Assembly: GCA_963674735.2 (NCBI GenBank)
Contig: CAXXQS010000002.1
Location: forward strand, 2,240,001 to 2,304,000
Length of the DNA stretch: 64,000 bases
Reading direction: 5' to 3'
From: Myxococcota bacterium
GTDB taxonomy: Bacteria; Myxococcota_A; SURF-8
The notes under the pieces were generated by a model. That model worked only from the letters and a program-made list of their open reading frames with translations. It had not been told where the DNA came from and did not search any database. The translations under genes were made by a program, and so were the position numbers. This document shows, piece by piece, positions 1-64,000 of the stretch (position 1 is its first letter; every line of letters begins with the position of its first letter).

Positions 1-22
1 TGTGTAGGCGAAACGGGAGAAT

Positions 23-1474
23 CTACTGAAATTGATAAGTTACGCCTGCTCCGGCGCTTCCGAGAAAGCCTGCGCTGCGGTAGCCGGGGAATCCCGGATT
101 GTTGGTTTGCAACCCGGCGCTTTCAGGGATGGGTTGATCGGTTTTGATGTCGCGAGAATCGGGGAATTCATCCACCAACCCATTAAGAGCTTCGGGGTCT
201 TTGTTCTGGCTGCGCGACAACAACACCAGGAATTGGACGTAGGTATCGATCGATAGACCCTCCACCCAAGGCAGGTAGAAGGAAAAACCGGCGCTGGCTT
301 CGACTCGGTTGTTGTCGACATAGTTGGTGCGTCCGCTTTGTGATCCGACCGGGCTGGGCACCCACGCTCCGCCCGCCCTCACATCCAGCCAGGGTATGGG
401 ACGGACTTCCAACCCGGCTTTGACCGAGTAGCTGTCGTGGAAATTGGAATCGTTGCCGTCCGAGACTTCGGCCTTGTATTCCGACCAGCGAATCCAGTTT
501 CCATCCAGATTCAACGTCCACATCTCGTAGTCGAAACGGAGGCCGCCGGAGAGTTGGCGTGGTGAAAAGGAATAGGCATAGCGAAAGGCCTGTTCGGTGA
601 TGGGCTCGCCTTCGTAGAGCTCGAAGTTCCAGAATTGCAGTTGGTTGTCGATGTTGGCGCCGAACCAGGAACGGTCGCGGAAAGAGATACCGATTCCCAG
701 CCAGTCCAGTGGCTCGAACTGCATCCCCACCGTTACGGCGGCATCGTATTTGACTTTAGTATCCATCAGAAAATAGATATTTTTTTGATCGAGCGCATCG
801 GGTACGTACATTTTGGTTTGGGCGACCACGTTGCCGAAGACGTTGACCGAGGCGCCGAAACCGAACCACTGTAAGGGGCGGAAGGCCAGTCCGGCGATGA
901 CGGAGGGCCGCTGCGTGCGTCGGTTCAGTAACTGAAAGTGCAATTTATTGGTGAAGAATTGCTCGCGTTCGTCGACGAAGTTGACATCGACGTCGGCCAG
1001 GGCTTGGAGTGGAATCGAAAAGGCCAACCCGGCGGCCAACCAGTGCAGACCGAAATTGTGCACGATGCCGCCGGTCAGGGCGACGGTATTGGGATCGTTG
1101 TTTGTGTCGCTGCGTGCACTGGGAAGTTCATCGGTGGGCAGATAGCGCACGCGCATTTTCGTCGCGTCGGGGTCGAGGGGCAGGGCTTGATACACCTCTT
1201 CGGGGACGTCGTAGCCGTCCGGACGATCTTTGAGGTAGATGTTGACCCGGTCGAAGCTGGCCATGATGTGGACGCCGAAAGAGGGTCGCACGAATCCCAG
1301 GCGTCCCGGATTGTAAAAGAGCGCCGAATAATCGCGCGCTCCGGCCGTGGCGGCGTTGCCCATACCCATGGAACGCGGCGATAGACCATAGAGGTCGAGC
1401 GGACTGGCCCAGGCTGTTTGCAAGAAGCCGAACATGGCGAGGGCCGCCAGGGCCCATAGGCACATTTTACGCAT
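23..1474 (-). CDS. FadL/OmpP1/TodX-family outer-membrane transporter
   Basis: Signal peptide; N-terminal hatch motif GLSPRSMGMGNA...SALFYNPG; alternating beta-strands; aromatic C-terminus (YQFQ). Confidence 0.8.
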   Translation of the reverse strand: MRKMCLWALAALAMFGFLQTAWASPLDLYGLSPRSMGMGNAATAGARDYSALFYNPGRLGFVRPSFGVHIMASFDRVNIYLKDRPDGYDVPEEVYQALPLDPDATKMRVRYLPTDELPSARSDTNNDPNTVALTGGIVHNFGLHWLAAGLAFSIPLQALADVDVNFVDEREQFFTNKLHFQLLNRRTQRPSVIAGLAFRPLQWFGFGASVNVFGNVVAQTKMYVPDALDQKNIYFLMDTKVKYDAAVTVGMQFEPLDWLGIGISFRDRSWFGANIDNQLQFWNFELYEGEPITEQAFRYAYSFSPRQLSGGLRFDYEMWTLNLDGNWIRWSEYKAEVSDGNDSNFHDSYSVKAGLEVRPIPWLDVRAGGAWVPSPVGSQSGRTNYVDNNRVEASAGFSFYLPWVEGLSIDTYVQFLVLLSRSQNKDPEALNGLVDEFPDSRDIKTDQPIPESAGLQTNNPGFPGYRSAGFLGSAGAGVTYQFQ

Positions 1475-1570
1475 GTTCTCCCCGTTCGTATCTGGCTTGA
1501 ATGCGTTTCAATCTACTCTGCCGGGTATCCTAGTTGGATTCCTCGCACCCGGCAAGATCTTTATCGCGGT

Positions 1571-2554
1571 CTAATCGGACTCCAGCGGAACCGCGTAATC
1601 CATCGGGTCGTAACTGAACAGTTCCCCCTCGCGAGCGAAAATGTCTTCGCAATTCAGGTCGCTTTGCAGCCGGATGAATTCGAAACGGTTGAGGTCAGGG
1701 ACCGGGTGCGGCACCAGGTCGAGCTGCAGCTTGATGAGCGACGGTTTGGCGTCGAGGGTGATCATTTCAACGCTGGAATCGATCTGGCCTTCGATCAGGC
1801 GATTATTGACGATCCGGCCGGTCATATCGCGCATCATGCGCATGATGACATATACCTCACCCTGTACGATCCCGCTGATGCGTGCCGTAATGCCCGGATT
1901 GCCATCTTCCTCGAAATCAATCACGCGCGGGTCATCGGGATCGTCGGGAAGAGGGTCGCTATGGGGATCGTCGAACAGGGTTGGATCGACGCCGTAGATG
2001 TCATGGGCCGGGCTGGTTTGGAAAACGGCGTTTTCGGCCAATTCCGAAAAGGCGGCATGGCGTGCGGCGGCTGGAATGGCTTCGATGGTTTCGAGAGGGA
2101 AAATAACGTTGAAGTCGATATCTTCCACGATTTTCGTCGAAAAATCGCAGATGTGTTCGGTAAAATGCATATCCGTGCCATCCATCTCGGCCTCGATACG
2201 CGCAATGCCCGAGATAAGCATCTGCACCTTCTGATTGAAGACGGGTAGAACTACCGTGTAGGCGATGCAGAATTTCATGGCCCATAAACCCGAGAGGGTT
2301 TCCGGGCTGAAATCCCTGTTGTCATCGTTCGCTTCGCCCTCGCTATCGCCGTCGGGTGATGTTTCGCGGTCGACGTCGCCATCAGTCGAAGAATGATTGT
2401 CGCTGTCGCCGTTGTCCCAGGGATCGGCGGATTCCTGTTCGTCCAAACAGGCCGTAAGAGCGACCAAGGCTAGAAAGAAGGCGAAAACCGGGACGAGCAG
2501 ACGTGGTGAATAATCGGGGGATGAACAAAGGTCGGGTTGTTTACTGCGAGGCAT
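1571..2554 (-). CDS. Hypothetical lipoprotein
   Basis: Lipobox LTAC, acidic DGD linker, beta-rich domain; co-oriented upstream of the FadL-like gene. Confidence 0.7.
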   Translation of the reverse strand: MPRSKQPDLCSSPDYSPRLLVPVFAFFLALVALTACLDEQESADPWDNGDSDNHSSTDGDVDRETSPDGDSEGEANDDNRDFSPETLSGLWAMKFCIAYTVVLPVFNQKVQMLISGIARIEAEMDGTDMHFTEHICDFSTKIVEDIDFNVIFPLETIEAIPAAARHAAFSELAENAVFQTSPAHDIYGVDPTLFDDPHSDPLPDDPDDPRVIDFEEDGNPGITARISGIVQGEVYVIMRMMRDMTGRIVNNRLIEGQIDSSVEMITLDAKPSLIKLQLDLVPHPVPDLNRFEFIRLQSDLNCEDIFAREGELFSYDPMDYAVPLESD

Positions 2555-2787
2555 GGGATTCCGTCCTTTAGCTTTCAGTTATTTCTGAAAATACAGAAAT
2601 AAGATTGGGGTGTCAACCTAAAAAAGCAGGGATGCTACCCGGTTGTTCGGTTTGCTGCGTTTCCTGTGGTTTTTGCGATGAAGGTTTAAGCGTTTGCTTT
2701 GGAAGCGACACCTTGCGTAATGGGCGCATTTTTTGGTATGCTTATGCCGGAAACTCCGAATGTCAGGTTTGCAGCAGGAGAAGCGCG

Positions 2788-3801
2788 ATGACGCAACGAA
2801 GCGTGTGGCTGGCGGCAATGGCCGGGCTGATTTTGTGGGTTCTGGTTTTGGGGGCCTGCGGCGATATGGGGGACGATACGGAAGAAGGAGTGCAGCCCGC
2901 CCCACGTGTGCTGCTCGACGCCGTACCCGATCCCATGATGCTTTATATCGCAACGCCCGATTACGACAGCGCCACCGGCGATAACCTCGCGGTATTTTGG
3001 GAACTGACGCGCGGAGTGGCGCGTGGTGTCAACGAAACCGTTTGGCGTGAGTTGACCGTTCCCGCTGATATTACGCCTTTGCCGCCCAAGCGCGCGGATG
3101 AGACGATCGCGGTGTGGGAGCTGAGCCAGCCCCTGGACGGGGAGTCGCTTACGGTGCCGTCATTTTCAATTGAAGCCCTGTCCGACGACACCTTCAGCTA
3201 CTTCATGCGGCGGCGTCACCGTAATGCCCCCGATGCCTGGCAGATCGTCTGGTATGGCGAGATGCAGCGCGATGTGCTGACCGAGGAAGGCGGAAGTGGC
3301 GAATTTGTCTTCGATTTCAGTGCGGCTTCCGCCATCGATCCCACTTTGTCGCGGAGCGGGAGCGTCACCGTGGAATTCGACGCCAAAACGGATGAAAACC
3401 GCGAGTTGACTCTTACCTACAAGGACTACATCGCGGAAAACGATCTCAGTCAAACGCCGCGTGACATGACCTATACCTACCTGGAACGCACGGATGGTTC
3501 TGGTTCCATGGCGTTTACCACTTTTTACAACTGGACCGACCACACGGACACCATGGAAACCCTGGACGTATATAGCGACTGGACCGAGTTGCAGATGGGT
3601 CAAACCGATATTTTTATCAGCGGTGACGATCTCAGTGCTCAGAGCTTGTCTAAAGTGGAGATTCGCGAATGTTGGGATAGTCAACTGGGTCAAACCTACT
3701 ATGTCCAATTGTATTACAGCCTGAATGCCGCAGAGGACGATGAACCGGCCCGCGATCGCGAGGCGGGCGATGTAACGCTTTGCCCGATCGGGTTCGATTG
3801 A
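2788..3801 (+). CDS. Hypothetical lipoprotein (paralog A)
   Basis: AGGAG RBS before ATG 2788; lipobox LGAC; LDAVPD, ECWD and terminal CPxG motifs shared with the next gene. Confidence 0.75.
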   Translation: MTQRSVWLAAMAGLILWVLVLGACGDMGDDTEEGVQPAPRVLLDAVPDPMMLYIATPDYDSATGDNLAVFWELTRGVARGVNETVWRELTVPADITPLPPKRADETIAVWELSQPLDGESLTVPSFSIEALSDDTFSYFMRRRHRNAPDAWQIVWYGEMQRDVLTEEGGSGEFVFDFSAASAIDPTLSRSGSVTVEFDAKTDENRELTLTYKDYIAENDLSQTPRDMTYTYLERTDGSGSMAFTTFYNWTDHTDTMETLDVYSDWTELQMGQTDIFISGDDLSAQSLSKVEIRECWDSQLGQTYYVQLYYSLNAAEDDEPARDREAGDVTLCPIGFD

Positions 3802-3829
3802 GTCACCTTGTCGTCGTTGGGAGGAGACC

Positions 3830-4864
3830 ATGAAACGTAAGCAGTTGTTGATGGGAGTGCTCCTTTGCTTGGCTGGCTGGATGTCGATCCTGGGTTTTTC
3901 TGGTTGTGGCGGTGATGAGGAGAGTAGCGTCGCTGGTGAATGGCTCGATGCCGTTCCCGACTGGGAGCAGCTTCGCATCGAGGTGCCCGAAGCCGCTCAG
4001 GCGGCGCGTTTGCGCGGAGCCCAAGCCCCGGTGGCCACGTTTTACATGGAAACCGCCCGCATGGCGCGCGAACTAAATGCGATTGTTTACGGCTTTTTAG
4101 CTTTCATCGACGATATCGTGCGCTATCCCCCAACCGAGTCGGACGACAACCGAGCGGTATGGGCTCCCGAAGAACCGCTGACGGGCTTGGATGCCACCGT
4201 TCCGCGCTTCACGCTAACTCACCGGGATGATGGCGCTTTCGATTACGCTTTCGAGCTACGTCCGAAAGAGGAGTCCGACTATGTCACGGTCTGGGAAGGC
4301 ACCATGACACCCGAGGATGGTATGGCGCGTCGCGGACAGGGTCAGATGGCCCTTGACTTCGATATGGCGGCGAGCGTCGATCCCACCGTGCTGGAGCAGG
4401 GCCGGGCGACGGTTACCTACGATATTCGCAGTACCGAGGATCGGACGATCAGCATCGTTTTCGAGGATTTCGCTACCGAGGATGACAACTTTCCCGCCGA
4501 TGCCACCTATGATTATGTGGATGCCCAAGATAATAGCGGCGAGTTGCGGTTTACGGCCGTAACGGATATTTATCCGCTAACCAGTTCCGTTGAGAATGCG
4601 GAAGCCTGGACGCGCTGGCAGTCGGATGGCAGCGGCCAAACCGATGCGGTGGTTTCGGGCGAGGACGTTACCGCGGCGGGTTTTTTGGCGGCCGAGACCA
4701 TCGAGTGCTGGGATGCCGACTTCCGTCGTAGTTTTTACAGCGAGTACGCCACCTGGGACGAGGAAGAACATCCCGATTGGGTTGCCACCGGTGTGGATAA
4801 TCCCATCGAAAACGCGGAAAAGCGTAGTGGTGATCCTGAAACCTGTCCGTTCGGTGCGGAATAA
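3830..4864 (+). CDS. Hypothetical lipoprotein (paralog B)
   Basis: GGAGGAG RBS; lipobox FSGC; colinear similarity to 2788..3801. Confidence 0.78.
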   Translation: MKRKQLLMGVLLCLAGWMSILGFSGCGGDEESSVAGEWLDAVPDWEQLRIEVPEAAQAARLRGAQAPVATFYMETARMARELNAIVYGFLAFIDDIVRYPPTESDDNRAVWAPEEPLTGLDATVPRFTLTHRDDGAFDYAFELRPKEESDYVTVWEGTMTPEDGMARRGQGQMALDFDMAASVDPTVLEQGRATVTYDIRSTEDRTISIVFEDFATEDDNFPADATYDYVDAQDNSGELRFTAVTDIYPLTSSVENAEAWTRWQSDGSGQTDAVVSGEDVTAAGFLAAETIECWDADFRRSFYSEYATWDEEEHPDWVATGVDNPIENAEKRSGDPETCPFGAE

Positions 4865-4897
4865 GTCTTTATCGGTAAGGGAATACGAAAAAATGAA

Positions 4898-4930
4898 GAC
4901 GCCGGACTCGTGGGAGTCCGGCGTTTGTGT
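4898..4930. terminator. Probable bidirectional intrinsic terminator
   Basis: Stem ACGCCGGACTC-gtgg-GAGTCCGGCGT between convergent genes; A-run before, T-rich after. Confidence 0.7.
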
Positions 4931-4951
4931 GTTTGGATCAGATCGTCACGT

Positions 4952-6322
4952 TTAATTACATCCGCCTCCGCCCGCGCCTTTGGCTTTTACGGTGACGATC
5001 TTGGTTTCCGGCGGGGTGGCCCCGGCGAAGACGAAGCGGGGTGGGGGTGTTTGGCTTTGACCGCCCAGATAGGCGAGGGCTGTTTGAGTGAAAGCGGTGG
5101 CCGGTTTCGGCATGAAAGAGGGCAGTGGCCAGGTGCTGGGGTCGGACAGAATGTCGCGTCGCCAGGCGTTTAACCCGCCGTCGAGGGCCAACGCGTTTTT
5201 TCCGCGTCGCCGCAAAGCGTTTACAAGGGCGAGACTGGTTTGGCCACTGTCGTCCACGAATACCAGCGGCTTGCTTTTGGGCAGATCCGCCGTCAATTTT
5301 CCAAGTCGTATGAGCGCTTCCGCGAGGAAAGCGTCGCCATCGGAGTCTCCGGCTTCGAGATATACAGACAAGGGCAAAACGAGGTCACGCTTGTCCGCAT
5401 TTACCGGGCGCAGGTCGAACAGTGCCAAGTCTTTGGGTTTTCCGGCCTGACGGTTGTTTCCTTCGGCCACCAGCCAACCGGCCAGGGTGTAGCTGTCCAC
5501 CAGCGGTGCTTCAGCCGGATCGAGGGCCGTGGCAGCGCTTTTAGGTACATGGTTGGCCAATACCGGGTGCGGGGTCGCAGATTCGGTGACAATGACCACT
5601 ACGACTCCCACAAAGGCTAAAGCCGGAGCGGCCGTATTCCAGAAGTTGCGCGGCGCTTTGACGACCGGCTTGGCGGGAGTGCTGGAATCGCTCTTTTCTG
5701 CCTTCAGTTCGGCCACCGTTTTGAGTGCGAAACGCCGTTCCAGATACGGGACGGCCGCGAAGCCGCCCAGCGCCATCAAGACCACTCCGAGCGCCCAGGG
5801 CCAGGCCGGACCGTCTCCGTAAAGTGTCATCTTGGCGGCATCGGCCGGGGCGAAAAAGTTGATAAACCAGGCTTGCTCGAACAAACCGTCGAATAAAAGT
5901 GCAAAGGCGTAGATCCCCAACACGATACCGAACAAGAAGGCCGGGGCGTCCCACCGTCCGCGTGCCAGTGCGACCACCGCCGTTCCGGGGCAGAAACCGC
6001 CGACGTAAAAACCGACGCCGAAGACGAGTCCGCCAAGCAAGATCGGCCAAAAGAAGGTGGCCTCGTACTGCACCAGTGACAGATTGAGGATACCTACGCC
6101 ATCGAGAATCAACGCGCCCAGCATGGCTGTCACGACGGCCGTGAACATCACACGGAACACGCGAAAATCGCGCAAGATAAAGACGGATGTCAGATTTTTA
6201 GAGGTGCCGAAGCCTGCGCGTTCCAGGAAGAACCCGAATAAGACGCCCAAGCCGAGCGAGATCATCAAATAGGCGATTTCGCTGAAGCCGTCCAGGGGTG
6301 CGAGAGGGAAGGGAGCATTCAT
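4952..6322 (-). CDS. YeeE/YedE (PmpB-like) sulfur transporter fused to a rhodanese-like domain with a C-terminal GGGGC tail
   Basis: GVLFGFFLERAGF and GFCPGT YeeE motifs; ALALDGGLNAW rhodanese signature with Asp (VDDSG) at the catalytic Cys position; ATGA overlap with the upstream stop and GGAGG RBS. Confidence 0.8.
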   Translation of the reverse strand: MNAPFPLAPLDGFSEIAYLMISLGLGVLFGFFLERAGFGTSKNLTSVFILRDFRVFRVMFTAVVTAMLGALILDGVGILNLSLVQYEATFFWPILLGGLVFGVGFYVGGFCPGTAVVALARGRWDAPAFLFGIVLGIYAFALLFDGLFEQAWFINFFAPADAAKMTLYGDGPAWPWALGVVLMALGGFAAVPYLERRFALKTVAELKAEKSDSSTPAKPVVKAPRNFWNTAAPALAFVGVVVVIVTESATPHPVLANHVPKSAATALDPAEAPLVDSYTLAGWLVAEGNNRQAGKPKDLALFDLRPVNADKRDLVLPLSVYLEAGDSDGDAFLAEALIRLGKLTADLPKSKPLVFVDDSGQTSLALVNALRRRGKNALALDGGLNAWRRDILSDPSTWPLPSFMPKPATAFTQTALAYLGGQSQTPPPRFVFAGATPPETKIVTVKAKGAGGGGCN

Positions 6323-7602
6323 CGCCATAACCTCCTGAATCCGAAGGCGGCCAGAAAACCGCCGGTAAAGACGCTGAACATGAAGATCCATGCTCCCACC
6401 GAAAGCAGCGCGCCGCCCGAGAGGGCTTGGTGCGAGGTACAGCCGCGTGTGTAGCGGGTGGCGAAGCCAACCAGGATGCCGCCGATGATGGCGAAGAAGA
6501 TACGGCCGCTCTTCGATATCAATTCGCCGCGATCCACGCCCGAGCGAATGCGTCCGGCCAGCGCGGCCGAAATGAAGCCGCCGATCAGGACGCCGATGAT
6601 GGACCAAGTCAGCCAGTAATGGGACACGCCCGCTTCGAAAGTCGGACCCCAGTAGCGGTTACCGAGTACATGCGCGGGGGCCATCGCACCGAGGGTGGAG
6701 GCTCCGAGGCGCGAGAAAAAGCCCGAGGCACCCAATCCATGACCAGTGAGCATGAAGGCGGCGAGGACTGTCAGGCCCAGGCCCACACCCGCTGCATAGG
6801 GCGACCAATACGGTTGTTCCTCCCGCGAGGTGATCCAGGCCCACAGGCGTTTGAAGGCGCGCCCGGCCATGCGCGGGACGCCGAAACGTTCCCGTGAATC
6901 GAGCGGCTCGCCACCTTGTCTTTCCACCTGTTCATACCACTCGATGTGGTGATGCCGGGCATAGTCGGGGTCGACGTCGCCGGTGAGCATGGAGGCCAGC
7001 GCCGGGCGTTCTTCTTTGATGAGCGCCGCCATGGTGAAGTGTACGAAGAAAAATGCGATGACGCCGCCGACGGCCACGAGGTGCAGAAGCACCAGCCACT
7101 TGCCCCATTCGCCGCCGATTCCCTGCCACATTAAAGCGCCCGAGATACCGATGACGGGTGCGCCCAATAAAACCGCCCAGCCGAAGGCTTTTTGTCCGGC
7201 GTTGTACGCGCCTTGCGGGGGCAGTTCGATCGTGTCGTTCAACTCGGCTTTGCCGCGCAACGCCAACCATGAGAGGTCGTGGCGGGTGAAACGGATGTCG
7301 CGCAGAAAGCGCGCCGCCAGGCCCCAGGGATCGAGAATGAAGGTGACGCCCAAGATGGCGAACCAAAGGACGCCGATCGCAATATGGGCATTCAACAGCG
7401 CCTGCTGACTACCGAAGACGGCCAGCAGAGCGTCGATGTAGGGTTGTGGGGCCACGCGGTAACCGGCGGCGGTGACGATACCGATGCCGGTGAGCCACAG
7501 GAAGAGAAAACAGGCGGCGTTGAACCAATGTAACAGCCGCTGCGGCAAGGGATGCTTGACGAGCGTCCCGGAGGCGGCTTCATGTGCATGTTTCGTCGTC
7601 AT
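6319..7602 (-). CDS. FdnI/PhsC-type di-heme cytochrome b fused to a YeeE/YedE (PmpA-like) domain
   Basis: N-half: RLLHW, NAHI, GAYNAGQK, LLHL, FVHF heme-ligand pattern. C-half: YWSPYAAGVGLG...RYTRGCTSHQALSG. Single uninterrupted frame. Confidence 0.85.
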   Translation of the reverse strand: MTTKHAHEAASGTLVKHPLPQRLLHWFNAACFLFLWLTGIGIVTAAGYRVAPQPYIDALLAVFGSQQALLNAHIAIGVLWFAILGVTFILDPWGLAARFLRDIRFTRHDLSWLALRGKAELNDTIELPPQGAYNAGQKAFGWAVLLGAPVIGISGALMWQGIGGEWGKWLVLLHLVAVGGVIAFFFVHFTMAALIKEERPALASMLTGDVDPDYARHHHIEWYEQVERQGGEPLDSRERFGVPRMAGRAFKRLWAWITSREEQPYWSPYAAGVGLGLTVLAAFMLTGHGLGASGFFSRLGASTLGAMAPAHVLGNRYWGPTFEAGVSHYWLTWSIIGVLIGGFISAALAGRIRSGVDRGELISKSGRIFFAIIGGILVGFATRYTRGCTSHQALSGGALLSVGAWIFMFSVFTGGFLAAFGFRRLWR

Positions 7603-7617
7603 TTGGAAACCTCCCGT

Positions 7618-8418
7618 TTAGTTCGCGGCTGAAGGTGGATCGGCGGGAGGTGGCTTGTTGTCCTTTTCCGCCTGATTGATTTTATTTTTTCGTCCGCGCA
7701 ACACGCGCAGCGCGACCATTCCCGCCATGGCCGCCATACTGGCCACACCCAGTCCTTGCACCAACCAGCCCGCGCCGTTTCGCCAGATGGCGGCGGGCAT
7801 GACGAAGCCCAGTTTGGGTGGACGTTTGGCGGCGACGAGTTCAAGGTCTTCGGGGCGTCCGCTCAGAATCAGGCGCGGTTTCGGATTCACCGTCTCCGAG
7901 ACAAGCTTCATCTGCTTGTGTCCCGCATCAGGTTTGCTTACATTGCCTATCCGAACGGTTTGGGAACGTCCGTCGATCTCCACCACTTCCTCGAACAGGC
8001 GGGCATCGGCCGGACAGACATCGAAACAAGCCGGGGCCAGTCCCGCCTGCACGCGCCCGTCGCAGAGGGTGCATTTTTCGAGTTTCTTGCTGCCGGGGTC
8101 CACGTAGCGGGCATCGTAGGGACAGGCTTTGACGCACATCCCGCAGCCGATGCACAGCTCTTTGTCCACCAGCACGCGCCCATCGGCGGCCTTGTAGGAA
8201 GCTCCGGTGGGACAGGCGGGTACGCAGGGCGGCTCTTCGCAGTGGTGGCAGAGATACGGAGCATACGTGGCGTGAGCCGTCTTCGTCTCGTTGGCTTCCA
8301 GGTAGGGGACGAAGCAGCGTGCGTGTGAAGGATTGAGGTCGTTGACGGTGACGCAGGCCACTTCGCAGGCCCGGCAGCCGATACAGCGGCTGACATCGAT
8401 GCGGAATTTGAATGCCAT
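7618..8418 (-). CDS. psrB: PsrB/PhsB-like 4x[4Fe-4S] subunit with a C-terminal TM anchor
   Basis: CIGCRAC...C, CHHC...CVPAC, CIGCGMCVKAC, KCTLC...CFDVC; hydrophobic helix near the C-terminus. Confidence 0.85.
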   Translation of the reverse strand: MAFKFRIDVSRCIGCRACEVACVTVNDLNPSHARCFVPYLEANETKTAHATYAPYLCHHCEEPPCVPACPTGASYKAADGRVLVDKELCIGCGMCVKACPYDARYVDPGSKKLEKCTLCDGRVQAGLAPACFDVCPADARLFEEVVEIDGRSQTVRIGNVSKPDAGHKQMKLVSETVNPKPRLILSGRPEDLELVAAKRPPKLGFVMPAAIWRNGAGWLVQGLGVASMAAMAGMVALRVLRGRKNKINQAEKDNKPPPADPPSAAN

Positions 8419-8433
8419 ATCGAATTTCCCTCC

Positions 8434-10758
8434 TTACGCCGCGTGCGGTTTGACCAGACGGACGAAATTCACCCGCATGGCCGTGCCGCCCGATAGAGGA
8501 TCAAGCACGTAACTGGAAATCAGCTTCGAATCGTCGGCCCCCTTGCGGTAGGCCCGAGTCAGCTGGCGGCTGTTGTGGCCGTGGCCATGGGTCATGTAAA
8601 CGGCATCGTCGCGCATGCGTGCGGTGACGTACAGTTTGATGGGGCCTTCACGTACGCCGTCCTGATTGATGACCTCCACCCGGTCGCCGTCTTTCACGCC
8701 GTAGGAGGCCGCCACTTTCGGGCTGGCCCACAAAGTGTTTTCCGGCTCGCGGCCGTGCAACACCGGTGTGTTCTGGGTCCGGCCGAAGCTGTGCACCGGT
8801 GAGCGGCCGTAGGTGAGGCGCACGTGTCCCGGCGGTCCCTGGCGTGGGGCGAAGTAGGTGGGTAACGGCTCGAAACCCGTGGGATCTTCGCCTTTTTCGA
8901 GTTTTTCACGCCAAGCCTTTTCCAAATCCTTGCTGTACAGCTTCACTTTGTTTGCACCAGGTTTCCCATCGAAATCGGGAAAGCTCAGTTTGCGCCCGGA
9001 GCGGCCCGTGCCGTCGGGTCCGAGACCCAGACCGTCGCGGTAGATCGGGCGACCGTCGTCGAAAACCACCACGCCGTCGCGCTTCAGTTGCTCGAAATCG
9101 ACCGGCTGATGGGGGTGCTTATTATTGTATACCTCGATGATGCGACGTTGAAAATCGGCCAGGCAATCTTTGGGGCAATACTGGCCGAGGCCCATCGCCT
9201 TGCCGATGCCCATGGCGAGGTAACATTCGCAATCGCTTTCGCCGATGGGCTCGGTGGCCGGTTGCGGAATGGCCACGTAGGGGTCGCGATTGGGTGTCGC
9301 CACCAACGGGTCGGGACGCTCCAGGTAAGTGGCGGCCGGCAGCAGGACGTCGGCGTAGGTTGTGATTTCGGTTGGCAGAATGTCCACCACGACCAGCGCA
9401 TCCAGCTTGTGGATAGCGGCGATGGTTTCCTGCTGGGCGGGCAGCGAGGTGATGAGGTTCGAGCCCGCCACGATCCAGGCCTTGATTTTACCTTCCAAGG
9501 TGGCTTGTCGAATGCCATTGACGTTTCCGGCGATGCCGAAGGGATAACCGGGGTCGCGCCGCTCGGCCATCTTCGGGTAGGGCGGCATGTCGGGATAAGC
9601 TTGGTGGATCGAGGGAATCTTCAGCTTGTGCGGGAGGTAGTAACCTCCGCGAGCTCCCCAACTTCCCGTAATGGCAGTTAAAATCGCGATGGCGCGCGAG
9701 CGTTGGGTGTCGTTGCCGTACCACACCACGTGGCGACCCGGATGGAAGACCACATGGGGACCGGCTTTGCCGATCAGGTGTGCGCTGCGCAGGATCTCGG
9801 CGGCATCGAGGTCGGTTTGCTTCGCCGCCCATTCAGGGGTGGCGCTTCTCACGTGCTCGGCCAGCTCATCGAAGCCGCTGCAATGCTGGTCGATGAAGTC
9901 CCGGTCGATCAAGTTATCGCGGATTAAAATATGTATCCAGGCGAGCAGTAGGGCGATGTCGGTGCCGGGTTTGATGGGCAGCCAGGCATGGGCCTTTTCG
10001 GCGGCGGTGGAGCGACGCGGGTCGACCACGATCACCTTGGCGCCGCGCGTGCGGGCGGTGACGAACTCCTGTACTTGCAGATTGTGCATGTTTTCGCCGA
10101 GATGCGAGCCAATCAGCACCAGGCAGTCGGTGTTTTCGATATCGAGCGGCTCGGGCGACTTCAATTCGTGGCCGAACGTGAGTTTGAAGCCGACTTCGCG
10201 TGGACCCTTGCATTGGTCGTAGGCCGGGTGCGTGTGGTGCGGTGTGCCGATGGCGGAAGCCAGGTGGCCGAAATGCGCTTCGGAGGGACCATGGGTCATG
10301 ATGGCCAACGCGCCGGGACCGTGTTTGTCCACCACTTCTTTCAGCAGACGCCCCGCCTCGGCGAACGCCTCGTCTTGGCTTGCCCGCTTGAACAGTCCCT
10401 CGCCGCGCCGTCCGCTGCGGATTTGCGGGAAAGTCAGGCGGTCGGAGTCTTCGTGCATGCCGATGCCGCCCACTCCGCGCGGGCACAGGCGACCGCGGCT
10501 CATGGGGTGTTTCGGGTTGCCGCGCAGGTGCAGCAGCGTACCGTCTGCGCCCACTTCGGCGGTAACGCCGCATTTCCAGAAACAGACACCGCAGATGGTG
10601 TTGACCAACTTGGATGGCTGCGGGGCGATGTCGCGCGGATGCTCGGCGGTGTCCGTTGCGGCGGCGACGGCGGTAGCTTCGACCGTGGCGGCGACGGCGC
10701 TCGCCCCGACGACCCCGGCGGTTCCCGCTTTGAGAAAGCTGCGTCGATTCATGGGCAT
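8434..10758 (-). CDS. psrA: Polysulfide/thiosulfate reductase-type molybdopterin catalytic subunit (PsrA/PhsA)
   Basis: Tat signal NRRSFLK; FS0 motif CGVCFWKC...LCPRG; Cys Mo-ligand region DQCKGPRE; VVDPRRSTAAEKAHAWLPIKPGTD; AGGAG RBS before 10758. Confidence 0.88.
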   Translation of the reverse strand: MPMNRRSFLKAGTAGVVGASAVAATVEATAVAAATDTAEHPRDIAPQPSKLVNTICGVCFWKCGVTAEVGADGTLLHLRGNPKHPMSRGRLCPRGVGGIGMHEDSDRLTFPQIRSGRRGEGLFKRASQDEAFAEAGRLLKEVVDKHGPGALAIMTHGPSEAHFGHLASAIGTPHHTHPAYDQCKGPREVGFKLTFGHELKSPEPLDIENTDCLVLIGSHLGENMHNLQVQEFVTARTRGAKVIVVDPRRSTAAEKAHAWLPIKPGTDIALLLAWIHILIRDNLIDRDFIDQHCSGFDELAEHVRSATPEWAAKQTDLDAAEILRSAHLIGKAGPHVVFHPGRHVVWYGNDTQRSRAIAILTAITGSWGARGGYYLPHKLKIPSIHQAYPDMPPYPKMAERRDPGYPFGIAGNVNGIRQATLEGKIKAWIVAGSNLITSLPAQQETIAAIHKLDALVVVDILPTEITTYADVLLPAATYLERPDPLVATPNRDPYVAIPQPATEPIGESDCECYLAMGIGKAMGLGQYCPKDCLADFQRRIIEVYNNKHPHQPVDFEQLKRDGVVVFDDGRPIYRDGLGLGPDGTGRSGRKLSFPDFDGKPGANKVKLYSKDLEKAWREKLEKGEDPTGFEPLPTYFAPRQGPPGHVRLTYGRSPVHSFGRTQNTPVLHGREPENTLWASPKVAASYGVKDGDRVEVINQDGVREGPIKLYVTARMRDDAVYMTHGHGHNSRQLTRAYRKGADDSKLISSYVLDPLSGGTAMRVNFVRLVKPHAA

Positions 10759-10762
10759 GCGA

Positions 10763-11122
10763 TCACTCCTGAATGCTGGGTGGCAGTGTGTTATCAAGAC
10801 CCAAGGCTTCGCCGCGCCGCGTGTGCAACTCGGCCAGTCCTTCGCGAATGAGGCGGCAGGCTTCGAGGAACTTCGGATTGGCGATGCGGTAGTGGACCTG
10901 CTGGCCTTCCTTGCGCGCCAACACCGCGCCTTTATCGCGCATCACCCGCAAGTGTTGGGAAATATTGGCGATACTGGTTTCGAGTTCTTCGGCCAGCTCG
11001 CTTACCGTGCATTCGCCGTGTTGCAGCCGCCACATGATTTGGACGCGTTTCTGGTTGCCCATGACGGAACAGAAGTCCGATTGGATTTTACACAGGCGCG
11101 GATCGGCGATGTTATGTGACAT
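10763..11122 (-). CDS. ArsR/SmtB-family transcriptional regulator
   Basis: wHTH motif GECTVSELAEEL...ISQHLRVMRDKGAV..RKEGQQVHYRI; Cys residues near both ends; first gene of the operon. Confidence 0.9.
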   Translation of the reverse strand: MSHNIADPRLCKIQSDFCSVMGNQKRVQIMWRLQHGECTVSELAEELETSIANISQHLRVMRDKGAVLARKEGQQVHYRIANPKFLEACRLIREGLAELHTRRGEALGLDNTLPPSIQE

Positions 11123-11344
11123 GAGTACATCCTTTCGATGTCGCGTACTTGCAATACTACGCAATTAAATAAATAACCAATCCGGTACGATTCGTCAAGG
11201 AAAATTGTGAAAAATAGTTTAGGCATACGAATGAAAGTTAGGAATGACGAATTGTGGTGAGTGGGTTGCTGAGGTCAACGCCGGGGATTTAAACGGTACG
11301 AATCTTTATGCTACGAATCAAGTGCAGCACACTTAGAATCCCTC

Positions 11345-12271
11345 CTATTCAACAAGATTCCGCGCACAACGAAAACCTCTACTTTCTGATGAAAATACGC
11401 TAATTCCTTTGTCTCGATATGAGGAACGACGGTAATCGCCATATATATAAACGTCGGAATGATAACTACCACCACGAATAACATGTTCATGGCAAAATTC
11501 TTCTTTTAACCAAGCACGACCATCTGTCGGCGCACCCTCGTAATTGTCATGCCAGCAATCTTCCACCCATTCCCACACATTGCCCGACATATCGTAAAGA
11601 CCATAATCGTTGGGGAGTTTTCCTTTGACTGGGTGAGTTTGTTCACCACCATTCCATTCCCACCAGCCTATCTCGTCTGCACACTCGGACTCATCTCCAC
11701 AAGGATACTGCGTTGTTGATCCAGCACGGACGGCGTATTCCCATTCGGCTTCAGTTGGTAATCGTCCACCAACGGCGTGGCAGAATGCCCGAGCATCGAA
11801 CCACGTTATAGATTCAACAGGACAATGGCGGCATGAGTTGGAGTTGGGAACCTGAAACCAGCTAGGATTCCATGTCATGACGAATTCATATTGCTCCTGT
11901 GTTATCTCGGTCTGTGTCATCTCGAAAGCCGAAATCTGGACGTGATGCCGTGGCATTTCGGTAGCACTCCCCTCCGAACAACCCATTTCAAACTCTCCGG
12001 ATGAAATCGGTACCCATGTCAAGCCATAGTTATTTCTCTCCATATCAGTTCCATCTGCGTCTCCATCAATGACAGCGCCATCAAACACGCAGACATGCTC
12101 CGAACAAAACAATCCTTCCACACAATCTGGTGTTTCAACACAACTCTCACCCTCCTGGCTGAATATATGATCTGGGCAAGCGTCGCTACTCTCTTCGACA
12201 CACGAAACAAAACCCAGGGCACAAACGATGAAGCCCCACATAAGAACGATAGAGACTTGTTTTTGCTTCAT
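11345..12271 (-). CDS. FGE-sulfatase (SUMF1/C-type lectin fold) domain lipoprotein
   Basis: Lipobox FVSC; RLPTEAEWEYA, GLYDMSGNVWEW, RGGS...GFRC; lower GC than the flanks. Confidence 0.88.
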   Translation of the reverse strand: MKQKQVSIVLMWGFIVCALGFVSCVEESSDACPDHIFSQEGESCVETPDCVEGLFCSEHVCVFDGAVIDGDADGTDMERNNYGLTWVPISSGEFEMGCSEGSATEMPRHHVQISAFEMTQTEITQEQYEFVMTWNPSWFQVPNSNSCRHCPVESITWFDARAFCHAVGGRLPTEAEWEYAVRAGSTTQYPCGDESECADEIGWWEWNGGEQTHPVKGKLPNDYGLYDMSGNVWEWVEDCWHDNYEGAPTDGRAWLKEEFCHEHVIRGGSYHSDVYIYGDYRRSSYRDKGISVFSSESRGFRCARNLVE

Positions 12272-12316
12272 GATACATCCTGACTCATCGAAGCTTTGGC
12301 CGATTAAAAACCAACA

Positions 12317-13006
12317 CTAGCGTGCACATCGAACATAAATTCCATCCGACAGATTTGGGATTGCATCCACATAGGCAATATTGAAACAAACTCCCCAATT
12401 GCGATAGTCGTTATCCTCATCGCCCATGGAAGACCAATAACATGTACATTTACCTTCCAGATCAGCTGACCAATAGCAGTCATCGGTTGGAGAATCATCC
12501 AACACACAGCCTCCACAGGTTATACTCTGGCATCGTTCTTTCATGCACTCTTCCTCACCCATATTGCATTCTCCGCCTATTTCCGTCTGTGGGCAGCCGC
12601 GGATAAGCGAACGCAGCTCGAAAAGGGAAGGCAGACGCCAGTCATCTTCTCCGTTCAACTCCAGATCCTCGCAATACGCCAGTGCGTCTTCCCAGTTCAT
12701 GGTTTGTTCTGCCGGTGGATTCTGCCACATCAAGCCGGTCGCGCCGTCGATCCAGACATGGTCGAGTACGACATCTTCCAATGAGTCGTCGTCCATCTCC
12801 GAAGCATCCCCATCCGGTTCGGAATCAGGCTGAACGCAAACCTGGTCGATGCAGCGCAGGCAATCGGCACAATCGGTGGTCCGACTGCAACTGTCACCCA
12901 ATGCACGACCGCTTTCATCCGATTCATTGCAGCCGCCGAGGCCACTGTTTATAAGAATCAGGACCAGAAGAAACATCCCATTGATAGCGTGCGCAAGCTG
13001 CTGCAT
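12317..13006 (-). CDS. DUF1566/Lcl C-terminal domain lipoprotein
   Basis: Lipobox LGGC; DGATGLMWQ...WEDALAYC..L...DWRLPSLFELRSL...YWSS...VRC. Confidence 0.85.
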   Translation of the reverse strand: MQQLAHAINGMFLLVLILINSGLGGCNESDESGRALGDSCSRTTDCADCLRCIDQVCVQPDSEPDGDASEMDDDSLEDVVLDHVWIDGATGLMWQNPPAEQTMNWEDALAYCEDLELNGEDDWRLPSLFELRSLIRGCPQTEIGGECNMGEEECMKERCQSITCGGCVLDDSPTDDCYWSADLEGKCTCYWSSMGDEDNDYRNWGVCFNIAYVDAIPNLSDGIYVRCAR

Positions 13007-13257
13007 TGTTCAAACCTCAACTGAAAAGCCCCCACGCGAGCCTGGGTTTGTGTGGATGGTCGGATACGGGGCGAGTCGTATCGGGCGGAAAACCGCCTAC
13101 CCGGTATTGTACGGATGAGACCTCGAATATACAAGGCCAATCTTTTTTTAAGGGAGGATTCTCCAGGCTCCGAAAAATCTCGTGCCATTTTTCAACGTTG
13201 ACCTATACTGGCCGCTTGAAGCTGAACGGGTTGCCGGTTGTAGCATGGGAGCGACGA

Positions 13258-14172
13258 ATGATGGGCAGGTGGTTGAAAACGAACTGGAATCTGGGGCTGC
13301 TGGCGCTGGTGATGCTGTCTTTGACGCTCCTGCTTGTGTTGCCCCTCGGGTTGCCGGAGAGTGTCAACCGGTGGGTGACCTTGCTTTTACCGAACCTGCT
13401 GGTGGGCTCGATAGCCGGTGTTCTGGCCGGACTTCTCGGTGTCGGTGGCGGACTGGTGATTGTCCCCATGCTGGTGTTTATCCTGCCGACTCAAGGCGTC
13501 CCGCATGATTCGCTGATGCACCTGGCGCTCGGGACGAGTATGGCCAGCATCCTGTTTACCTCGGTTTCAAGCTTCATGGCCCACCATCGGCGCGGGGCGG
13601 TGCGTTGGGATATCGTACGCCGGATCGTGGTCGGCATTCTGATCGGTACCTTTCTGGGGGCGCAAGTGGTTTCGTTGTTGTCCACCGACTTCCTCAAGGC
13701 TTTCTTCGTGATCTTCGCCTATTACGTGGCGGTTCAGATGTTGGCCAACTACAAGCCCAAACCCTCGCGCCAGCTTCCGAGCCGCGCCGGACTTCTGGGC
13801 GCGGGCGGCGTTATCGGCCTGGTCTCAAGTTTTGTGGGCATCGGCGGCGGGAGTTTGTCGGTGCCTTTCATGGTGTGGTGCAACATTCCCATGCATACCG
13901 CCATCGGCACCTCGGCCGCCATCGGCTTTCCCATCGCTGTGGCCGGGACCGCCGGATATGTCGTCAGTGGCTTGGCCGCATCGAATCTGCCGCCCCTTTG
14001 TTTAGGCTACCTGTATCTTCCGGCTCTGATCGGTATCGTGGGCGCCAGCGTTCTGACCGCCCCGCTGGGCGCGCGTCTGGCGCACCGTTTGCCGGTGGCC
14101 GGGCTCAAAAAGGTGTTTGCTGTCTTGCTGATCGTGATGGGGACGCGGCTTCTGTGGGGGCTGGTCGCCTGA
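13258..14172 (+). CDS. TauE/SafE (TSUP) sulfite exporter family protein
   Basis: Twin GLLGVGGG / SFVGIGGG motifs, ALGTS / AIGTS, multiple TM helices; start codon approximate. Confidence 0.9.
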   Translation: MMGRWLKTNWNLGLLALVMLSLTLLLVLPLGLPESVNRWVTLLLPNLLVGSIAGVLAGLLGVGGGLVIVPMLVFILPTQGVPHDSLMHLALGTSMASILFTSVSSFMAHHRRGAVRWDIVRRIVVGILIGTFLGAQVVSLLSTDFLKAFFVIFAYYVAVQMLANYKPKPSRQLPSRAGLLGAGGVIGLVSSFVGIGGGSLSVPFMVWCNIPMHTAIGTSAAIGFPIAVAGTAGYVVSGLAASNLPPLCLGYLYLPALIGIVGASVLTAPLGARLAHRLPVAGLKKVFAVLLIVMGTRLLWGLVA

Positions 14173-14173
14173 T

Positions 14174-15583
14174 TCAAGGTTCCTGCTGTTTTTCCAAAGC
14201 GACGAAAAAAGTTCTGAGCGCCGCTTCATCCGCAGGACCAAACGGCGCAGTGCCCGTGACGGAAAAACACAGATCGTCGAGCTTGCGATAGTGTTTCGAT
14301 GAATCCCGGCAAAAGTAGGCCTGCAACTGAACGTCGAGTCCGGAGTCGGAGCGGATAGTAAGGTGAACCGATTGGGTGTCGAGGGTTCGCATCTCGACGC
14401 GAAAACCCGGCACCTGATTTAGCGGCCACGCAGCCAGCCGCAATTCCAGCGGAGAAGGACCATCTTGACCATCTTGCGGCGTTTTGGAGCGGTGTGTGTC
14501 GTTGGCAACCGAATCCCGATAGGGTTGCTCGGGATGCGCCAGCATGGCCGCAACCGGTGACGCCAGCAATTCGGCGATTTGCGTGTGTCCCTTCGCCGAC
14601 CAGTGGTGGTCCCAATCGAGGCGCTCCGCCGCCTGCCAGTCCGCGTTGTCGTAGGCATCGAAGAATCCGACTTGGGGATGGGAACTCAGCCAGCCGTTCA
14701 ATCCGGCTGGAATATTCAGATCGGATACGATCAGCAATGGAGTTGAACCGGCGGCGGCGACGACAGGTTCGAGCATGGCGAAGATAATGTCTTCTTTCGC
14801 GTGTTTCGTTTCGATATTTCCGGTCCAGACGCGTGCGATTTCCACCAAGGTTTCGAGGTTCAGCGCTTGAGCCAGGCGGTAACTCGGTTGATCCACGCTG
14901 CGGGTCAGGCGGGTGCTCAGATCGGTGGCGTCGATGTCGTCTTCGCTGATATGCAGAACGAACAAATCGGGATGACGGTGTTTCTTGAGCAAACCGATCC
15001 AGCCCGGCTGGGAAACCAGGGAATGTCCCGGCATGGCCGCGTTGATCACACGCAGGTTTCGGTATTGGGATTCCAGTCGGGATTGAAGCTTGACAGCCAA
15101 GGTGTCTGCATCGTTGAGGTGCAGGCCGAAGAAAAAGGAATCGCCGAGAAGCGCCACGCGCTGTGTTTCATCTGGATCCCTTTGAGGGGTGGGAGGATTG
15201 CGCAATCCCAACTCGTCCGTATGGGCGGTCCAGTCGCCGACCGGCCAGAAATTGCAGGTACAGGTGGTCGGCCAGGCCCAGACGCCGAATGGCCGGTGCG
15301 GGGTGTGAAACAGCCCGATCATAGCCGGGACGGCCAGATAAGAGAGTAGAATCAAAAGGAAAAATGTCAATAAAACCCAGAGGCGCGTTTGAAAGCGGGG
15401 CTTTGGCGGTAGCCGGCGCTGGACCCAAAAGATACCGAGACCGACCAGCAGCCAAGGGAGCAGATGCAAGGCGAGGAAGACGCCGACGTTTGTTTTCACT
15501 CCCACCCACTCGACCGCTCCGCCGAAGAGGCGGATGGTGAGAAAGAGAAAAAGGGCGGAAAGTGTTATGTGTAGAAACCGCAT
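14174..15583 (-). CDS. Membrane-anchored SGNH/GDSL hydrolase-like protein
   Basis: Three N-terminal TM helices; LGDSFFFG block I, VINAAMPG block II, DHHWSAKGH block V. Confidence 0.75.
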   Translation of the reverse strand: MRFLHITLSALFLFLTIRLFGGAVEWVGVKTNVGVFLALHLLPWLLVGLGIFWVQRRLPPKPRFQTRLWVLLTFFLLILLSYLAVPAMIGLFHTPHRPFGVWAWPTTCTCNFWPVGDWTAHTDELGLRNPPTPQRDPDETQRVALLGDSFFFGLHLNDADTLAVKLQSRLESQYRNLRVINAAMPGHSLVSQPGWIGLLKKHRHPDLFVLHISEDDIDATDLSTRLTRSVDQPSYRLAQALNLETLVEIARVWTGNIETKHAKEDIIFAMLEPVVAAAGSTPLLIVSDLNIPAGLNGWLSSHPQVGFFDAYDNADWQAAERLDWDHHWSAKGHTQIAELLASPVAAMLAHPEQPYRDSVANDTHRSKTPQDGQDGPSPLELRLAAWPLNQVPGFRVEMRTLDTQSVHLTIRSDSGLDVQLQAYFCRDSSKHYRKLDDLCFSVTGTAPFGPADEAALRTFFVALEKQQEP

Positions 15584-15645
15584 GGAGTCTCCATCCGATT
15601 GTCGAGAACAGACGCATGATAGCATGGACAAAACGGACTTGAGTG

Positions 15646-15676
15646 AAAAATAAACGCCCCGGTGAGGACCGGGGCG
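15646..15676 (-). terminator. Intrinsic terminator after nrdJ
   Basis: CGCCCCGGT-gagg-ACCGGGGCG stem with an A-tract on + (U-tract on -). Confidence 0.8.
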
Positions 15677-15699
15677 CGTGAAGACGAAGGTAAAAAAGG

Positions 15700-18588
15700 C
15701 TAGCTGCAGCCGTGTTGGGTGCCGCAGTTTGTGCACATGTAACAGGAGCCGCTACGTACCATGATCGTACCGCAACTCGGACAACCGGGGGCGTCCTCCT
15801 GATTGACGTAGGCTTGCCGTTCCGATTTGGCGGCGTTGTGGCCGTTTTTCGCGATGACCGTATCCGCGCCATTGGTGATGGTGGGCTGAACCTGATTGCC
15901 GACCATGGTGCGCTTCTCCTCGGTGAGGAATTTCGATCCCAACCAACGGAAGATGTAATCGTAGATCGATTTCGCCATGGGAATTTCGGGGTTCTGGGTG
16001 AAGCCCGCCGGTTCGAAACGCATGTGGCTGAACTTCTCGACCAAATCCTCCAGTGGGACGCCGTACTGCAAGGCGAGGGATGTCATGGTGGCGAAGCCGT
16101 CCATCAGACCGGAGACCGTGCTGCCTTCCTTGCTCATCAGCAGGAAGATTTCACCGGGTGCGCCGTCCTCATAGGTGCCGACCGTCACGTAACCCTCGTG
16201 GCCGCCGACGCTGAATTTGTGGGTGATGGCCTGACGCTCGTCGGCCAGTTTGTGGCGCAGACGTTGGGGCTCGATTTCTTTGGCTTTTTTCTCCCCCGTG
16301 TTGAGAGGCTGGGTGCGCTTGGAGTTGTCGCGGTAAATGGCCACCGCTTTGAGTCCCAGTCGCCAGGCTTCGGTGTAGGCCTCCATGATATCGTCGACGC
16401 TGGATTCTTCGGGCATGTTGACCGTTTTCGAAATTGCCCCGGAAATGAAGGGCTGGCAGGCACCCATCATGCGCAGATGTCCCATATGGGAGATGAAACG
16501 CTGGCCGTTGACGGGCCGTAGCGCGCAATCGAATACCGGCAGGTGCAGCGGATCGAGGTGCGGCGATCCTTCGATGGTCTGGTTTTCATCGATATAGGCG
16601 ACGATGTCGTTGATTTTCTTGTCTGCATAACCCAACCGGCGGAGCGCCCGCGGCACCGACTGGTTGACGATGGTCAGTGTCCCGCCGCCGACCAGCTTTT
16701 TGTATTTGATCAACGCGAGATCCGGTTCGATACCGGTGGTGTCGGCATCCATCATAAATGAAATCGTGCCGGTGGGGGCGATGACCGAGACCTGCGCGTT
16801 GCGGAACCCGTGCTCGCTACCCGTCTCCAGCGCATCGTCCCAGGTCTGGCGCGCCGTATCAAGCAGCGTTTCGGGGACCAATTCGCCGTCGATCGTATCC
16901 ACCGCTTGGCGATGCGAGCGGATGACATTGATAAAGGAGTTGCGGTTTTTATCGTACTCCTTGAAAGGTCCGGTATGTGCGCTGATGCGTGCCGAGGTGG
17001 CGTAGGCGTGGCCCGTCATGATTGCGGTGATGGCGGAGGCATAGGCCCGGCCCGCATCCGAATCGTAGGGCAGGCTGCGGGTCATCAGCACCGCGCCCAG
17101 GTTGGTGTAGCCAAGTCCCAGGGGACGGTAGAGATGGCTGTTCCAGGTGATTTTGTCGCGCGGGTAGCTGGCGTTGTCGACGATGATTTCCTGTGCGATC
17201 ACGAAGGTTTCGACCGCTTTTTTGAACGCCTCGGCATCGAAGTCATCGTTGTCGTTGAGGAAGGTCATCAGATTGAGTGACGCGAGGTTGCAGGCCGAAT
17301 TATCGGCGAACATGTACTCCGAGCAGGGGTTCGAGGCGTTGATGCGCATGGTGTCGGAGCAGGGGTTCCATTTGTTGATGGTGGTATCGAACTGCATGCC
17401 GGGATCGCCGCAGATGTGGGTGCCTTCGGAGATTTTACGCAGGAGGCCGCGTGCCGGGAAGGTATCCATTTTCTTGCCGGTGGTGACGGCCTTGGTGTAC
17501 CAGACATCGTCGTCGTCGACTTTCTGCATGAAGTCGTCGGGCACGCGCACGCTGTTGTTGGAATTCTGGAAGAAAACCGACCCATAGGCTTCGCCATTGA
17601 TGCCGCCGTCGTAACCCTGATCGATCAGCGCCCAGGCTTTCTTTTCCTCGTTGACTTTACATTCGATGAAATCCGTGATGTCGGGGTGTTCGATGTCGAG
17701 AATCACCATCTTGGCCGCACGGCGCGTTTTTCCGCCCGATTTGATGACACCGGCGAAGGCGTCGTACCCTTTCATGAAGCTCACCGGACCCGAGGCGACC
17801 CCGCCGGTGGAAAGATGCTCGCGGCTGGAGCGCAGTGCCGACAAGTTGGTGCCGGTGCCCGAACCGTATTTGAAGAGCATGCCTTCGGTCTTGGCCAGGT
17901 CCATGATGGACTGCATGGTGTCGTCGACGCTGTTGATGAAGCAGGCCGAACATTGGGGATGTTCTTCCTGGCCGACGTTGAACCACACCGGAGAGTTGAA
18001 GGCGCCGCGTTGGTGCAGCAGAAGGTAGGTGAGTTCATCGCGGAAGATGTCGCGGTTTTCTTCCGTGCTGAACATCCCTTGCTGGAGTCCCCACTCGGCG
18101 ATGTTGACGGCTACGCGGTCGATCAGGTCGCGCAGACTCTTTTCGCGGGTTGCTTCGCCCAATTTGCCGCGAAAATATTTGCTGACCACGACGTTGGTGG
18201 CCATTTGGCTCCAGAACGTGGGGAATTCGAGGTCGTTTTGCTCGAAATAAATTTCGCCCTTATCATTGGACAATTTGGCCGAACGCGTTTCCCATTCGAC
18301 TTCGTCGTAGGGGTGAACGCCTTCTTTGGTGAAGTAGCGTTTCATCGCGATGCCGGGGCCCTGGTGCTTCAGCTTCTTGACATCCAGGATGTAGTGTCCG
18401 CCACGTAGTTTGATCAACAACTCGCGCATATTAGTCGCGTCTCCTTTTGCGGTTACCTTGAGGGGAGCATCGTAGATTTCGTCCCATCCATCCGCAACAG
18501 CATCCCGCATGGGAGTTGTCTCCGCATCGGTGGTGGTTTGTTCGACAGGGGCTGACTGCTTGCGGTTGTCGGTCCGTTCAATGGTCAT
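15700..18588 (-). CDS. nrdJ: Class II (B12-dependent) ribonucleotide reductase with TSCPD domain and C-terminal Zn ribbon
   Basis: FNSPVWFN, PQCSACFI, NPCSEY, ACNLASLNL, IAPTGTI; C-terminal CPSCG...CYMCTNCG...GCS. Confidence 0.95.
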   Translation of the reverse strand: MTIERTDNRKQSAPVEQTTTDAETTPMRDAVADGWDEIYDAPLKVTAKGDATNMRELLIKLRGGHYILDVKKLKHQGPGIAMKRYFTKEGVHPYDEVEWETRSAKLSNDKGEIYFEQNDLEFPTFWSQMATNVVVSKYFRGKLGEATREKSLRDLIDRVAVNIAEWGLQQGMFSTEENRDIFRDELTYLLLHQRGAFNSPVWFNVGQEEHPQCSACFINSVDDTMQSIMDLAKTEGMLFKYGSGTGTNLSALRSSREHLSTGGVASGPVSFMKGYDAFAGVIKSGGKTRRAAKMVILDIEHPDITDFIECKVNEEKKAWALIDQGYDGGINGEAYGSVFFQNSNNSVRVPDDFMQKVDDDDVWYTKAVTTGKKMDTFPARGLLRKISEGTHICGDPGMQFDTTINKWNPCSDTMRINASNPCSEYMFADNSACNLASLNLMTFLNDNDDFDAEAFKKAVETFVIAQEIIVDNASYPRDKITWNSHLYRPLGLGYTNLGAVLMTRSLPYDSDAGRAYASAITAIMTGHAYATSARISAHTGPFKEYDKNRNSFINVIRSHRQAVDTIDGELVPETLLDTARQTWDDALETGSEHGFRNAQVSVIAPTGTISFMMDADTTGIEPDLALIKYKKLVGGGTLTIVNQSVPRALRRLGYADKKINDIVAYIDENQTIEGSPHLDPLHLPVFDCALRPVNGQRFISHMGHLRMMGACQPFISGAISKTVNMPEESSVDDIMEAYTEAWRLGLKAVAIYRDNSKRTQPLNTGEKKAKEIEPQRLRHKLADERQAITHKFSVGGHEGYVTVGTYEDGAPGEIFLLMSKEGSTVSGLMDGFATMTSLALQYGVPLEDLVEKFSHMRFEPAGFTQNPEIPMAKSIYDYIFRWLGSKFLTEEKRTMVGNQVQPTITNGADTVIAKNGHNAAKSERQAYVNQEDAPGCPSCGTIMVRSGSCYMCTNCGTQHGCS

Positions 18589-18874
18589 GTGGTATCTCCC
18601 TCTCTGTACGTTCTAAAAACCTGAAAGGCTCGAATGTTCAATGTTATCAAAAAGATCGCTGGTAACGTCCGGGTCTGGAAAAACGCACACAACTCTCCCT
18701 GCGTCAACGGCTTACGCCTTACGCCCCGTATCGCTTCGCTACCTTGATTTTAGTTTTAACGGGTTGATATCGCCTGTCGGCAGCATCCCCGGTTTATTCC
18801 ACTCACTGTATTTGAGAGCCGACCCACGCCATGGTGCTCATGATCGCTACGGAGCCATCCTGCACAGTCCCTCT

Positions 18875-18998
18875 GGGCGATATGTTGGGTGCTCACAAGC
18901 AGCGAAACTATCAAACTCCTAGTGCCTTGTCAAGGAGCACATACAATATCTAGCGACTCAAACAATGGAAGTATACCATATCTAGGGGGTCTATTCAA
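18875..18998 (-). promoter_or_regulatory. nrdJ tandem sigma70 promoters with three NrdR boxes
   Basis: NrdR-like 16-mers at 18875-90, 18941-56 and 18973-88 (the last two 32 bp apart). Minus-strand promoters: TTGAAT-17-TATACT (18998-18970, extended TG) and TTGACA-17-TAGTTT (18933-18905). Confidence 0.8.
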
Positions 18999-19485
18999 GT
19001 CGGAGGATGTGGAAACCCCTAAGGGTTCAGCTAACTTGGCCATGTGGAATACGGTCTCGTGCGCCTTTCGGCCGTTTCGGGCTGAAAAATCCACTGAATT
19101 CAGTTGATTGGCGTTTGACGGAACGCAAAGCCGAAAAATGGCGAAAGCGAGGTTTTTTTTCTTGAATTTTTTTCGCATCGGCGAGGATCGCCCGAGGGTT
19201 TGAACAAATGTTGTGCATGGAATGTAAGGTTATGATAATACAGTGCAAATAGGTGAATTGCGGTTCATTGACCGTGGATCTGCCCCCGCTATTTTTGCTG
19301 ATCATTGCTAAGCAGCTGAAATTACAATGTATTATGAGTGGTCGACTTGTGGCGGTGGGTGATAGGTATCTAACTATTAATATATTGGACAGTCACGATG
19401 TATTCAATGATTATACACTGTTAGCTTGCGTTGGATGTCGATTTGCCTGTGGTGGCCGGACTGTTGAAAAGCGTCTGCTTAACAT

Positions 19486-19519
19486 AAAAGGAAGAGAGCC
19501 GGTCGTTGAACCGGCTCTC
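19486..19519 (-). terminator. Intrinsic terminator on the minus strand
   Basis: Perfect 10-bp stem GAGAGCCGGT/ACCGGCTCTC followed on - by TTCCTTTT. Confidence 0.7.
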
Positions 19520-19760
19520 AACCCGTCTTGGTCGAAACGAGGGGCTAACAGGTGCTCCACCCATTGGAACACCCGATTCGGGGCTATAGACGGTCTCCGC
19601 GTGGGAGAGGGAAGGAAAGGCGCGCAGCAAAAAGCCCAAGATTGGCTTCCAACGGGCTGGTTACCCTGGAAACCCTTGATGCCAAGTTACGATGCCACTC
19701 CCACGCGGAAGACCGGGACGCAGGACACCCTACTGATTACGCAAGCGGGGTGCCAGTTTC
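19486..19760 (-). ncRNA. Candidate structured ncRNA of unknown family
   Basis: Serial and nested stems 19551-59/19565-73, 19591-607/19698-715, 19633-37/19654-58, 19724-30/19748-54; mismatches become G-U on -; ends in a terminator. Confidence 0.45.
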
Positions 19761-19887
19761 GCTTTCAGAGTTGCTGAAAACATGAAAAAGCTAGTTAATA
19801 TAGATTGTTAGATGAGATTCCAGAGACAGGGACGCATGGCCTAATTAACTTGGAATGAGGAAAAACCGGGCATTTTTGTCAGATGTG

Positions 19888-20475
19888 TCAGGTTGGGCGC
19901 GGATCCGATCCGGGGCCGGGTGCAATTGCATAAACTTTACGCAAATGATAGAGCTGAAAAATGGCCCGACGCATGCATGCCCGGCTGACGTTGAACAGCG
20001 AGGCCAGTTTGAGACTGATGCGGTCGAGCTCCGTCCGGTTTTTCGGGCTGTAGTCCACTTCGGGGCAGTGGGTGTCCAGCAGCCAAAGGGGGACGAGCAG
20101 GCTGGAAGCGAAGAGATCAGCCTCTTCTTCTACGCGGCGGTCGCTGGGGGGTGTTTCGTCGTCGGCGTCCGCCAGCAGGTGGTGGTGCAAAAGGAAGTGT
20201 CCATATTCATGGGCGATCGAAAAGCGTTGGCGTGGAATCGGCCGCCGGTCGTTGAAGTAGATGGCGGCCCGGTGAACGCGTCCCGAGGCGTCTTGGTCGA
20301 TTTTCAAGAGCGAATCGGCCTGCCCCAGCGCGGCTGGCAAGACTTTCAGATCGGGATGACAACGGTGCAGCAGGTCGGTGGACACCGGCGGGTGCTCGAT
20401 TTCGCTTTGCTTTAAAAGCCGGTCGGCAAGCCGGACAATGCGCAGGGTTCGGGTGAGCGGGCGGGTAGATGGCAT
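19888..20475 (-). CDS. ImmA/IrrE/CapP-family Zn metallopeptidase (anti-repressor)
   Basis: RQRFSIAHEYGH (HExxH), EEEADLFASSLLVP, LASLFNVS. Confidence 0.9.
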   Translation of the reverse strand: MPSTRPLTRTLRIVRLADRLLKQSEIEHPPVSTDLLHRCHPDLKVLPAALGQADSLLKIDQDASGRVHRAAIYFNDRRPIPRQRFSIAHEYGHFLLHHHLLADADDETPPSDRRVEEEADLFASSLLVPLWLLDTHCPEVDYSPKNRTELDRISLKLASLFNVSRACMRRAIFQLYHLRKVYAIAPGPGSDPRPT

Positions 20476-20476
20476 C

Positions 20477-20866
20477 TCAGCCGTCTCCCAAGATGAGGTC
20501 GATGGCGGCTTTTACCTTGTCGTTGGCCTCCACCGCACGAATCACCTTCATGGCGTAAGCAACCTGTTCCGGGGTCAGTGTGTGCCCTTCGCGAAAAAAA
20601 ACCTGACCGGTTTCGGGCGGCTCGTAATAAGGCCGGGCGGCGTCCGCCGCCTTCTCGCGCTGGCGGCGCAAAATCATCTCACGCTTATCCAGATTCAGAA
20701 TTTCACATAATTCCAAAAGCTTGGGTTCGGATGGCAGCGAGCGTCCGTGTTCGAGGTGCGCAATATAGCCTTCGGTGCATTTAAGACGATGGGCCAGTTG
20801 CGCCTGCGTCATGTGTGCGTATTGGCGGGCTGCCCGGATGTGGTCTCCCAGTTTCATGTCGGCCAT
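20477..20866 (-). CDS. XRE-family HTH repressor (ImmR/CI/CapH-like)
   Basis: LGDHIRAAR....MTQAQLA..L..TEGYIAHLEHGRSLPS; coupled to the peptidase gene; start is 20866 or 20857. Confidence 0.9.
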   Translation of the reverse strand: MADMKLGDHIRAARQYAHMTQAQLAHRLKCTEGYIAHLEHGRSLPSEPKLLELCEILNLDKREMILRRQREKAADAARPYYEPPETGQVFFREGHTLTPEQVAYAMKVIRAVEANDKVKAAIDLILGDG

Positions 20867-20880
20867 CCTTGTATGCAACC

Positions 20881-21048
20881 ATACTATACAAATATAGTAT
20901 ATTAGATAGGCGGGGAAAGCAAGTGAAATAAACGGGCGGAATAAGACAGTAATACTTTTACATATCAGTAAACTATGTCGATTACTAATCACACATAAAT
21001 CCGCCGTGTGACATATTCTGTCACAGTCCAATACTTATTATTAAGTAT
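20881..21048. promoter_or_regulatory. Divergent promoter region with palindromic operator candidates
   Basis: ATACTATA-caaa-TATAGTAT (20881-900), ATACT-N10-AGTAA (20952-71), TGTGACA-N5-TGTCACA (21007-25), ATACTTA-ttat-TAAGTAT (21031-48); AT-rich. Confidence 0.65.
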
Positions 21049-21124
21049 AGTTGCTGCGGTGCATTCCATTCGTTTTCGGACGGGCGCGGCGACTCTCAGG
21101 CGGGTTTTCAAGAAGGAGGATAGT

Positions 21125-21589
21125 ATGACTGTCAGGTATGCATGGCGAGAGTTTCGGGAGGATTTCGGCGACCCCCAGCCCCTCGATCCGATGATTTTGT
21201 CTCACTACGGCCCGGTTTCCGTTGATTCCGTTGACGATGAGGGGACCGCGATTGATGGGGGACCGCACCGGGCGTTACCGCGCATTCAATCGGGAGAGGC
21301 GGATGGCTGGGCCTGGTTGGACCAATGGACGACGGAGGTGCAGGAGGGGGTCGGGTTTTGCCGGGTTTGCGATCGGTCCACGAACTTGCCTTATCTGTGC
21401 GGCGACTGTCTCGACAATCTGGAACGGCTTCCGGAGGAATTGGACTGCACGTTTTACATCGAACCGGCCGGATGCATCGCTGTTCTTGACTCGGATGGCG
21501 AACCGGCCGTGTGCGGATGCGGCGGTTTGCTGTATCTGTGCGACCATGCGGATGCGCTGGCGACTCCCGTCGATATGGAGGCCTTATGA
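21125..21589 (+). CDS. Hypothetical Cys-rich (putative Zn-finger) acidic protein
   Basis: AAGGAGG RBS; CRVC...LCGDC and C...CGCGG..LC motifs. Confidence 0.7.
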   Translation: MTVRYAWREFREDFGDPQPLDPMILSHYGPVSVDSVDDEGTAIDGGPHRALPRIQSGEADGWAWLDQWTTEVQEGVGFCRVCDRSTNLPYLCGDCLDNLERLPEELDCTFYIEPAGCIAVLDSDGEPAVCGCGGLLYLCDHADALATPVDMEAL

Positions 21590-21954
21590 TGGGGGAGACG
21601 CCTTTCGCGGATGTGTTGACCGCCTTGCGCTGGTATCTGGCCGCCGGTCGTCGGGCTTGCTCTCCGTTTGTACGCGCATACCGGCTGCACGAACGCATCT
21701 CACAGAGCCGTCTTTCGAGCCTGGATGAGCGTATTGCCGAACCGGCGGTGCTTTACATGCGTGTTGAAAGCCTGCTGGACGAATTGGATAAGACGGTGCG
21801 GGCGCGTCTACTCGGCAATGACTGGCGTCTGCTCGGGTTTTCCAACCGAAATGCGATGTACAAATACCAACACAAAATGCGGCGACAGCTCGAACCGGCG
21901 TTCATTGCCGCCGGACTGATTCCGCCCGACCGCGGAGAGGAAGGTAGTCGATGA
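21586..21954 (+). CDS. Hypothetical protein resembling phage late activators/antiterminators (ArpU/RinA/Q-like)
   Basis: ATGA coupling; VESLLDELD...W..LGFS...Y sigma4-like HTH pattern (weak resemblance). Confidence 0.5.
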   Translation: MMGETPFADVLTALRWYLAAGRRACSPFVRAYRLHERISQSRLSSLDERIAEPAVLYMRVESLLDELDKTVRARLLGNDWRLLGFSNRNAMYKYQHKMRRQLEPAFIAAGLIPPDRGEEGSR

Positions 21955-22187
21955 TGCAGATGATGACGATCCCGGACGAATCGCGAGAGAAACTGTGGGG
22001 CTGGTACAACATTGCCATGGAGTTCGACGTGCACGAGGCTACGGCCAAGCGCTGGTGTCGGGAGGAACCGGAGTTCCGGCGGATCATTCGACGTTTTCGC
22101 AACCGGGTGTTTGCGTATCGGGACGAAGTGCGCCAATGCCGACGTGCCATGGAAACGACTTGGCGGCCCGCGAAACGAACCCAATGA
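21951..22187 (+). CDS. Small HTH DNA-binding protein (excisionase/MerR-like)
   Basis: LWGWYNIAMEFDVHEATAKRW...RVFAYRDEV; ATGA coupling. Confidence 0.6.
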   Translation: MMQMMTIPDESREKLWGWYNIAMEFDVHEATAKRWCREEPEFRRIIRRFRNRVFAYRDEVRQCRRAMETTWRPAKRTQ

Positions 22188-22243
22188 ACGTATTATCGCC
22201 GCATGGCCGTTGAAACGACCGGCGATTGGAAAGGAGTGGCGGT

Positions 22244-22519
22244 ATGGCGGAAATCGATACACACAAAGAAAACGAGCTCGATCGTGTGTTCAAGGGACGC
22301 TTGTTTATCAAGACGCCCGTTCTGGCGCGTCTTTTGGGTGTTTCCACGCGTTCGGTGCAGAAATGGGTATTCGAGGGAAAGATCGAATATTGCGATACCA
22401 CTCCCAGTGGGCGTCAGCTCCTTTTCGATCGAGCGACGGTGGAAGGTATCATTTTGCACGGGATCGGGGGGCGGCTGATGGGAGATACGGTAGAGCACGC
22501 ATCGGCTGGTGAGATTTGA
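22244..22519 (+). CDS. Excisionase-like HTH (HTH_17/MerR-like) protein
   Basis: AAGGAG RBS; LARLLGVSTRSVQKWVFEGKI...TPSGRQLLFDR. Confidence 0.75.
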   Translation: MAEIDTHKENELDRVFKGRLFIKTPVLARLLGVSTRSVQKWVFEGKIEYCDTTPSGRQLLFDRATVEGIILHGIGGRLMGDTVEHASAGEI

Positions 22520-22526
22520 TCGTGAT

Positions 22527-23492
22527 CTACGGCGCGGAAGCGGAGGGGGCGACGATGACCCGGACGAAACGATGGTCGGATGTTTCCCGAGGATCGATTA
22601 CCTGGCGGTCCGAAACCTGCCAGCTTCCACCGGCAAAGACGTGGTCGATGGCGGCGACGGGCTGCGGATGCGGATAAGTGGGGGCGATCGACGTCAAGTC
22701 GAAAGGTGCGGCGGCGAGAAGATCGAAAAGGGTTGGTGTGTCGATTCCCGGGGGGGGCCAGTTGTGTGTCTTGGCCAATTGACGGATGGCCGCATCGGAC
22801 GAAACGACGGGCGGCAGCGGCTCGTTGAAATCGCCCCCCAATATCCAGGGCGTATCGGAGGGCAGAGCGGATCGGATCGCGGTCATTTGTACGCGTCGTG
22901 TGGCGGCTTGCCGATAGTCCAGGTGAGTATTGCCGATGATTAGAGACGTCCCTTGCCGGGTTTGAAGCCGGACGGTCAGCAGGGCACGGCCTTCCGACAC
23001 GGGCCAATCGGGCGATTCGGGTGGGTTGGGCAGTGTGACCGTCTCCGTGCGGTCGGGAGCCTGGCGCGTGAGTGTGGCCAGCCCATAACGACATTTCCAC
23101 AGAACCGGCGGCAGCGGTTCACGATGAGTCCCGGTATCCAGTGTGATAGCGCGGCTGGCATGCATGTTGAGCGCTTCGGCGAGATATTGGGCCTGATCGA
23201 TACCGCCGCTGCGTTGAGAGCCGAAATCCACCTCCTGCAACAGCACGATATCCGGATCGGCGGCCTTGAGAATGACGGCGAGCTTTTTCAGATTTGCCAG
23301 CACGACGGCTTTCGGAACGCCTTGTGCGCCGATGGGGTGTACGCCTGCGGCGACATGCATGTTGGCTGTCACCACCACCCAAGACGAAGTCGAATCAAGA
23401 AGAGGCGAGGATCCCTCGTCGGCCTGCAGCGGAGAGTTGAATAGGCAGAGCATGATTAACACCCCGAGTCCATCATGTAGTATCCGGCTCAT
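22527..23492 (-). CDS. Exported endonuclease/exonuclease/phosphatase family protein
   Basis: Signal peptide; DIVLLQEVD, NTHLD, ILGGDFN, IDHVF, SDH. Confidence 0.9.
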   Translation of the reverse strand: MSRILHDGLGVLIMLCLFNSPLQADEGSSPLLDSTSSWVVVTANMHVAAGVHPIGAQGVPKAVVLANLKKLAVILKAADPDIVLLQEVDFGSQRSGGIDQAQYLAEALNMHASRAITLDTGTHREPLPPVLWKCRYGLATLTRQAPDRTETVTLPNPPESPDWPVSEGRALLTVRLQTRQGTSLIIGNTHLDYRQAATRRVQMTAIRSALPSDTPWILGGDFNEPLPPVVSSDAAIRQLAKTHNWPPPGIDTPTLFDLLAAAPFDLTSIAPTYPHPQPVAAIDHVFAGGSWQVSDRQVIDPRETSDHRFVRVIVAPSASAP

Positions 23493-25060
23493 GGCGAGGC
23501 GGGAGCGGCCGGGGCGGGGACGCTCGGCGCTTCTGGCACCGGTTCCACAGGTGGAGGTCCGGGGACCACGTAGGGGGTTTCCCAGGGTTTCCAAGGGACG
23601 GTCTTGCGGTTGTAATAGCTCCACTCTTTGAGTGGTGCGTTGAAATAGTGGACCTTCCAGTAATCCGTTCCGGCGGCTCGGATGGCGATCTGGGCGGATT
23701 TTCGCAAAGGGGTCCAGAACAGCTTGACTGCGTCGTCGGCTCCGGCGGGCAGACGATGAATTTCCAGGAAGGTCGAGTATAGATCGGTACGGGTGAGAAT
23801 GGCCACTTCACCGGAGGACAGCCGTACCGCTGCTTCCGGCAGTCCACCGGGCAGGACTTGGGTCAGCCACAACTTTGTTACGTTTGGCTGCGCTTCAGCG
23901 TCTTCTGTTTTCAGGCCGCGTTCTACATCGACAAACGGGGCGCAACGCGGATCGGTGGCGGGATCGACGATCTTCCAACCTTTGCCGTAGATACCGAAAT
24001 CGAGTGGGGTTTCGCTATCCATGGCTACCGTCACCGGCCGTCGGTCGGAACGAAGATCGAGCAGCCATTGGCGGTCTTTCTGCCACCAGGTGCCGGTATG
24101 GCTGAGTTTCGCATAGGGCTTACGCAAGTAGGCTTCCGCTCCGCCGGAGCTGTAGAGCGCCAAGAGCGCCTTGCTTTTGCGCATGAAGCAAGCGGAGGCT
24201 TCGGCGGCTTGCCTGGGGAGGATCTCGCTTGGGAGGCTCCGTTGCATTTCCGTTTCCAGCACGATCAAACCGGCCTGACCGAGGTCGTAATAGCCCATGC
24301 GCGGATGGCGTTCCGGGTCGAGATATTCCACCACCAACATCAGTTCATCGCCGGGGTTGAGGTGGCAACGCACCGGTTTAGGCAAACGCAGAAACTGGAC
24401 CTTCTTGCTTGGGTCGAGGGTGAACGTTTCTTCAAGCACGATTGATTGCGGGTGTCGGACTTCGCCGCGTCGTGGTTTCGCTTTTTCCGGAGGATCGTTT
24501 TCCGCCGCTTTTTCCGGTGTTTTCATCGCGGCTTCAAAGGCTTCGCGGGCGGCGTTTTCCAACGACCACGGTCGGGGATAATTCTTTTCCCAGGCGTTCG
24601 GCTCCGGGTCGTTCGATCTGCGCTTTCCCTCGCGTGACAAGACCGAGACCTTCACCTTCTTGAGGGTCGGAACGTCGAATCCGTCGATTTCCGGACCCGG
24701 CGTCAATTCGCCCAGCCAGACGCCGTGAATGGCGGTCAGCGGATTTTCAAGACGGGTTTCGTATTCCGTTGTCTTGATGGCCGTATCGCCCGGCTTGCGG
24801 TCGACTTTAACCCCCGGAGGCGGTGGGACCGCCATTTTCGAGGTAGCCATTTGCGGCGAAAACATGGAAAACTGCTGCATGCGTTCCATGTCGCCGAGCT
24901 GCTCGTAAATCAACTGACGGCTATCCTCAAAGGCAGGCTGCTTATCCGTTTCCGTTTGTGCGGTCGGGGCTTCCGGAGTCGCGGCAGGCGGCGGCGTTGA
25001 ATCGGAACAGGCCGCGATCAGCAAGAATAAAGCGAGAATTCCAAACGCGTGTAGCTTCAT
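23489..25060 (-). CDS. Hypothetical lipoprotein
   Basis: Lipobox IAAC; Pro-rich linkers. Confidence 0.7.
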   Translation of the reverse strand: MKLHAFGILALFLLIAACSDSTPPPAATPEAPTAQTETDKQPAFEDSRQLIYEQLGDMERMQQFSMFSPQMATSKMAVPPPPGVKVDRKPGDTAIKTTEYETRLENPLTAIHGVWLGELTPGPEIDGFDVPTLKKVKVSVLSREGKRRSNDPEPNAWEKNYPRPWSLENAAREAFEAAMKTPEKAAENDPPEKAKPRRGEVRHPQSIVLEETFTLDPSKKVQFLRLPKPVRCHLNPGDELMLVVEYLDPERHPRMGYYDLGQAGLIVLETEMQRSLPSEILPRQAAEASACFMRKSKALLALYSSGGAEAYLRKPYAKLSHTGTWWQKDRQWLLDLRSDRRPVTVAMDSETPLDFGIYGKGWKIVDPATDPRCAPFVDVERGLKTEDAEAQPNVTKLWLTQVLPGGLPEAAVRLSSGEVAILTRTDLYSTFLEIHRLPAGADDAVKLFWTPLRKSAQIAIRAAGTDYWKVHYFNAPLKEWSYYNRKTVPWKPWETPYVVPGPPPVEPVPEAPSVPAPAAPASP

Positions 25061-25093
25061 GGATTTTCTTCCTTCTTCGCGTCGTCCATCCGG

Positions 25094-25681
25094 CTAGAAA
25101 TCGTCGTCGAGGGGTAAGCCGCGTTCCAGGCGATAGCCGGAAAATGTAATAAAGAAACCGTACATGCGCCACCCGGACCGGCCATCGCTGTGTATCAGTT
25201 CGGTGAATGCCAATCCCAGGCCGACCCCGCCGTTTGAGCTAACACCGAATTCGTAGCCGGTCGATCCGCTTATCACCCAGCGGTGAGTGTCGTAGGGATC
25301 CCAGCCGACTCCGCCTTTGACGAACAGGCCCGCAACGGGAAAGAATGTGTTCATCACCTGCAGCAGCTTGGGGGCGTCTTCGAGGCCCGATCCGCCATTG
25401 TCCATCACGAAATTCAGCGTGATGTCCATTCCCAGGTGGTACCAGGGGGTGATGCACCAGCCAGGCCGGAAATTGACGCCGATCAGGCTGGGTAATTTGT
25501 TGTCTGGCGTTGTCGCCAGCCGGATAGTCGGGTCGAGGCCCAGATATAAACCCTCCCGGTGCGGTTGTTCCGCCTGCGCGGCGGCGCAGAAGAAAAGCGG
25601 GCTGACAAAAGCCAGGGCGAGAACCCAAACAAGGCGTGTTCCCCATGAAGGGGGGATGACGCCCCGGCGAGCGAAGGTCAT
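25094..25681 (-). CDS. Putative small outer-membrane beta-barrel protein
   Basis: Signal peptide (AAQA); amphipathic beta-strands such as GLFVKGGVG and GYEF. Confidence 0.55.
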   Translation of the reverse strand: MTFARRGVIPPSWGTRLVWVLALAFVSPLFFCAAAQAEQPHREGLYLGLDPTIRLATTPDNKLPSLIGVNFRPGWCITPWYHLGMDITLNFVMDNGGSGLEDAPKLLQVMNTFFPVAGLFVKGGVGWDPYDTHRWVISGSTGYEFGVSSNGGVGLGLAFTELIHSDGRSGWRMYGFFITFSGYRLERGLPLDDDF

Positions 25682-25708
25682 AAACTTCCGTCCTTTCCGA
25701 TCCGCTAT

Positions 25709-27925
25709 TTATTCAAACGGGTCGATCGTATGAGACGCGACTTCATCGAGGGTTGTCAATCCTTCTTTCACTTTCAGAAGACCGTATTCCCGCAAGGTCA
25801 GGAAGTTTTCTTCGCGGGCCTGATAGAGGAGCTCTTCTTCGGAAGCGCCGTTGATGATCATGCGCCGCAAGTCGCGCGAGACGCGGAGATATTCGTAGAG
25901 ACCGATGCGACCTTTGTAGCCCCTGTAGTTGCAGGCCGGACAACCCTTCGCGCGTAGGAAGGTGTAATCGTCCCGTTCGTTGGGCGGGATCATAGCCAGC
26001 AATTTTCGGTCGGGCGTATAGGGTTCGGCGCAGTTGGGGCAGATCCGGCGCGCCAAGCGCTGGTTCATGACCGACAGAACCGTGTCGGCCACCATGAAGG
26101 CCTCCACACCCATGTTGACGAGGCGTGACACGGTGGCGATGGCCGTGTTGGTATGCAAGGTGGAGAGCACGAGATGGCCGGTCTGACTGGCTTTGACGCC
26201 CAGTCCGGCGGTTTCGAGATCGCGGATTTCACCCACCAGGATGATATCGGGATCCTGACGTAGCAGGGCCTTCAATATTTTGGGGAAGGTAAGCCCGACT
26301 TTCTCGTTGAGCTGGGTCTGGTTCAGGCCTTCCAGCTTGTATTCGATCGGATCTTCGGCGGTGCAGATGTTCATTTCCTTGCCGCGCGTTTCCAGCAGAT
26401 AAATCAACGATGAATAGAGAGTGGTGGATTTTCCCGAGCCGGTAGGACCGGTAATGAGCACCATCCCCTGCGGGCGGTTGATGATATCGATGTAGCTTTC
26501 CAGGATCGGTTCGGGCAAGCCGATCTGGTCGAGGGTCAGGTCGTGCAGCTTCTGGCCGTCGAGAATACGCAGGCAGACTTTTTCGTTGCCCGATACGGGG
26601 ATGGTATTGACGCGGAAGTCGATGACGCCCATCCCTTCGATGCCAAGGCGGATGTTGCCGTCTTGGGGGACGCGCCGTTCCGAAATGTCCAGCTCGGACA
26701 TGATCTTGAGGCGCGAAATCACTGCCGGGTAATCTTCGGTGGAAATCCAGCCGCCTTCCTGCAACAAGCCGTCCACGCGGTAGCGCACACGCGGAATTTC
26801 GCCGTATTCGACATGAATATCCGAGGCTCCCAGTTTGACACCGTCGTAGATGATCTTGTTGGTGATACGCGAGATGTAATTGTCTTCGCGTCCACGTTGG
26901 ATGGCGTCGTTGTCCACCGAGGCTTCGTCGGGGGCTTCAAGCACCGTGATGCGGTCGGAACTGTCGGGCTGGATTTCGGCAGCCTTCCCTTTTTGAATCT
27001 CCGTAAACAGGGTTTTCAGCAGGTTTTTATCGAATTTGCCCACCGGGCGTACTTTGCTGACGGAGTAGATGGCGGCCAGTTCGTCCAGCTTGAGCAGATC
27101 GGCGTCGTTCTCGATAAACACTTCCAGTGTCCGCATGCCGCGATCTTCAATGATGCGAAGCGGGAAAAACTGATCCTTTTCCAGGCGGGTCAGTTTGAGG
27201 CGTTCGGCCAACGAAAAATCGACGAATTCGCCAACATGCGTCAGGTCGATTTCGGCGGATTTCAACTGTGTCATCAAGGCGTTAATCAGCAGCGGATAGT
27301 TCTGCGTGGTAACGAGCTTCAGTTTGAACAGTACTTCGCCCAGCTTCTGATCGCGGGCGTGTTCACGTTGGTAGGCCAGGGCATAATCGAGCTGTTGATG
27401 GGTAATGACGTGGTGGAGCACCAGGATTTCCCCAAGGGGCAGCTTTTTCTTGAACAGGGGTTTTTTCTTCGATGTCTCGTCCGCCTCTTCGTCGGGCATG
27501 TCCTGCGGCGGCGGCGGCGGATCGTCCGGCAGGGATTGGCCGTGCTGGCGCAATTTTTCCGAGATCAGTTCCATGTTCGGAAATTCCGAGACACGGCCTG
27601 CATCGTCGGGCGGGGGAGGGGGGCTGTCTTCCAGATCCTCCGGGACCGGCGGCAGGCCCTGTTGCTCGAAGGTGGTTTCGTCGTCCAGATGATCGGGCGG
27701 CGGCGGCGGAAGCTGTCCGCCGGTGAGTTCGTCCAGCTCGGTGCCGAATACCTCTCCTTCGTCCTCCTCGGGAACGGGGGGCGGTTGGCTTGCCGTATCG
27801 GTCAGAATTTCGCTGGCGACGGTTTTCAGCAGGTCTTTGTCCACCTGCTTACGCCGTTTCGCTATTTTGCCCGTGATCCCTTTTACGGGATGTTTATCCG
27901 GTGATTTGCCGGAAGCGTTGCTCAT
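25709..27925 (-). CDS. GspE/PilB-family secretion ATPase with a Pro/acidic N-terminus and MshEN-like domain
   Basis: ASDIH, GPTGSGKST, EDPIEY, LRQDPD, TGHLVLSTLH, CPNC/CPAC; LGEIL...LDYALAYQ. Confidence 0.92.
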   Translation of the reverse strand: MSNASGKSPDKHPVKGITGKIAKRRKQVDKDLLKTVASEILTDTASQPPPVPEEDEGEVFGTELDELTGGQLPPPPPDHLDDETTFEQQGLPPVPEDLEDSPPPPPDDAGRVSEFPNMELISEKLRQHGQSLPDDPPPPPQDMPDEEADETSKKKPLFKKKLPLGEILVLHHVITHQQLDYALAYQREHARDQKLGEVLFKLKLVTTQNYPLLINALMTQLKSAEIDLTHVGEFVDFSLAERLKLTRLEKDQFFPLRIIEDRGMRTLEVFIENDADLLKLDELAAIYSVSKVRPVGKFDKNLLKTLFTEIQKGKAAEIQPDSSDRITVLEAPDEASVDNDAIQRGREDNYISRITNKIIYDGVKLGASDIHVEYGEIPRVRYRVDGLLQEGGWISTEDYPAVISRLKIMSELDISERRVPQDGNIRLGIEGMGVIDFRVNTIPVSGNEKVCLRILDGQKLHDLTLDQIGLPEPILESYIDIINRPQGMVLITGPTGSGKSTTLYSSLIYLLETRGKEMNICTAEDPIEYKLEGLNQTQLNEKVGLTFPKILKALLRQDPDIILVGEIRDLETAGLGVKASQTGHLVLSTLHTNTAIATVSRLVNMGVEAFMVADTVLSVMNQRLARRICPNCAEPYTPDRKLLAMIPPNERDDYTFLRAKGCPACNYRGYKGRIGLYEYLRVSRDLRRMIINGASEEELLYQAREENFLTLREYGLLKVKEGLTTLDEVASHTIDPFE

Positions 27926-28410
27926 GTTGACCTCATCCGCTCGAAACGCGTTTTCCGCTCGATAGTGTTTTCTTCAACAAAATCGACCAATTCGCCGTGG
28001 GGACACGCTGAATGGCCGCCGCTTCATAGAACGACCGACCCTCTTTGCAAACCCCTCGTTGATGCAAGCCGGCCGCAGCCGGACTCGGAAGACCGAATTA
28101 TACCGTGAGAGCGTCTGCAACGCAATGGGGACCATGCGATGACACGGCGTTTCAATTCTAAGCTTTTCACCGTTTTCCACCTACTATAATTCGGCTTAGG
28201 GTGTGCCATGGGCCAAGCCTTTGGCTTGCCCATGCTGTTTTCACGGGCAAACCTGACGGTTTAGCCCGTGCCACCCATCACCAATCGAAGATAATTCGAG
28301 ACTCAATCAGAATTGAAACGCCCTAATGCGATGACGGGTCACATGCTAACGGATGTGTGAGAAAAAAGAGTCTCGCCCCGCAAGTGTCGTCCGGGGTTCT
28401 TCGCGTGGAA

Positions 28411-29265
28411 TCAGTCGCCATTCTCGGAGTCGCTGGGCGGCTCGGGATCGGGTTCGCCGTCGGCCACTTGGCGAAGTTCACCCGCGCGGACATAGGCGGC
28501 GCGGATGGCGTCGCTGAAAATGCGCGGGGTTTCCCGCTTTTTGAAAACATCCAATGCGGCGGCGGTCGTGCCTCCTTTGGACGTTACGGTGCGGCGCAAG
28601 GTTTCGGGCTCGTCGCTGGTTTCCACCCACAGGTCCATGGCGCCCTGGAAGGTTTGTTGCACCAGCCGGTGCGCTTCACCGGAACTGAAGCCCAGATCGA
28701 CGGCGGCGCGCATGAGATTTTCGGCCGTGTAGAAGATGTAGGCCGGGCCCGAGCCCGAAACGGCGGTGGCGGCATCGACCCGGTCTTCATCGGCCACTTC
28801 CATTTCCAACCCGAAGGCCTGAAAAATCATCTTGACTATCATGCGGTTCTTGTCGGAAACGGACGAACTGGCCATCCAGACCGTCATTCCCTTACCGATG
28901 CGAGCGGGAATGTTGGGCATGGCGCGCACCAGGGCTCCATGGCCGGTCAGCCGTTCGATGGTGCCGAGGCTGACGCCCGCCATGATCGAGACGATGATCT
29001 GCTCGTCGCTGAAACGGCCTGTCAGTTCCTCCATCATCGGCCGTGAATTTTGCGGCTTGACGCAGAAAAGGACGATATCGGAAAAGGCCAGCAACTTATG
29101 GTTATCGCGCGTGGTTTTCACCCGGTAGAGCTTTTCGAGGTGGGTGAGCCGCGAAATGTCCTGATCGCCGAGCATGATGTCGCCGGGTTCGAGGATGTTC
29201 TTTTTCAACAGCGAAGAGGTGATGACTTCACCCATGACGCCGGCTCCGATGATTCCGATCCGCAT
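28411..29265 (-). CDS. proC: Pyrroline-5-carboxylate reductase
   Basis: IGIIGAGVMG, VKPQ, RAMPN, SGSGPAY, VTSKGGTT. Confidence 0.95.
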   Translation of the reverse strand: MRIGIIGAGVMGEVITSSLLKKNILEPGDIMLGDQDISRLTHLEKLYRVKTTRDNHKLLAFSDIVLFCVKPQNSRPMMEELTGRFSDEQIIVSIMAGVSLGTIERLTGHGALVRAMPNIPARIGKGMTVWMASSSVSDKNRMIVKMIFQAFGLEMEVADEDRVDAATAVSGSGPAYIFYTAENLMRAAVDLGFSSGEAHRLVQQTFQGAMDLWVETSDEPETLRRTVTSKGGTTAAALDVFKKRETPRIFSDAIRAAYVRAGELRQVADGEPDPEPPSDSENGD

Positions 29266-29281
29266 ATGGTGCTCCTTTGCG

Positions 29282-29827
29282 TCAGCGTAGACGGCCGACC
29301 AGTTCTTCGGCCAGTTCTTGTAAATCGTCGTCGTCCGCCAGCATGGCGATGGAGTCGAGTTTCAAGGCGAACTGGCGTTTGTGGCTTATGGGGTTCACTT
29401 TCCAGATGGCGTCGAGCATGCGCGCCGCCTGGAGTTTCACCGACTCCTCCGGATAGTCCAGCACCTTCAGCAGCAGATCCTGGTCTTCGGGGAAGTCGTC
29501 GTATTTCTTCAAATAAGCCGCCACGGCCTCGTTCAGGTCGTGGTCGTTGGCGGCGCGTTCGATTGCGCCGAGAAGCTTGAGGCGCGCCTGATCGGCTTCG
29601 GACTGCTCCGGGAGCTGCTCTTTCAGGTAATCGGGGATGCCCCCGCCGGAAAAGACCCGATCAAGGTCTTTTTTGTAGGTTTGATAAGCCCCGCTCTGTT
29701 CGCGTTTTTGCCCTCGTCCTTTTTTCCCGGCCGGTGCTTCATCGCGTCGATGGGAACTGCGATCTTTTTTGCGGTCGATGTCGCGCCAGCTTTTCTGTCG
29801 TCGTTCGCCGTCGCGGGAGTCCGGCAT
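29282..29827 (-). CDS. Hypothetical protein (basic N-terminus, helical C-terminus)
   Basis: GGAGG RBS; in operon; KSWRDIDRKKDRS. Confidence 0.7.
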   Translation of the reverse strand: MPDSRDGERRQKSWRDIDRKKDRSSHRRDEAPAGKKGRGQKREQSGAYQTYKKDLDRVFSGGGIPDYLKEQLPEQSEADQARLKLLGAIERAANDHDLNEAVAAYLKKYDDFPEDQDLLLKVLDYPEESVKLQAARMLDAIWKVNPISHKRQFALKLDSIAMLADDDDLQELAEELVGRLR

Positions 29828-29861
29828 GGCTGCCTCCTGTAGGGGTCCGCATGCTTTCGGG

Positions 29862-30143
29862 TCAATACCGAATGGTAAAACCGTCGCAAGCGGAAGGTTC
29901 GTCGTTCCAGTTTACGTCGATATCGTCCACCCGGGCCAGACGCGGTCCCTGGCGGCAGATGTCGATGAAATGTTTCAGGGTGTGTTCGTCTCCCTGAGCC
30001 CGAGCCTCCACCCGACCATCGGGCAGGTTGCGCACCCAGCCACGCAGACCGAGTGCCTGCGCCTGTTCGGCCGTGTGGTAGCGGAAGGCGACGCCCTGCA
30101 CGCGTCCCGTAATCAGTAGATGCACCTCTTTTAGCGCTTTCAT
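29862..30143 (-). CDS. acyP: Acylphosphatase
   Basis: GRVQGVAFR, GWVRNLPDGRVE. Confidence 0.95.
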   Translation of the reverse strand: MKALKEVHLLITGRVQGVAFRYHTAEQAQALGLRGWVRNLPDGRVEARAQGDEHTLKHFIDICRQGPRLARVDDIDVNWNDEPSACDGFTIRY

Positions 30144-30784
30144 GGGTTGCTTCCATTGATGGCCGCAGGCAATTCGGCGAAACGGTCGATGAGAGCCTGA
30201 GGTTTCGCGCTTACCAGTTCGGTGCGTGTGCCGATCCCGTAGGTGACGCCGACGGCCCGAACCCCGGCGTTTTGGGCGGCTTCGATATCCGAGGTCCGGT
30301 CTCCCACCATCCAGGTTTCCGTGGCGCAGGCGTCTAGCTCGGTCAGCAGCCGCAGGATGATGTCGGGGGCCGGTTTGGCCGGAAAGCCGTCGGTGCCCTG
30401 TACCTTTTTGAAGTAGGGGGTCAGACCGAAGAGGTCGATGACACGCTCGGCCATGAAGCTCTGCTTGGTCGTGGCCACCGCCAGATCGTGGTCGCGGCTG
30501 AGGGTGGCCAGGGTGTCGGCCACCCCGTCGTAAAGCTGTGAGGCATCGGCGCAGTGGTTGTAAAAATGCTCCCGATATTTTGCCGAGGCCGAGAGGGCCC
30601 GTTCACGGTCACCATCGCCGATCAGGTCGAGGAAAATATCGTCGAGGGGACGGCCGATCTGTCGATGAATCAGCGTTGCGGCCTGTGCGTCGGCACCCAC
30701 TTGCACCAACGCGTGGTTGATGGACGCGGCGATGTCGTCACGTGGGTCGATCAAGGTGCCGTCCAAATCGAAGATTAGCAGCAT
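30140..30784 (-). CDS. HAD-family phosphatase (phosphoglycolate phosphatase-like)
   Basis: FDLDGTLID, ATTK, KPAP, MVGDR.SDI. Confidence 0.9.
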   Translation of the reverse strand: MLLIFDLDGTLIDPRDDIAASINHALVQVGADAQAATLIHRQIGRPLDDIFLDLIGDGDRERALSASAKYREHFYNHCADASQLYDGVADTLATLSRDHDLAVATTKQSFMAERVIDLFGLTPYFKKVQGTDGFPAKPAPDIILRLLTELDACATETWMVGDRTSDIEAAQNAGVRAVGVTYGIGTRTELVSAKPQALIDRFAELPAAINGSNP

Positions 30785-30886
30785 GGGGCCTGAACTCCTG
30801 TCGCGGCGGGCGTTCGTCGCCTGAGCCGCAAGGAAAAGGGGCGCAGGAAAATCCCACGCCCCGATCCGTTACTGTTGGGCCGTGGA

Positions 30887-31831
30887 TCAGCCTTCTTTTT
30901 CGCGCAAAACCTCGCCCACGCTGGCGACCGCGCTCAGTACGCCGGAGGCTTCGTAGGGGATAAAGATCTTGCTGCTGCGCGAATTGGAGATCTTCTCCAG
31001 CGTTTCCAGGTACTTGATGGCAATGAGGCCCTTGGTCGGACGCCCGTCGTGGATGCCCTTGAAGGTATGCCGGATGGCGTCGGCTTGCGCGATAGCCACC
31101 TTTTCGATGGCAGCCGCTTCGGCTTCGGCGCGCAGGATTTTGGCCTGCTTGTCGCCCTCGGCTTCGGCGATGGCGGAATCGCGCTCGCCCTCGGCCTTCA
31201 AAATAGCGGCTCGCTTGAAGCCCTCGGCCTCGGTGACGGTGGCGCGTCGCTCGCGCTCGGCCTTCATCTGTTTGGCCATGGCCTCTTCGATTTCCTGCGG
31301 CGGATTGATGTTTTTGAGTTCCACGCGTGTGACTTTCACGCCCCATTTGTCGGTGGCCTCGTCGAGCACGACGCGCAGCTTGGTGTTGACGGTCTCACGC
31401 GAGGTGAGCGTTTCGTCGAGGTCCATTTCGCCCATCACGTTACGTAGGTTGGTGATGGCGAGTTGGCGAATGGCGACCGATAAATCGGCGATCTCGTAGG
31501 AAGCCTTGACCGGATCGGCCACCTGGAAATAGATCACCGAATCGACTTGCATGGTGACGTTATCGTGAGTGATGACCGGTTGCGGCGGAAAGTCCATCAC
31601 CTGTTCGCGCAGATCGATGCGCCGGTTGAAGCGGCCTTCCAAACGGAAAACACGCGCCGAATCGATAACCGGCACCACGAAATGCAACCCACTCTGGCAC
31701 ACCCGCTGGAATTTACCCAGGCGCTCCACGATGATCGCTTCCGACTGGCGCACGATATAGATTCCACGGATAATGAAAATGGAAACAAAAAAGACGATTA
31801 CCAGGACAACAACACCCAACGCTCCCGTCAT
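30887..31831 (-). CDS. SPFH/Band 7 (QmcA-like) protein
   Basis: IVERLGKF, IDLREQ, QMKAERERRA, AEG repeats. Confidence 0.93.
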   Translation of the reverse strand: MTGALGVVVLVIVFFVSIFIIRGIYIVRQSEAIIVERLGKFQRVCQSGLHFVVPVIDSARVFRLEGRFNRRIDLREQVMDFPPQPVITHDNVTMQVDSVIYFQVADPVKASYEIADLSVAIRQLAITNLRNVMGEMDLDETLTSRETVNTKLRVVLDEATDKWGVKVTRVELKNINPPQEIEEAMAKQMKAERERRATVTEAEGFKRAAILKAEGERDSAIAEAEGDKQAKILRAEAEAAAIEKVAIAQADAIRHTFKGIHDGRPTKGLIAIKYLETLEKISNSRSSKIFIPYEASGVLSAVASVGEVLREKEG

Positions 31832-31905
31832 CGGCCTCTCCTTTCGGCTATAGGATCTGTATCCTGATCGGGTTTAAATCGGTCATATTCGTGTCCGAGA
31901 CGGTC

Positions 31906-32406
31906 TCAGACGTTTGCTTCGGTTTCCGTGTCGACCGGTTCGACATCGCTGACCACCAGCTTGGCTCCGTCGACTTCGGTGATCCATAGCTGGGTTCCCG
32001 ATTCGAAGTGCCGGTCTTCCCGGCTGACGGCGGTCCAGATTTCGCCCCCCACTTTGACGGCTCCATTCCCGAACAGACCTTCGATGGGTTCGACAACCAG
32101 CACCCGCCGTCCCACCAGGGCGTCGGTATTGGTTTTGAAGCTTGCGGCGTCCGGGTTGGTAAGGTAGCGCTTCACCCCGACCTGGATGGCGAACAGCATC
32201 ACCAGCGAGGAGGCGGCGAACAGGAAAATCTGTGCGTTGGCCGGTAGATCGAAATAGGCGAAAACAGCGGTCAGCAGCGCGCCCAGCGCGAAGGGCAGAG
32301 CGAAAAAGGAGACGGTCAGTGCCTCGACACCCGCCAGAACGACGCCCAGGATAATCCAGAAATGGACCCATCCGAAGGATTCCACGATCGTGTCAAACCA
32401 TTCCAC
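31906..32406 (-). CDS. NfeD/YbbJ-family protein
   Basis: TM helices plus an OB-fold (GAVKVGGEIWTA); canonical SPFH partner. Confidence 0.9.
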   Translation of the reverse strand: MEWFDTIVESFGWVHFWIILGVVLAGVEALTVSFFALPFALGALLTAVFAYFDLPANAQIFLFAASSLVMLFAIQVGVKRYLTNPDAASFKTNTDALVGRRVLVVEPIEGLFGNGAVKVGGEIWTAVSREDRHFESGTQLWITEVDGAKLVVSDVEPVDTETEANV

Positions 32407-32477
32407 GCCATTACCCCTTGATCAATTAGTGCGACCGTTTCCGTTGCCTATTCTTCTACTCGCTTTTCGGTTCCAGG

Positions 32478-34793
32478 TCAAATCCCTTCGCCGTCCGGTG
32501 TTCCTTCGTCATCCGGTGCTCCTGCGCGATCCGGTTGTTTCGCTTGGACCGGGGCGTACTTGGTCCGGATCAGATGGCCCACGACCTCGCGAACGCATTC
32601 GGGGCAGTAGCCAAAGCGCCGTTCCATGCGCTTGAGAACGCCTTCCACCGCTTTGGCTTCTTCGCTTTGCAGTTCACCCTTGCGGTCGGACATGAATTTC
32701 AGCAGGTTCTGGTGCAGCTTTTCGACGCGTGTTTGCTGGCGCGAAAAATAGTGGTCTTCCAGGCGCGCGATCATCTTGGGGAAAATGCGGCCGTAATCCA
32801 TCCCGTTGCTCTCGCCGTCTCGGTTTTCCAGGGCGAACGCGCCGACTCGCGATACCACATCCTCGCGCACGCTTTTCGCTTCTTCATTGGGGGCGATGAT
32901 CCGCTCGACGCTCTTCATGAAGTTTTCGTCCACCGGTCGTTCCTCGCCCGAGACGGGGTCGGTGACCCGTTTTTTGTGGATCCAGGCCGAGGCTTGCGCC
33001 ACGTAACGTTCAAGCAATTGCAGATGTTGCGTTTCCTCCACCATTTCCATGGCGACCAGCAGCTCGCGATCCACTTTGGCGATATAGTAATCTTCTACAT
33101 ATTTCAGTAACTTATCCTGATCGTGGTAGTCACCGTCGGGTTCGATCTGCAACCATTCATAGACGGACTTATCGCGGATGAGGCGGCGCATTTGGCCCAG
33201 CACGTGGCGGACGCCGACGCAGCCGTCACCGGCCTGGGCGGCGTTTTGCAGGATCATTTTGCCTTCGCGCGGCGAGGCTCCGAAACCGCCCTCGTAAAAC
33301 GGGGTGTTGTCGAACTCGTGCAACATTTTGCCGCGTGCGGCCTGCAACTCGGTGGCCTGCACCATGCCCATCCAATCGGGGGTTTCCCCATGGGTGTAAT
33401 AGCGGGCTTTCTCAAGCGGATTGAGACGCTCCATGGCGTCTTTCAATTCGTCGGTGTAATTCTCTGGTTTGGGTCTGCGCAGGCGGGTGAGAACCGCCCA
33501 GACCGCCGTGATATCGGATAGATGCGGGACCACCGGTTTGTCACCGCTTTCCAGCATGAGCTGGGAGTCGTAAATCAGTTGCTCGGCCTCGTAGTCGCGC
33601 AGGTAGGGCACGCGCACCAGTTCCATGCGTCCCTTGAAACTGGTGAAGTCGGGGATCTGCTTGAAATGTTCCAGGTATTTGTCGTTGGACGATCCGATCA
33701 GCACCAGATCGAGGTAGACCAGATAGACATCCAGGCTGACCGTGCCTTTTTCACAGGTTCCGAGCAGATATTTGTAGGCGTCCACCGGGCGTTTGAGCAG
33801 GTCGGAAAACTCCACCACTCCGTGGTTGCTTTGAATCAGGTAGCCTGCTGCGTCGTAAAGCGACAGATTTTGCAGAACCGGCGGCAGCGACGACAGGGAG
33901 CGGTCGGCGGTAATCTGCTGGATACGCGCATCCACCGACATCTGGGGTTCGATGGTCACCGCCCCGATGCGGTAGCGTTCGGAGATGTAGTAGCGCTCCA
34001 CCTGGACGTGCCGCAGCACCTCGGCGTAGTCGCCGTTGTAGGCGCTCAGCAGGGCATCGAAGATCTCGCGGTTTTTGGGCGACAGATCGCCCTCCATCAG
34101 GTATTCGGATAGCTGATGGTCTTTGAAGTCCTCGTTTGTCTGGCGCAGCTCGGTGATGATCCGTCGGCGCTGTTCCTTGGGGATCAGGAAGAAGGGGTTG
34201 TCGCGCAATGGGCAACCGAGTTTGGCGGCGATGCGGTCTTCGGGCAAAAGCGCGTAGGACATTTCGGGGTTGATGGGCGTCTGCTTGTCTTTCGAAAAGC
34301 CGATGGTTTCACGGGTGAAGCGCTCTTCGGGAAAGATCCAGTTAAAATGGTACAGCGCCCCTTCGTCGAGGGTGGAATAATGCTCCAGGCCCTTCATCAG
34401 GCAGCGCACGATGGAGGTCTTGGCGGAGCCGTTGGGGCCGTGCATGAGGATCAGTTTATCGGCCATGCCGACCCGTGCAAAGCCGCGCAGGATGCGGATG
34501 ATCTCGAATTCCACCTCGGCCTGGCCCCACACCGCGCCCTTCCCGCCGTTGAATTTCTGGTCGAAGACGGCGTAGCCTGCCGGGCCGTGGTTACCCCCGT
34601 GTTTACGCGGGCCGTAGTACTCGATCATGTCGGTGAGGTACTGGTAGGCTCCGCGGGTGAAACGCTTCGGATTGGCCTCGAACAGGCTGACGTATTGGTC
34701 GTAGCTCAAGATCGCTTTGCGTGCGGCAAACTGGTCGAGCACGTGTTCGTTGACGGCGGAGAGCAGGTCGGTTTGCTTGTCGGTATCCGTCAT
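32478..34793 (-). CDS. PrkA/YeaG-family AAA+ serine kinase
   Basis: HGPNGSAKTS Walker A, NHGVVEFSDLLKR, FGASPRE, FGYC. Confidence 0.85.
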   Translation of the reverse strand: MTDTDKQTDLLSAVNEHVLDQFAARKAILSYDQYVSLFEANPKRFTRGAYQYLTDMIEYYGPRKHGGNHGPAGYAVFDQKFNGGKGAVWGQAEVEFEIIRILRGFARVGMADKLILMHGPNGSAKTSIVRCLMKGLEHYSTLDEGALYHFNWIFPEERFTRETIGFSKDKQTPINPEMSYALLPEDRIAAKLGCPLRDNPFFLIPKEQRRRIITELRQTNEDFKDHQLSEYLMEGDLSPKNREIFDALLSAYNGDYAEVLRHVQVERYYISERYRIGAVTIEPQMSVDARIQQITADRSLSSLPPVLQNLSLYDAAGYLIQSNHGVVEFSDLLKRPVDAYKYLLGTCEKGTVSLDVYLVYLDLVLIGSSNDKYLEHFKQIPDFTSFKGRMELVRVPYLRDYEAEQLIYDSQLMLESGDKPVVPHLSDITAVWAVLTRLRRPKPENYTDELKDAMERLNPLEKARYYTHGETPDWMGMVQATELQAARGKMLHEFDNTPFYEGGFGASPREGKMILQNAAQAGDGCVGVRHVLGQMRRLIRDKSVYEWLQIEPDGDYHDQDKLLKYVEDYYIAKVDRELLVAMEMVEETQHLQLLERYVAQASAWIHKKRVTDPVSGEERPVDENFMKSVERIIAPNEEAKSVREDVVSRVGAFALENRDGESNGMDYGRIFPKMIARLEDHYFSRQQTRVEKLHQNLLKFMSDRKGELQSEEAKAVEGVLKRMERRFGYCPECVREVVGHLIRTKYAPVQAKQPDRAGAPDDEGTPDGEGI

Positions 34794-34909
34794 GGTTACA
34801 CCCCCGGATGCGTGTTGGTCGATTCGGCGTCAAGCTTTAGGTAAGCTTAACTTATTTATCCGTGCTTGACAATCGGTTTGGTGGGAGTGAGCGGCTTTTC
34901 CCCCTCCCC

Positions 34910-37267
34910 TCACTCGAACAGATCCACCAGGCCCTTTTTACGGTAGGTCGGCTTATAGAGCACCATGCAGATCGGGGTGAGGATCAAGTCGAAGACCATC
35001 GCCAGCGCCACCACGACTCCCGATAACAAGCCGAAAACGTACACCGGCTGGAATTCCGATAGCGTCAGCACCAGGAATCCGGCCGCCAGCGGGATGCTGG
35101 TGCCGATCATGGCGCGTCCGATCAGGCGCACCGTCTCCGCCATGGCGTGGTCGTAGTCGTGTGAGCGCAGGTATTCACGGCGGAAACGCACCATGAAATG
35201 GATGGTCGAGTCGACCGCCATTCCCAGGGCGACCGGGGCCACCATGGCGGTGGTGGAGTCGAGCGGGAAACCCATATAGCCCATCCAGCCCATGGTGATG
35301 GCGATGGGCATCAGGTTGGGGAGCAGTGATACCAGCCCCAGGCCGAGTTCCCCCGCTACCAGGACCATCATGATGGAGATCAAGAGCAGCGAGAGGGAGA
35401 AGCTCTTGATCTGTCCCCAGACCAGCGAGCTGTTCATGTTGGCGTACAACACCGCCGCGCCCGTGACCGACACGTCCACCCCGCGTTCGGTTAGAGGCGC
35501 AAAGATGGCGTGGGTACGGTGCTTCACGCGTTCCACCAGCGCCTGCAATTGAGCCGACGACAAGGTGTGGATGCGGCAGGAGACGCGCCCGTAGCGGTAG
35601 TCGGAGGAGACGAAGTCGTACAGATCGCTTTCGGGGCCGCTCATGGAGTACAGCAGCAGATATTGGGCCGCCGCGGCACGTGATTCCGGCACTTTGTCGA
35701 AAGCCGGGTCGTCGCCGTGCAAGGACTTGTTTATGCGCTTATAGAAGCTGGCGATCGAGACCACACTGGTGAGTGCGTCTTCTTCGCCGCGCAGGTAGGT
35801 GGTCAGTTCCTCCAGTTTGGCGATCACGTCGGGTTCTTTCATGCCGCCCGAACTTTGGGTGTCGATTACGATTTCCATCGAGGAGATACCCGAAAGATTC
35901 TCATCGATGAAGGTATAGGAGGAACGGATGGGCGACTCGGGACGGAAATATTCGAGCAGGTTGGTCTCGACACGGATCTGACTCATTCCCACGATGGCCA
36001 CGACCAGCAGCAGGCCGTTGATCACCAATATGGCTGTACGGTGGCGGCGGATCAGGCGAATGACACCTTCGAGGGCCGTGACACGCCAGCCGCTGGTATG
36101 GGCGCGAGCGACGGCCTTGCCGGGGGTGGGGAAAAACGACAGCAGCGTGGGCACCACCAGAAACGACAGCACGAAGCTCAGCATGATGCCGCCCGAGGCG
36201 AACAGGGCGAATTCGCGGATCGGCTTGATGGCCGAGACCAGGTTGGAGCCGAAGCCCACGGCGGTTGTGGTGGAGTTGAACAGACAGGGGACGAGCGTGG
36301 CCCCGAGCGCCGCCACCAACGCCGCCCGCCGGTTGAGTCCTTCCCCGGCCTGCAGCGCGTAATGAGTTTGGATATGCACGGAACTTGAGACGCCGTAAAT
36401 CAACATCAGCGGCGTCAGGATGGTGCTGACCATGGTGAGCGGAATGCCCGAAAAATAATGGGCCGCCATTAAGACGAAAATGGAGGCCTGCACTGTGCCG
36501 ATGGTGACGAACACGCCGCCGAAGGTGCGGAAAATGATGAACAGCACCACCACCAGCATCGAGAAGATGATGATTTCGAACTTGACGTTTTCCTTCTTCT
36601 GCGTCTCGGCCAGGTCGCTTTTGAGGGCCGGAACTCCGGCGATGCTGATCTTGTATGGGGCGAACTGCGGTTTGGCGGCGATCTCGCGCGCCTGCTGCGT
36701 GATCTGGGTGCGGGTTTCGGTGGAGTCCGCCTCGCCTTCCAGGGTTTCCAGGCGGGCGACCAGCCCGAATGTCGTGGCATCGGCCGAATAAAAATTGCCG
36801 ATGAAATCTTTTTCCGCCATTGCGCGGCTTTTCAAGGCCGCCATCGCTTCGGCGCTCTGCGGGATTTCGGGAGCCAGTTCTTCGACCACGATGGAGTCTT
36901 CCGAGCCGCGTACCGTGCGCACGTTCGTATAGGCGGTGGCTTCCTTTACATAAGGAATGTTCTCCACCGTTTTGCGCAGAGCTTCCACGTCGCGCATCAC
37001 CTGCGTGTCGAAGAGATCGGGAACCTGGGCCGCGATCAGCAGGAATTCGTCGTTGCCGAAAACCTCCTTGAAATGGTTGTAGGCCAGGAGGTCGGGGTCA
37101 TCGTCCAACACCATGGCTTCGACCGAAGGGTCGCGCGGAATTTTATTGTAGTAATACGCGCTCGATCCGGCCAGAACGACCACCAGCAATAAGATGGCGA
37201 TTCGGTGTTTGAGCAGGATTTCCGCGATACGAATCAGTACGGGATTGGAATGGCCCCTCTGTGTCAC
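34910..37267 (-). CDS. MMPL/RND-family transporter
   Basis: Two-repeat multi-TM architecture, TTTAVGF and GMAVDSTIHF; GTG start with GGGAGG RBS. Confidence 0.88.
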   Translation of the reverse strand: MTQRGHSNPVLIRIAEILLKHRIAILLLVVVLAGSSAYYYNKIPRDPSVEAMVLDDDPDLLAYNHFKEVFGNDEFLLIAAQVPDLFDTQVMRDVEALRKTVENIPYVKEATAYTNVRTVRGSEDSIVVEELAPEIPQSAEAMAALKSRAMAEKDFIGNFYSADATTFGLVARLETLEGEADSTETRTQITQQAREIAAKPQFAPYKISIAGVPALKSDLAETQKKENVKFEIIIFSMLVVVLFIIFRTFGGVFVTIGTVQASIFVLMAAHYFSGIPLTMVSTILTPLMLIYGVSSSVHIQTHYALQAGEGLNRRAALVAALGATLVPCLFNSTTTAVGFGSNLVSAIKPIREFALFASGGIMLSFVLSFLVVPTLLSFFPTPGKAVARAHTSGWRVTALEGVIRLIRRHRTAILVINGLLLVVAIVGMSQIRVETNLLEYFRPESPIRSSYTFIDENLSGISSMEIVIDTQSSGGMKEPDVIAKLEELTTYLRGEEDALTSVVSIASFYKRINKSLHGDDPAFDKVPESRAAAAQYLLLYSMSGPESDLYDFVSSDYRYGRVSCRIHTLSSAQLQALVERVKHRTHAIFAPLTERGVDVSVTGAAVLYANMNSSLVWGQIKSFSLSLLLISIMMVLVAGELGLGLVSLLPNLMPIAITMGWMGYMGFPLDSTTAMVAPVALGMAVDSTIHFMVRFRREYLRSHDYDHAMAETVRLIGRAMIGTSIPLAAGFLVLTLSEFQPVYVFGLLSGVVVALAMVFDLILTPICMVLYKPTYRKKGLVDLFE

Positions 37268-37582
37268 GATCTGCCTCCCACTATCTTTACCAGGACTGTT
37301 TCGAGCCTGATTGGATAGGATGGAAAATGATATCCAGGATGCCGGTTGCGCGTCCGGCCGAGGAATCCTATCAAATTGAGACTCGGATGACAATATTTCT
37401 AACAGATGTGGGCTTTGACTTTTTACACGGATGTTGGTAGAATTTGGCCGCAATGCAGTAAAAGCACATTTATGATCCCGGTTTATCCTAATTCTTGGGC
37501 CAGTCGTGAATCCGGGGGAGGGTTCTCAAACCGGCGGTCAGCTTGGGGTTTCTGATACGTACGCTTTCAGCTAGGGGGTACA

Positions 37583-39928
37583 ATGGCGGACAAACCAAGA
37601 CGTTCCGATGGCAAGAAACGATCGCGCGAGAACTCGTGGGACTTTCTCAACAAGCCTATCGGATTCAATTCCATTATCGAACTTCTGAATAAAGAAATCG
37701 AGATCGGCAAAAAGAAGTCGGATGTTGCGATTTTGCCCAATCTCGATCGGCAGGCGGAAGATCTGATCACCCGGGCGGAGAATCTGGCCCGCGCCAACAA
37801 AATCTCGCTGGAAGAGGCGTTGCAAAACTTCGGCATCGATCTCGATGCCGAAGAAGAAGACACCTCCGGCGGCGACACGTCCGGCATGCGCGACAATATG
37901 CTGAAGTCGCTCGACTGGAAGGTGGAGACGGTCGAAGACAGTCCGGCTGCCGCCGATGCTCAGTCCAACTGGGTTCGGCGCGCCACCGACGCCCTGAATG
38001 AGATTCAGACTTACCTCGGGGTGCCCGACAGCGAGCCGATTCTGGCGGCGTTGGAACAAGCCTTGCCTACCGATAAAGTCTTACGCGATCGATTGACGTT
38101 CCTGGAGGTTTGCAGCGACGAAGATTTTCAGGGAGCCGAACAGCGTTTCCGTCAGGGGCGCGGACCGTTCTGGCATATGCTGGTGGAGAGCCCGCAGCGC
38201 GATATTGAGCTTTTCGCCGAGGTGCTGGCCACCATGAGTTATACGCCGATCGCCCGTCCCGAGCAGCCGGTGTTCTGCGAGTGGCTGTTGGATCGCGGTT
38301 ACCTGAACTATCGGACTTTCAAAGAAGCCCGCGCCTTGGCCAAGAAAGAGCGCAGCAGCGTCTGCCGTCTCCTGGCCAGGGAAGATTTCCTGGGGATCAA
38401 ACACTATCTGGAAACCCTGTCCGAATACACCGAGATTCCGGTCTGGACGGCGGCGATTCCGCGTCCGACACCCAAGCTTCTGCGGTCGGTGAAACGGGGT
38501 TGGGTGGAACACTTCGAACTGGCTCCGGTGCGGGTCCAGCGGGATAAACTGGATATCCTGGTATCGTCTCCGCTGTCGCCCGTCATGCTGGAGAAAATTG
38601 CGGCGACCGGCGATTTCAAAATCAATCAACACCTGATCGCCTCCGAAGAACTGCTGAAAATCCGGACCGGGCTTCTGGAAAAGATGGTGGAGAAAGAGGA
38701 GGTCGAACGGCCCGTCAGCGTCAAGACGGCACCCAGCGGCCGCATCCGCACCATTATCGAGTCGGCCTCGGCGGTAAATATGGTGCGCCAGTTGTTCGAG
38801 GGGGCCCTGGAATCGCGCGCCACCGATATTCATATCGATCCCATGCGCGACGGTGCGCGGGTGCGCTTCCGCATCGACGGCCTCTGCTACGATGTCATGC
38901 AGATGGACTCGGAGCTGCTGAACGAGGTCGCCTCACGCATCAAGATCCTGGCCGATCTCGATATCACCGAGAAGCGGCGTCCCCAAGACGGTCACATCAA
39001 GATCGGGATTCGCGGCGAAGAATACGACATGCGCATCGCCACGGTGCCCACCAAGTTCGGCGAGAAAGCCGGTATTCGTCTGGTGTACGCCGGACGCAGC
39101 ATGAAGCCCATGGCGGAACTCGGGCTGCACAAGGACGACTACAAGAAAACCCAGCGCTTCATCAGCATGCCCCACGGCATGATTCTGGCGACCGGTCCGG
39201 TGGGATCGGGTAAGACCACTTCTCTCTATTCCTGCTTGAACGAGATCGACCGCGACTCCAATAATGTCATGAGCATCGAAGATCCGGTGGAACTGACGCT
39301 GCCGGGTGCGAATCAGGTCGAGGCGAATTACAAGTTGCAATTCGGTTTTGCCGAGGGCTTGCGCGCCCTTCTGCGCCAGGATCCGGATACGATTCTGGTG
39401 GGCGAAATTCGCGATGACGAAACGGCGCGCATCGCCATCCGCGCCAGTATGACCGGCTTGCTGGTCTTTTCCACCCTGCATACCAACGACGCTCCGGGTG
39501 CCATTACGGCGCTGTACAACTTCAAGCTGCCTACCCATCTGATCGCCAATTCCCTGGTCGGCATTATCGCTCAGCGGCTTCTACGGCGCATTTGTCCACA
39601 CTGCAAAACCACCTACAAGCCCAAGCAGGTCGACCTCCGTTCGGTCGGTTTCACCGCTGCCGAGGCGAAAACCATCACCAAACTGCACGTCGGCAAGGGC
39701 TGTAAAAAATGTTTCCAAACCGGCTACTTCGATCGTGTCGGCGTTTTCGAGGTGATGGAAGTCACCCCCAAACTGCGCGACATGGTGCTCGATAAGGCAT
39801 CGGAGAAACAGTTGCGTGAAATGGCGATCAAGGAAGGCATGCGCACCTTGGCGATGGATGGCCGAGAAAAAATTCTGGCGGGTGAAACCACGATCGAGGA
39901 ATTCAATCGTGTGATTCGGATCTCGTAA
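37583..39928 (+). CDS. Second GspE/PilB-family ATPase with an extended N-terminus
   Basis: ATDIH, GPVGSGKTT, EDPVE, LRQDPD, CPHC/CKKC. Confidence 0.92.
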   Translation: MADKPRRSDGKKRSRENSWDFLNKPIGFNSIIELLNKEIEIGKKKSDVAILPNLDRQAEDLITRAENLARANKISLEEALQNFGIDLDAEEEDTSGGDTSGMRDNMLKSLDWKVETVEDSPAAADAQSNWVRRATDALNEIQTYLGVPDSEPILAALEQALPTDKVLRDRLTFLEVCSDEDFQGAEQRFRQGRGPFWHMLVESPQRDIELFAEVLATMSYTPIARPEQPVFCEWLLDRGYLNYRTFKEARALAKKERSSVCRLLAREDFLGIKHYLETLSEYTEIPVWTAAIPRPTPKLLRSVKRGWVEHFELAPVRVQRDKLDILVSSPLSPVMLEKIAATGDFKINQHLIASEELLKIRTGLLEKMVEKEEVERPVSVKTAPSGRIRTIIESASAVNMVRQLFEGALESRATDIHIDPMRDGARVRFRIDGLCYDVMQMDSELLNEVASRIKILADLDITEKRRPQDGHIKIGIRGEEYDMRIATVPTKFGEKAGIRLVYAGRSMKPMAELGLHKDDYKKTQRFISMPHGMILATGPVGSGKTTSLYSCLNEIDRDSNNVMSIEDPVELTLPGANQVEANYKLQFGFAEGLRALLRQDPDTILVGEIRDDETARIAIRASMTGLLVFSTLHTNDAPGAITALYNFKLPTHLIANSLVGIIAQRLLRRICPHCKTTYKPKQVDLRSVGFTAAEAKTITKLHVGKGCKKCFQTGYFDRVGVFEVMEVTPKLRDMVLDKASEKQLREMAIKEGMRTLAMDGREKILAGETTIEEFNRVIRIS

Positions 39929-40016
39929 AACCCGAGGCATTAATAAAGCGTATTTAGTCGTTATAGTTTTCAGGTTTGAATTCTTGAAACGATCTTAATG
40001 GATCAAGGAGGCGAGC

Positions 40017-41210
40017 ATGGCCGGAGCGGATGAGAAACTGAAAGCCAAAGTCAAGCAACAGTTGAAAGAACGGGCTACGGTGGATGCAGAGCCGACCGAG
40101 ATGCCCCGCAGCGTTCTCGAAAGTATGCCCACTTCGACGGTTCGTCCGCCGAACCGATTTCTGAAACGCATGGCGAAGCCCTATGAAGTGGCGACTTTCT
40201 TTCGTGAACTCGCCATTCTGGTGGAATCGGGTTACCCGATTTTGCGCGCACTGACCCTGTTGGCCAACAAAATCTCCAACCGACATCTAGCCGACAACGT
40301 CGAGCAGGTCGCCATGCAGGTGGAGAAGGGCTCGACCATGGCCAAAGCCATGGCGGCGTTCCCCTGGTATTTCAGTTCCATGATCGTCTCGATGGTGGAG
40401 GCGGGCGAAACGGGCGGCAACCTGGTCGACTCGCTCAACTCGATCTCCGACGACTTCGAAAACGACGAAGAGATCAACGACAAGATGAAGCAGGCCCTGG
40501 CGTATCCGGTCCTCACCGGCCTCATTTCCCTGTTCGTCTTTTTGGCCATTCTGGTTTTCGTCGTTCCCACCTTCGGCCAAGTCTATGAACAACATAATAT
40601 GGATCTGCCCGCATCGACGGCCCTGCTGGTGGCGCTTAGTAATTTCGTAACCGGTTTCTGGTGGATTTGGGTGCCGGTTCTGGCTTTCTTTGGCTGGTTT
40701 ATCAAGCAAAAGCTGACGGCCAATCTCAACGCCTTCGACGGGCTTTTGCTGCGCGTTCCCATCGTGGGAGAGATCATCATTCTCGGGTCCATGGCGCGTT
40801 TCTCCTCCGGCCTGCGCGTGCTGCTCAATAACGGCGTTCCGATTCTGCAAAGCCTCGAATTGGCCAAAGGTTCCGTGACGAATTCGGTTTTACAGGACAC
40901 CATTCACCGCATGGCGCTTAGCGCCGAGTCGGGCAAATCCCTGGCCCAGCCGATGGCCGAAGCCGGACACTTCCCGCCCATCATGGTGGATATGCTGTTC
41001 GTCGGTGAAGAGAGCGGCCGCCTGCCCTTCGTGCTGCTCCAGGTTTCGCGGGCGTTGCGTTTGCAACTCGACCGCCTCACCAGTCAGATGGCGGTCACCC
41101 TCGGGCCGGTCATGACCCTGGTCGTCGGCCTGATGGTGCTGGTGATTGCGCTGTCGCTGTTTGTGCCGTACTTCGATTTCCTGGGGACGCTGGGAACCGT
41201 TATGCAATAG
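40017..41210 (+). CDS. pilC: PilC/GspF inner-membrane platform protein
   Basis: Two GspF repeats (GETGGNL...ALAYP; GEESGRL), TM helices. Confidence 0.9.
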   Translation: MAGADEKLKAKVKQQLKERATVDAEPTEMPRSVLESMPTSTVRPPNRFLKRMAKPYEVATFFRELAILVESGYPILRALTLLANKISNRHLADNVEQVAMQVEKGSTMAKAMAAFPWYFSSMIVSMVEAGETGGNLVDSLNSISDDFENDEEINDKMKQALAYPVLTGLISLFVFLAILVFVVPTFGQVYEQHNMDLPASTALLVALSNFVTGFWWIWVPVLAFFGWFIKQKLTANLNAFDGLLLRVPIVGEIIILGSMARFSSGLRVLLNNGVPILQSLELAKGSVTNSVLQDTIHRMALSAESGKSLAQPMAEAGHFPPIMVDMLFVGEESGRLPFVLLQVSRALRLQLDRLTSQMAVTLGPVMTLVVGLMVLVIALSLFVPYFDFLGTLGTVMQ

Positions 41211-41234
41211 CTTCGGCTTCGTTCGATCTTTCAC

Positions 41235-41268
41235 GCACGGGGAGCTACCGCTTCCCGTGCTTTCGTTT
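41235..41268 (+). terminator. Intrinsic terminator after pilC
   Basis: GCACGGGGAGC-tacc-GCTTCCCGTGC followed by TTTCGTTT. Confidence 0.7.
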
Positions 41269-41329
41269 GAGAGGGCGTAACCTGCTTAAAAAACTAGACG
41301 ATTTTCGCAAAATGTGGTAGTAGGGATGC

Positions 41330-44314
41330 ATGACGACGAACGGCGATGAGCAGCAGAAAGGCAGCCGGTCCCGGATCGCCAATTATCAGAAAATACTCGC
41401 GAACAACCCACGGTCTTTCATCTTCGCCCAACTGGCGGAAGAGCACCTGAAGCTGGGCGAGTTGGATCAGGCGATCGAGATCTGCCAGAAGGGATTGCAG
41501 TACAATCCCGATTTTTCGGACGGCTTGTACGTTCTGGGCGTCGCTCTGTTCAAAAAAGACCTCAAAGACAACGCCATCAAGCTTTTCCTGAGTATCCTGC
41601 GCAATCAGCCCGATCATTATCTGGCGGGCGAAGCCATGCACCGCATGGACTACACCGACGAACAGATCAAGCAGATGATCGCCGACGGCCTGGACGGTCG
41701 GCCGGAAGAGACGGAGGAGGAACTCTCGCTTTTGGGAGTGGTGCCGGAGGACGAAGAAGTGGCGTCGGCCGCCGCATCGGGAAAAATCCGGCTCGATTCG
41801 CGTCACGCGCCGTCGGAAGCGGCGCAGCAGATGTCGGCCCGCCGTGGCGTTCCGTCTGCGGCCGGGGACATTCGCAGCGCCATCCGTCCGGGGGTCGATA
41901 CCGCCGAACTTGACGACGAGGAACCGGCTTCGTCCGAACCGCGCAATCCGTGGCTGAAAGTCGCGGCTTTGGGCATTTTAATCGTGCTGGCGCTGGTGGG
42001 CTATTTCGTGTACGCCGCTTATGAGGCGCGTTCGGAGCGCGAAGCCGTCGCCATTTTATACATGGAAGCCGATGGCTTGCTCAAACAGGATTCCATGGCA
42101 TCCCAACGTGAAGCGATACGCAAGCTTGAGCAGGGAGTCGAGGCGCATCCGAAAGCCATCCATCTCAAGGCCATGCTGGTGGAGGCCTATGCCAGATCCC
42201 TCATCGATTTCGATCCCGACGATCTCGACTGGAAGGCGCGTATGGAAGCGCTGTTCGCGACGTTTCCGCCCGGCAACATGACCGACAGCGATTTGCTGTC
42301 CGCCCAGGCGTACCGCTCCTTCTATCTCAATCAGCCGGGGGATGTCCGTTTTCTCGTCGATACGGCCGGGGAAAAAGGCTTGCTGACGCCCGGTATGACC
42401 TGTCTGGACGGCGAGTTGAGCATCTTCGATCGCCGCTATCCGAAAGCGCTGTTGCTTTTCGATGAGGCCCTGGCCGACGACCCGGCACTCTTGCGCGCCC
42501 AGTATCGCAAAGCCCTCACCTTGATCGAAACAGGGAACCTGAAAGGGGCGCAGGCCACGCTGGAATTGCTGCTCGAACAGCAACCCGATCACCTGCGCGG
42601 AAAAATCCTGCTGTGGGAAGCGCGGATCAAACAGGGGGACGATGCCAAGCGTCTGCAGCAGGAAGTGAACGACTTTGCCGCCGTCAACGAAGCGAAATTG
42701 CCGAGTATTCCCCTGGCGCGGCTGCTTTACGTCCTGGCCCTGCTCAACAGTCAAAGCGGCGATACGGCGACGGCCCTCGGTCAGGCCGAACGGTCGGTTT
42801 CGCTACACGCCACGGCCGATTCGCTGTTTTTACTGGCGAAGCTGCAATTTGCGGCGAAGCGTTACGACGAAGCGAAGGACAACGCCCTGCAGGCTGCCGC
42901 TTTGAATCCGGATATGAAAGACTACCACGCCTTTTTGGGGCGCTTGTATTTTCTGGAAGATCACAAAACCGAGGCGTTGCGCCAGATGGAAATGGCCATC
43001 GATGACAGCACCGACGCTCTCGATCTGCTGGTCATGGCCGGCGATGCCGCTTCGAAACTGCGCATGTATGACAAGGCTGTGCAGTATTACGAGCGGGCCA
43101 GTTTTGTCAACTTCCAGAATCTCGATCTGAAAAAGAAGCTGATTCTCACCTATATCGAGAAGCAGGATATGAAGGATGCCAAACGGCGCATCGAGAAACT
43201 GCTGCTCGAACAGTACGACCAGCCGATCACGCATTTTCTGAACGGGCGTTATCTGTTGGCCGAAGGCGAACGGGCCAAAGCGCGCAAAGCGTTCATGACC
43301 GGCCTCTCCCGCGACGCGAAAAACCGGGAACTTCTGTTTGAACTGGCCCGCTTGGACATTCGCGAAAAAAACATGAAAGCCGGTTTCAAGCGTCTGAGAC
43401 GGCTGGTGGAGCTTTACCCGGAGGATGTGGAGGCGCTTGGGCTGCTGGCCGATTTCGCCTTTGCCGCCGATGCACGCGCGACCGCTTCCGAGCTTTACAA
43501 ACGCCTGGACGATCTGCGCCCGCAGATTCGGCGTTATCGCCTGCGATTGGCTTTTCTCGATTACCTGGCAGGGGAAAGCAAAGCGGCGCACGCCTTGGTA
43601 GAAAAGGAACTGGCCCGCAACCCCGACTTGGCCTACGGCCACATTCTACGCGGCATCTTCCTGTTGTTGGAGAACGATCCCAAACGCGCCGAGGCCCAGA
43701 TTCAAAAGGGCATTCAGTTAAACAGTAAAAACCCCGAGGGGCATTTCTGGCTGGGTCGGATCAAACGGGAAGCCGGGGACCACACTTGGGCGGTCAATGA
43801 ATTCGACCTCACCCTCGAATGCCAGCCCGTGTACCCGAAGGCCGATTTCGAAATCGCCGACATCCATTTCCTCAAAGGCGAATACGATCAGGCCAAGGAA
43901 CGCTACCTGCGCGCCCTGGACGTCTTCAGCCTCTTTTCCGAGGAGAAAGACTATCAGGTCAAGATTTACACCCGGCTGGGTGAAATCGATATCGTCCGCA
44001 ACCGGGTGCGGCAGGGGTTGAAGCTGGTGCGGCAGGCCTCCAAGATGGATCCCACCGCGGCGGAACCCTATTATATCCTGGCGCGCGATGCCATCGACAA
44101 ATACAGCAATGCGCGCAAAACGATTGGTCTGCTCAACAAGGCGCTGGAACTCGATCCCAAGCTGGCGCCCGCTCATTACGAACTCGGCCTGATGTACATG
44201 GCGCGCGACCGCAACAAGGAAGCCGCCAATCAGTTCCGCCGCTATCTGAAGATCGAGCCGAAAGGGCGTTTCGCCCAGGACGCGCGGCAGAAACTCGACA
44301 ACCTGCTCAGGTAA
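41330..44314 (+). CDS. Large bitopic TPR-repeat protein
   Basis: N-terminal TPRs, one TM helix near aa 210-230, long C-terminal TPR array. Confidence 0.85.
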   Translation: MTTNGDEQQKGSRSRIANYQKILANNPRSFIFAQLAEEHLKLGELDQAIEICQKGLQYNPDFSDGLYVLGVALFKKDLKDNAIKLFLSILRNQPDHYLAGEAMHRMDYTDEQIKQMIADGLDGRPEETEEELSLLGVVPEDEEVASAAASGKIRLDSRHAPSEAAQQMSARRGVPSAAGDIRSAIRPGVDTAELDDEEPASSEPRNPWLKVAALGILIVLALVGYFVYAAYEARSEREAVAILYMEADGLLKQDSMASQREAIRKLEQGVEAHPKAIHLKAMLVEAYARSLIDFDPDDLDWKARMEALFATFPPGNMTDSDLLSAQAYRSFYLNQPGDVRFLVDTAGEKGLLTPGMTCLDGELSIFDRRYPKALLLFDEALADDPALLRAQYRKALTLIETGNLKGAQATLELLLEQQPDHLRGKILLWEARIKQGDDAKRLQQEVNDFAAVNEAKLPSIPLARLLYVLALLNSQSGDTATALGQAERSVSLHATADSLFLLAKLQFAAKRYDEAKDNALQAAALNPDMKDYHAFLGRLYFLEDHKTEALRQMEMAIDDSTDALDLLVMAGDAASKLRMYDKAVQYYERASFVNFQNLDLKKKLILTYIEKQDMKDAKRRIEKLLLEQYDQPITHFLNGRYLLAEGERAKARKAFMTGLSRDAKNRELLFELARLDIREKNMKAGFKRLRRLVELYPEDVEALGLLADFAFAADARATASELYKRLDDLRPQIRRYRLRLAFLDYLAGESKAAHALVEKELARNPDLAYGHILRGIFLLLENDPKRAEAQIQKGIQLNSKNPEGHFWLGRIKREAGDHTWAVNEFDLTLECQPVYPKADFEIADIHFLKGEYDQAKERYLRALDVFSLFSEEKDYQVKIYTRLGEIDIVRNRVRQGLKLVRQASKMDPTAAEPYYILARDAIDKYSNARKTIGLLNKALELDPKLAPAHYELGLMYMARDRNKEAANQFRRYLKIEPKGRFAQDARQKLDNLLR

Positions 44315-44396
44315 TCGTCCACTGAAATTGGGTTAGGGGGTAGGGAATATGATGGGTAACTTGTTGCCCATCTTCATGCATCTTGATACGGATCGC

Positions 44397-45413
44397 CTAG
44401 TTGCCCATGCCGCGTTCGGCGTACCAGGATTGATAGAAGTTTTTATACTCGCCCGACTGTATGCGTCGCCACCAGCCTTCGTTTTCGCGGTACCATTCCA
44501 GCAGCCCCGGCAGGGCGTCCTCGATCATGCGCGTGGGGGCGAAGCCCAGTTCGCGTTGGGCCTTGTCGTAGGCGATGGCGTAGCGCCGGTCGTGTCCGGG
44601 ACGGTCTTTGACCAACTGGATGAGGGACTCGGGTTGCCCGGTGAGGGCGCAGATCTGCTTGGCGATGTCGAGGTTGGTCCGTTCGCAGTCGCCGCCGAAA
44701 TTGTATACGTCGCCCGGTTGCCCCTTTTCGATGGCCAGGGCCAGGCCCAGGCAGTGATCCTCTACGTGAATCCAGTCGCGGATGTTCTGGCCGTCGCCGT
44801 ATAGCGGCAACGAGCGGCCCTCCATGGCGTGGATCATGAAAAGCGGGATAAACTTCTCGGGAAACTGAAACGGCCCGTAATTGTTGGAACAATGGGTGAT
44901 CAGCACCGGGAAGTCGAAGGTCTGGAAGTAGCTGCGCGCCAGCAGGTCGGAGGCCGCTTTGCTGGCCGAATAGGGATTGTTGGGTGCGTAGGGGGAGTCC
45001 TCGTCAAACAGCCCCTCCGGACCGAGCGAACCGTATACTTCATCGGTGGAGACGTGTACGAACAGGCGCAAACCGGCCTCGCGTGCGGCGTCGAAGAGAA
45101 TCTGAGAGCCCAAAACATTGGTGGTGACGAAGACCTGCGGACCGACGATGGAGCGGTCGACAAAGCTCTCCGCCGCGAAATGGACCACGACTTCGCAGCC
45201 GTGCATGGCTTCGGCCACCACCTGTGGATCGGTGATATCGCCGCGAATGAAACGGTAGTGGGGGTCGTCGTCGAGGTCTTTTAAATTTTCGAGGTTGCCC
45301 GCATAGGTGAGGGCGTCGAGGTTGACCAGGGTGTCCGCAGGATGTCGTGCACGCCAAAGCTGTATGAAATTACTACCGATAAATCCGGATCCGCCGGTGA
45401 CCAGAAGCTGCAT
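44397..45413 (-). CDS. rfbB: dTDP-glucose 4,6-dehydratase
   Basis: VTGGSGFIGSN, LTYAGN, STDEVYG, YSASKA, DRPGHDRRYA. Confidence 0.95.
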   Translation of the reverse strand: MQLLVTGGSGFIGSNFIQLWRARHPADTLVNLDALTYAGNLENLKDLDDDPHYRFIRGDITDPQVVAEAMHGCEVVVHFAAESFVDRSIVGPQVFVTTNVLGSQILFDAAREAGLRLFVHVSTDEVYGSLGPEGLFDEDSPYAPNNPYSASKAASDLLARSYFQTFDFPVLITHCSNNYGPFQFPEKFIPLFMIHAMEGRSLPLYGDGQNIRDWIHVEDHCLGLALAIEKGQPGDVYNFGGDCERTNLDIAKQICALTGQPESLIQLVKDRPGHDRRYAIAYDKAQRELGFAPTRMIEDALPGLLEWYRENEGWWRRIQSGEYKNFYQSWYAERGMGN

Positions 45414-45706
45414 GCCATCCTCTCTTCGTTTAAGCGCCGGTTCGAACGTCTGCACAATAAATCCAGCATACCACGCCCGCGCATCCGACGCCAGTTTGCC
45501 GCCTGTCGATCGGGTGCCAATGAGCTCTTTAGAGAGCGAAATCCCAAGAATTGCCAATAACTTCCGGCTGTGGTACAATAAATATAGAATTCACGTTGCA
45601 GGCAAGGATTCAACTTGACAGCGCCGTTGCAAACGTGCTACTGAAGTTCCATTCATTTTTCGGAGGATCAAACCCTCCGTTGGATTGCGTGAAAGGAGAT
45701 CGGTTG

Positions 45707-46024
45707 ATGACGAGGCTTGTAAAGCTGCTGATGTGTGCTGCCCTGGTGGCCCTGCTCGCGTTCCCCCTGATGCTGACCGGTTGCGGCGACGAAAGCGATC
45801 TCGAAGATCCCACGCTGAATTATCCGGACGGTGGATCGCGTGACGAACAGGCATGCAAGGACGCGTGCGATAAAATCGCCGGTTGTATCGGCGGCGACCA
45901 GTCGGATTTCCTGGAAGACTGCAAACGCCAGTGCAATACGGCCACGTATTTCGACCGTGAAGCGCTCGATTGCATCGATGATGCCGGCTGCGATGCGATT
46001 TTCAGTTGTGGGTTTGAATATTAA
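45707..46024 (+). CDS. Small 8-Cys lipoprotein A
   Basis: AAGGAG RBS; lipobox LTGC; CxxxCxxxxxC...CxxxC...CxxxxxCxxxxxC. Confidence 0.75.
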   Translation: MTRLVKLLMCAALVALLAFPLMLTGCGDESDLEDPTLNYPDGGSRDEQACKDACDKIAGCIGGDQSDFLEDCKRQCNTATYFDREALDCIDDAGCDAIFSCGFEY

Positions 46025-46192
46025 ATCGACGGAAAATGCGATTCCCGCACGGGAATCCTTGACCGACGCCTCAAGTTTGGATATCATTCCGACGAACGAC
46101 GTCCTCTTCGAGCCTCGACGGATGACGCCCTACCCCGTGGGTGTGGGTGGGTGTCATGGCGGGGGTGAGTGGATCAGGCAAGGAGAAGGTGC

Positions 46193-46492
46193 ATGATGTT
46201 TCGGAACCCGATGATTAGATTGGCTATGATGGCATTGCTGCTGCTGTCCCTGACGGTAATGGCGCTGGGTTGTGGCGATGCCAATCGCGCGGACTGCAAA
46301 AGTTCCTGCGAAAAGATTTACGATTGCGACGATCCGGATAACGGCGGCTCCGGTGTCCTCGACGACACGTGGCTGCTCTCCTGCAAGTCGGCCTGTGAAG
46401 AGGCGGACGAAATTGCCGAGGATGTCGCGGATTGTATCCTGAAAACGAATTGCGAAGATATCGAGCGGGAGTGCGGAGCCGGATCCGTCTAA
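46193..46492 (+). CDS. Small 8-Cys lipoprotein B
   Basis: AAGGAG RBS; lipobox ALGC; nearly the same Cys spacing as lipoprotein A. Confidence 0.75.
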   Translation: MMFRNPMIRLAMMALLLLSLTVMALGCGDANRADCKSSCEKIYDCDDPDNGGSGVLDDTWLLSCKSACEEADEIAEDVADCILKTNCEDIERECGAGSV

Positions 46493-46521
46493 GCCTCTAT
46501 CCCCCTCTCGTACAAGTTTCG

Positions 46522-46554
46522 AAAGGTGACGCCTGCGAGCGTCGCCTTTTTTTT
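46522..46554 (+). terminator. Intrinsic terminator
   Basis: GGTGACGC-ctgcga-GCGTCGCC followed by T8. Confidence 0.8.
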
Positions 46555-46738
46555 ATGTTCGTCATGGCGTTCTCTCTCCGGGTCGTGCTTTCCGGCCCTC
46601 CTTTCGGATGGCATGGAAACGGCGAGTCGTCTCCCTTCGCCGAGCAGCTTGCAAGGCTGTCCTCGATTGGAAGAGACGCCGTTGTGCCGTTGATGAGGCG
46701 GCGGGACAAGCGGGCTCCGGTTGCGTTGGGATTGGGGC

Positions 46739-48340
46739 TTAGGCCTCCAGGCGCGCCAGCGCTCTTTCGAGTCGCAGAACGCCTTGAAGAAAGAGGCGTT
46801 TGGTTTGCGGATAATTGACGACGAAGCGGGTGGCGGTGATCAGCGAGCGGGCCATCATCAGGCACAAACGCTCCTCGAACAGCGTATCGCCGTGCTCGGC
46901 GGCGAAGCCGCGTGTGAAGTCGATGATGCGCGAGTTCACCGATTCCAGGACGGTCATCTGTTCGTCGGAGTGGATGGGCATGCGCAGATTGGAGGCCAGC
47001 AGGACGCTGATATCCTGCAGGTAATCGCCGTCCGTGCTGCGATAAACGTCGATAAACTGGATTTTGTTCTCGCGCTGCCGAAACAGCAGATTGTCGTTGT
47101 TGAAATCGCCGTGGATGAAAACGGTAAACGGAGTGGCGAGTCGGTCGTTGAAGACTTCCGCGCGTCGGATCAAGTCTTCGAGCGGGGGATGCTCGATGCC
47201 GCAGAACGAGGCGGGTTCGTTGCGCAACAATCCCAGCTTGCGGTGGCGGAAATAGGTGGCGTCGAGGCGCTTGCGCAACTGGTGCATGGGCGTAAAAGGC
47301 GCGGGCTCGGGACGGTAGGTTTGGGTCCAGATCATGTCGAGCAGTCCGAGCAGTTTGTCGGTAACCGCCTCGGCTTTGTCGAACCATTTGGCGTCGTTGT
47401 AGATGTCGAAAAGCGTGACTCCCTGCAGGTACTTGTAAAGCATCACCTGGCGCTTGTCGTCGTCTTTGGTGGTGAGCACCTGCGGGACCAGGTTGGGGAT
47501 AATCCGGTTCCAGCGTTCCAGGCAGTCGACTTCCTTTTGGATTTTATGCGGCGTGCCTTCCTTGTAAATGAAGGTGTCGTCCTGGCCTGTTTCCAGCTTG
47601 AATGTGGAGGAGCCCGATTTGGTGCCCCAAAAGCCTTCCACTGAAAGTTCGGTGAGTTTGTCTTCGTCGAACAGGCGTGAAAACTCGCTGGCCTGGTGCA
47701 TTTTCAGGCGTTCACCGGCCACCATGGTCAAAACCGCTTCGGCCATGTCCAGGATGGCATCGCCGATTTTTTCCAGTTGCTTGGCGGCGAAAAGCTCGGT
47801 GAGCCGGTAACCGACATCCTGGCCGGGATTGGTGAGCCATTCCAGGGTTTCGTGCAGCATGGACGTATAGACGTCGTCGAGGACCGATTCCGTGCGTCCG
47901 GCCTTCTCGGCCATTTCGATGTCGCGTTTTAAAAAGGCCTGCACCACCTGCTCGATTCCGATCAAGGCTTTTTCAAGTCCGCCGCGCAGGTTGAGGGCGG
48001 AGGGCTGCAGAGGCTTCTTGACGATGTGTAGCGATTGCTTGGCGATATTTTCCGCATGGTCGGCCACTTTTTCGAGAGCCTTGGCCATCTTGAGCGCCGT
48101 GCGCAGGTACTCCAGTTTGGGGGCTTCGCTGCATTCCTGAATGAGTTTGAAAATGCGACTTTCGGTGAGGACATACAGGTTGTCGACGTAGTTGTCCTTT
48201 TCGATCACGGTGTGGGCGAGTTGCTCGTCCCGGTCGACGAAGGCCAGAACCGCCATCTTGAGCTGGACCAGCGCCGCTCCGCTCATGCCGAGGACCATTT
48301 CTTTCACTTGCTGACGGGAGTCCGGACTCGTCAACGGCAT
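46739..48340 (-). CDS. PhoU-domain protein fused to an APH/choline-kinase-like phosphotransferase
   Basis: PhoU repeats (LEKVADHAENIA; LEKIGDAILD); kinase motifs HGDFNNDN and FID. Confidence 0.85.
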   Translation of the reverse strand: MPLTSPDSRQQVKEMVLGMSGAALVQLKMAVLAFVDRDEQLAHTVIEKDNYVDNLYVLTESRIFKLIQECSEAPKLEYLRTALKMAKALEKVADHAENIAKQSLHIVKKPLQPSALNLRGGLEKALIGIEQVVQAFLKRDIEMAEKAGRTESVLDDVYTSMLHETLEWLTNPGQDVGYRLTELFAAKQLEKIGDAILDMAEAVLTMVAGERLKMHQASEFSRLFDEDKLTELSVEGFWGTKSGSSTFKLETGQDDTFIYKEGTPHKIQKEVDCLERWNRIIPNLVPQVLTTKDDDKRQVMLYKYLQGVTLFDIYNDAKWFDKAEAVTDKLLGLLDMIWTQTYRPEPAPFTPMHQLRKRLDATYFRHRKLGLLRNEPASFCGIEHPPLEDLIRRAEVFNDRLATPFTVFIHGDFNNDNLLFRQRENKIQFIDVYRSTDGDYLQDISVLLASNLRMPIHSDEQMTVLESVNSRIIDFTRGFAAEHGDTLFEERLCLMMARSLITATRFVVNYPQTKRLFLQGVLRLERALARLEA

Positions 48341-48343
48341 GGG

Positions 48344-48613
48344 CTAGTCCTTTTCGCTGTCGATGCTCAAGGCTTTCGTAGATGGGCTGTGGTCGCGCCA
48401 GGTCAATTCCAGCGATACCCGGTTGTGGACACCGCGTCGGGATGCGCGCAGATCGAGTTCGGTCTCCCGGCTCGGCGCGAGTTTGAAACGCTCGTCGCCG
48501 GTGCTCAGCGTGACCTGTCCCTGGCGCAAACCGCGGGCCAAAGCCTCCAGATAGTCGGCGGCTTGTTCGGGGCTGGTAACCAGTGAAAAATAGAATTCCT
48601 GATTTTCACGCAT
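48344..48613 (-). CDS. Amphi-Trp domain protein
   Basis: AADYLEALARGLRQG.V.L...VSLELTW; GGAGG RBS. Confidence 0.8.
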   Translation of the reverse strand: MRENQEFYFSLVTSPEQAADYLEALARGLRQGQVTLSTGDERFKLAPSRETELDLRASRRGVHNRVSLELTWRDHSPSTKALSIDSEKD

Positions 48614-48806
48614 ACAACCGACCTCCTTGGCACGAAGCGGTAAACCAATATAGTATCAATGTGTTAGACATTTAGCAATAGAAAGCAAACGAAAAGCAAA
48701 ACGAAATTCCGCGTTGCCGGATCGGAAAGCTTGTCGACGGCGGGGCTTTATGCTAGCTTGGGCTCGCAAAACAGCGTTGAGACTGTGTAGAGACGAGGCG
48801 TATGCG

Positions 48807-49727
48807 ATGAATGTGGAGAAGATCAGAGACCGTTTTCCGGAGAAGCTCGATAATGTGGTGCTGACTCTGGGTAATTTCGACGGGGTTCACCGCGGGCATC
48901 AGAAACTGCTGCGCCTGACGCGCGATAAAGCCCGCCAGCGTCTGGGCCGAGCGGTCGTGATGACCTTCGATCCCCATCCCGTGCAGGTTTTCAAGCCGTC
49001 GCTGTTCAAACAGATTCAAAGCCTGGACGACCGCCTGTGCCGCATCGAGCAATCCGGGGTGGACACCTGCGTGGTGGTGGAGTTCACCCGCAACCTGGCC
49101 GACCACACCCCGCGCGAGTTCGTCCTTGAATGGATGCTGCGGCTTTTCGATCTCAAGGAAGTGGTGATCGGCTACGACACCACCTTCGGCAAGGGCCGCA
49201 CCGGCAGTCCGCCGATGATGGAGGAATTCGGGCGCGCCTTCGGTTTCGACACCCACGTGGTGGAAGCCATCTACATCGGCGACGAGCCGGTTAGTTCTTC
49301 GCGTATCCGCCGGACCGTGGCGGCGGGCAAGGTGGAGGAAGCCACCGATCTGCTGGGATACAATTATTTCCTGCGCGGGACGGTGGTCAAGGGCTTCGGA
49401 CGTGGCGCGGCCGTGCTGGGCTATCCCACCGCCAATATCAAAACGGAAACCAATCTGATCCCCGCCAATGGGGTTTATGCCGCCTGGTTTCATCGCAACG
49501 GCGACCGCTATCGGGGTGCACTCAACGTGGGCACCAACCCGACATTCGGCAACCAGGCCGTCTCGGTGGAAACCTATATCCTCGATTTCGATGAAGACAT
49601 CTACGGCGAGGATGTGAAGGTGGAGTTCGTGCAGCGCCTGCGCGGCGAACGTAAATTCGACTCCATCGACGCCCTTAAACAACAGATGACCCTCGACGTG
49701 GCCGAGGTGCGGCGTGTGCTGCGCTGA
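48807..49727 (+). CDS. ribF: Riboflavin kinase/FAD synthetase
   Basis: GNFDGVHRGHQ, VSSSRIR, GYPTAN, NVGTNPTF. Confidence 0.95.
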   Translation: MNVEKIRDRFPEKLDNVVLTLGNFDGVHRGHQKLLRLTRDKARQRLGRAVVMTFDPHPVQVFKPSLFKQIQSLDDRLCRIEQSGVDTCVVVEFTRNLADHTPREFVLEWMLRLFDLKEVVIGYDTTFGKGRTGSPPMMEEFGRAFGFDTHVVEAIYIGDEPVSSSRIRRTVAAGKVEEATDLLGYNYFLRGTVVKGFGRGAAVLGYPTANIKTETNLIPANGVYAAWFHRNGDRYRGALNVGTNPTFGNQAVSVETYILDFDEDIYGEDVKVEFVQRLRGERKFDSIDALKQQMTLDVAEVRRVLR

Positions 49728-50487
49728 CGGGGTGGCGGTGGTCGTCCCCGCCCGCAACGAAGCCGCCTGTATTCGCCACGTTCTCCAGACCATTCCCGCT
49801 TTCGTCCGATACATCATTGTGGTGGATGACGCCAGCGAGGACCGCACGGCGGAGCTGGTGCGCTCGCTCGGCGATGCGCGCATCGAGCTTGTGCGGCATG
49901 AAAGGAATCGGGGCGTGGGAGCGGCGATAGCCAGCGGCTATCGGCGTGCGTTGGCGCGTGAAGCGGCCGTGGTGGCGGTGATGGCGGGAGATGGCCAGAT
50001 GGATCCCGCCGACCTGCGGGCGCTGTGCGAGCCGGTCGTGAAGGGGGAGGCCGATTACGCCAAAGGCGACCGCTTCGCCGACGGCAGCGCCTCCGTCCGC
50101 ATGCCGCCCGTGCGTCTGGTCGGGAACTGGCTGTTGTCGTGGCTCTCCAAGCCGGTGACCGGCTATTACGAGGTGTTCGATAGCCAGTGCGGCTATACCG
50201 TCATTTCGGCGGGCATGCTGCGCCGTCTCGACCTCGCCTCCCTGTATCCGCGCTACGGTGTGCCCAACGACCTGCTGGCGCGTCTGCATCGTCTCGATGC
50301 GCGGGTGGTGGATGTGCCGGTGCGTCCCGTGTATCCGGGGCGTCATTCTCAGATGAAGCTGTGGCGCGTGGTTCCCGAGTTGAGCTGGCTGATGCTGCGC
50401 CTGTGGGCAAGACGGATGACGGCGCGCCTCGATCCCGAACCGGCGGCGGGGGGCGTGCGGGAGAACGCCTTCGATGCCGCCGACTGA
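49714..50487 (+). CDS. GT2-family glycosyltransferase (DPM-synthase-like)
   Basis: VVVPARNE, VVDDASEDRT, NRGVG, AGDGQ, DSQCGY. Confidence 0.9.
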   Translation: MCCADGVAVVVPARNEAACIRHVLQTIPAFVRYIIVVDDASEDRTAELVRSLGDARIELVRHERNRGVGAAIASGYRRALAREAAVVAVMAGDGQMDPADLRALCEPVVKGEADYAKGDRFADGSASVRMPPVRLVGNWLLSWLSKPVTGYYEVFDSQCGYTVISAGMLRRLDLASLYPRYGVPNDLLARLHRLDARVVDVPVRPVYPGRHSQMKLWRVVPELSWLMLRLWARRMTARLDPEPAAGGVRENAFDAAD

Positions 50488-51688
50488 CACCCTCGTTATC
50501 ACCTCCGCTTATCCGCGCTTTCCCGGCGATTTCGCCGGCCGTTTCGTGGCCGAGCAGGCGCGTGCCTGCGGTGTGTTGGGTGGGGTTCGCGTGCTGGCCC
50601 CCGCCGATGCGGCCGTCGAGCCGGGGTATGCGCCGTTCGACATTCCGATCCTGCGTTATGCCTCCTTATTCAATCGCTGGAGCGGCCCTTTTTATGGAGC
50701 CGGTGGACCCGACAACCTGCGGCGGCGGTCGGTGCGACTGAGCGTGCCGTACGCCGTTTCCGCGTTGCTTTCGGCCGCGCGGCGTGAAAACCGGACGGCG
50801 GCGCGGCTGGTGGCCCATTGGCTGGTCCCGGCCGGATTCGCGGCGGCAATGGTGAAACGACGCGACCAGCGGCTGCAGGTGATCGTGCATGGCGGCGACT
50901 GGCGCTGGCTGTCCGCCTCGGCGTATGGGCGCGCGTTGGCGCTGGGCGTGTTGTGGCGGGCGGATGACGTGGTGGCGGTGGCGCCCTGGCTGGCCGCGTC
51001 GCTTTCGGCGGCGGTGCCCGCCCGGTTTCGCGCCGCCTTTAAACGCAAGCTGCGTGTGTTGCCGATGGGGCTCGACACGCAGGCCTACGTCGCCGCTGCG
51101 CCGGACCCCGAGGTGTCCGGCGCTCTGCCGCGTCCGCCGTTGATTCTCGGGGTGGGGCGGCTGGTGCCCATCAAGGGGTTCGACCGTTTGATCGAGGCGT
51201 TGGCGGGGCTTGTGGCGGACGGGCGGGAGGCGCGTTTGCGCCTGATCGGCGACGGACCCGAACGCGGACGTTTGGCGGCGTTGGCGGCGCGTAGCGGGGT
51301 GGCGCTCGACTTGCCGGGGGCGCTGGACGGGGATGCGTTGGCGGCGGAGTATGCGGCGGCGACTGTCGTGGCGCTGCCGTCGCGTGGCGGGTGTGGCGGC
51401 GGGGAAGGGCTGCCGCGCGTGCTGCTGGAGGCTATGGCGGCCGGGTGCGCGGTCGCGGCGTCCGATTCGGGCGGGGTGGCATCGGTTGTGCGGCACGATG
51501 AAAATGGACTGCTGGATGAGGGAAAGAATGCTACACTACGGTCCAATCTGGCGCGTTTGCTGACGGATTCCGCGTTGCGTCGCCGTTTGGGCGAGCGGGC
51601 GCAGGCCGACGCGCGGGACTATGATTGGCGCGTTTTGGGGCCGAAGTTTGTCGAACCGTTTACGAGGAGGCTGCCGTGTTCAAGGTGA
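50474..51688 (+). CDS. GT4-family glycosyltransferase
   Basis: GRLVPIKG, EGLPRVLLEAMAAG. Confidence 0.9.
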   Translation: MPPTDTLVITSAYPRFPGDFAGRFVAEQARACGVLGGVRVLAPADAAVEPGYAPFDIPILRYASLFNRWSGPFYGAGGPDNLRRRSVRLSVPYAVSALLSAARRENRTAARLVAHWLVPAGFAAAMVKRRDQRLQVIVHGGDWRWLSASAYGRALALGVLWRADDVVAVAPWLAASLSAAVPARFRAAFKRKLRVLPMGLDTQAYVAAAPDPEVSGALPRPPLILGVGRLVPIKGFDRLIEALAGLVADGREARLRLIGDGPERGRLAALAARSGVALDLPGALDGDALAAEYAAATVVALPSRGGCGGGEGLPRVLLEAMAAGCAVAASDSGGVASVVRHDENGLLDEGKNATLRSNLARLLTDSALRRRLGERAQADARDYDWRVLGPKFVEPFTRRLPCSR

Positions 51689-52794
51689 TGCTGATCACCA
51701 AGCCGTTGGTTCCGCCTTTTAACGACAGTGCGAAAGTGCTGCCGCGCCTGCTGATGGAGGCCTGTCCGCAACAGCGATTTCACGTGCTGGGGGCGGCGCA
51801 TCAGAAAATAGATTTGGCGAACGTGCGGGTGGAGGATTTCGTGTTCGATGCGGAGCATGGCGCGTTGACCGGCTGGCAGAAGCTGCGCTTGTTTTTGCGT
51901 CTGTTGAAGCCGGACGAAATGGCTGCGTACCATTTTTTTTTCGCGCCCAATCCTCTGTCGTCGCTGATGTCGAGTTTGGCGATGCACATGCGCGGGACGC
52001 TGCCGAGCGTGCAGACGGTCTGTTCGTCGCCGAAGAGCTTTTCGGGGGTGAAGCGGTGGCTGTTTGCGGATGAGACGGTGGTGCTGAGCGATGACACGCT
52101 GGCGAAGATGCAGGCTGAGGGCGTGAAGCATGTGCGGCGCATCTATCCGGCGGTGAAGGCGCCTGCGCGGATCGAAGAGACGCCCGAGGTCACGCGCCGT
52201 CGCTTGGGCTGGCCCGAGGAGGCGGTGGTGGCGTTGTACGCCGGGGATCTGGAATTCTCGAACGCAGCCGAAACCTTGATGGCGAGTCTGCCGGAGGCTT
52301 TGAAGAACCCGCGTTTGCACGTGGCCTTGGCGGTACGCGATAAAACCGAACGCACCCAGGCTTTGCGTCGCGGCTTGAAACGCCGGATTCGTCAGGCGGG
52401 ACTGGAGACGCGCGTCAGTTGGGTGGATGAGCAAACCTCCATGTGGCCTGTTCTGCAGGCGTCGGATGTGCTGGTGCTCAATCCCGATACGCTCTATGCC
52501 AAGATGGATCTGCCGCTGGTGCTGTTGGAGGCCATGGCGCTCGGCAAGCCCAGTATCATCAGCGATTGCGCCCCGATGAGCGAGGCCTACGGCGATGCCG
52601 AGGCCGGGTTACGCGTCACGCCGGGACGCCCCGCGCGTTTGGCGGAGGCTTTGACGGCTTTGGCCGAGGACGCCGGGTTGCGTGAACGGCTGGGGACGGT
52701 GGCGGCGCAGGTGGCGCGTGAACGCTTTTCGCTGGAGCGGCTGGGGCGCGAAACGGCGGCTCTGTATGCCGAGATCGCGGAGCGACCGCGATGA
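51676..52794 (+). CDS. GT4-family glycosyltransferase
   Basis: GAGGAGG RBS with GTG start; MDLPLVLLEAMALGKP. Confidence 0.85.
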   Translation: MFKVMLITKPLVPPFNDSAKVLPRLLMEACPQQRFHVLGAAHQKIDLANVRVEDFVFDAEHGALTGWQKLRLFLRLLKPDEMAAYHFFFAPNPLSSLMSSLAMHMRGTLPSVQTVCSSPKSFSGVKRWLFADETVVLSDDTLAKMQAEGVKHVRRIYPAVKAPARIEETPEVTRRRLGWPEEAVVALYAGDLEFSNAAETLMASLPEALKNPRLHVALAVRDKTERTQALRRGLKRRIRQAGLETRVSWVDEQTSMWPVLQASDVLVLNPDTLYAKMDLPLVLLEAMALGKPSIISDCAPMSEAYGDAEAGLRVTPGRPARLAEALTALAEDAGLRERLGTVAAQVARERFSLERLGRETAALYAEIAERPR

Positions 52795-53546
52795 CGCGCA
52801 GCAACCGCGACTATTACGACGCCTTCAGTTCGGTGTACGAGAATGGACGCGAGCGGGCCTATCACCGGCTGATCGACGAGCTGGAATTGACGGCGCTGGC
52901 CCCGTATGCGCGTGGCAAGCGCGTGCTGGAGGCGGGCTGCGGCACCGGGTTGATCCTGGCGCGCTTGGCCGAGATAGCGAAGGAAGCGGTGGGCGTGGAC
53001 CAGTCGCCGGGCATGCTGGCGACGGCGCGTGCGCGCGGGCTGGATGTGTACGAGGCCGATCTAGTCGCGCTGCCGTTCGACGACGCGAGCTTCGATACCG
53101 TGTGCAGCTTCAAGGTGCTGGCGCATGTGGAAAACATCCGGGCGGCGCTGGCCGAGCTGGCGCGTGTGACGAAACCCGGCGGGCATCTGGTGCTGGAATT
53201 CTACAACCCGCAGAGCCTGCGCGGACTCATCAAGCGCGTGAAGCCCGCCACGGCTATTCCCGCAGAGCCCCTAAACACGGACTTGGAACGCAATTGCAGC
53301 GCAACCCAAGCGCTCGACGATCACCAGGTGTACACGCGTTTCGATAGGCTGGCGGACATCCGCGCCGTGCTGCCGCCCGGGCTGACCTGGGTGGAGACCG
53401 CCGGAGTACGCGTGGTGACGCCCATGGCCGGTATGCTGGAATGGCCGCTAGTCGGACGCATCCTCGCCGCCGCCGAGCGCGCTGTCCTGCGCTCGCGCCT
53501 CGCCCGCCTGGCGGGCTTCGTCATCGTCGTGTTGCGGAAGGAGTGA
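52791..53546 (+). CDS. Class I SAM-dependent methyltransferase
   Basis: VLEAGCGTG, LPFDDASFD, KPGG; ATGA coupling. Confidence 0.9.
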   Translation: MTRSNRDYYDAFSSVYENGRERAYHRLIDELELTALAPYARGKRVLEAGCGTGLILARLAEIAKEAVGVDQSPGMLATARARGLDVYEADLVALPFDDASFDTVCSFKVLAHVENIRAALAELARVTKPGGHLVLEFYNPQSLRGLIKRVKPATAIPAEPLNTDLERNCSATQALDDHQVYTRFDRLADIRAVLPPGLTWVETAGVRVVTPMAGMLEWPLVGRILAAAERAVLRSRLARLAGFVIVVLRKE

Positions 53547-56500
53547 GGAGGGCCAGTAGCTCATCAAGGTATTGTCTTTCAGATCGTTCTCAATTTGTTT
53601 GATAGCGTAGTAGGCGGTTTCACGTAATGGATTGCCCGGATTCAAATTAGTATACTTATACAACTCACCCAATGCAGTCTCTGCGTATTTTCCTAGAGAG
53701 CCAAGCGAAAGAATAGCAGCCGTTGCCGCAATATCATCTTTATAATCAGATACAACTTTAATTAGCTCAATAATCATATGTTCATCTTTTCGTTTAAGCT
53801 CAGATAAAGCGATAGCAGATTTAGCTACAACCCGAGTTGATGAATCAGCAAGAGAATGAATGAGAATATGCTTTATTGACGAGGAAATATGATCATTAGA
53901 TGAATAGTTCTTAAGAATGCGTTTCAAAGTAGTAATGGCATGAAGCTTATCAGGTACAGTCCCATTTGCTAGAAGAATAGAATAGCTGTCCACACGGTCG
54001 TTGAGGCGCTTCTGCTTGATTTCCTCCCAGCTCAAGCCCGCCAGTCCGGCGAGTTCTTCGACCACCTTCGCCGGTACCTGCTTTTTGAAGGCGTCGATCT
54101 GGGAGGTGGTGTAGACCGCGTGCATAAAGCCGCGTATTTCTTCCAGTTCGCCCGGCTTGCTGCGGGCCGCCTCGCAGAAATCCGCCCATTTTTCTTCATC
54201 CGCGCCGTAGGCCTCGATGACGAAAAAAGCAGCCAGATACTCGGCTACCGGATCCTGGCTGACACGTAGCGAGACGAAAAGGTCTTTGTAAACTTTCAGG
54301 ATGCCGAGATTCTCGCACAGATAGTGAATCTTGTTGTCCCAGTCCGCCTCGTCGGGGAAAACGGCGCGTACCTCGTCTTGGGCCCGCCGCGCGGGCTTGA
54401 ACTCCGCTTCCAGGCAGGCGTAGGCGATGCCCTTCATCAGGCGCTGCACCTCCCGATCCGACAACTCGCCCTTGGTGAGGTCGGGCTCTTTGTTGCTGCG
54501 GTTGAGCGATTCGAGAATCAGGCTGGGGACATCCTTGGGCAGTTCGCGTTGCGCCTCATCGGGATTTTGGTAGCGCTCCTCCATCTGCTCGGCGAACAGC
54601 GTGACGATCAAGGGCGTCACGCCACGCTCCGGCCCGGCGCCGGTGGTGCTGTCGATGATCATGTCGGCCAGGTGGCTTTGATCCTGCCCGAACTGCTTGT
54701 AGTCCTCCAGATCCTTCAATTCGATAAACGCTTCGAGAAAACTCTTGATTTCATTGGGCCCCATGAGTTTGGGCTGCAGGCGATGCGTGGCGCTGGTTTT
54801 GCAATCCGAATCGAGGCGGGTGGTGACGATCCAGCGCGGAACGCCTTTCAGCGCGGCCGACAGCGCTTCGCGGCTCTTTTGATTCATCTCCGAGAAGTGA
54901 TCCACCACCGGCAGAATGCGCCCGGCATCGAGTAGCAAGCGCGCGAAAACAGGCGTGATCTTGAAGGCCTTGTGCTGGGCGATCTGCGTCGCCAGCAGGT
55001 CGTCCGGCCGCAGTTCGCTGTCGGCCAGGTCGTCTTCGAGCACCCACGGCAACAGCGGACGCGCGGCAATGGAACCGTGCTCGGTGGGGTCGCAGCACCA
55101 GCTGAGCAGGCGATAAGCGAGGCTGGTTTTACCCGCGCCGCCCTGCCCCGAAATCGCCAGCCGCAGCGTATCCCGCGCCATCAAAGCCTTGAAGTCATCG
55201 GGCGACGGCTTGTCGAAGGGCCGCTGTTCGTCGCTCGCGCAATCGGTGAGTTCGACCGGCATGGCGTGGTAGAAGCCCTTGCGCATCTCGGCGAAACAGC
55301 TGCATTGGTTCGCTTTGTCCCAGGCGGCCTGACGGCGCGGTTGGATCCAGGCATCGAGCGTGCGCGGCCGCGAGGCGTAATGTTCCAAGCGAAAACCAAT
55401 GCGCAGGAGTACGGGCCACTTGGTCAAGCTTGGATGACGATGCGTGAACTCGAACAGACTGACGGTCCAACGGCGACGCCGGTCCCATGGAATATGGAAA
55501 AAGATATGCGCGAATAAAAATACAGCAAATAGGACCACAACCGCAATCGCCGTCCAATCGGCCTCTTCCAACACCCCCTTGATGAAATCGCGCGTCTCGT
55601 TGCGCTGCCGGAGGGCGAGTTCGGCTTGGAGGGATTGGGTTGCATTAGAAATACGATTGTATTCCTGATGCTGCTTCCAATTCATTGATTTGGATGGGGT
55701 GAAACGAAGCAAATCCTGAAGCATGTGAAGGATTTGTTTTTCCGATAGATCGTTCCGTTTGGCCGAAATGGAATCGCTGAATACGGAAATGGTTGTGATT
55801 CCCGGATAACGATTTACCCAATGTTCATCATGATATCCGCTGGTGAGTGTGTGAAAGATATCGATCTGCTGGTTTAGCGGGAGTTGGGTGCCTAACCTTT
55901 CGATGGTGGAAAGCATTGATGTATTATGTTTGAATACTCGCAATGCATCAAAAATGGATTCAATTACGAGTTTCGATGGAGGTTGAAATTCCGATAAGGT
56001 AAAGATCGCCGCGTCTCGGATGATACGACTGGGATCTTTGAGCAGGTGCAAAACATCCGGTAGAAATGAGGCAAACTGGTCGGGGGGAAAGCGGTTGATA
56101 AAAGGCTGAACCCAAGATAAATTGTTCTCATGAGCAAACAATTTACGCATCTTTGGCGCATGATAAAGTAAGCCGCTAACCGCAATCAAACCAGTCAAAG
56201 GGTCAACACTATGAAGTCCCTGGCGAAGACCAGCAGGTGTTTGTAGTTCGGGAAATGCAAGTAATATCAACGATCTGGCAATTAGCATCCGGGATGAATC
56301 CCGTGTATAGCCCATCGCTTTCGTAAGGGCTGGAATAGCAGAAGATGCATCAGAACCAATACAAGCTAGAAGATTGGCTGTACTGCCGAGTGGATAATTG
56401 GTGTTTTCATCCAGGAGATGCTTGATGGCGATTTCAAGGACGGAAGAGGACCGGGTATGTAAGCGGCACAAAGATTCGGCGGACAGGTGATGTATTGCTG

Positions 56501-56909
56501 TCTGCGGGTCGCCTAACGTTTTAAAAAGAGCGATGATAATTGGTTGGAGCGGGTCTCCAATTCGAGCCAAGGCTTCGATTGCCGACGCACGAGTATAGAG
56601 ATCGTTATGATAATCGGTGCTAAATAAAATCAAAGACGGTACCGCCTGGCTGGCTTTCGGACCCATCGCCCCAATTTGTTTGGCGGCAGCCCGAGCCTTG
56701 TTGACGTTGCCACTGTATAAATCCTGAACCAATCCCCGCAGCTCGGGGTCGGTAATTTCGGCGAGGTCGGGAGCCGAGATGGAAGGCGCGGGATTGTCGG
56801 ACGAGGTGGCGCAAAAGGCAGCCGATGGCGTCAGGCAGAGCGTCAGCCAGGCCGTCAGGCAGACGGCCCAAAGCAACCCCCACACAAGATATCGTCGTTC
56901 TCCCGGCAT
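53448..56909 (-). CDS. Membrane-spanning HEAT-repeat / NACHT-like (STAND) NTPase protein
   Basis: Signal peptide, HEAT repeats, TM helix (IAVVVLFAVFLFAHIFF), Walker A GQGGAGKT, Walker B VVDHFSE, TPL motif, C-terminal HEATs; GAGGGG RBS. Confidence 0.75.
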   Translation of the reverse strand: MPGERRYLVWGLLWAVCLTAWLTLCLTPSAAFCATSSDNPAPSISAPDLAEITDPELRGLVQDLYSGNVNKARAAAKQIGAMGPKASQAVPSLILFSTDYHNDLYTRASAIEALARIGDPLQPIIIALFKTLGDPQTAIHHLSAESLCRLHTRSSSVLEIAIKHLLDENTNYPLGSTANLLACIGSDASSAIPALTKAMGYTRDSSRMLIARSLILLAFPELQTPAGLRQGLHSVDPLTGLIAVSGLLYHAPKMRKLFAHENNLSWVQPFINRFPPDQFASFLPDVLHLLKDPSRIIRDAAIFTLSEFQPPSKLVIESIFDALRVFKHNTSMLSTIERLGTQLPLNQQIDIFHTLTSGYHDEHWVNRYPGITTISVFSDSISAKRNDLSEKQILHMLQDLLRFTPSKSMNWKQHQEYNRISNATQSLQAELALRQRNETRDFIKGVLEEADWTAIAVVVLFAVFLFAHIFFHIPWDRRRRWTVSLFEFTHRHPSLTKWPVLLRIGFRLEHYASRPRTLDAWIQPRRQAAWDKANQCSCFAEMRKGFYHAMPVELTDCASDEQRPFDKPSPDDFKALMARDTLRLAISGQGGAGKTSLAYRLLSWCCDPTEHGSIAARPLLPWVLEDDLADSELRPDDLLATQIAQHKAFKITPVFARLLLDAGRILPVVDHFSEMNQKSREALSAALKGVPRWIVTTRLDSDCKTSATHRLQPKLMGPNEIKSFLEAFIELKDLEDYKQFGQDQSHLADMIIDSTTGAGPERGVTPLIVTLFAEQMEERYQNPDEAQRELPKDVPSLILESLNRSNKEPDLTKGELSDREVQRLMKGIAYACLEAEFKPARRAQDEVRAVFPDEADWDNKIHYLCENLGILKVYKDLFVSLRVSQDPVAEYLAAFFVIEAYGADEEKWADFCEAARSKPGELEEIRGFMHAVYTTSQIDAFKKQVPAKVVEELAGLAGLSWEEIKQKRLNDRVDSYSILLANGTVPDKLHAITTLKRILKNYSSNDHISSSIKHILIHSLADSSTRVVAKSAIALSELKRKDEHMIIELIKVVSDYKDDIAATAAILSLGSLGKYAETALGELYKYTNLNPGNPLRETAYYAIKQIENDLKDNTLMSYWPSSLLPQHDDDEARQAGEARAQDSALGGGEDASD

Positions 56910-57823
56910 GCGTCGCCCCTCGCGGTTCGTCGTGTTGTGCGCGTGTCTGAATCCTACTCCCAATCACGCCGGGCTGTCAATTTTGCGCGTCAATGGAGGA
57001 TGAGATAGGGGGCGTTTGGCGCTCGTTGCGCGGTTGGGTCGCTTGACCGCGGCACGCGAAAATCGCGAAAACGAACGTTTTGGATGAGCAGCGCCAAAAG
57101 GGAGGAAGGCTAACGGACACGGGGCTCGATTCGTTCAAAAGACAATCGGGCGGCCAATACGCGAAATGCGCTCGATACTCGGGCGTTGAAATTGTTGGCA
57201 TTTTCGCTTCCTGACACGCGCGTAACCCGCAAAACCCAGCGGAATGCTCGGATTGCCGTAATACGTCACACCTTCGGGGTGCCCTTTCGTGCGGTGTCTC
57301 CGATTCGCGAAAATGATCGAACCGGAACGCGGGTGGCCGAACCGGAAATGACCTTATTCGATCGGGCGTTCCGCAAGTATGGAGCGAATTTCAGAGCCGA
57401 GTTTGATGAATAGTCATGGGTTAAAACGTATGAGGAATACGTCAAACAAAAATATAATGAATGTAATATAATAAAAGGATTGATAATGCGGGGGATCGAT
57501 GTGACGTAGATGGCTGAAATCACAGCACAATATCGGTAATGCTGGGATGGCGGCCAGATGGGCTGTGAAAATCGGATAAAAGTACGAATAAGAAGTGTGA
57601 TATCAATTAGATACAGACTTCATGCATAGATGGCATTTAGTCGCTGGTTAAAGGGTAGGGGTGGGTCTGTTAGGCTAAAACATCCGTAATATCGGATAGT
57701 TGTACCGCTGACGGGTCCGTGCGCGCGGGGTTTTAGTGGGGTGCCCGTCAAGAATGAAAAGACGCCCGTGTATGCCGCAATCATGAGGCAAAGCGACGCC
57801 TTTTGCCAGGCCAAAAACCCACG

Positions 57824-57846
57824 AAAAAGCCCCTCGGCAGAGGGGC
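57824..57846 (-). terminator. Intrinsic terminator after glyA-gcvT
   Basis: GCCCCTC-ggca-GAGGGGC with an A5 tract on +. Confidence 0.7.
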
Positions 57847-57874
57847 GTTCGTGAGTTCGGAATGGGAAAAACGA

Positions 57875-60800
57875 TCAGGCTTTGTGTTTCGCCGCGAAAG
57901 CCAGTTCGTCGCGCAACGCGAATTTGGCTTCGGCCTTGGGCGGGAAACGATCCACGATCTCGGCCTGCACCGGCAACGGCGTGCGCGTCTTCTCGCCCAT
58001 ATCGAGCGGCATGACCAAGCCCTTGCGGCGATTTTCGGGCACCATGGGAAAGACCGCGATGCGTCCGGGTTTGGCCGCTTTAGATAAAACATAAGCCAAG
58101 CCGACCTGGCTGCCGTCGGGTAGCACCACCGCCGAGGTGACGTGCCCGATGAAGTCGCCGCGATTGCCCGCCACCTTGTCGCCGGGTTTGATGGGCTTCG
58201 TACCTCTTTCCGTAATCGTGAAACGCACGGTTTCCTTGTCGCGCGTCGCTTCCTTGGCTAATAACGCGCGCTTGCCGATGAAGAAGGGCTTGTGGAATTT
58301 TACGTAGGAGGGGAAGCCCGCGCCGCCCGGTGTCATGCCGTAGGGGCCTTCCAACTCGTGCCCGTAAAGCGGCAGACCCGCCTCGGTGCGGGTGGAATCG
58401 CGCGCCGCCAGACCCGCCGGAACCAGCTCGAAAGGCCGCCCGGCTTCGACGATCGTCGCCCACAGTTCCGGGGCGCGTTCGGGATGCACGAACAGTTCGA
58501 AGCCGATGCGCTCGCCGGTGTAGCCGGTACGCGAAATGACCACCGGCAGTCCGGCCAAGGTAAACTCGCCGCAGTCGGTGCGCTTAAGGGTCATAAAGGC
58601 GGAAAGCTGCTCGGGTGCGATCAGGCTGCGTAGCGCGTCGCCCGACCGCGGGCCCTGCAGCGCCAGTACCACGCGGCAGTCCTCGCCGTTTACCGGATCT
58701 TTCAGGTTGCGCAAAACGGTGGGGCGCACGATGCGCCGCTGGGGCACGTCGCGGTCGCATAAAACATCGCCGGTATTCACGGCGTTCAACCAGGCCCAGT
58801 CTTTGTCTTCGTTCGACGCGTTCACCACCAGCAGGTAGCGCTCGGCCGCAAGACGATAAACCATGATGTCGTCGAGAACCTGCGCGTCGGGATCGAGCAG
58901 GTAGGAGTAGTAGCTCTGGCCGTCGCCGATCCAGCGCGCGTAGTTGGTGCTCGCGAAATCGAGAAAAGCCGTAGCGTTCGGTCCGGAGACTTCAAAGCAA
59001 CCCATATGGCTGATATCGAATAAGGCGCAGGCTTCACGCACCGCCTTGTGCTCCTCCAGCGTCGAGGTGTACCACACGGGCATTTCCCAGCCGGCGAAGG
59101 GCACCATCTTTTTGGAAATCGCCGTGTGCGTCTCGTAAAGCGAGGTGCGTTTGAGCGGTGGATTCTCGGGCTCCGTCCAAACGAATTCGGGAAGCGCGGC
59201 CGCCGGGGGCAAGGCTTCCCGCAGCAGGCGTTGACCGACGAAATAGGGTTTGTGCATGGCGAACCAGGCGGTGTCGCCCGCCTCGATCAGGGATGCGACC
59301 GTCAGGGGATGCTGCGGAAGACCCGCTTCGATCACCGCTTCGCGGCGCGTGGCCAGGGCACAGAGTGTTGCCCCGAGTTTGATCAGCGCAATCTGAACGG
59401 CTTCGGCGCGCGCGGCGGGAACCAACAGGGTGGCGAGGGATTCGCCGCCCGCCGCCAATACGATGCCGTCTTTACCGGTGCATTCATGGGCCCATGCCGT
59501 TGCCTGTGCGCCCACCAGATCGAAGCGGTGCAGGCCCTCTCCGAGCGGCGCATCCGCCGCCGCCAGGTCTTCGACCACCACTGGGCCTTCCACTTTGGCG
59601 GTCAGGTCGTCCGGTTCGAAAAGCAGGTAGCCGTCGGCGTGCCCGCGCATCCAGGCCAGCACGTGGTGCGCCCGTTCGGGATGCGGGATAACGAGAAAGC
59701 CGTTGTGGCGCGGGTTTTCGTGAAGCGGCAGGCGCGCAAGCAGGACGTCGTCGAGGACATCGCCCTGGCCATCGAGCATCAGCGTGCGCAGCGTTTCACC
59801 CGCGGCGAGCGCGGACGCGTCGCCGGTGATCAGGTTCTGGATGTGCGCCTCGACGCGCGCGCCGGTGACGCGGATGACTCCGCCGGGAACCGCGAACAGG
59901 GCCGCGCCGTTCTGCATGGCGGCGGTGGTGTCCTGCTCGGCCGTCTGTTCCGTGGGGCAACGGGGCGGCAGCGGTTTGAGCAGGCTGTAATGCGGATAGC
60001 CCGAGGAACGCGGAGCCTCGCCCGCCAGTTCGCCCGCCAGATCGGCCACGTCGCGCTTGGCCGCTTCGAAAGCGGCGAATTCCACCTTACCGCGCGGCAG
60101 CGTGCCCAGAAGACCGTCGAAATGGAAAGGATGGATACCCTTTATGATGCGCGCCACCAGCTCGCCCAGGCGGTCGATCTGTTCGTCAGTGATGCCGCGC
60201 TGGGTGATCCAGGGGGTGCCCATGCGAACGCCGGTGGCCATGGCGGTGAGGTCGTCGCCGGGCAGGGTGTTTTTGTTGGCGACGATGCCGCACAGTTCCA
60301 GCAGGCGCACGGCCATTTCGCCGCGTAGCATTTCGTCGGTGACGCGCGGCAGCTTTTTGAGATCGATCAGGAACAGGTGTGTGTCGGTGCCGCCGTAGGC
60401 CAGCGAGAGCCCGTTGGCTTGAAGCGCCGCACACAGGCGTTGCGCGTTGGCCACGATGCGATGCTGCAGGCGTTTGAATTCGTCGCTCTGGGCCAGCTTC
60501 AAGGCCACCGCCAGAGCGGTGATGGTGTTGACGTGCGGTCCGCCCTGCTCGCCGGGGAAAACCGCCAGGTCGATCATTTGGGCCTTTTCCTCGTCGGTGG
60601 TGAGGATGATCGCGCCGCGCGGACCCATGAGTGTTTTGTGGGTCGTAAAGGTGGTGACATCGGCAATACCCACCGGGTTGGGATAGGCCCCGGCTGACGC
60701 CATTCCCGCCGGATGGGCGATATCGGCCATCAGCAAGGCTCCGCAGGCGTCGGCGATCTGGCGCAGACGCGGCCAGTCGGGTGCCCAAGGATAGGACGTG

Positions 60801-61456
60801 AAACCCGCGATGATCAGGTTGGGTCGATTTTCGAGCGCCAGCTTTTCCATTCGGTCGTAATCGAGACGCCCCGTGGCCGGACTGATGCCGTAGGGGACGA
60901 CCTTGTAGCGTTTGCCCGACATATGGAATTCGGAGCCGTGGCTCAGGTGCCCGCCCTGCATGAGGTCCATGCCCATGATGGTGTCGCCCGGCTCTAAAAA
61001 GGCCTCGAAGACCGCCAGATTGGCGGCCGCGCCGGAGAGCGCCTGCACGTTGGCGAAGATGCGTTCGCTGGCGGCATTCGGATTGGCGAAGAGGTCGGCG
61101 GCGCGCCGACGGCAGAGGGCCTCGACCTGGTTGGCGTAGTCGGTTCCTTTATAGAAGCGCCGATCGGCGTAGCGTCGATAATGCACAAGCTGGGCAGGCA
61201 GGTCGGCCAGATCCGCTTCAGGCAGGTAGGTCGCCATGGAGGACGGATAGCCTTCGGCGTAGAGATTGCCGTAAACCGATTCCATACTGCGCCGGACCGT
61301 CGGATGGCACAGGCTTTCGGATGGAATCATGATCAGACGGCGTACCTGTCGCTCTTCCTCCAGTTCGATCAGGTCGTGAATCACGGGATCGCAGTCACGC
61401 AGCTCGCCATCGAAGGGTGCCACGCCCACGGTTTTGGGAATCTCGCGCTCGGCCAT
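57875..61456 (-). CDS. glyA-gcvT: Serine hydroxymethyltransferase fused to a degenerate GcvT domain and a full GcvT aminomethyltransferase
   Basis: YAEGYP, GGHLSHG, TTHKTLMGPRG (PLP Lys), FPGEQGGP; later FAGWEMPVWY, FDISHMG, SRTGYTGE, GLAARDSTRTEAG. Confidence 0.93.
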   Translation of the reverse strand: MAEREIPKTVGVAPFDGELRDCDPVIHDLIELEEERQVRRLIMIPSESLCHPTVRRSMESVYGNLYAEGYPSSMATYLPEADLADLPAQLVHYRRYADRRFYKGTDYANQVEALCRRRAADLFANPNAASERIFANVQALSGAAANLAVFEAFLEPGDTIMGMDLMQGGHLSHGSEFHMSGKRYKVVPYGISPATGRLDYDRMEKLALENRPNLIIAGFTSYPWAPDWPRLRQIADACGALLMADIAHPAGMASAGAYPNPVGIADVTTFTTHKTLMGPRGAIILTTDEEKAQMIDLAVFPGEQGGPHVNTITALAVALKLAQSDEFKRLQHRIVANAQRLCAALQANGLSLAYGGTDTHLFLIDLKKLPRVTDEMLRGEMAVRLLELCGIVANKNTLPGDDLTAMATGVRMGTPWITQRGITDEQIDRLGELVARIIKGIHPFHFDGLLGTLPRGKVEFAAFEAAKRDVADLAGELAGEAPRSSGYPHYSLLKPLPPRCPTEQTAEQDTTAAMQNGAALFAVPGGVIRVTGARVEAHIQNLITGDASALAAGETLRTLMLDGQGDVLDDVLLARLPLHENPRHNGFLVIPHPERAHHVLAWMRGHADGYLLFEPDDLTAKVEGPVVVEDLAAADAPLGEGLHRFDLVGAQATAWAHECTGKDGIVLAAGGESLATLLVPAARAEAVQIALIKLGATLCALATRREAVIEAGLPQHPLTVASLIEAGDTAWFAMHKPYFVGQRLLREALPPAAALPEFVWTEPENPPLKRTSLYETHTAISKKMVPFAGWEMPVWYTSTLEEHKAVREACALFDISHMGCFEVSGPNATAFLDFASTNYARWIGDGQSYYSYLLDPDAQVLDDIMVYRLAAERYLLVVNASNEDKDWAWLNAVNTGDVLCDRDVPQRRIVRPTVLRNLKDPVNGEDCRVVLALQGPRSGDALRSLIAPEQLSAFMTLKRTDCGEFTLAGLPVVISRTGYTGERIGFELFVHPERAPELWATIVEAGRPFELVPAGLAARDSTRTEAGLPLYGHELEGPYGMTPGGAGFPSYVKFHKPFFIGKRALLAKEATRDKETVRFTITERGTKPIKPGDKVAGNRGDFIGHVTSAVVLPDGSQVGLAYVLSKAAKPGRIAVFPMVPENRRKGLVMPLDMGEKTRTPLPVQAEIVDRFPPKAEAKFALRDELAFAAKHKA

Positions 61457-62006
61457 CGCTATCTCCTTTCCAAAACATCCACAGATGCCGAAACGATCGG
61501 CTCAATTCGCCGCCCATCATACCGCTTTTGCCCGCGTTGTAAAGGAACTTCCAAGGCTTTGCCGCGAAGCGTTTTCGGACTCGGAAAGCGGAGCAAGACC
61601 CGTTTCCGGCGCGGCATCAAACCTAGCATTAACCGGTAAATCATAAGTGATAATACGTATGTTTGAAATCGTGTTACGAAAAAGAAAGAGGTAGCAACTA
61701 CTTGATTTTATGGAATTAACCCTTGCAGCTCTTTTATTTCGATGATAGGCTGAGGTCCGTTTGGGCGCTGGTAGCAGTTTGAGTATGTTACCATTACTAT
61801 GCTGATACATCACTATGCAAGTTAAACGCGGATCTATTTGGGGGGTCAAATCGCGAGTAAGGCGGAATGCCGCGCTCTCTGTTTGTGCCTAACTGCGAAT
61901 GGACCGGTGTGTCCGTCTGCTAGACACACCGTGGATTGATGGACGTGTGTCAAGTATCGAACTTTGTTTGACGGATCTGCGAACTCATTTTCCGGAGGAA
62001 ATGCGC

Positions 62007-62219
62007 ATGGCAGAAAAAATGGAAACCAAAAAGAAGTTTGATGGTGAAAACGTGGAAATTCTTGCCGAGACCTATGAAGACGGCACTCCGCCGAAAGCCG
62101 ACCGCTGGCGGGGGAAATTGAAGAATCGGGAGCAGATGCTCAAATATATCAAAACGGGCCAGCGTTATTGGTACGACGAAGATTCGTACGGAAGCGAGAA
62201 GCGCAAAACGCCGGCCTGA
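62007..62219 (+). CDS. Small hypothetical protein heading the acs/cdh operon
   Basis: GGAGGA RBS; 70-aa charged ORF with host-like codons directly upstream of acsD. Confidence 0.7.
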   Translation: MAEKMETKKKFDGENVEILAETYEDGTPPKADRWRGKLKNREQMLKYIKTGQRYWYDEDSYGSEKRKTPA

Positions 62220-62286
62220 TTGCCGATTTGGGTTATGAGTCGACTTTTTTTTGACTTGGATTCAGGTGAGTGTGAAGGAGGGATAG

Positions 62287-63762
62287 ATGACGGTTGAGAC
62301 CCCGAAGCAAAGCTATAGCGGAAGCATTCGGGCGATTCCCATCCCGGGCGACAAAGGATTTACGCTCGGTGGTGAGACGACCATGCCCTACTACCTATTC
62401 GAAGGGGAGATGCCCAATCCCCCGAAAATTGCGGTAGAGGTCAATGACGTCGAACCGGGGGAATGGGCCCAGGAACTGAAAGATCAGTGGGGCGACGTAC
62501 TCAAAGACCCGGTGAAATGGGCCAAAATGGCCCAGGATAAACTGGGTGCCGATCTGATCCATCTCGAACTGGTCGGGACCGATCCCAATGGACAGGATCT
62601 GGGGGCCGATCATGCCGTGGACGTGGTGAAGAAGGTGGCGGCCGCCATCGATATTCCCCTGGTCGTCTGGGGCTCGTCGAACCAAGAAAAGGATAAAGAT
62701 ATCCTGCGCGCGGTGGCTGAGGCCGTTACCGATCGGCAACTGATGATCGGACCGGTGCAGGAAGACAATTATAAACAGGTGGGCGCGGGTATTCTGGCGT
62801 ACAAACACATCGCCATCCCCAACAGCCCCATCGACATCAACCTGGCCAAGCAGCTCAACATTCTGCTCGGCAATCTGGGCCTGCCCGCCGACAAGATTTT
62901 GGTCGATCCCACCACGGGTGGCTTGGGATACGGCATGGAGTATAGCTACTCCGTCATGGAGCGCGCGCGTCTGGCGGCCCTGGTGCAGGAAGATGAAAAG
63001 CTGCAGTATCCGCTTTATTGCAACCTGGGTAAGGAAGTGTGGAAGGTCAAGGAAAGCAAGCTGAGTGCCGAGGAAGCTCCCGAACTGGGCGACCCGACCA
63101 AGCGCGGCGTGCTGATGGAACTGCTCACCGCGACCTCGGTTCTGGTGGCCGGCGCCAACGTGTTGGTGTTGCGTCATCCGGAGTCGGTGAAATACGTTCG
63201 CGAGCTGATCGACGATCTGACCAACGCCAACGAAAAACCGGGAATGCAGAAACCGGCAGCCATCGACCGCTCGGTGAAACTCGAAAAACCGAAAGCGGCC
63301 GCCAAACCGGCGGCTAAACCGGCGGCTAAACCGGCGGCCAAGCCTGCCGCCAAGCCTGCGCCCAAGGCAGACGACGCGGCCAAGAAGGCGGCCGAGGCGG
63401 AAGCCAAAGCCAAAGCGGAGGCGGCGGCCAAAGCCAAGGCGGAAGCGGAAGCCAAAGCGGATGCGGAAGCCAAAGCCAAAGCGGAGGCGGAAGCCAAGGC
63501 CAAGACCGACGTGGTTCCTGCGGCCGCTCCGGCCCCGGTTGCCACTGTGGTCGAAAGCGCCGACACCGAAACTCATATCGTCAAGACGTTGGATGCCGGT
63601 GACGACGACGGAAGCGTCACCATCGTCATTCACGTCGGTTCATCTGGAGAACAACAACAACAGGGCTCGTCCAGCGATGTGAACCAGTTGCAAGCGATGA
63701 TCAAACAGCAACAGGCCGAAATCGCCGAGCTCCGCGAAATCGTGGCGAGGAGGAAATCGTGA
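62287..63762 (+). CDS. acsD: Corrinoid Fe-S protein small subunit (ACDS delta) with a long Ala/Lys-rich C-terminal extension
   Basis: LGGE...Y.FEGEMPNPP, SPIDINLAKQLN, DPTTGGLGYGMEYSYSVMER, LRHP. Confidence 0.92.
   Translation: MTVETPKQSYSGSIRAIPIPGDKGFTLGGETTMPYYLFEGEMPNPPKIAVEVNDVEPGEWAQELKDQWGDVLKDPVKWAKMAQDKLGADLIHLELVGTDPNGQDLGADHAVDVVKKVAAAIDIPLVVWGSSNQEKDKDILRAVAEAVTDRQLMIGPVQEDNYKQVGAGILAYKHIAIPNSPIDINLAKQLNILLGNLGLPADKILVDPTTGGLGYGMEYSYSVMERARLAALVQEDEKLQYPLYCNLGKEVWKVKESKLSAEEAPELGDPTKRGVLMELLTATSVLVAGANVLVLRHPESVKYVRELIDDLTNANEKPGMQKPAAIDRSVKLEKPKAAAKPAAKPAAKPAAKPAAKPAPKADDAAKKAAEAEAKAKAEAAAKAKAEAEAKADAEAKAKAEAEAKAKTDVVPAAAPAPVATVVESADTETHIVKTLDAGDDDGSVTIVIHVGSSGEQQQQGSSSDVNQLQAMIKQQQAEIAELREIVARRKS
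63295..63504 (+). repeat. In-frame low-complexity tandem repeats (AAKP; AEAKAK)
   Basis: 12-bp units GCNAARCCNGCN, about 5 copies, then degenerate GCGGAAGCCAAAGCC units within acsD. Confidence 0.85.
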
Positions 63763-64000
63763 AAATTGAAATTAAAGTCGGATCCGATAAAGGTCAAGCG
63801 GCGGGAGCGTCTTCGGATGTGGCCGTGCTCAAGCAAATTTTCGAAACCAATCAAAAAGAAATCGCCGAGCTGAAGAAGATGCTCGCCGGTGGGCAGCCCG
63901 TCGTGGCGGCGGCTCCCCCGACCGTGGCGAAAGCGGCTCCCAAGCCGAAGAAAAACGTCATCAAAAGCATCGATCCGGCGACGCTGAAAACCATCGACAT
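63759..64000 (+). CDS. Partial gene, probably anaerobic CO dehydrogenase catalytic subunit (AcsA/CooS); truncated by the window edge
   Basis: GTGA overlap with the acsD stop, AGGAGG RBS, open to the window end; KSIDPAT resembles CooS N-termini; operon context. Confidence 0.55.
   Translation, partial: MKIEIKVGSDKGQAAGASSDVAVLKQIFETNQKEIAELKKMLAGGQPVVAAAPPTVAKAAPKPKKNVIKSIDPATLKTID

Follow-up and report, generated by a model that had tools for sequence, protein, structure and literature searches.

Organization of the operon

In the analysed window, a 64,000-nucleotide stretch of a Myxococcota genome, positions 4952–11122 were filled by five co-directional open reading frames, all on the minus strand (ORF listing). 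The gene order was an ArsR regulator, a Mo subunit, an FeS subunit, a cytochrome b::YeeE fusion (P0002) and a YeeE::rhodanese-like fusion (P0001; Table 1). Only 4 nt separated the arsR stop from the ATG of the Mo subunit at 10758, with AGGAG upstream of this ATG, and gaps of 15 nt, each with a GGAGG-type site, preceded the FeS and cytochrome b genes. The last gene had an ATGA stop/start overlap with the preceding gene and an AGGAGG 8 nt upstream, with the true start at 6322. Directly past its stop lay a hairpin (11 bp) and a T-run (4924–4899). The short junctions and the end hairpin, together with the domains described below, bore out the tightly coupled arsR-psrA-psrB-(cytb::YeeE)-(YeeE::rhodanese) operon claimed in a first-pass annotation of this DNA, and 4952–11122 is one tight operon. 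A TauE/SafE gene was located 1.9 kb from the operon.

Table 1. Features of the operon, in the direction of transcription.
Feature	Position	Strand	Evidence
ArsR/SmtB-family transcription factor, 119 aa from ATG 11122	10763..11122	-	PF01022, NF033788
Mo-bisPGD catalytic subunit, PsrA/PhsA-like, predicted Tat-exported	8434..10758	-	PF00384, PF01568, PF04879, 2vpw_A, PhsA model
Four-cluster FeS subunit, one predicted C-terminal TM helix	7618..8418	-	PF13247 86 bits, hydropathy
FdnI-type di-heme cytochrome b domain, residues 1–235 of 427-aa fusion P0002	6898..7602	-	PF01292
PmpA-like (C-terminal) YeeE half fused to cytochrome b, residues ~265–427 of P0002	6319..6810	-	PF04143
PmpB-like (N-terminal) YeeE half and predicted fifth TM helix, residues 1–194 of P0001	5741..6322	-	PF04143 profile 1–200 of 310
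Predicted sixth TM helix of P0001, after K/R-rich loop (predicted cytoplasmic)	5588..5644	-	Hydropathy, positive-inside
Rhodanese-like domain without catalytic Cys, residues ~270–392 of P0001	5147..5515	-	PF00581, cut-off 22.2
Conserved putative docking segment and Gly-rich C-terminal tail, residues 426–456 of P0001	4955..5047	-	Conservation, AF2, complex model
Intrinsic-terminator-like hairpin and T-run, operon end	4899..4924	-	11 pairs, 8 G-C

The first gene product matched PF01022 (Pfam, 43.9 bits) and NF033788 (NCBIfam, 78.3 bits; cut-off 55), with HlyU, SqrR and BigR as the nearest solved relatives, and probably regulates the operon. Membership in the persulfide-sensing BigR/SqrR/HlyU group was rejected: the BigR model NF040642 scored only 41.7 against 155 bits, and a Trp stood opposite the Cys that SqrR/HlyU have in their helix motif (IMCYL/ILCML). 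The protein may still sense thiols, since it contains other Cys residues (C11, C18, C38 and C90).

Catalytic subunit and membrane anchor

The Mo subunit (residues counted from the second ATG, 10752; 772 aa) matched the Pfam families PF00384, PF01568 and PF04879 (39.3 bits) and carried a Tat-type motif, RRSFLK, although the Tat model PF10518 scored just 16.6 against 22.7 bits. The best solved relative was PsrA of T. thermophilus (2vpw_A, 513 bits over residues 1–769), followed by acetylene hydratase (171 bits). The best NCBIfam model was PhsA (NF012032, 407.1 bits), with Fdh-alpha as the runner-up (229). The PhsA equivalog cut-off of 694 was missed, so thiosulfate is a candidate substrate only. 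Residues R3, R4, C54, C57, C61, C90 and C181 were invariant across 26 homologues; C181 aligned with PsrA C173, which we take to be the Mo-ligand Cys, and an R-H pair aligned with PsrA R332/H333. These comparisons support placement of the catalytic subunit with Psr/Phs among the Mo-bisPGD (CISM) enzymes, as first annotated. A further Mo-enzyme frame of the genome contained an in-frame TGA.

The FeS subunit lacked a signal peptide of its own, and its N-terminus opened directly with the first Cys motif. Its predicted TM helix (residues 219–237) was followed by a basic, probably cytoplasmic tail, K+R accounting for 7 of the final 29 residues. In P0002, both marks by which we recognized an FdnI/Ni_hydr_CYTB-type cytochrome were found, namely PF01292 (residues 17–208, 82.9 bits against 30.1) and, in TM helices 1, 2 and 4, four His as heme ligands. 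These residues (H25, H73, H174 and H188) were invariant in 30 homologues and matched the His of FdnI, with all four in register in the profile comparison with E. coli FdnI (1kqf_C, E 5e-20). The FDH-gamma equivalog TIGR01583 was missed by the cytochrome b (81 against 115.85 bits).

Split YeeE halves and fusions

The two fusion proteins carried two half-length PF04143 regions with one conserved Cys each, the arrangement of the split PmpA/PmpB type. In P0002, the match covered residues 256–416 (profile 167–309 of 310) and aligned with StYeeE 240–328, including the StYeeE GGC motif; within this stretch, C388 in RGCTS was invariant in the aligned homologues. In the half on P0001, C111 in GGFCPGTA was invariant in 37/37 homologues. 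PmpB is the Cys91 half and PmpA the Cys293 half, and a heterodimer has been proposed (PMC11582611). The likely equivalence of C111 with Cys91 rests on the mapping of the Pfam halves and on that report. Given the StYeeE structure and the PmpAB proposal, the two halves probably form one heterodimeric channel. The TsuA models NF052577 and NF041049 were missed by the YeeE halves (23.6, 21.1 and 15.3 bits against 400 and 645).

Cytochrome b and YeeE families occurred in one protein in 55/82 database matches to P0002 (query counted), and the same fusion was encoded in 18/80 fetched loci (best 80 of 567 matches). Since so many matches carried it, it is not a frameshift artefact. For YeeE::rhodanese, 46 close homologues were found, many of them sharing contigs with cytochrome b::YeeE matches. 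Both fusions of the first-pass annotation were thus real, and the metagenomes and MAGs in which they recurred represented several phyla.

The Cys-tailed carrier

The C-terminal region of P0001, hereafter the carrier, is probably periplasmic. This topology was derived from the positive-inside pattern (4, 2 and 8 K+R in inside loops; 0, 0 and 1 in outside loops), from the outside location of the StYeeE N-terminus (PMC7449682) and from split versions, in which the carrier was a separate protein with a signal-anchor-like N-terminus. The rhodanese fold was identified with PF00581 (29.6–32.1 bits against 22.2), and a Foldseek search with the AF2 model returned rhodanese domains, among them the non-catalytic docking domain of MKP5; this structural search with the monomer model matched rhodanese folds alone, and YeeE was not matched. 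A catalytic rhodanese or Sud-type sulfurtransferase was rejected: the fold was present, but the active-site loop Cys was absent in 37/37 aligned homologues, in which the domain had no conserved Cys. The consensus at the position of the Cys in the Uba4 Cys-Arg-Arg-Gly loop was likewise not Cys (Uba4 RHD profile alignment), and the separate carriers inspected had Gly or Ser in the active-site loop.

The protein ended in GGGGCN, with the Cys455 codon at 4958–4960, and the GGGC[GN] terminus was invariant in 37/37 aligned homologues. The tail Cys was the sole Cys in the last 200 residues of 18/32 fused carriers and the sole Cys of the entire ORF in 10/17 separate carriers inspected. Judged by this conservation, the conserved thiol of the carrier is the tail Cys, which the first-pass annotation does not mention. 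With its catalytic Cys absent, the rhodanese domain could not be retained as the Cys-relay carrier for which it had originally been taken. The Gly-rich tail is predicted to be flexible, with AF2 pLDDT < 50 for residues 440–456.

Modelling of the complex, for which the first-pass annotation had called, supports docking of the carrier domain on the Mo subunit. The pair reached an ipSAE of 0.66 (best control 0.00), a value reached by 58/80 solved complexes and 2/110 mismatched pairs. Model runs agreed in at least 73% of contacts, and the partner pLDDT was 74. The modelled interface paired carrier residues 428–448 with Mo-subunit residues 621–642; tail residues 449–456 had no confident placement in this model.

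Distribution of the module

The fusion-protein profile had 567 matches; the locus sample was drawn from the best 80 of these and is therefore biased. Within these best 80, Mo and FeS homologues were found in 68 loci, and a Mo subunit with both YeeE halves in 53. The carriers of 48/53 such Mo and YeeE-pair loci had a Cys in the last three residues, after Gly or Gly-X; four of the 5/53 remaining loci ended at a contig or locus edge. The anchor in the 68 loci was cytochrome b (35), NrfD (31), both (1) or neither (1, a 2.3-kb fragment). The module of Mo subunit, FeS subunit, split YeeE and carrier is therefore also present unfused, with a cytochrome b or an NrfD anchor. Phyla with the module included Actinomycetota, Acidobacteriota, Calditrichota, Ignavibacteriota, Myxococcota and Planctomycetota.

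Relatives of the Mo enzyme with cytochrome b and without YeeE or carrier were also observed (e.g. loci L063, L077 and L078), so the Mo enzyme can function without the module. Conversely, a YeeE pair with a carrier occurred without the Mo enzyme, and the Cys tail was present in 6/12 such loci, one cut upstream (best 80 of 567); examples with a Cys-tailed carrier and no nearby Mo enzyme were L062, L065, L074, L081 and L083. The carrier may accordingly serve the channel rather than the reductase. DsrA over the cut-off was missing in 42/50 module-carrying genomes. The genome of the window has DsrAB, and a heme-copper oxidase was not found in it (94% completeness), which points to an anaerobic reducer or disproportionator of sulfur compounds.

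Proposed function and alternatives

We lean towards a function in which a Psr/Phs-type enzyme acts on sulfane sulfur held on a tethered Cys arm and is coupled to a PmpAB-like channel. The Mo and FeS subunits would be exported by Tat, and the TM-anchored FeS subunit and the FdnI-type di-heme cytochrome b would link the enzyme to the quinone pool, with the cytochrome b running on into the PmpA-like half-channel. P0001 would provide the PmpB-like half, followed by two more membrane crossings. Its periplasmic part would begin with the rhodanese-like domain, which would serve in docking rather than catalysis, continue with a short strand, also for docking, and end in the flexible, Gly-rich tail with its one invariant Cys. 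Sulfane sulfur may be bound to this Cys in persulfide or polysulfide form, or possibly as a thiosulfonate. The docking elements, placed by the model only, would hold the arm against the Mo subunit and let the enzyme work on protein-bound sulfur, and the channel Cys C111 and C388 would relay sulfur between arm and cytoplasm. As for chemistry and direction, we infer that the sulfur is most likely reduced stepwise to sulfide, with quinol as the electron donor. A single reductase-transporter-carrier supercomplex had been suggested from the start: the joining of anchor, channel and carrier by two fusions and the modelled carrier–Mo contact speak for it, while the rhodanese as its thiol carrier had to be given up. 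Such a complex would channel sulfur across the membrane.

The characterised Psr/Phs enzymes are, to our knowledge, reductases, which argues against operation in the opposite direction. In that case a Mo-dependent sulfide (or thiosulfate) dehydrogenase would form an Fdn-like redox loop, with oxidation in the periplasm and reduction of quinone on the cytoplasmic side; S(0) would be loaded on the tail Cys and imported by the PmpAB-like channel for assimilation or further oxidation. The FdnI-type architecture fits such an oxidative, energy-conserving direction equally well, the membrane module being FdnH/FdnI-like in both its TM-anchored FeS subunit and its cytochrome b with four conserved His. 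A product-accepting thiol with an importer is chemically sensible for insoluble S(0), and YedE1E2, the one split YedE pair whose function has been tested, brings zero-valent sulfur into the cell according to the available text of its report (PMC10812762). The 42/50 module genomes without DsrA over the cut-off also fit oxidation. However, NrfD replaces cytochrome b in half of the loci (best 80 of 567), and the combination of DsrAB with no heme-copper oxidase found at 94% completeness speaks for reduction or disproportionation of sulfur compounds in the organism of the window. We therefore regard the oxidative direction as credible but unlikely.

It appears improbable to us that the reductase is an ordinary thiosulfate/polysulfide enzyme whose only tie to an independent PmpAB-type transporter of thiosulfate, sulfite or S(0) is co-assembly. 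The Cys tail would then belong to the transporter alone, in the role that TsuB has for TsuA, though outside. Each part does occur without the other, as the YeeE pair with Cys-tailed carrier and the Mo enzyme without the module demonstrate; a DsrAB organism would also have to bring sulfite from periplasmic thiosulfate cleavage inside, and the TauE/SafE gene lies nearby. Yet co-regulation alone poorly explains a half-channel covalently fused to the cytochrome b of the reductase, and the model backs direct contact between carrier and Mo subunit (0.66 against 0.00). We give very little probability to a selenium system, in which a Psr-like enzyme would reduce selenite or Se(0), a YedE-type channel would carry selenium and the thiol arm would bind it. 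In its favour, SrrA, a selenite reductase, is Psr-like and has rhodanese genes in its operon, the further Mo-enzyme frame of the genome has the in-frame TGA, and both halves weakly matched the NCBIfam YedE selenium models (33.7 and 37.4 bits); these and all other YedE-specific scores were far under their cut-offs (350 and 200 for these two models), nothing selenium-specific was found in the operon or in 53 clustered neighbourhoods (best 80 of 567), and the closest tested split pair moves sulfur (PMC10812762, available text).

If the preferred reading of a reductase acting on carrier-bound sulfur is extended to the whole family, the operon may tentatively represent an unrecognised, widespread Psr/Phs-type class. 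Its substrate would be a persulfide or polysulfide on the C-terminal Cys of a tethered carrier instead of a free sulfur anion. The enzyme would be wired to a pair of PmpAB half-channels, and sulfur atoms would move among cytoplasm, carrier and Mo centre with no release on the way. It would be the first CISM enzyme with a protein substrate, and the carrier would give a YeeE-family channel its first partner thiol outside the cytoplasm. The two fusions and the neighbourhood conserved across phyla are genetic evidence for three modules acting as one machine. They bear on the supply of insoluble or reactive zero-valent sulfur to Psr/Phs and on the role of PmpAB-type half-channels. Psr/Phs genes serve as metagenome markers for the reduction and disproportionation of sulfur, polysulfide and thiosulfate, and a 'rhodanese' annotation in these clusters should not be taken as a catalytic sulfurtransferase. 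A single C-terminal Cys on a flexible arm is easily mutated, which makes the sulfur hand-over directly testable.

Comparison with known systems

The architecture had been thought undescribed, and our literature searches turned up neither the fusions nor the Cys tail. The neighbourhood, in contrast, has been mentioned once: a phsABC-pmpA/B-sulfurtransferase cluster, its function called 'unclear', in Ca. Electryonea clarkiae and Caldithrix abyssi (PMC9324843, available text). The same neighbourhood, unfused, was found in the Calditrichota loci L035, L057, L069 and L079. The available text of that report is silent on fusions, the missing rhodanese Cys and the C-terminal Cys.

In SoxY, a periplasmic carrier, a C-terminal GGCGG Cys binds sulfur covalently and offers it to partner enzymes (PMC6067878). 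The carrier, by its inferred location, would likewise be a periplasmic protein with a Gly-flanked Cys at the extreme C-terminus, a likeness of motif only; where SoxY works with SoxAX/B/CD, the carrier is paired with a Mo reductase and a channel. Identity as a SoxY sulfur carrier was rejected, as the SoxY domain PF13501 had no match in P0001 residues 247–456 (E <= 0.05) or in the genome. TsuA (YeeE) passes thiosulfate to a partner thiol protein, TsuB (YeeD). The partner thiol in the window is predicted to be periplasmic and tethered, in contrast to a soluble, cytoplasmic TusA-like protein, and the TsuA equivalog scores were 21–24 bits against a cut-off of 400. Sud of Wolinella succinogenes is a soluble periplasmic polysulfide-sulfur transferase of the rhodanese fold, proposed to pass bound sulfur to Psr with the use of its active-site Cys. 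The carrier shares the fold and the putative location, but lacks the active-site Cys, bears its thiol on the C-terminal tail and is membrane-tethered or fused.

With PmpA/PmpB and YedE1E2, the window shares the half-size PF04143 pair, one Cys per half (Cys91 and Cys293 halves) and the order pmpA-like to pmpB-like; here, in contrast, each half is fused to another module. E. coli FdnH/FdnI (1kqf) resembles the anchor in the cytochrome b (E 5e-20, four His) and in the C-terminal TM helix of the FeS subunit. The catalytic subunit, however, is Psr/Phs-like rather than Fdh-like, and TIGR01583 was missed (81 against 115.85). PhsC is a cytochrome b, and thiosulfate reduction by Phs is powered by the proton motive force; we know of no channel or carrier in that system. 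Salmonella PhsABC shares the anchor type and gave the best NCBIfam model of the catalytic subunit, whose score was nonetheless under the equivalog cut-off (407 against 694). T. thermophilus PsrABC (2vpw–2vpz) is similar in the full-length catalytic match, the FeS Cys motif, the Mo-ligand Cys, the R-H pair and the periplasmic A and B subunits, and NrfD-anchored module variants (31 loci of the best 80 of 567) share its three-subunit plan. Where PsrABC has NrfD/PsrC, the window has a cytochrome b of the FdnI type together with an FeS subunit anchored by a TM helix; the fused split-YeeE channel and the Cys-tailed carrier come in addition.

Operon structure

Five co-directional genes on the minus strand fill positions 4952–11122 of the window. 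The arsR stop codon and the ATG of the catalytic-subunit gene are 4 nt apart, with AGGAG upstream; the genes for the iron–sulfur (FeS) subunit and cytochrome b each follow a 15-nt spacer with a GGAGG-type site, and the start codon of the YeeE::rhodanese gene overlaps the preceding stop (ATGA), with an AGGAGG site 8 nt before it. A strong hairpin with a T-run directly follows the last stop codon. Upstream of arsR lies a promoter-like site, of a kind no more frequent than in shuffles (2 found versus 2.2 expected). The shared direction, short spacers and ATGA overlap bear out the tight operon arsR-psrA-psrB-(cytb::YeeE)-(YeeE::rhodanese) proposed in the first-pass annotation. The ArsR protein was considered as a canonical BigR/SqrR persulfide sensor, which was ruled out by its score and by the Trp that it has opposite the Cys of the SqrR/HlyU motif.

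Genes of the operon, with window positions, strand and source of the domain assignment
Product	Position	Strand	Source
ArsR/SmtB regulator	10763-11122	-	Pfam, NCBIfam
Mo-bisPGD catalytic subunit, twin-arginine motif RRSFLK	8434-10758	-	Pfam, NCBIfam
Ferredoxin-type subunit, four-cluster	7618-8418	-	Pfam, NCBIfam
427-aa PF01292 cytochrome b (residues 17-208) + PF04143 C-terminal half (profile 167-309 of 310)	6319-7602	-	Pfam, NCBIfam
456-aa PF04143 'Sulphur transport' N-terminal half (profile 1-200) + PF00581 rhodanese-like domain	4952-6322	-	Pfam, NCBIfam

Catalytic subunit

PsrA of T. thermophilus (2vpw_A) aligned end to end with the Mo subunit at 513 bits, against 171 bits for the next solved relative. 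Four FeS-cluster Cys were present, C181 (counted from the ATG at 10752) was aligned to PsrA C173, and the PsrA R332/H333 pair was also matched. The cluster Cys, C181, the R-H pair and the RR motif were invariant in 26 Mo-subunit homologues. C173 is the Mo ligand of PsrA, and R332/H333 also have roles in that enzyme. The best NCBIfam model was PhsA, with 407 bits and thus under its equivalog cut-off of 694. Judged from the full-length alignment with PsrA, the matched residues and the PhsA model, the subunit belongs at the sequence level to the Psr/Phs group, where the first-pass annotation had placed it.

A quick maximum-likelihood tree (IQ-TREE) was built from 58 Mo subunits, omitting rows with <650 matched residues, locus L022 and over-long ORFs. 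The enzymes with an NrfD-type anchor formed one clade (SH-aLRT 98), and the window's subunit clustered with four sequences from Actinomycetota or unclassified metagenome-assembled genomes (MAGs) (support 100). Loci with cytochrome b lacking YeeE nested among the other Mo subunits.

Membrane subunits and predicted topology

The FeS subunit begins right at its first Cys motif and therefore lacks its own signal. By hydropathy, its C-terminal end consists of one transmembrane (TM) helix (residues 219–237) and a basic tail, an arrangement shared with FdnH. Thirty fusion proteins were combined into a profile that matched E. coli FdnI (1kqf_C; E 5e-20, residues 11–235); cytochrome b residues H25, H73, H174 and H188, invariant in all 30, were in register with the FdnI His. 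Thiosulfate reduction is reportedly powered by the proton motive force, according to a study bearing on PhsC.

The remainder of the cytochrome b::YeeE protein aligned to StYeeE 240–328 (E 0.005–0.008). This PmpA-like half has an invariant C388 within RGCTS, and the PmpB-like half of the next protein an invariant C111 within GGFCPGTA (37-sequence alignment). In published work, the C-terminal YeeE half (Cys293) has its counterpart in PmpA and the N-terminal half (Cys91) in PmpB, and the two are proposed to form a heterodimer (PMC11582611). The two halves follow in the same order in the window.

The N-terminus of StYeeE lies outside, and an extra helix flips the topology between its halves (PMC7449682). 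Six TM segments were found in the YeeE::rhodanese protein, with K+R counts of 4, 2 and 8 in alternate loops versus 0, 0 and 1 in the others. From hydropathy, these counts and the StYeeE orientation, the protein is predicted to be N-out, with helix 5 returning to the cytoplasm and helix 6 placing the rhodanese-like domain and tail in the periplasm. Hydropathy of the cytochrome b::PmpA-like protein gave eight segments with both termini inside. The genome also encodes a second, full-length YeeE (L001), for which no recognisable sulfur partner was seen in the ~1.3–1.4 kb scanned on each side.

Rhodanese-like domain and C-terminal cysteine

The rhodanese-like domain had been put forward as the sulfur carrier. 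Its alignment comprised the query and 36 of 46 close matches; the ten omitted were three short sequences and others set aside by no formal criterion. No conserved Cys was present in the domain in these 37 sequences, and where the rhodanese domain of Uba4 has its Cys-Arg-Arg-Gly loop, the carrier profile showed no Cys consensus. At the C-terminus, all 37 sequences closed in GGGC plus a final G or N. The proposed role of the domain was thus not borne out, the thiol being found at the C-terminal tail instead.

The YeeE::rhodanese profile matched only rhodanese domains in the PDB, and a single-sequence PDB search returned no match at E ≤ 1. In the AlphaFold2 monomer (mean pLDDT 74), residues 277–390 folded into an alpha/beta domain, six helices were long, and the tail at 440–456 was unstructured (pLDDT <50). 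Foldseek with this model retrieved rhodanese folds only, including the non-catalytic docking domain of MKP5, and no YeeE; the ESM Atlas returned only rhodanese clusters for the carrier part, all below 0.9 and to be read as a lead only.

The carrier also occurs as a separate protein. Among 17 inspected separate carriers, 13 began with a signal-anchor-like helix, continued with a rhodanese-like domain (Pfam-confirmed in four) whose loop carried Gly or Ser at the Cys position, and finished, after a Pro/Ala/Lys-rich linker, in GC, GCS or GCG. The other four were minimal (83–130 aa), their anchor and linker leading to an acidic end that finished in GC. In 10 of the 17 separate carriers the C-terminal Cys was the sole Cys of the ORF; in 18 of 32 fused carriers no other Cys occurred within the last 200 residues. 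Minimal carriers of 83–92 aa (L020:6011-6262, L021:5492-5758 and L023:5318-5596) had a single TM helix, then a basic linker and an acidic Gly-Cys end, and no rhodanese domain was found in these three, which suggests that the essential part of the carrier is just the tethered thiol. The C-terminal cysteine arm is a new, testable element of the system.

A subgroup of fused carriers at NrfD-type loci (L026, L027, L028, L046, L048, L055, L060, L067, L076 and L082) had two extra Cys, ten residues apart and ~112–125 residues from the C-terminus. This pair could form a disulfide or a second redox site.

Recurrence and distribution of the module

The cytochrome b::YeeE protein was searched against 5.8 billion clustered proteins. 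Of 82 matches, 55 (query included) had both Pfam families in one chain of ~420–490 aa, and four further full-length homologues are on record with PF01292 alone. Source records label them no more precisely than 'cytochrome b/b6 domain-containing' or 'formate dehydrogenase gamma'. For the YeeE::rhodanese protein, 46 close homologues were retrieved (E ≤ 1e-72), and many of these share a contig with a member of the cytochrome b::YeeE family. Both gene fusions are real and recurrent. In some Myxococcota MAGs (L030, L064, L073 and L080), the FeS subunit and cytochrome b formed one ORF of ~475 aa, a further fusion in this system.

Scanning one genome for each GTDB species with a profile yielded 567 confirmed matches. 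The best 80 loci, a biased sample, were parsed into ORFs and by tblastn with the five window proteins. Homologues of the Mo and FeS subunits occurred in 68 of these best 80 loci, the Mo subunit with both YeeE halves in 53, and the cytochrome b::YeeE fusion in 18. The quinone-type anchor at the 68 Mo loci was cytochrome b in 35, NrfD in 31 (Pfam-confirmed for two) and both in L022; the only locus with neither was a 2.3-kb fragment. A type without any quinone subunit was ruled out, since the loci with nothing between FeS and YeeE genes have NrfD behind the carrier gene.

Within the same best 80 loci, 48 of the 53 complete modules encoded a protein with a Cys at, or at most two residues from, the C-terminus, after Gly or Gly-X, either as a fusion with the PmpB-like half or as the product of the next gene. 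Four of the remaining five were cut by the contig or locus end, and L071 has none. The Cys tail was also present in 6 of the 12 loci with a YeeE pair and no Mo enzyme. A Calditrichaceae MAG contig (L022) carried two complete modules in tandem, one with an NrfD anchor and one in which cytochrome b::YeeE is accompanied by a minimal Cys-tailed carrier of 130 aa.

No further widely conserved partner emerged when 752 crude ORFs of 53 loci were clustered, a comparison to which high-GC antisense ORFs add noise. Recurrent neighbours were ArsR-like (9 loci), FadL-like outer-membrane (6), MobA-like (6) and MerR (5) proteins. A FadL-type gene (135 bits) was close to the module in L025 (2949-4280), and downstream of the window's operon, 23-1474 (-) gave a weak, sub-cut-off match (26 bits) to FadL/TodX-type outer-membrane channels. 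Speculatively, such a channel could be a route for hydrophobic S8.

Genomic context

The GC content of the operon was 0.60–0.64 (window 5001–11000) versus 0.47–0.58 in the flanks (0.47–0.50 just upstream, 0.54–0.58 downstream). None of 40 related genomes (G051–G090) had a fused cytochrome b::YeeE gene matched over both parts; partial matches in 12 of them covered the YeeE half (11) or only the cytochrome b part (1). The nearest Mo subunits were from Actinomycetota MAGs (63% identity). The sequencing runs listed as containing the DNA were three DNA runs of a single study, with no RNA run among them. The GC contrast and the absence of the fused gene from these relatives suggest that the operon was acquired horizontally.

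The window's genome (G000, 94% complete) encoded DsrA (569 bits, cut-off 393) with an adjoining DsrB-like frame (G000:C1:2235778-2238046), and it contained no match for COX1/heme-copper oxidase or SoxY and no second Psr-like enzyme. The host probably lives anaerobically and has a dissimilatory sulfite metabolism. DsrA exceeded its cut-off in just 8 of 50 other module-bearing genomes; the module is therefore not bound to Dsr, and a strict tie to dissimilatory sulfite reduction was ruled out, though the window's own genome has DsrA.

Elsewhere in the genome, a distant Mo-enzyme frame (G000:C2:131048-132499, +; 26% identity to the Psr-like subunit) contained one in-frame TGA and may encode a selenocysteine formate-dehydrogenase-type enzyme. 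On the opposite strand to arsR and 1.9 kb upstream of it is the gene for a TauE/SafE 'sulfite exporter' family permease (13006-14172, +; PF01925, 198 bits), which could handle sulfite from thiosulfate cleavage. Between the two are lipoprotein-like genes for an FGE-sulfatase domain protein (11345-12271) and an Lcl C-terminal domain protein (12317-13006). A pair of neighbouring ORFs (398 and 344 aa; 2605-3801 and 3830-4864, both +) gave no Pfam match; both have lipoprotein-like starts, and by eye they appear related to each other.

Modelled carrier–enzyme contact and proposed function

A complex of the Mo subunit (46–772, 26-row alignment) and the carrier (247–456, 37-row alignment) was modelled. 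The ipSAE was 0.66, whereas three controls reached 0.00 at best. In the calibration, which holds only roughly for custom alignments, 0.66 was attained by 58 of 80 solved complexes and by 2 of 110 mismatched pairs. Runs had at least 73% of contacts in common, with a partner pLDDT of 74. On the Mo subunit, the confident interface comprised residues 621–642 and neighbouring loops; on the carrier, it comprised residues 428–448, a conserved strand that immediately precedes the Gly-rich tail, and some residues of the rhodanese domain. The tail itself was unplaced. PDB sequence and profile searches gave only generic rhodanese domains as solved relatives of the carrier, and we are aware of no comparable complex that has been solved. 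The model supports docking of the carrier on the Mo subunit, short of proof. The single reductase–transporter–carrier supercomplex inferred at first is supported in part, by the two recurrent fusions and the modelled contact; the rhodanese as its carrier is not supported.

We lean towards a Psr/Phs-type enzyme that is coupled to a PmpAB-like channel and would act on sulfane sulfur borne by a Cys arm tethered in the periplasm. The same components might work in the opposite direction, as an oxidative, Fdn-like redox loop, which we regard as rather unlikely for all the likeness to FdnH and FdnI. That the proteins co-assemble without any channelling seems quite unlikely to us, and a role in selenium metabolism is very improbable.

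The first-pass annotation did not know the architecture from characterised systems. Main-text passages on YeeE/YedE/Pmp and thiosulfate or polysulfide reductases contained no description of the fusions or the Cys tail. One paper mentions an unfused cluster of Ca. Electryonea and Caldithrix abyssi in which phsABC precedes pmpA/B and a gene for a sulfurtransferase, and it calls the function unclear (PMC9324843). Among known systems, split YedE1E2 is a zero-valent sulfur importer (PMC10812762), and the Cys in the GGCGG motif of SoxY binds sulfur (PMC6067878).

Follow-up and report, generated by a model that had tools for sequence, protein, structure and literature searches.

Twin strand–helix tags on AcsD and CO dehydrogenase of a Myxococcota bacterium, a candidate docking pair for the corrinoid iron–sulfur protein and CODH/ACS

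In the textbook view of the bacterial Wood–Ljungdahl pathway, the corrinoid iron–sulfur protein (CFeSP) shuttles freely, and its contacts with CODH/ACS are only transient. In PKS/NRPS docking, a short C-terminal element pairs with an N-terminal element of the protein encoded by the next gene; helices or beta-hairpins, borne on flexible linkers, serve as these elements, which set partner choice and proximity and as a rule differ from one another. In the E2 cores of 2-oxo acid dehydrogenase complexes, lipoate is carried on Ala/Pro-rich swinging arms, with the domains linked within one chain. The encapsulation peptides of bacterial microcompartments (BMC) and the cargo peptides of encapsulins are terminal amphipathic helices on flexible linkers, common to more than one enzyme. 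For the archaeal ACDS complex, a preprint (PMC13370988) describes a coiled coil, in a terminal disordered region of CdhD, that organises the complex, and proposes the disordered termini of CODH (CdhA 1–43) and of ACS as tethers.

We analysed a 64,000-nucleotide stretch of a Myxococcota contig (the window), towards the end of which an open reading frame (62287..63762, plus strand) encodes a 491 aa AcsD, the CFeSP small subunit (Pfam CdhD PF03599, E 1.3e-37; 129.9 bits against a cut-off of 24.8, residues 23–256). The protein begins directly with the conserved core, without an N-terminal extension. This core is 60–74% identical to AcsD proteins of ~314 aa that terminate at the same point, and the helix of the core ends at residue 312 in the AF2 model. 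The features beyond the core, and those at the beginning of the next gene, are listed in Table 1. The next gene runs beyond the end of the window; on the extended contig it encodes a 711 aa Ni-CO dehydrogenase (Prismane/CODH PF03063, E 3.4e-176, residues 108–674), and the match is full-length (587.3 bits, profile positions 1–512 of 513), which places the protein in CooS/AcsA. The original prediction, made from the window alone, had thus guessed rightly that this gene is cooS. Downstream of CODH we found AcsB (PF18537+PF03598+PF19436), which is of the bacterial, three-domain type including the A1 domain (PF18537), AcsC (PF04060+PF03599), a pterin-binding methyltransferase (acsE), a DUF3786 protein and a CooC-like ATPase. 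As can be seen, acsD is encoded together with AcsC, ACS and CODH.

Table 1. Features of acsD and of the beginning of the CODH gene (positions in the window)
Feature	Position	Strand	Basis
acsD core, TIM-barrel CFeSP small subunit, residues 1–312	62287..63222	+	Pfam, homologues, AF2
AcsD linker part 1, residues 313–362, Ala/Lys/Pro-rich, five AAKP repeats, predicted disordered	63223..63372	+	composition, AF2
AcsD linker part 2, residues 363–404, A/E/K-only, one long predicted helix	63373..63498	+	composition, AF2
AcsD linker part 3, residues 405–428, Ala/Val/Pro/Thr-rich spacer	63499..63570	+	composition; AF2 disordered
Extra strand and acidic turn before the AcsD tag, residues 429–443, AcsD only	63571..63615	+	AF2, alignment
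D-tag, last 48 AcsD residues: strand VTIVIHVG, polar loop, helix of ~29 residues	63616..63759	+	sequence, BLASTP, AF2 H462-490
Shine–Dalgarno AGGAGG of the CODH gene, within acsD Arg-Arg codons, 5 nt before GTG	63748..63753	+	sequence
S-tag, first 48 residues of CODH (CooS/AcsA): amphipathic strand MKIEIKVG, loop, helix	63759..63902	+	sequence, BLASTP, AF2 H17-43
CODH linker (Ala/Pro/Lys/Val-rich, ~residues 44–70) and start of the conserved CODH N-terminal segment	63903..64000	+	composition, Pfam

The original prediction held that the same ~45-aa peptide is appended to the C-terminus of AcsD and to the N-terminus of the next protein. Indeed, when the AcsD tail was compared by BLASTP with the 80 N-terminal residues of the downstream ORF, the two copies aligned with 19/42 identities, 28/42 positives and 1 gap (E 6e-8). 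The copies lie head to tail, 143 nt apart, and the window contains the 14-mer GAAATCGCCGAGCT at two positions only, 63718 and 63858 (0/100 shuffles yielded a match of any kind). The CODH gene starts at the motif and not after it, as originally read, because an AGGAG(A/G) Shine–Dalgarno precedes the S-tag start by 5–7 nt in all five tagged genomes, the extension shows conservation, with a dN/dS of 0.13, and the relatives read do not keep Met81, an internal Met of CODH. In the window, the GTG start at 63759 overlaps the acsD stop TGA (63760–63762) by 4 nt (GTGA), and the final RRKS codons of acsD double as the ribosome-binding site of the CODH gene. A programmed frameshift or fusion at the GTGA overlap was considered and dropped, since in one tagged genome (G003) the genes are separate, with a TAA stop, a 14-nt spacer, and a Shine–Dalgarno and ATG of the second gene's own.

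The proposed strand-plus-helix anatomy of the tags agreed with our results. A heptad core was found in all ten tags available (L, I/F/V/L, Q (N once), I/L, L and V/L/I at offsets 0, 4, 7, 11, 14 and 18). A profile search of the PDB with the tag returned coiled-coil segments only (GCN4, COMP, coronin, viral heptad repeats), all of them generic coiled coils and none a homologue. Pfam, searched at E up to 0.1, matched nothing besides CdhD on AcsD and nothing on the first 80 residues of CODH, and a protein atlas search with the AcsD tail gave no usable match. The two copies are not interchangeable in detail: in AcsD both faces of the strand are hydrophobic and the extra strand comes before it, whereas the CODH strand alternates K/E with I/V, and these differences are conserved across genomes. 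AF2 models of full-length AcsD and CODH, which were built on 5- and 6-row alignments (mean pLDDT 56.3 and 50.2) and serve as secondary-structure hints only, pair AcsD strand 429–436 with strand 443–450 as a hairpin at low pLDDT; the segment with the extra strand (AcsD 429–443) can be aligned in G004, G006 and G009. In the single-chain model the strand of the CODH tag was not predicted as a strand in isolation.

Composition confirmed that an Ala/Pro/Lys linker joins each copy to its protein, as had been claimed: AcsD 313–443 is 35% A, 18% K and 9% P, and CooS 44–70 is 22% A, 19% P and 19% K. Within the AcsD linker, part 1 (32% A, 22% K, 18% P) is modelled by AF2 without secondary structure (pLDDT <50), and part 2 (52% A, 24% K, 19% E) as a helix over residues 363–404 (pLDDT 53–70). 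It is possible that this modelled helix acts as a rigid spacer. An A/E/K stretch like part 2 is present in all tagged relatives.

We analysed where the tag occurs. An HMM of the two copies, searched against 96,810 stop-to-stop frames of the genome as the original prediction had suggested, matched only the AcsD and CODH copies (E 8.6e-29 and 6.7e-28; next best 0.78), and the tag profile likewise gave exactly two matches per genome in G004, G006 and G009. Among 5.8 billion protein clusters, 8/8 tag-profile matches were C-termini of AcsD (PF03599) or N-termini of CODH (PF03063), or fragments, and among 1.84 billion representatives the sole whole-profile match was an N-terminal fragment of CODH. 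A locus search with four CODH tags found one locus, the G004 contig, using an M-initial pattern that tags with a GTG start cannot match. Known members of the tag family come from no more than a handful of genomes, all of them uncultured. Seven of the ten genomes of this Myxococcota order have acsD. Five of the seven (G000, G003, G004, G006 and G009), spanning two families, have both tags and both linkers; in the other two (G001 and G008) both tags and both linkers are absent, yet acsD and cooS are adjacent. The expectation that the tag would be found in homologues therefore held for one small clade only, where it has been gained or lost on both proteins together.

Both tags are under purifying selection. 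The comparison of G006 with G009 gave a dN/dS of 0.11 (dS 0.59) for the AcsD tag and of 0.13 (dS 0.69) for the CODH tag. Some features of a lineage are common to both of its copies (SSDV in G000; SEL in G004; LP and KLTE in G003), and the true genome pairing gave the top summed identity with four lineages (1 of 24 permutations; 3 of 120 with five). The co-variation signal comes from these four or five lineages, with G003 and G000 contributing most of it; in G004, G006 and G009 the identity of the two tags of the same genome is 30–33%, no higher than cross-genome values. The nucleotide identity between the copies is only 43–52%, and of the identical residues 3/14 to 9/20 have identical codons, suggesting that their likeness is kept at the level of the protein and not by recent gene conversion, which the codon comparison does not support as the source of likeness within a genome.

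On balance, judging from their sequences, we lean towards the view that the twin tags are a matched docking pair that leashes CFeSP to CODH/ACS. This reading is the best supported one because the downstream gene starts at the motif and because the tags are gained and lost jointly on both proteins; of the functions originally proposed, docking or tethering has thus stood, and recruitment to a compartment has found no support. Further points in favour of docking are the restriction of the tag to these two proteins, the purifying selection, the lineage-specific features common to both copies, the heptad core and the conserved specialisation of each copy. The data show the tag sequences, how they are conserved and selected, their exclusivity and their co-occurrence; we infer the binding of the tags, its geometry and its benefit as follows. 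Each tag would consist of a short beta-strand and an amphipathic helix of roughly three heptads. The D-tag would sit at the end of the 131-residue AcsD arm (a disordered A/P/K stretch, the 42-residue A/E/K helix and a spacer), and the S-tag on a ~30-residue arm at the CODH N-terminus. The helices may form an in-register coiled coil whose central core position buries the conserved Gln, and the strands of the tags may join into a small sheet, to which AcsD would supply an extra hairpin strand in four of the five lineages. The stoichiometry of the tags is perhaps 1:1; it is perhaps that of a larger mixed bundle, which is possible since CODH is dimeric and one design is common to both tags. The corrinoid iron–sulfur protein would then be permanently leashed to CODH/ACS and would swing freely between the methyltransferase and the A-cluster of ACS. 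Such a leash would raise the local concentration of CFeSP and fix its stoichiometry. Given the 4-nt stop/start overlap, synthesis of the CODH tag would follow at once on that of the AcsD tag from one mRNA, and assembly in cis would be favoured. A single oligomerising peptide, duplicated in tandem across the boundary between the genes, is the probable origin of the module. In complex prediction for the 68-aa AcsD tail and the 50-aa CODH N-terminus, run on 5-row alignments and without controls, both runs gave a score of 0.18, where the mark was 0.32, and we count this neither for nor against docking.

A bolder version of docking is conceivable, and we put it forward tentatively. Here the twin tags would form a mixed multi-chain hub, in which several corrinoid proteins on rod-and-string arms surround CODH/ACS; the peptide would have been tandem-duplicated across the acsD/cooS boundary, assembly would be co-translational, on one mRNA with coupled translation of the two genes, and the whole would be the independent counterpart, in anaerobic Myxococcota, of the archaeal ACDS megacomplex.

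As in PKS/NRPS docking, the C-terminal element is on the upstream protein and the N-terminal element on the protein of the next gene, a likeness known here from sequence. Unlike in those systems, the tags are paralogous copies and the enzymes that carry them are unrelated; the tags had no match to the docking-domain families of PKS/NRPS in Pfam at E up to 0.1. The long Ala/Pro/Lys-rich arm resembles E2 arms in that it would let an attached cofactor-carrying domain visit several active sites, although the Myxococcota arm has a non-covalent tag at its end and it is the corrinoid protein as a whole that would swing. Like the archaeal ACDS (PMC13370988), the Myxococcota locus has its elements on the small subunit of CoFeSP and at the N-terminus of CODH, in the same pathway; both have a short Leu-zipper-type helix within an otherwise disordered extension (compared by architecture), and the role proposed for both is to hold CoFeSP, CODH and ACS together yet mobile. 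However, the CdhD helix of archaea is N-terminal and is reported as a homo-hexamer or octamer, whereas here the helix is C-terminal and has a twin on CODH; a beta-strand belongs to the Myxococcota tag, and its host complex is of the bacterial type with an A1-containing AcsB. Within the titles and abstracts of the literature (subscription journals being outside this scope), we found no bacterial AcsD extension or CFeSP–CODH tether, and the twin-tag arrangement is not described there for bacteria.

Another Myxococcota genome (G331) encodes an ACS–AcsD fusion in one chain, the AcsD core of which is only 40–41% identical. Like tagged AcsD, this fusion ties the CFeSP small subunit to CODH/ACS via a disordered linker of ~140 residues; unlike the tags, the tie is a covalent fusion to ACS and not a non-covalent tag on CODH. 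An open frame of similar length to this fusion is present in G272. The fusion, like the archaeal coiled coil, provides a precedent for the idea of a docked CFeSP.

A second group of long-tailed AcsD proteins (P0070, P0086, P0091, P0096, P0097, P0109 and P0136; loci L050–L055) forms a separate clade in the tree of AcsD cores (100/97). One member is labelled Dissulfuribacterales by its source. As in tagged AcsD, the arm is made up of an A/P/K stretch, a long A/E/K helix and a short terminal helix; unlike the D-tag, the terminal peptide lacks a strand and has a basic motif of the HRR type at its end. We found no twin of this peptide on the adjacent CODH, elsewhere in the loci of the group, or in the genome of the window. 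This clade, with its similar arm and terminal helix and a CODH that has no twin, counts against docking, as it implies that an AcsD tail is useful without a matching CODH tag.

The same clade suggests that an AcsD tail can work with some other partner, and this speaks for an alternative in which the tags do not bind each other but share one binding site on a third component (a scaffold, or a surface of AcsB, AcsC or AcsE), so that the enzymes are co-recruited indirectly. Similar peptides that co-vary within a lineage are also what a common receptor would give; a shared third partner would produce the very co-variation seen here. We consider this alternative unlikely, as the genome has no third tag-bearing protein, AcsB and AcsC are of the same lengths in tagged and untagged genomes, and the conserved differences between the copies (the polarity of the strand and the extra hairpin strand) are unexpected for one identical site. 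The ORF of 106 codons upstream of acsD (61899..62219), which has no Pfam match, was rejected as a tag-specific partner, because its conserved part of ~70 residues adjoins acsD in the untagged G001 and G008 too.

It is also possible in principle that each tag homo-oligomerises alone, the AcsD tag clustering CFeSP and the CODH tag stabilising or multimerising CODH, without association between the two. The helix does resemble a generic coiled coil, and archaeal CdhD is reported (PMC13370988) to self-assemble via such a helix. However, independent oligomers fit poorly with the joint gain or loss of both tags and both linkers across the seven genomes, with the lineage-specific features common to both copies, and with the strictly head-to-tail encoding of the tags; furthermore, coiled-coil designs that are nearly identical are expected to cross-associate unless this is selected against. 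We therefore regard separate oligomerisation as improbable.

Targeting of the enzymes to a protein compartment or a cellular site is more doubtful still. The tags do have a terminal amphipathic helix and a flexible linker (as seen from the heptad pattern, the predicted helices and the A/P/K linkers), which is the general form of microcompartment encapsulation peptides. The genome (94.4% complete), however, had 0 matches to the BMC shell family PF00936, with matches in the controls E. coli and Synechococcus, and 0 matches to encapsulin PF04454, with controls matched in three genomes. Unlike encapsulation and cargo peptides, the tags occur in a genome in which shell genes were not found, and on two proteins only, the other pathway enzymes of the operon having none. 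Least credible is that the two copies are without function, left over from a tandem duplication across the gene boundary, an origin that the exact head-to-tail order and spacing of the copies would fit, as both copies have been kept in five genomes of two families (dS 0.6–0.7, dN/dS ~0.1), the heptad core is invariant across the 10 tags, and the nucleotide identity between copies is near background while the similarity of the proteins persists.

If the twin tags dock to each other, bacteria would have an analogue of the coiled-coil scaffold that a recent preprint proposes for the ACDS of archaea (PMC13370988). A natural tether in bacteria, if true, would blur the divide from the archaeal complex, and would be a second, convergent way to keep the methyl carrier near the A-cluster. 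It would also provide a small, portable pair of tags for assembling CODH/ACS with its methyl donor, which could aid structural work on the elusive CFeSP–ACS state and the engineering of CO2-fixing modules. For the evolution of the complex in these Myxococcota, a self-associating peptide duplicated across a gene boundary would, if the reading is true, represent a one-step route to a new hetero-complex.

The original prediction held that one peptide stands at both the C-terminus of AcsD, the small subunit of the corrinoid iron-sulfur protein (CFeSP), and the N-terminus of the next protein. This proved correct: BLASTP aligned the AcsD tail with residues 1-80 of the downstream protein (19/42 identities, E 6e-8), and a 14-mer occurs twice in the window, at 63718 and 63858, and in 0 of 100 shuffles. 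The Ala/Pro/Lys linkers were also as described, with a 131-residue arm ahead of strand and tag in AcsD, and ~30 residues rich in Ala/Pro/Lys/Val after the tag of the downstream protein. An HMM of the two copies (D-tag in AcsD, S-tag in its neighbour), run against every open frame of the genome (96,810 frames, 5.26 Mb), matched both (E 8.6e-29 and 6.7e-28); the proteome search suggested by the prediction thus recovered these two and no third tag elsewhere in the genome (next best E 0.78). The tags matched nothing in Pfam, and a profile search of PDB sequences returned coiled-coil segments only and no homologue.

The downstream gene, guessed to be cooS, is confirmed as such on the extended contig: residues 108-674 match Prismane/CODH (PF03063, E 3.4e-176), which identifies a Ni-CO dehydrogenase (CODH), and its normal N-terminus follows the linker. 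A three-domain AcsB (ACS) and AcsC come next, and the host complex is of the bacterial CODH/ACS type. The small ORF 5' of acsD has no Pfam match; its last ~70 residues are 45-64% identical at the same position in 6 relatives, tagged and untagged alike, and it probably encodes a small conserved protein belonging to the acs operon. Upstream and divergent lies a fusion of C1-folate enzymes, beside these Wood-Ljungdahl genes.

Features of the acs region (window, G000:C2:2240001-2304000) and of two related loci; AF2 elements of AcsD are hints only, overall pLDDT being low
Feature	Position	Strand	Description
SHMT/T-protein fusion	57875..61456	-	1193-aa ORF; serine hydroxymethyltransferase (PF00464, E 4.9e-113) plus T-protein/aminomethyltransferase (glycine-cleavage PF01571, E 5e-87; PF08669)
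Small ORF	61899..62219	+	immediately 5' of acsD; conserved part ~62007..62216
acsD	62287..63762	+	491 aa; residues 1 to ~312 CdhD/AcsD TIM-barrel (PF03599, E 1.3e-37)
AcsD arm	residues 313-362		Ala/Lys/Pro-rich, five AAKP repeats
AcsD arm	residues 363-404		A, E, K, D only; one helix predicted by AF2
AcsD arm	residues 405-428		Ala/Val/Pro spacer
AcsD strand	residues 429-436		strand, then acidic turn, ahead of tag; AF2 E429-436
D-tag	63616..63759 (residues 444-491)	+	strand, polar loop, ~29-residue helix; AF2 E443-450, H462-490
CODH Shine-Dalgarno	63748..63753, within 63748..63759	+	conserved AcsD C-terminal Arg-Arg (AGG AGG; AGG AGA in relatives)
CODH gene	GTG start 63759, past window end	+	711 aa on extended contig
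S-tag	63759..63902	+	amphipathic strand, loop, helix; AF2 H17-43
AcsB	3' of CODH gene, extended contig		PF18537, PF03598, PF19436
AcsC	3' of CODH gene, extended contig		PF04060, PF03599
Further genes	3', extended contig		pterin-binding methyltransferase, DUF3786 protein, CooC-like ATPase
acsD break, G009 (same order)	L021 ~5440..5480		frameshift in A/E/K low-complexity linker; tag frame intact
ACS-AcsD fusion, G331 (same phylum)	L060 1480..3861	-	ACS (PF03598, PF19436; CdhC/AcsB C-terminal domains) fused to AcsD domain

An AGGAGG or AAGGAGA lies 5-7 nt 5' of the tag start codon (ATG in two genomes, GTG in three) in 5/5 tagged genomes, the internal Met81 of the window's CODH has no such Shine-Dalgarno and is unconserved in the relatives read (P0002, P0024, P0027), and the N-terminal extension is conserved in frame (dN/dS 0.13). 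These comparisons indicate that the gene begins at the tag and not after the motif. The Shine-Dalgarno sits within the final Arg-Arg codons of acsD in 4/5 genomes, so part of the tag-end conservation may be at the RNA level.

We compared the two copies across 10 tags from five genomes. With the first invariant Leu of the helix as offset 0, all 10 tags have L at 0, I/F/V/L at 4, Q at 7 (N once), I/L at 11, L at 14 and V/L/I at 18, and offset 3 is likewise hydrophobic; this is a heptad core with 3-4 spacing and a conserved polar Gln in its middle. The strands differ consistently across genomes: that of AcsD follows an extra strand and has two hydrophobic faces, whereas in the S-tag charged and hydrophobic residues alternate.

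The tag might have been absent from homologues, but it is not. Of 10 species genomes examined from the window's order, 7 have acsD, and both tags and both linkers are present in 5/7, three from one family (G000, G004, G003) and two from another (G006, G009); in the remaining two (G001, G008) acsD and cooS are adjacent without tags or linkers. The divergent G003 pair was missed by the first profile and found on reading the locus, so sensitivity for distant forms is limited. The G009 acsD is split between two frames of 420 and 105 aa, the shorter of which bears the tag; this may reflect an assembly error in the repetitive stretch or a real break. A 401-genome phylum sample, with an AcsD-like gene in only 11, gave strong matches in the four close genomes only (two each), and one weak helix-only match in each of 11 others (E 9e-5 to 6e-3). 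The 10-tag profile had 20 matches at E up to 0.001 in a set of 1.84 billion representative proteins; only one, a CODH N-terminal fragment resembling that of G004, spans the whole profile, and five others that were read are unrelated repetitive or coiled-coil proteins. Among 5.8 billion clusters, searched for longer proteins (the 7,999 candidates with most shared words scored), all 8 matches were the C-terminal end of AcsD or the N-terminal end of CODH, or fragments of these. A full-length AcsD search listed three more tagged metagenome proteins among its matches (P0029, P0030, P0031). Within the reach of these searches, the tag is limited to AcsD and CODH in one small clade.

Both copies are under purifying selection. 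The AcsD tags of G006 and G009 differ by 12 synonymous and 6 non-synonymous changes (dS 0.59, dN 0.063, ratio 0.11), and their CODH tags by 12 and 8 (dS 0.69, dN 0.091, ratio 0.13). The two copies share lineage-specific features, namely SSDV and EIAEL in G000, SEL in G004, and LP and KLTE in G003; the AcsD tag of P0031 and the CODH tag of G003 have an eight-residue run in common. Summed same-genome identity was the highest of 24 pairings with four lineages and was reached by 3/120 with five; BLOSUM scores gave 3/24 and 8/120. This co-variation signal is weak and driven by G003 and G000, with no excess same-genome identity in G004, G006 and G009. Recent gene conversion does not account for the likeness, as the tags are only 43-52% identical in DNA, with the same codon at just 3/14 to 9/20 identical residues.

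The AcsD cores were placed in a maximum-likelihood tree of 61 rows, made up of every long protein (16) and the top-scoring 45 of 105 short ones. All tagged AcsD fall in one clade (support 99/93) with two short proteins, as an unresolved polytomy; its sister is a short protein. P0028, P0031 and P0032 (truncated) were assigned to the tagged group by eye. The tree is consistent with a single gain and one or two later losses. The arrangement of the tags, exactly head to tail at a distance of 143 nt, is consistent with a tandem duplication that spanned the gene boundary.

AcsD homologues of at least 400 aa numbered 15 among the 120 listed: seven tagged, one odd (P0112), and seven of a second group (P0070, P0086, P0091, P0096, P0097, P0109, P0136; loci L050-L055; one named Dissulfuribacterales by its source). 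The latter, ~500-520 aa, carry an inserted segment after the barrel; their A/P/K stretch and the long A/E/K stretch behind it repeat the arm plan of the tagged group, but the closing helix is a different one and has a basic end. They form a separate clade (100/97). The neighbouring CODH has an ordinary N-terminus where readable (L050, L051, L054), and no twin of the tail peptide was found in the five metagenome loci with a recognised tail or in L053, where acsB immediately follows acsD. Long AcsD leashes thus arose more than once, and the CODH twin is special to the Myxococcota clade. G331 provides a covalent precedent: ACS and AcsD are joined by a Pro/Ala-rich linker of ~140 residues in a 1167-aa open frame, of which the part in L060 was scanned. 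G272 (L061) has a similarly long open frame of 1208 aa.

We lean towards reading the D-tag and S-tag as a matched docking pair that would leash CFeSP to CODH/ACS. The exclusive placement, the gain and loss of tags together with linkers, the purifying selection that acts on each copy, lineage features shared without DNA homogenisation, the heptad core with its central Gln and the long arms on both sides all fit such a pair. Much of the same evidence would also be explained by a common third partner binding both tags, or by purely homotypic assembly of each tag. Recruitment to a compartment, also proposed originally, is unlikely, as a search of the genome (94.4% complete) found neither a BMC shell gene nor an encapsulin gene.

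For a docking pair, the two helices would putatively pair in register. In coiled coils such as GCN4 a buried polar core residue fixes register and orientation, and by this analogy the central Gln would favour such a geometry, which we infer. The acsD stop and CODH start share four bases (GTGA), an overlap that implies translational coupling. As with other operon-encoded complexes, coupling would bring out both tags one after the other from neighbouring ribosomes and so favour assembly in cis.

The nearest described counterpart is the archaeal ACDS supercomplex. According to a 2026 preprint (PMC13370988), its scaffold is a coiled coil located in the terminal region of CdhD, and the disordered N-terminus of CODH is proposed to act as a tether. 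A literature search covering journals open without subscription turned up no report of a bacterial AcsD extension or CFeSP-CODH tether. Docking and tether modules are known in multi-enzyme systems; here one would operate in an enzyme system in which bacteria were thought to be without it.
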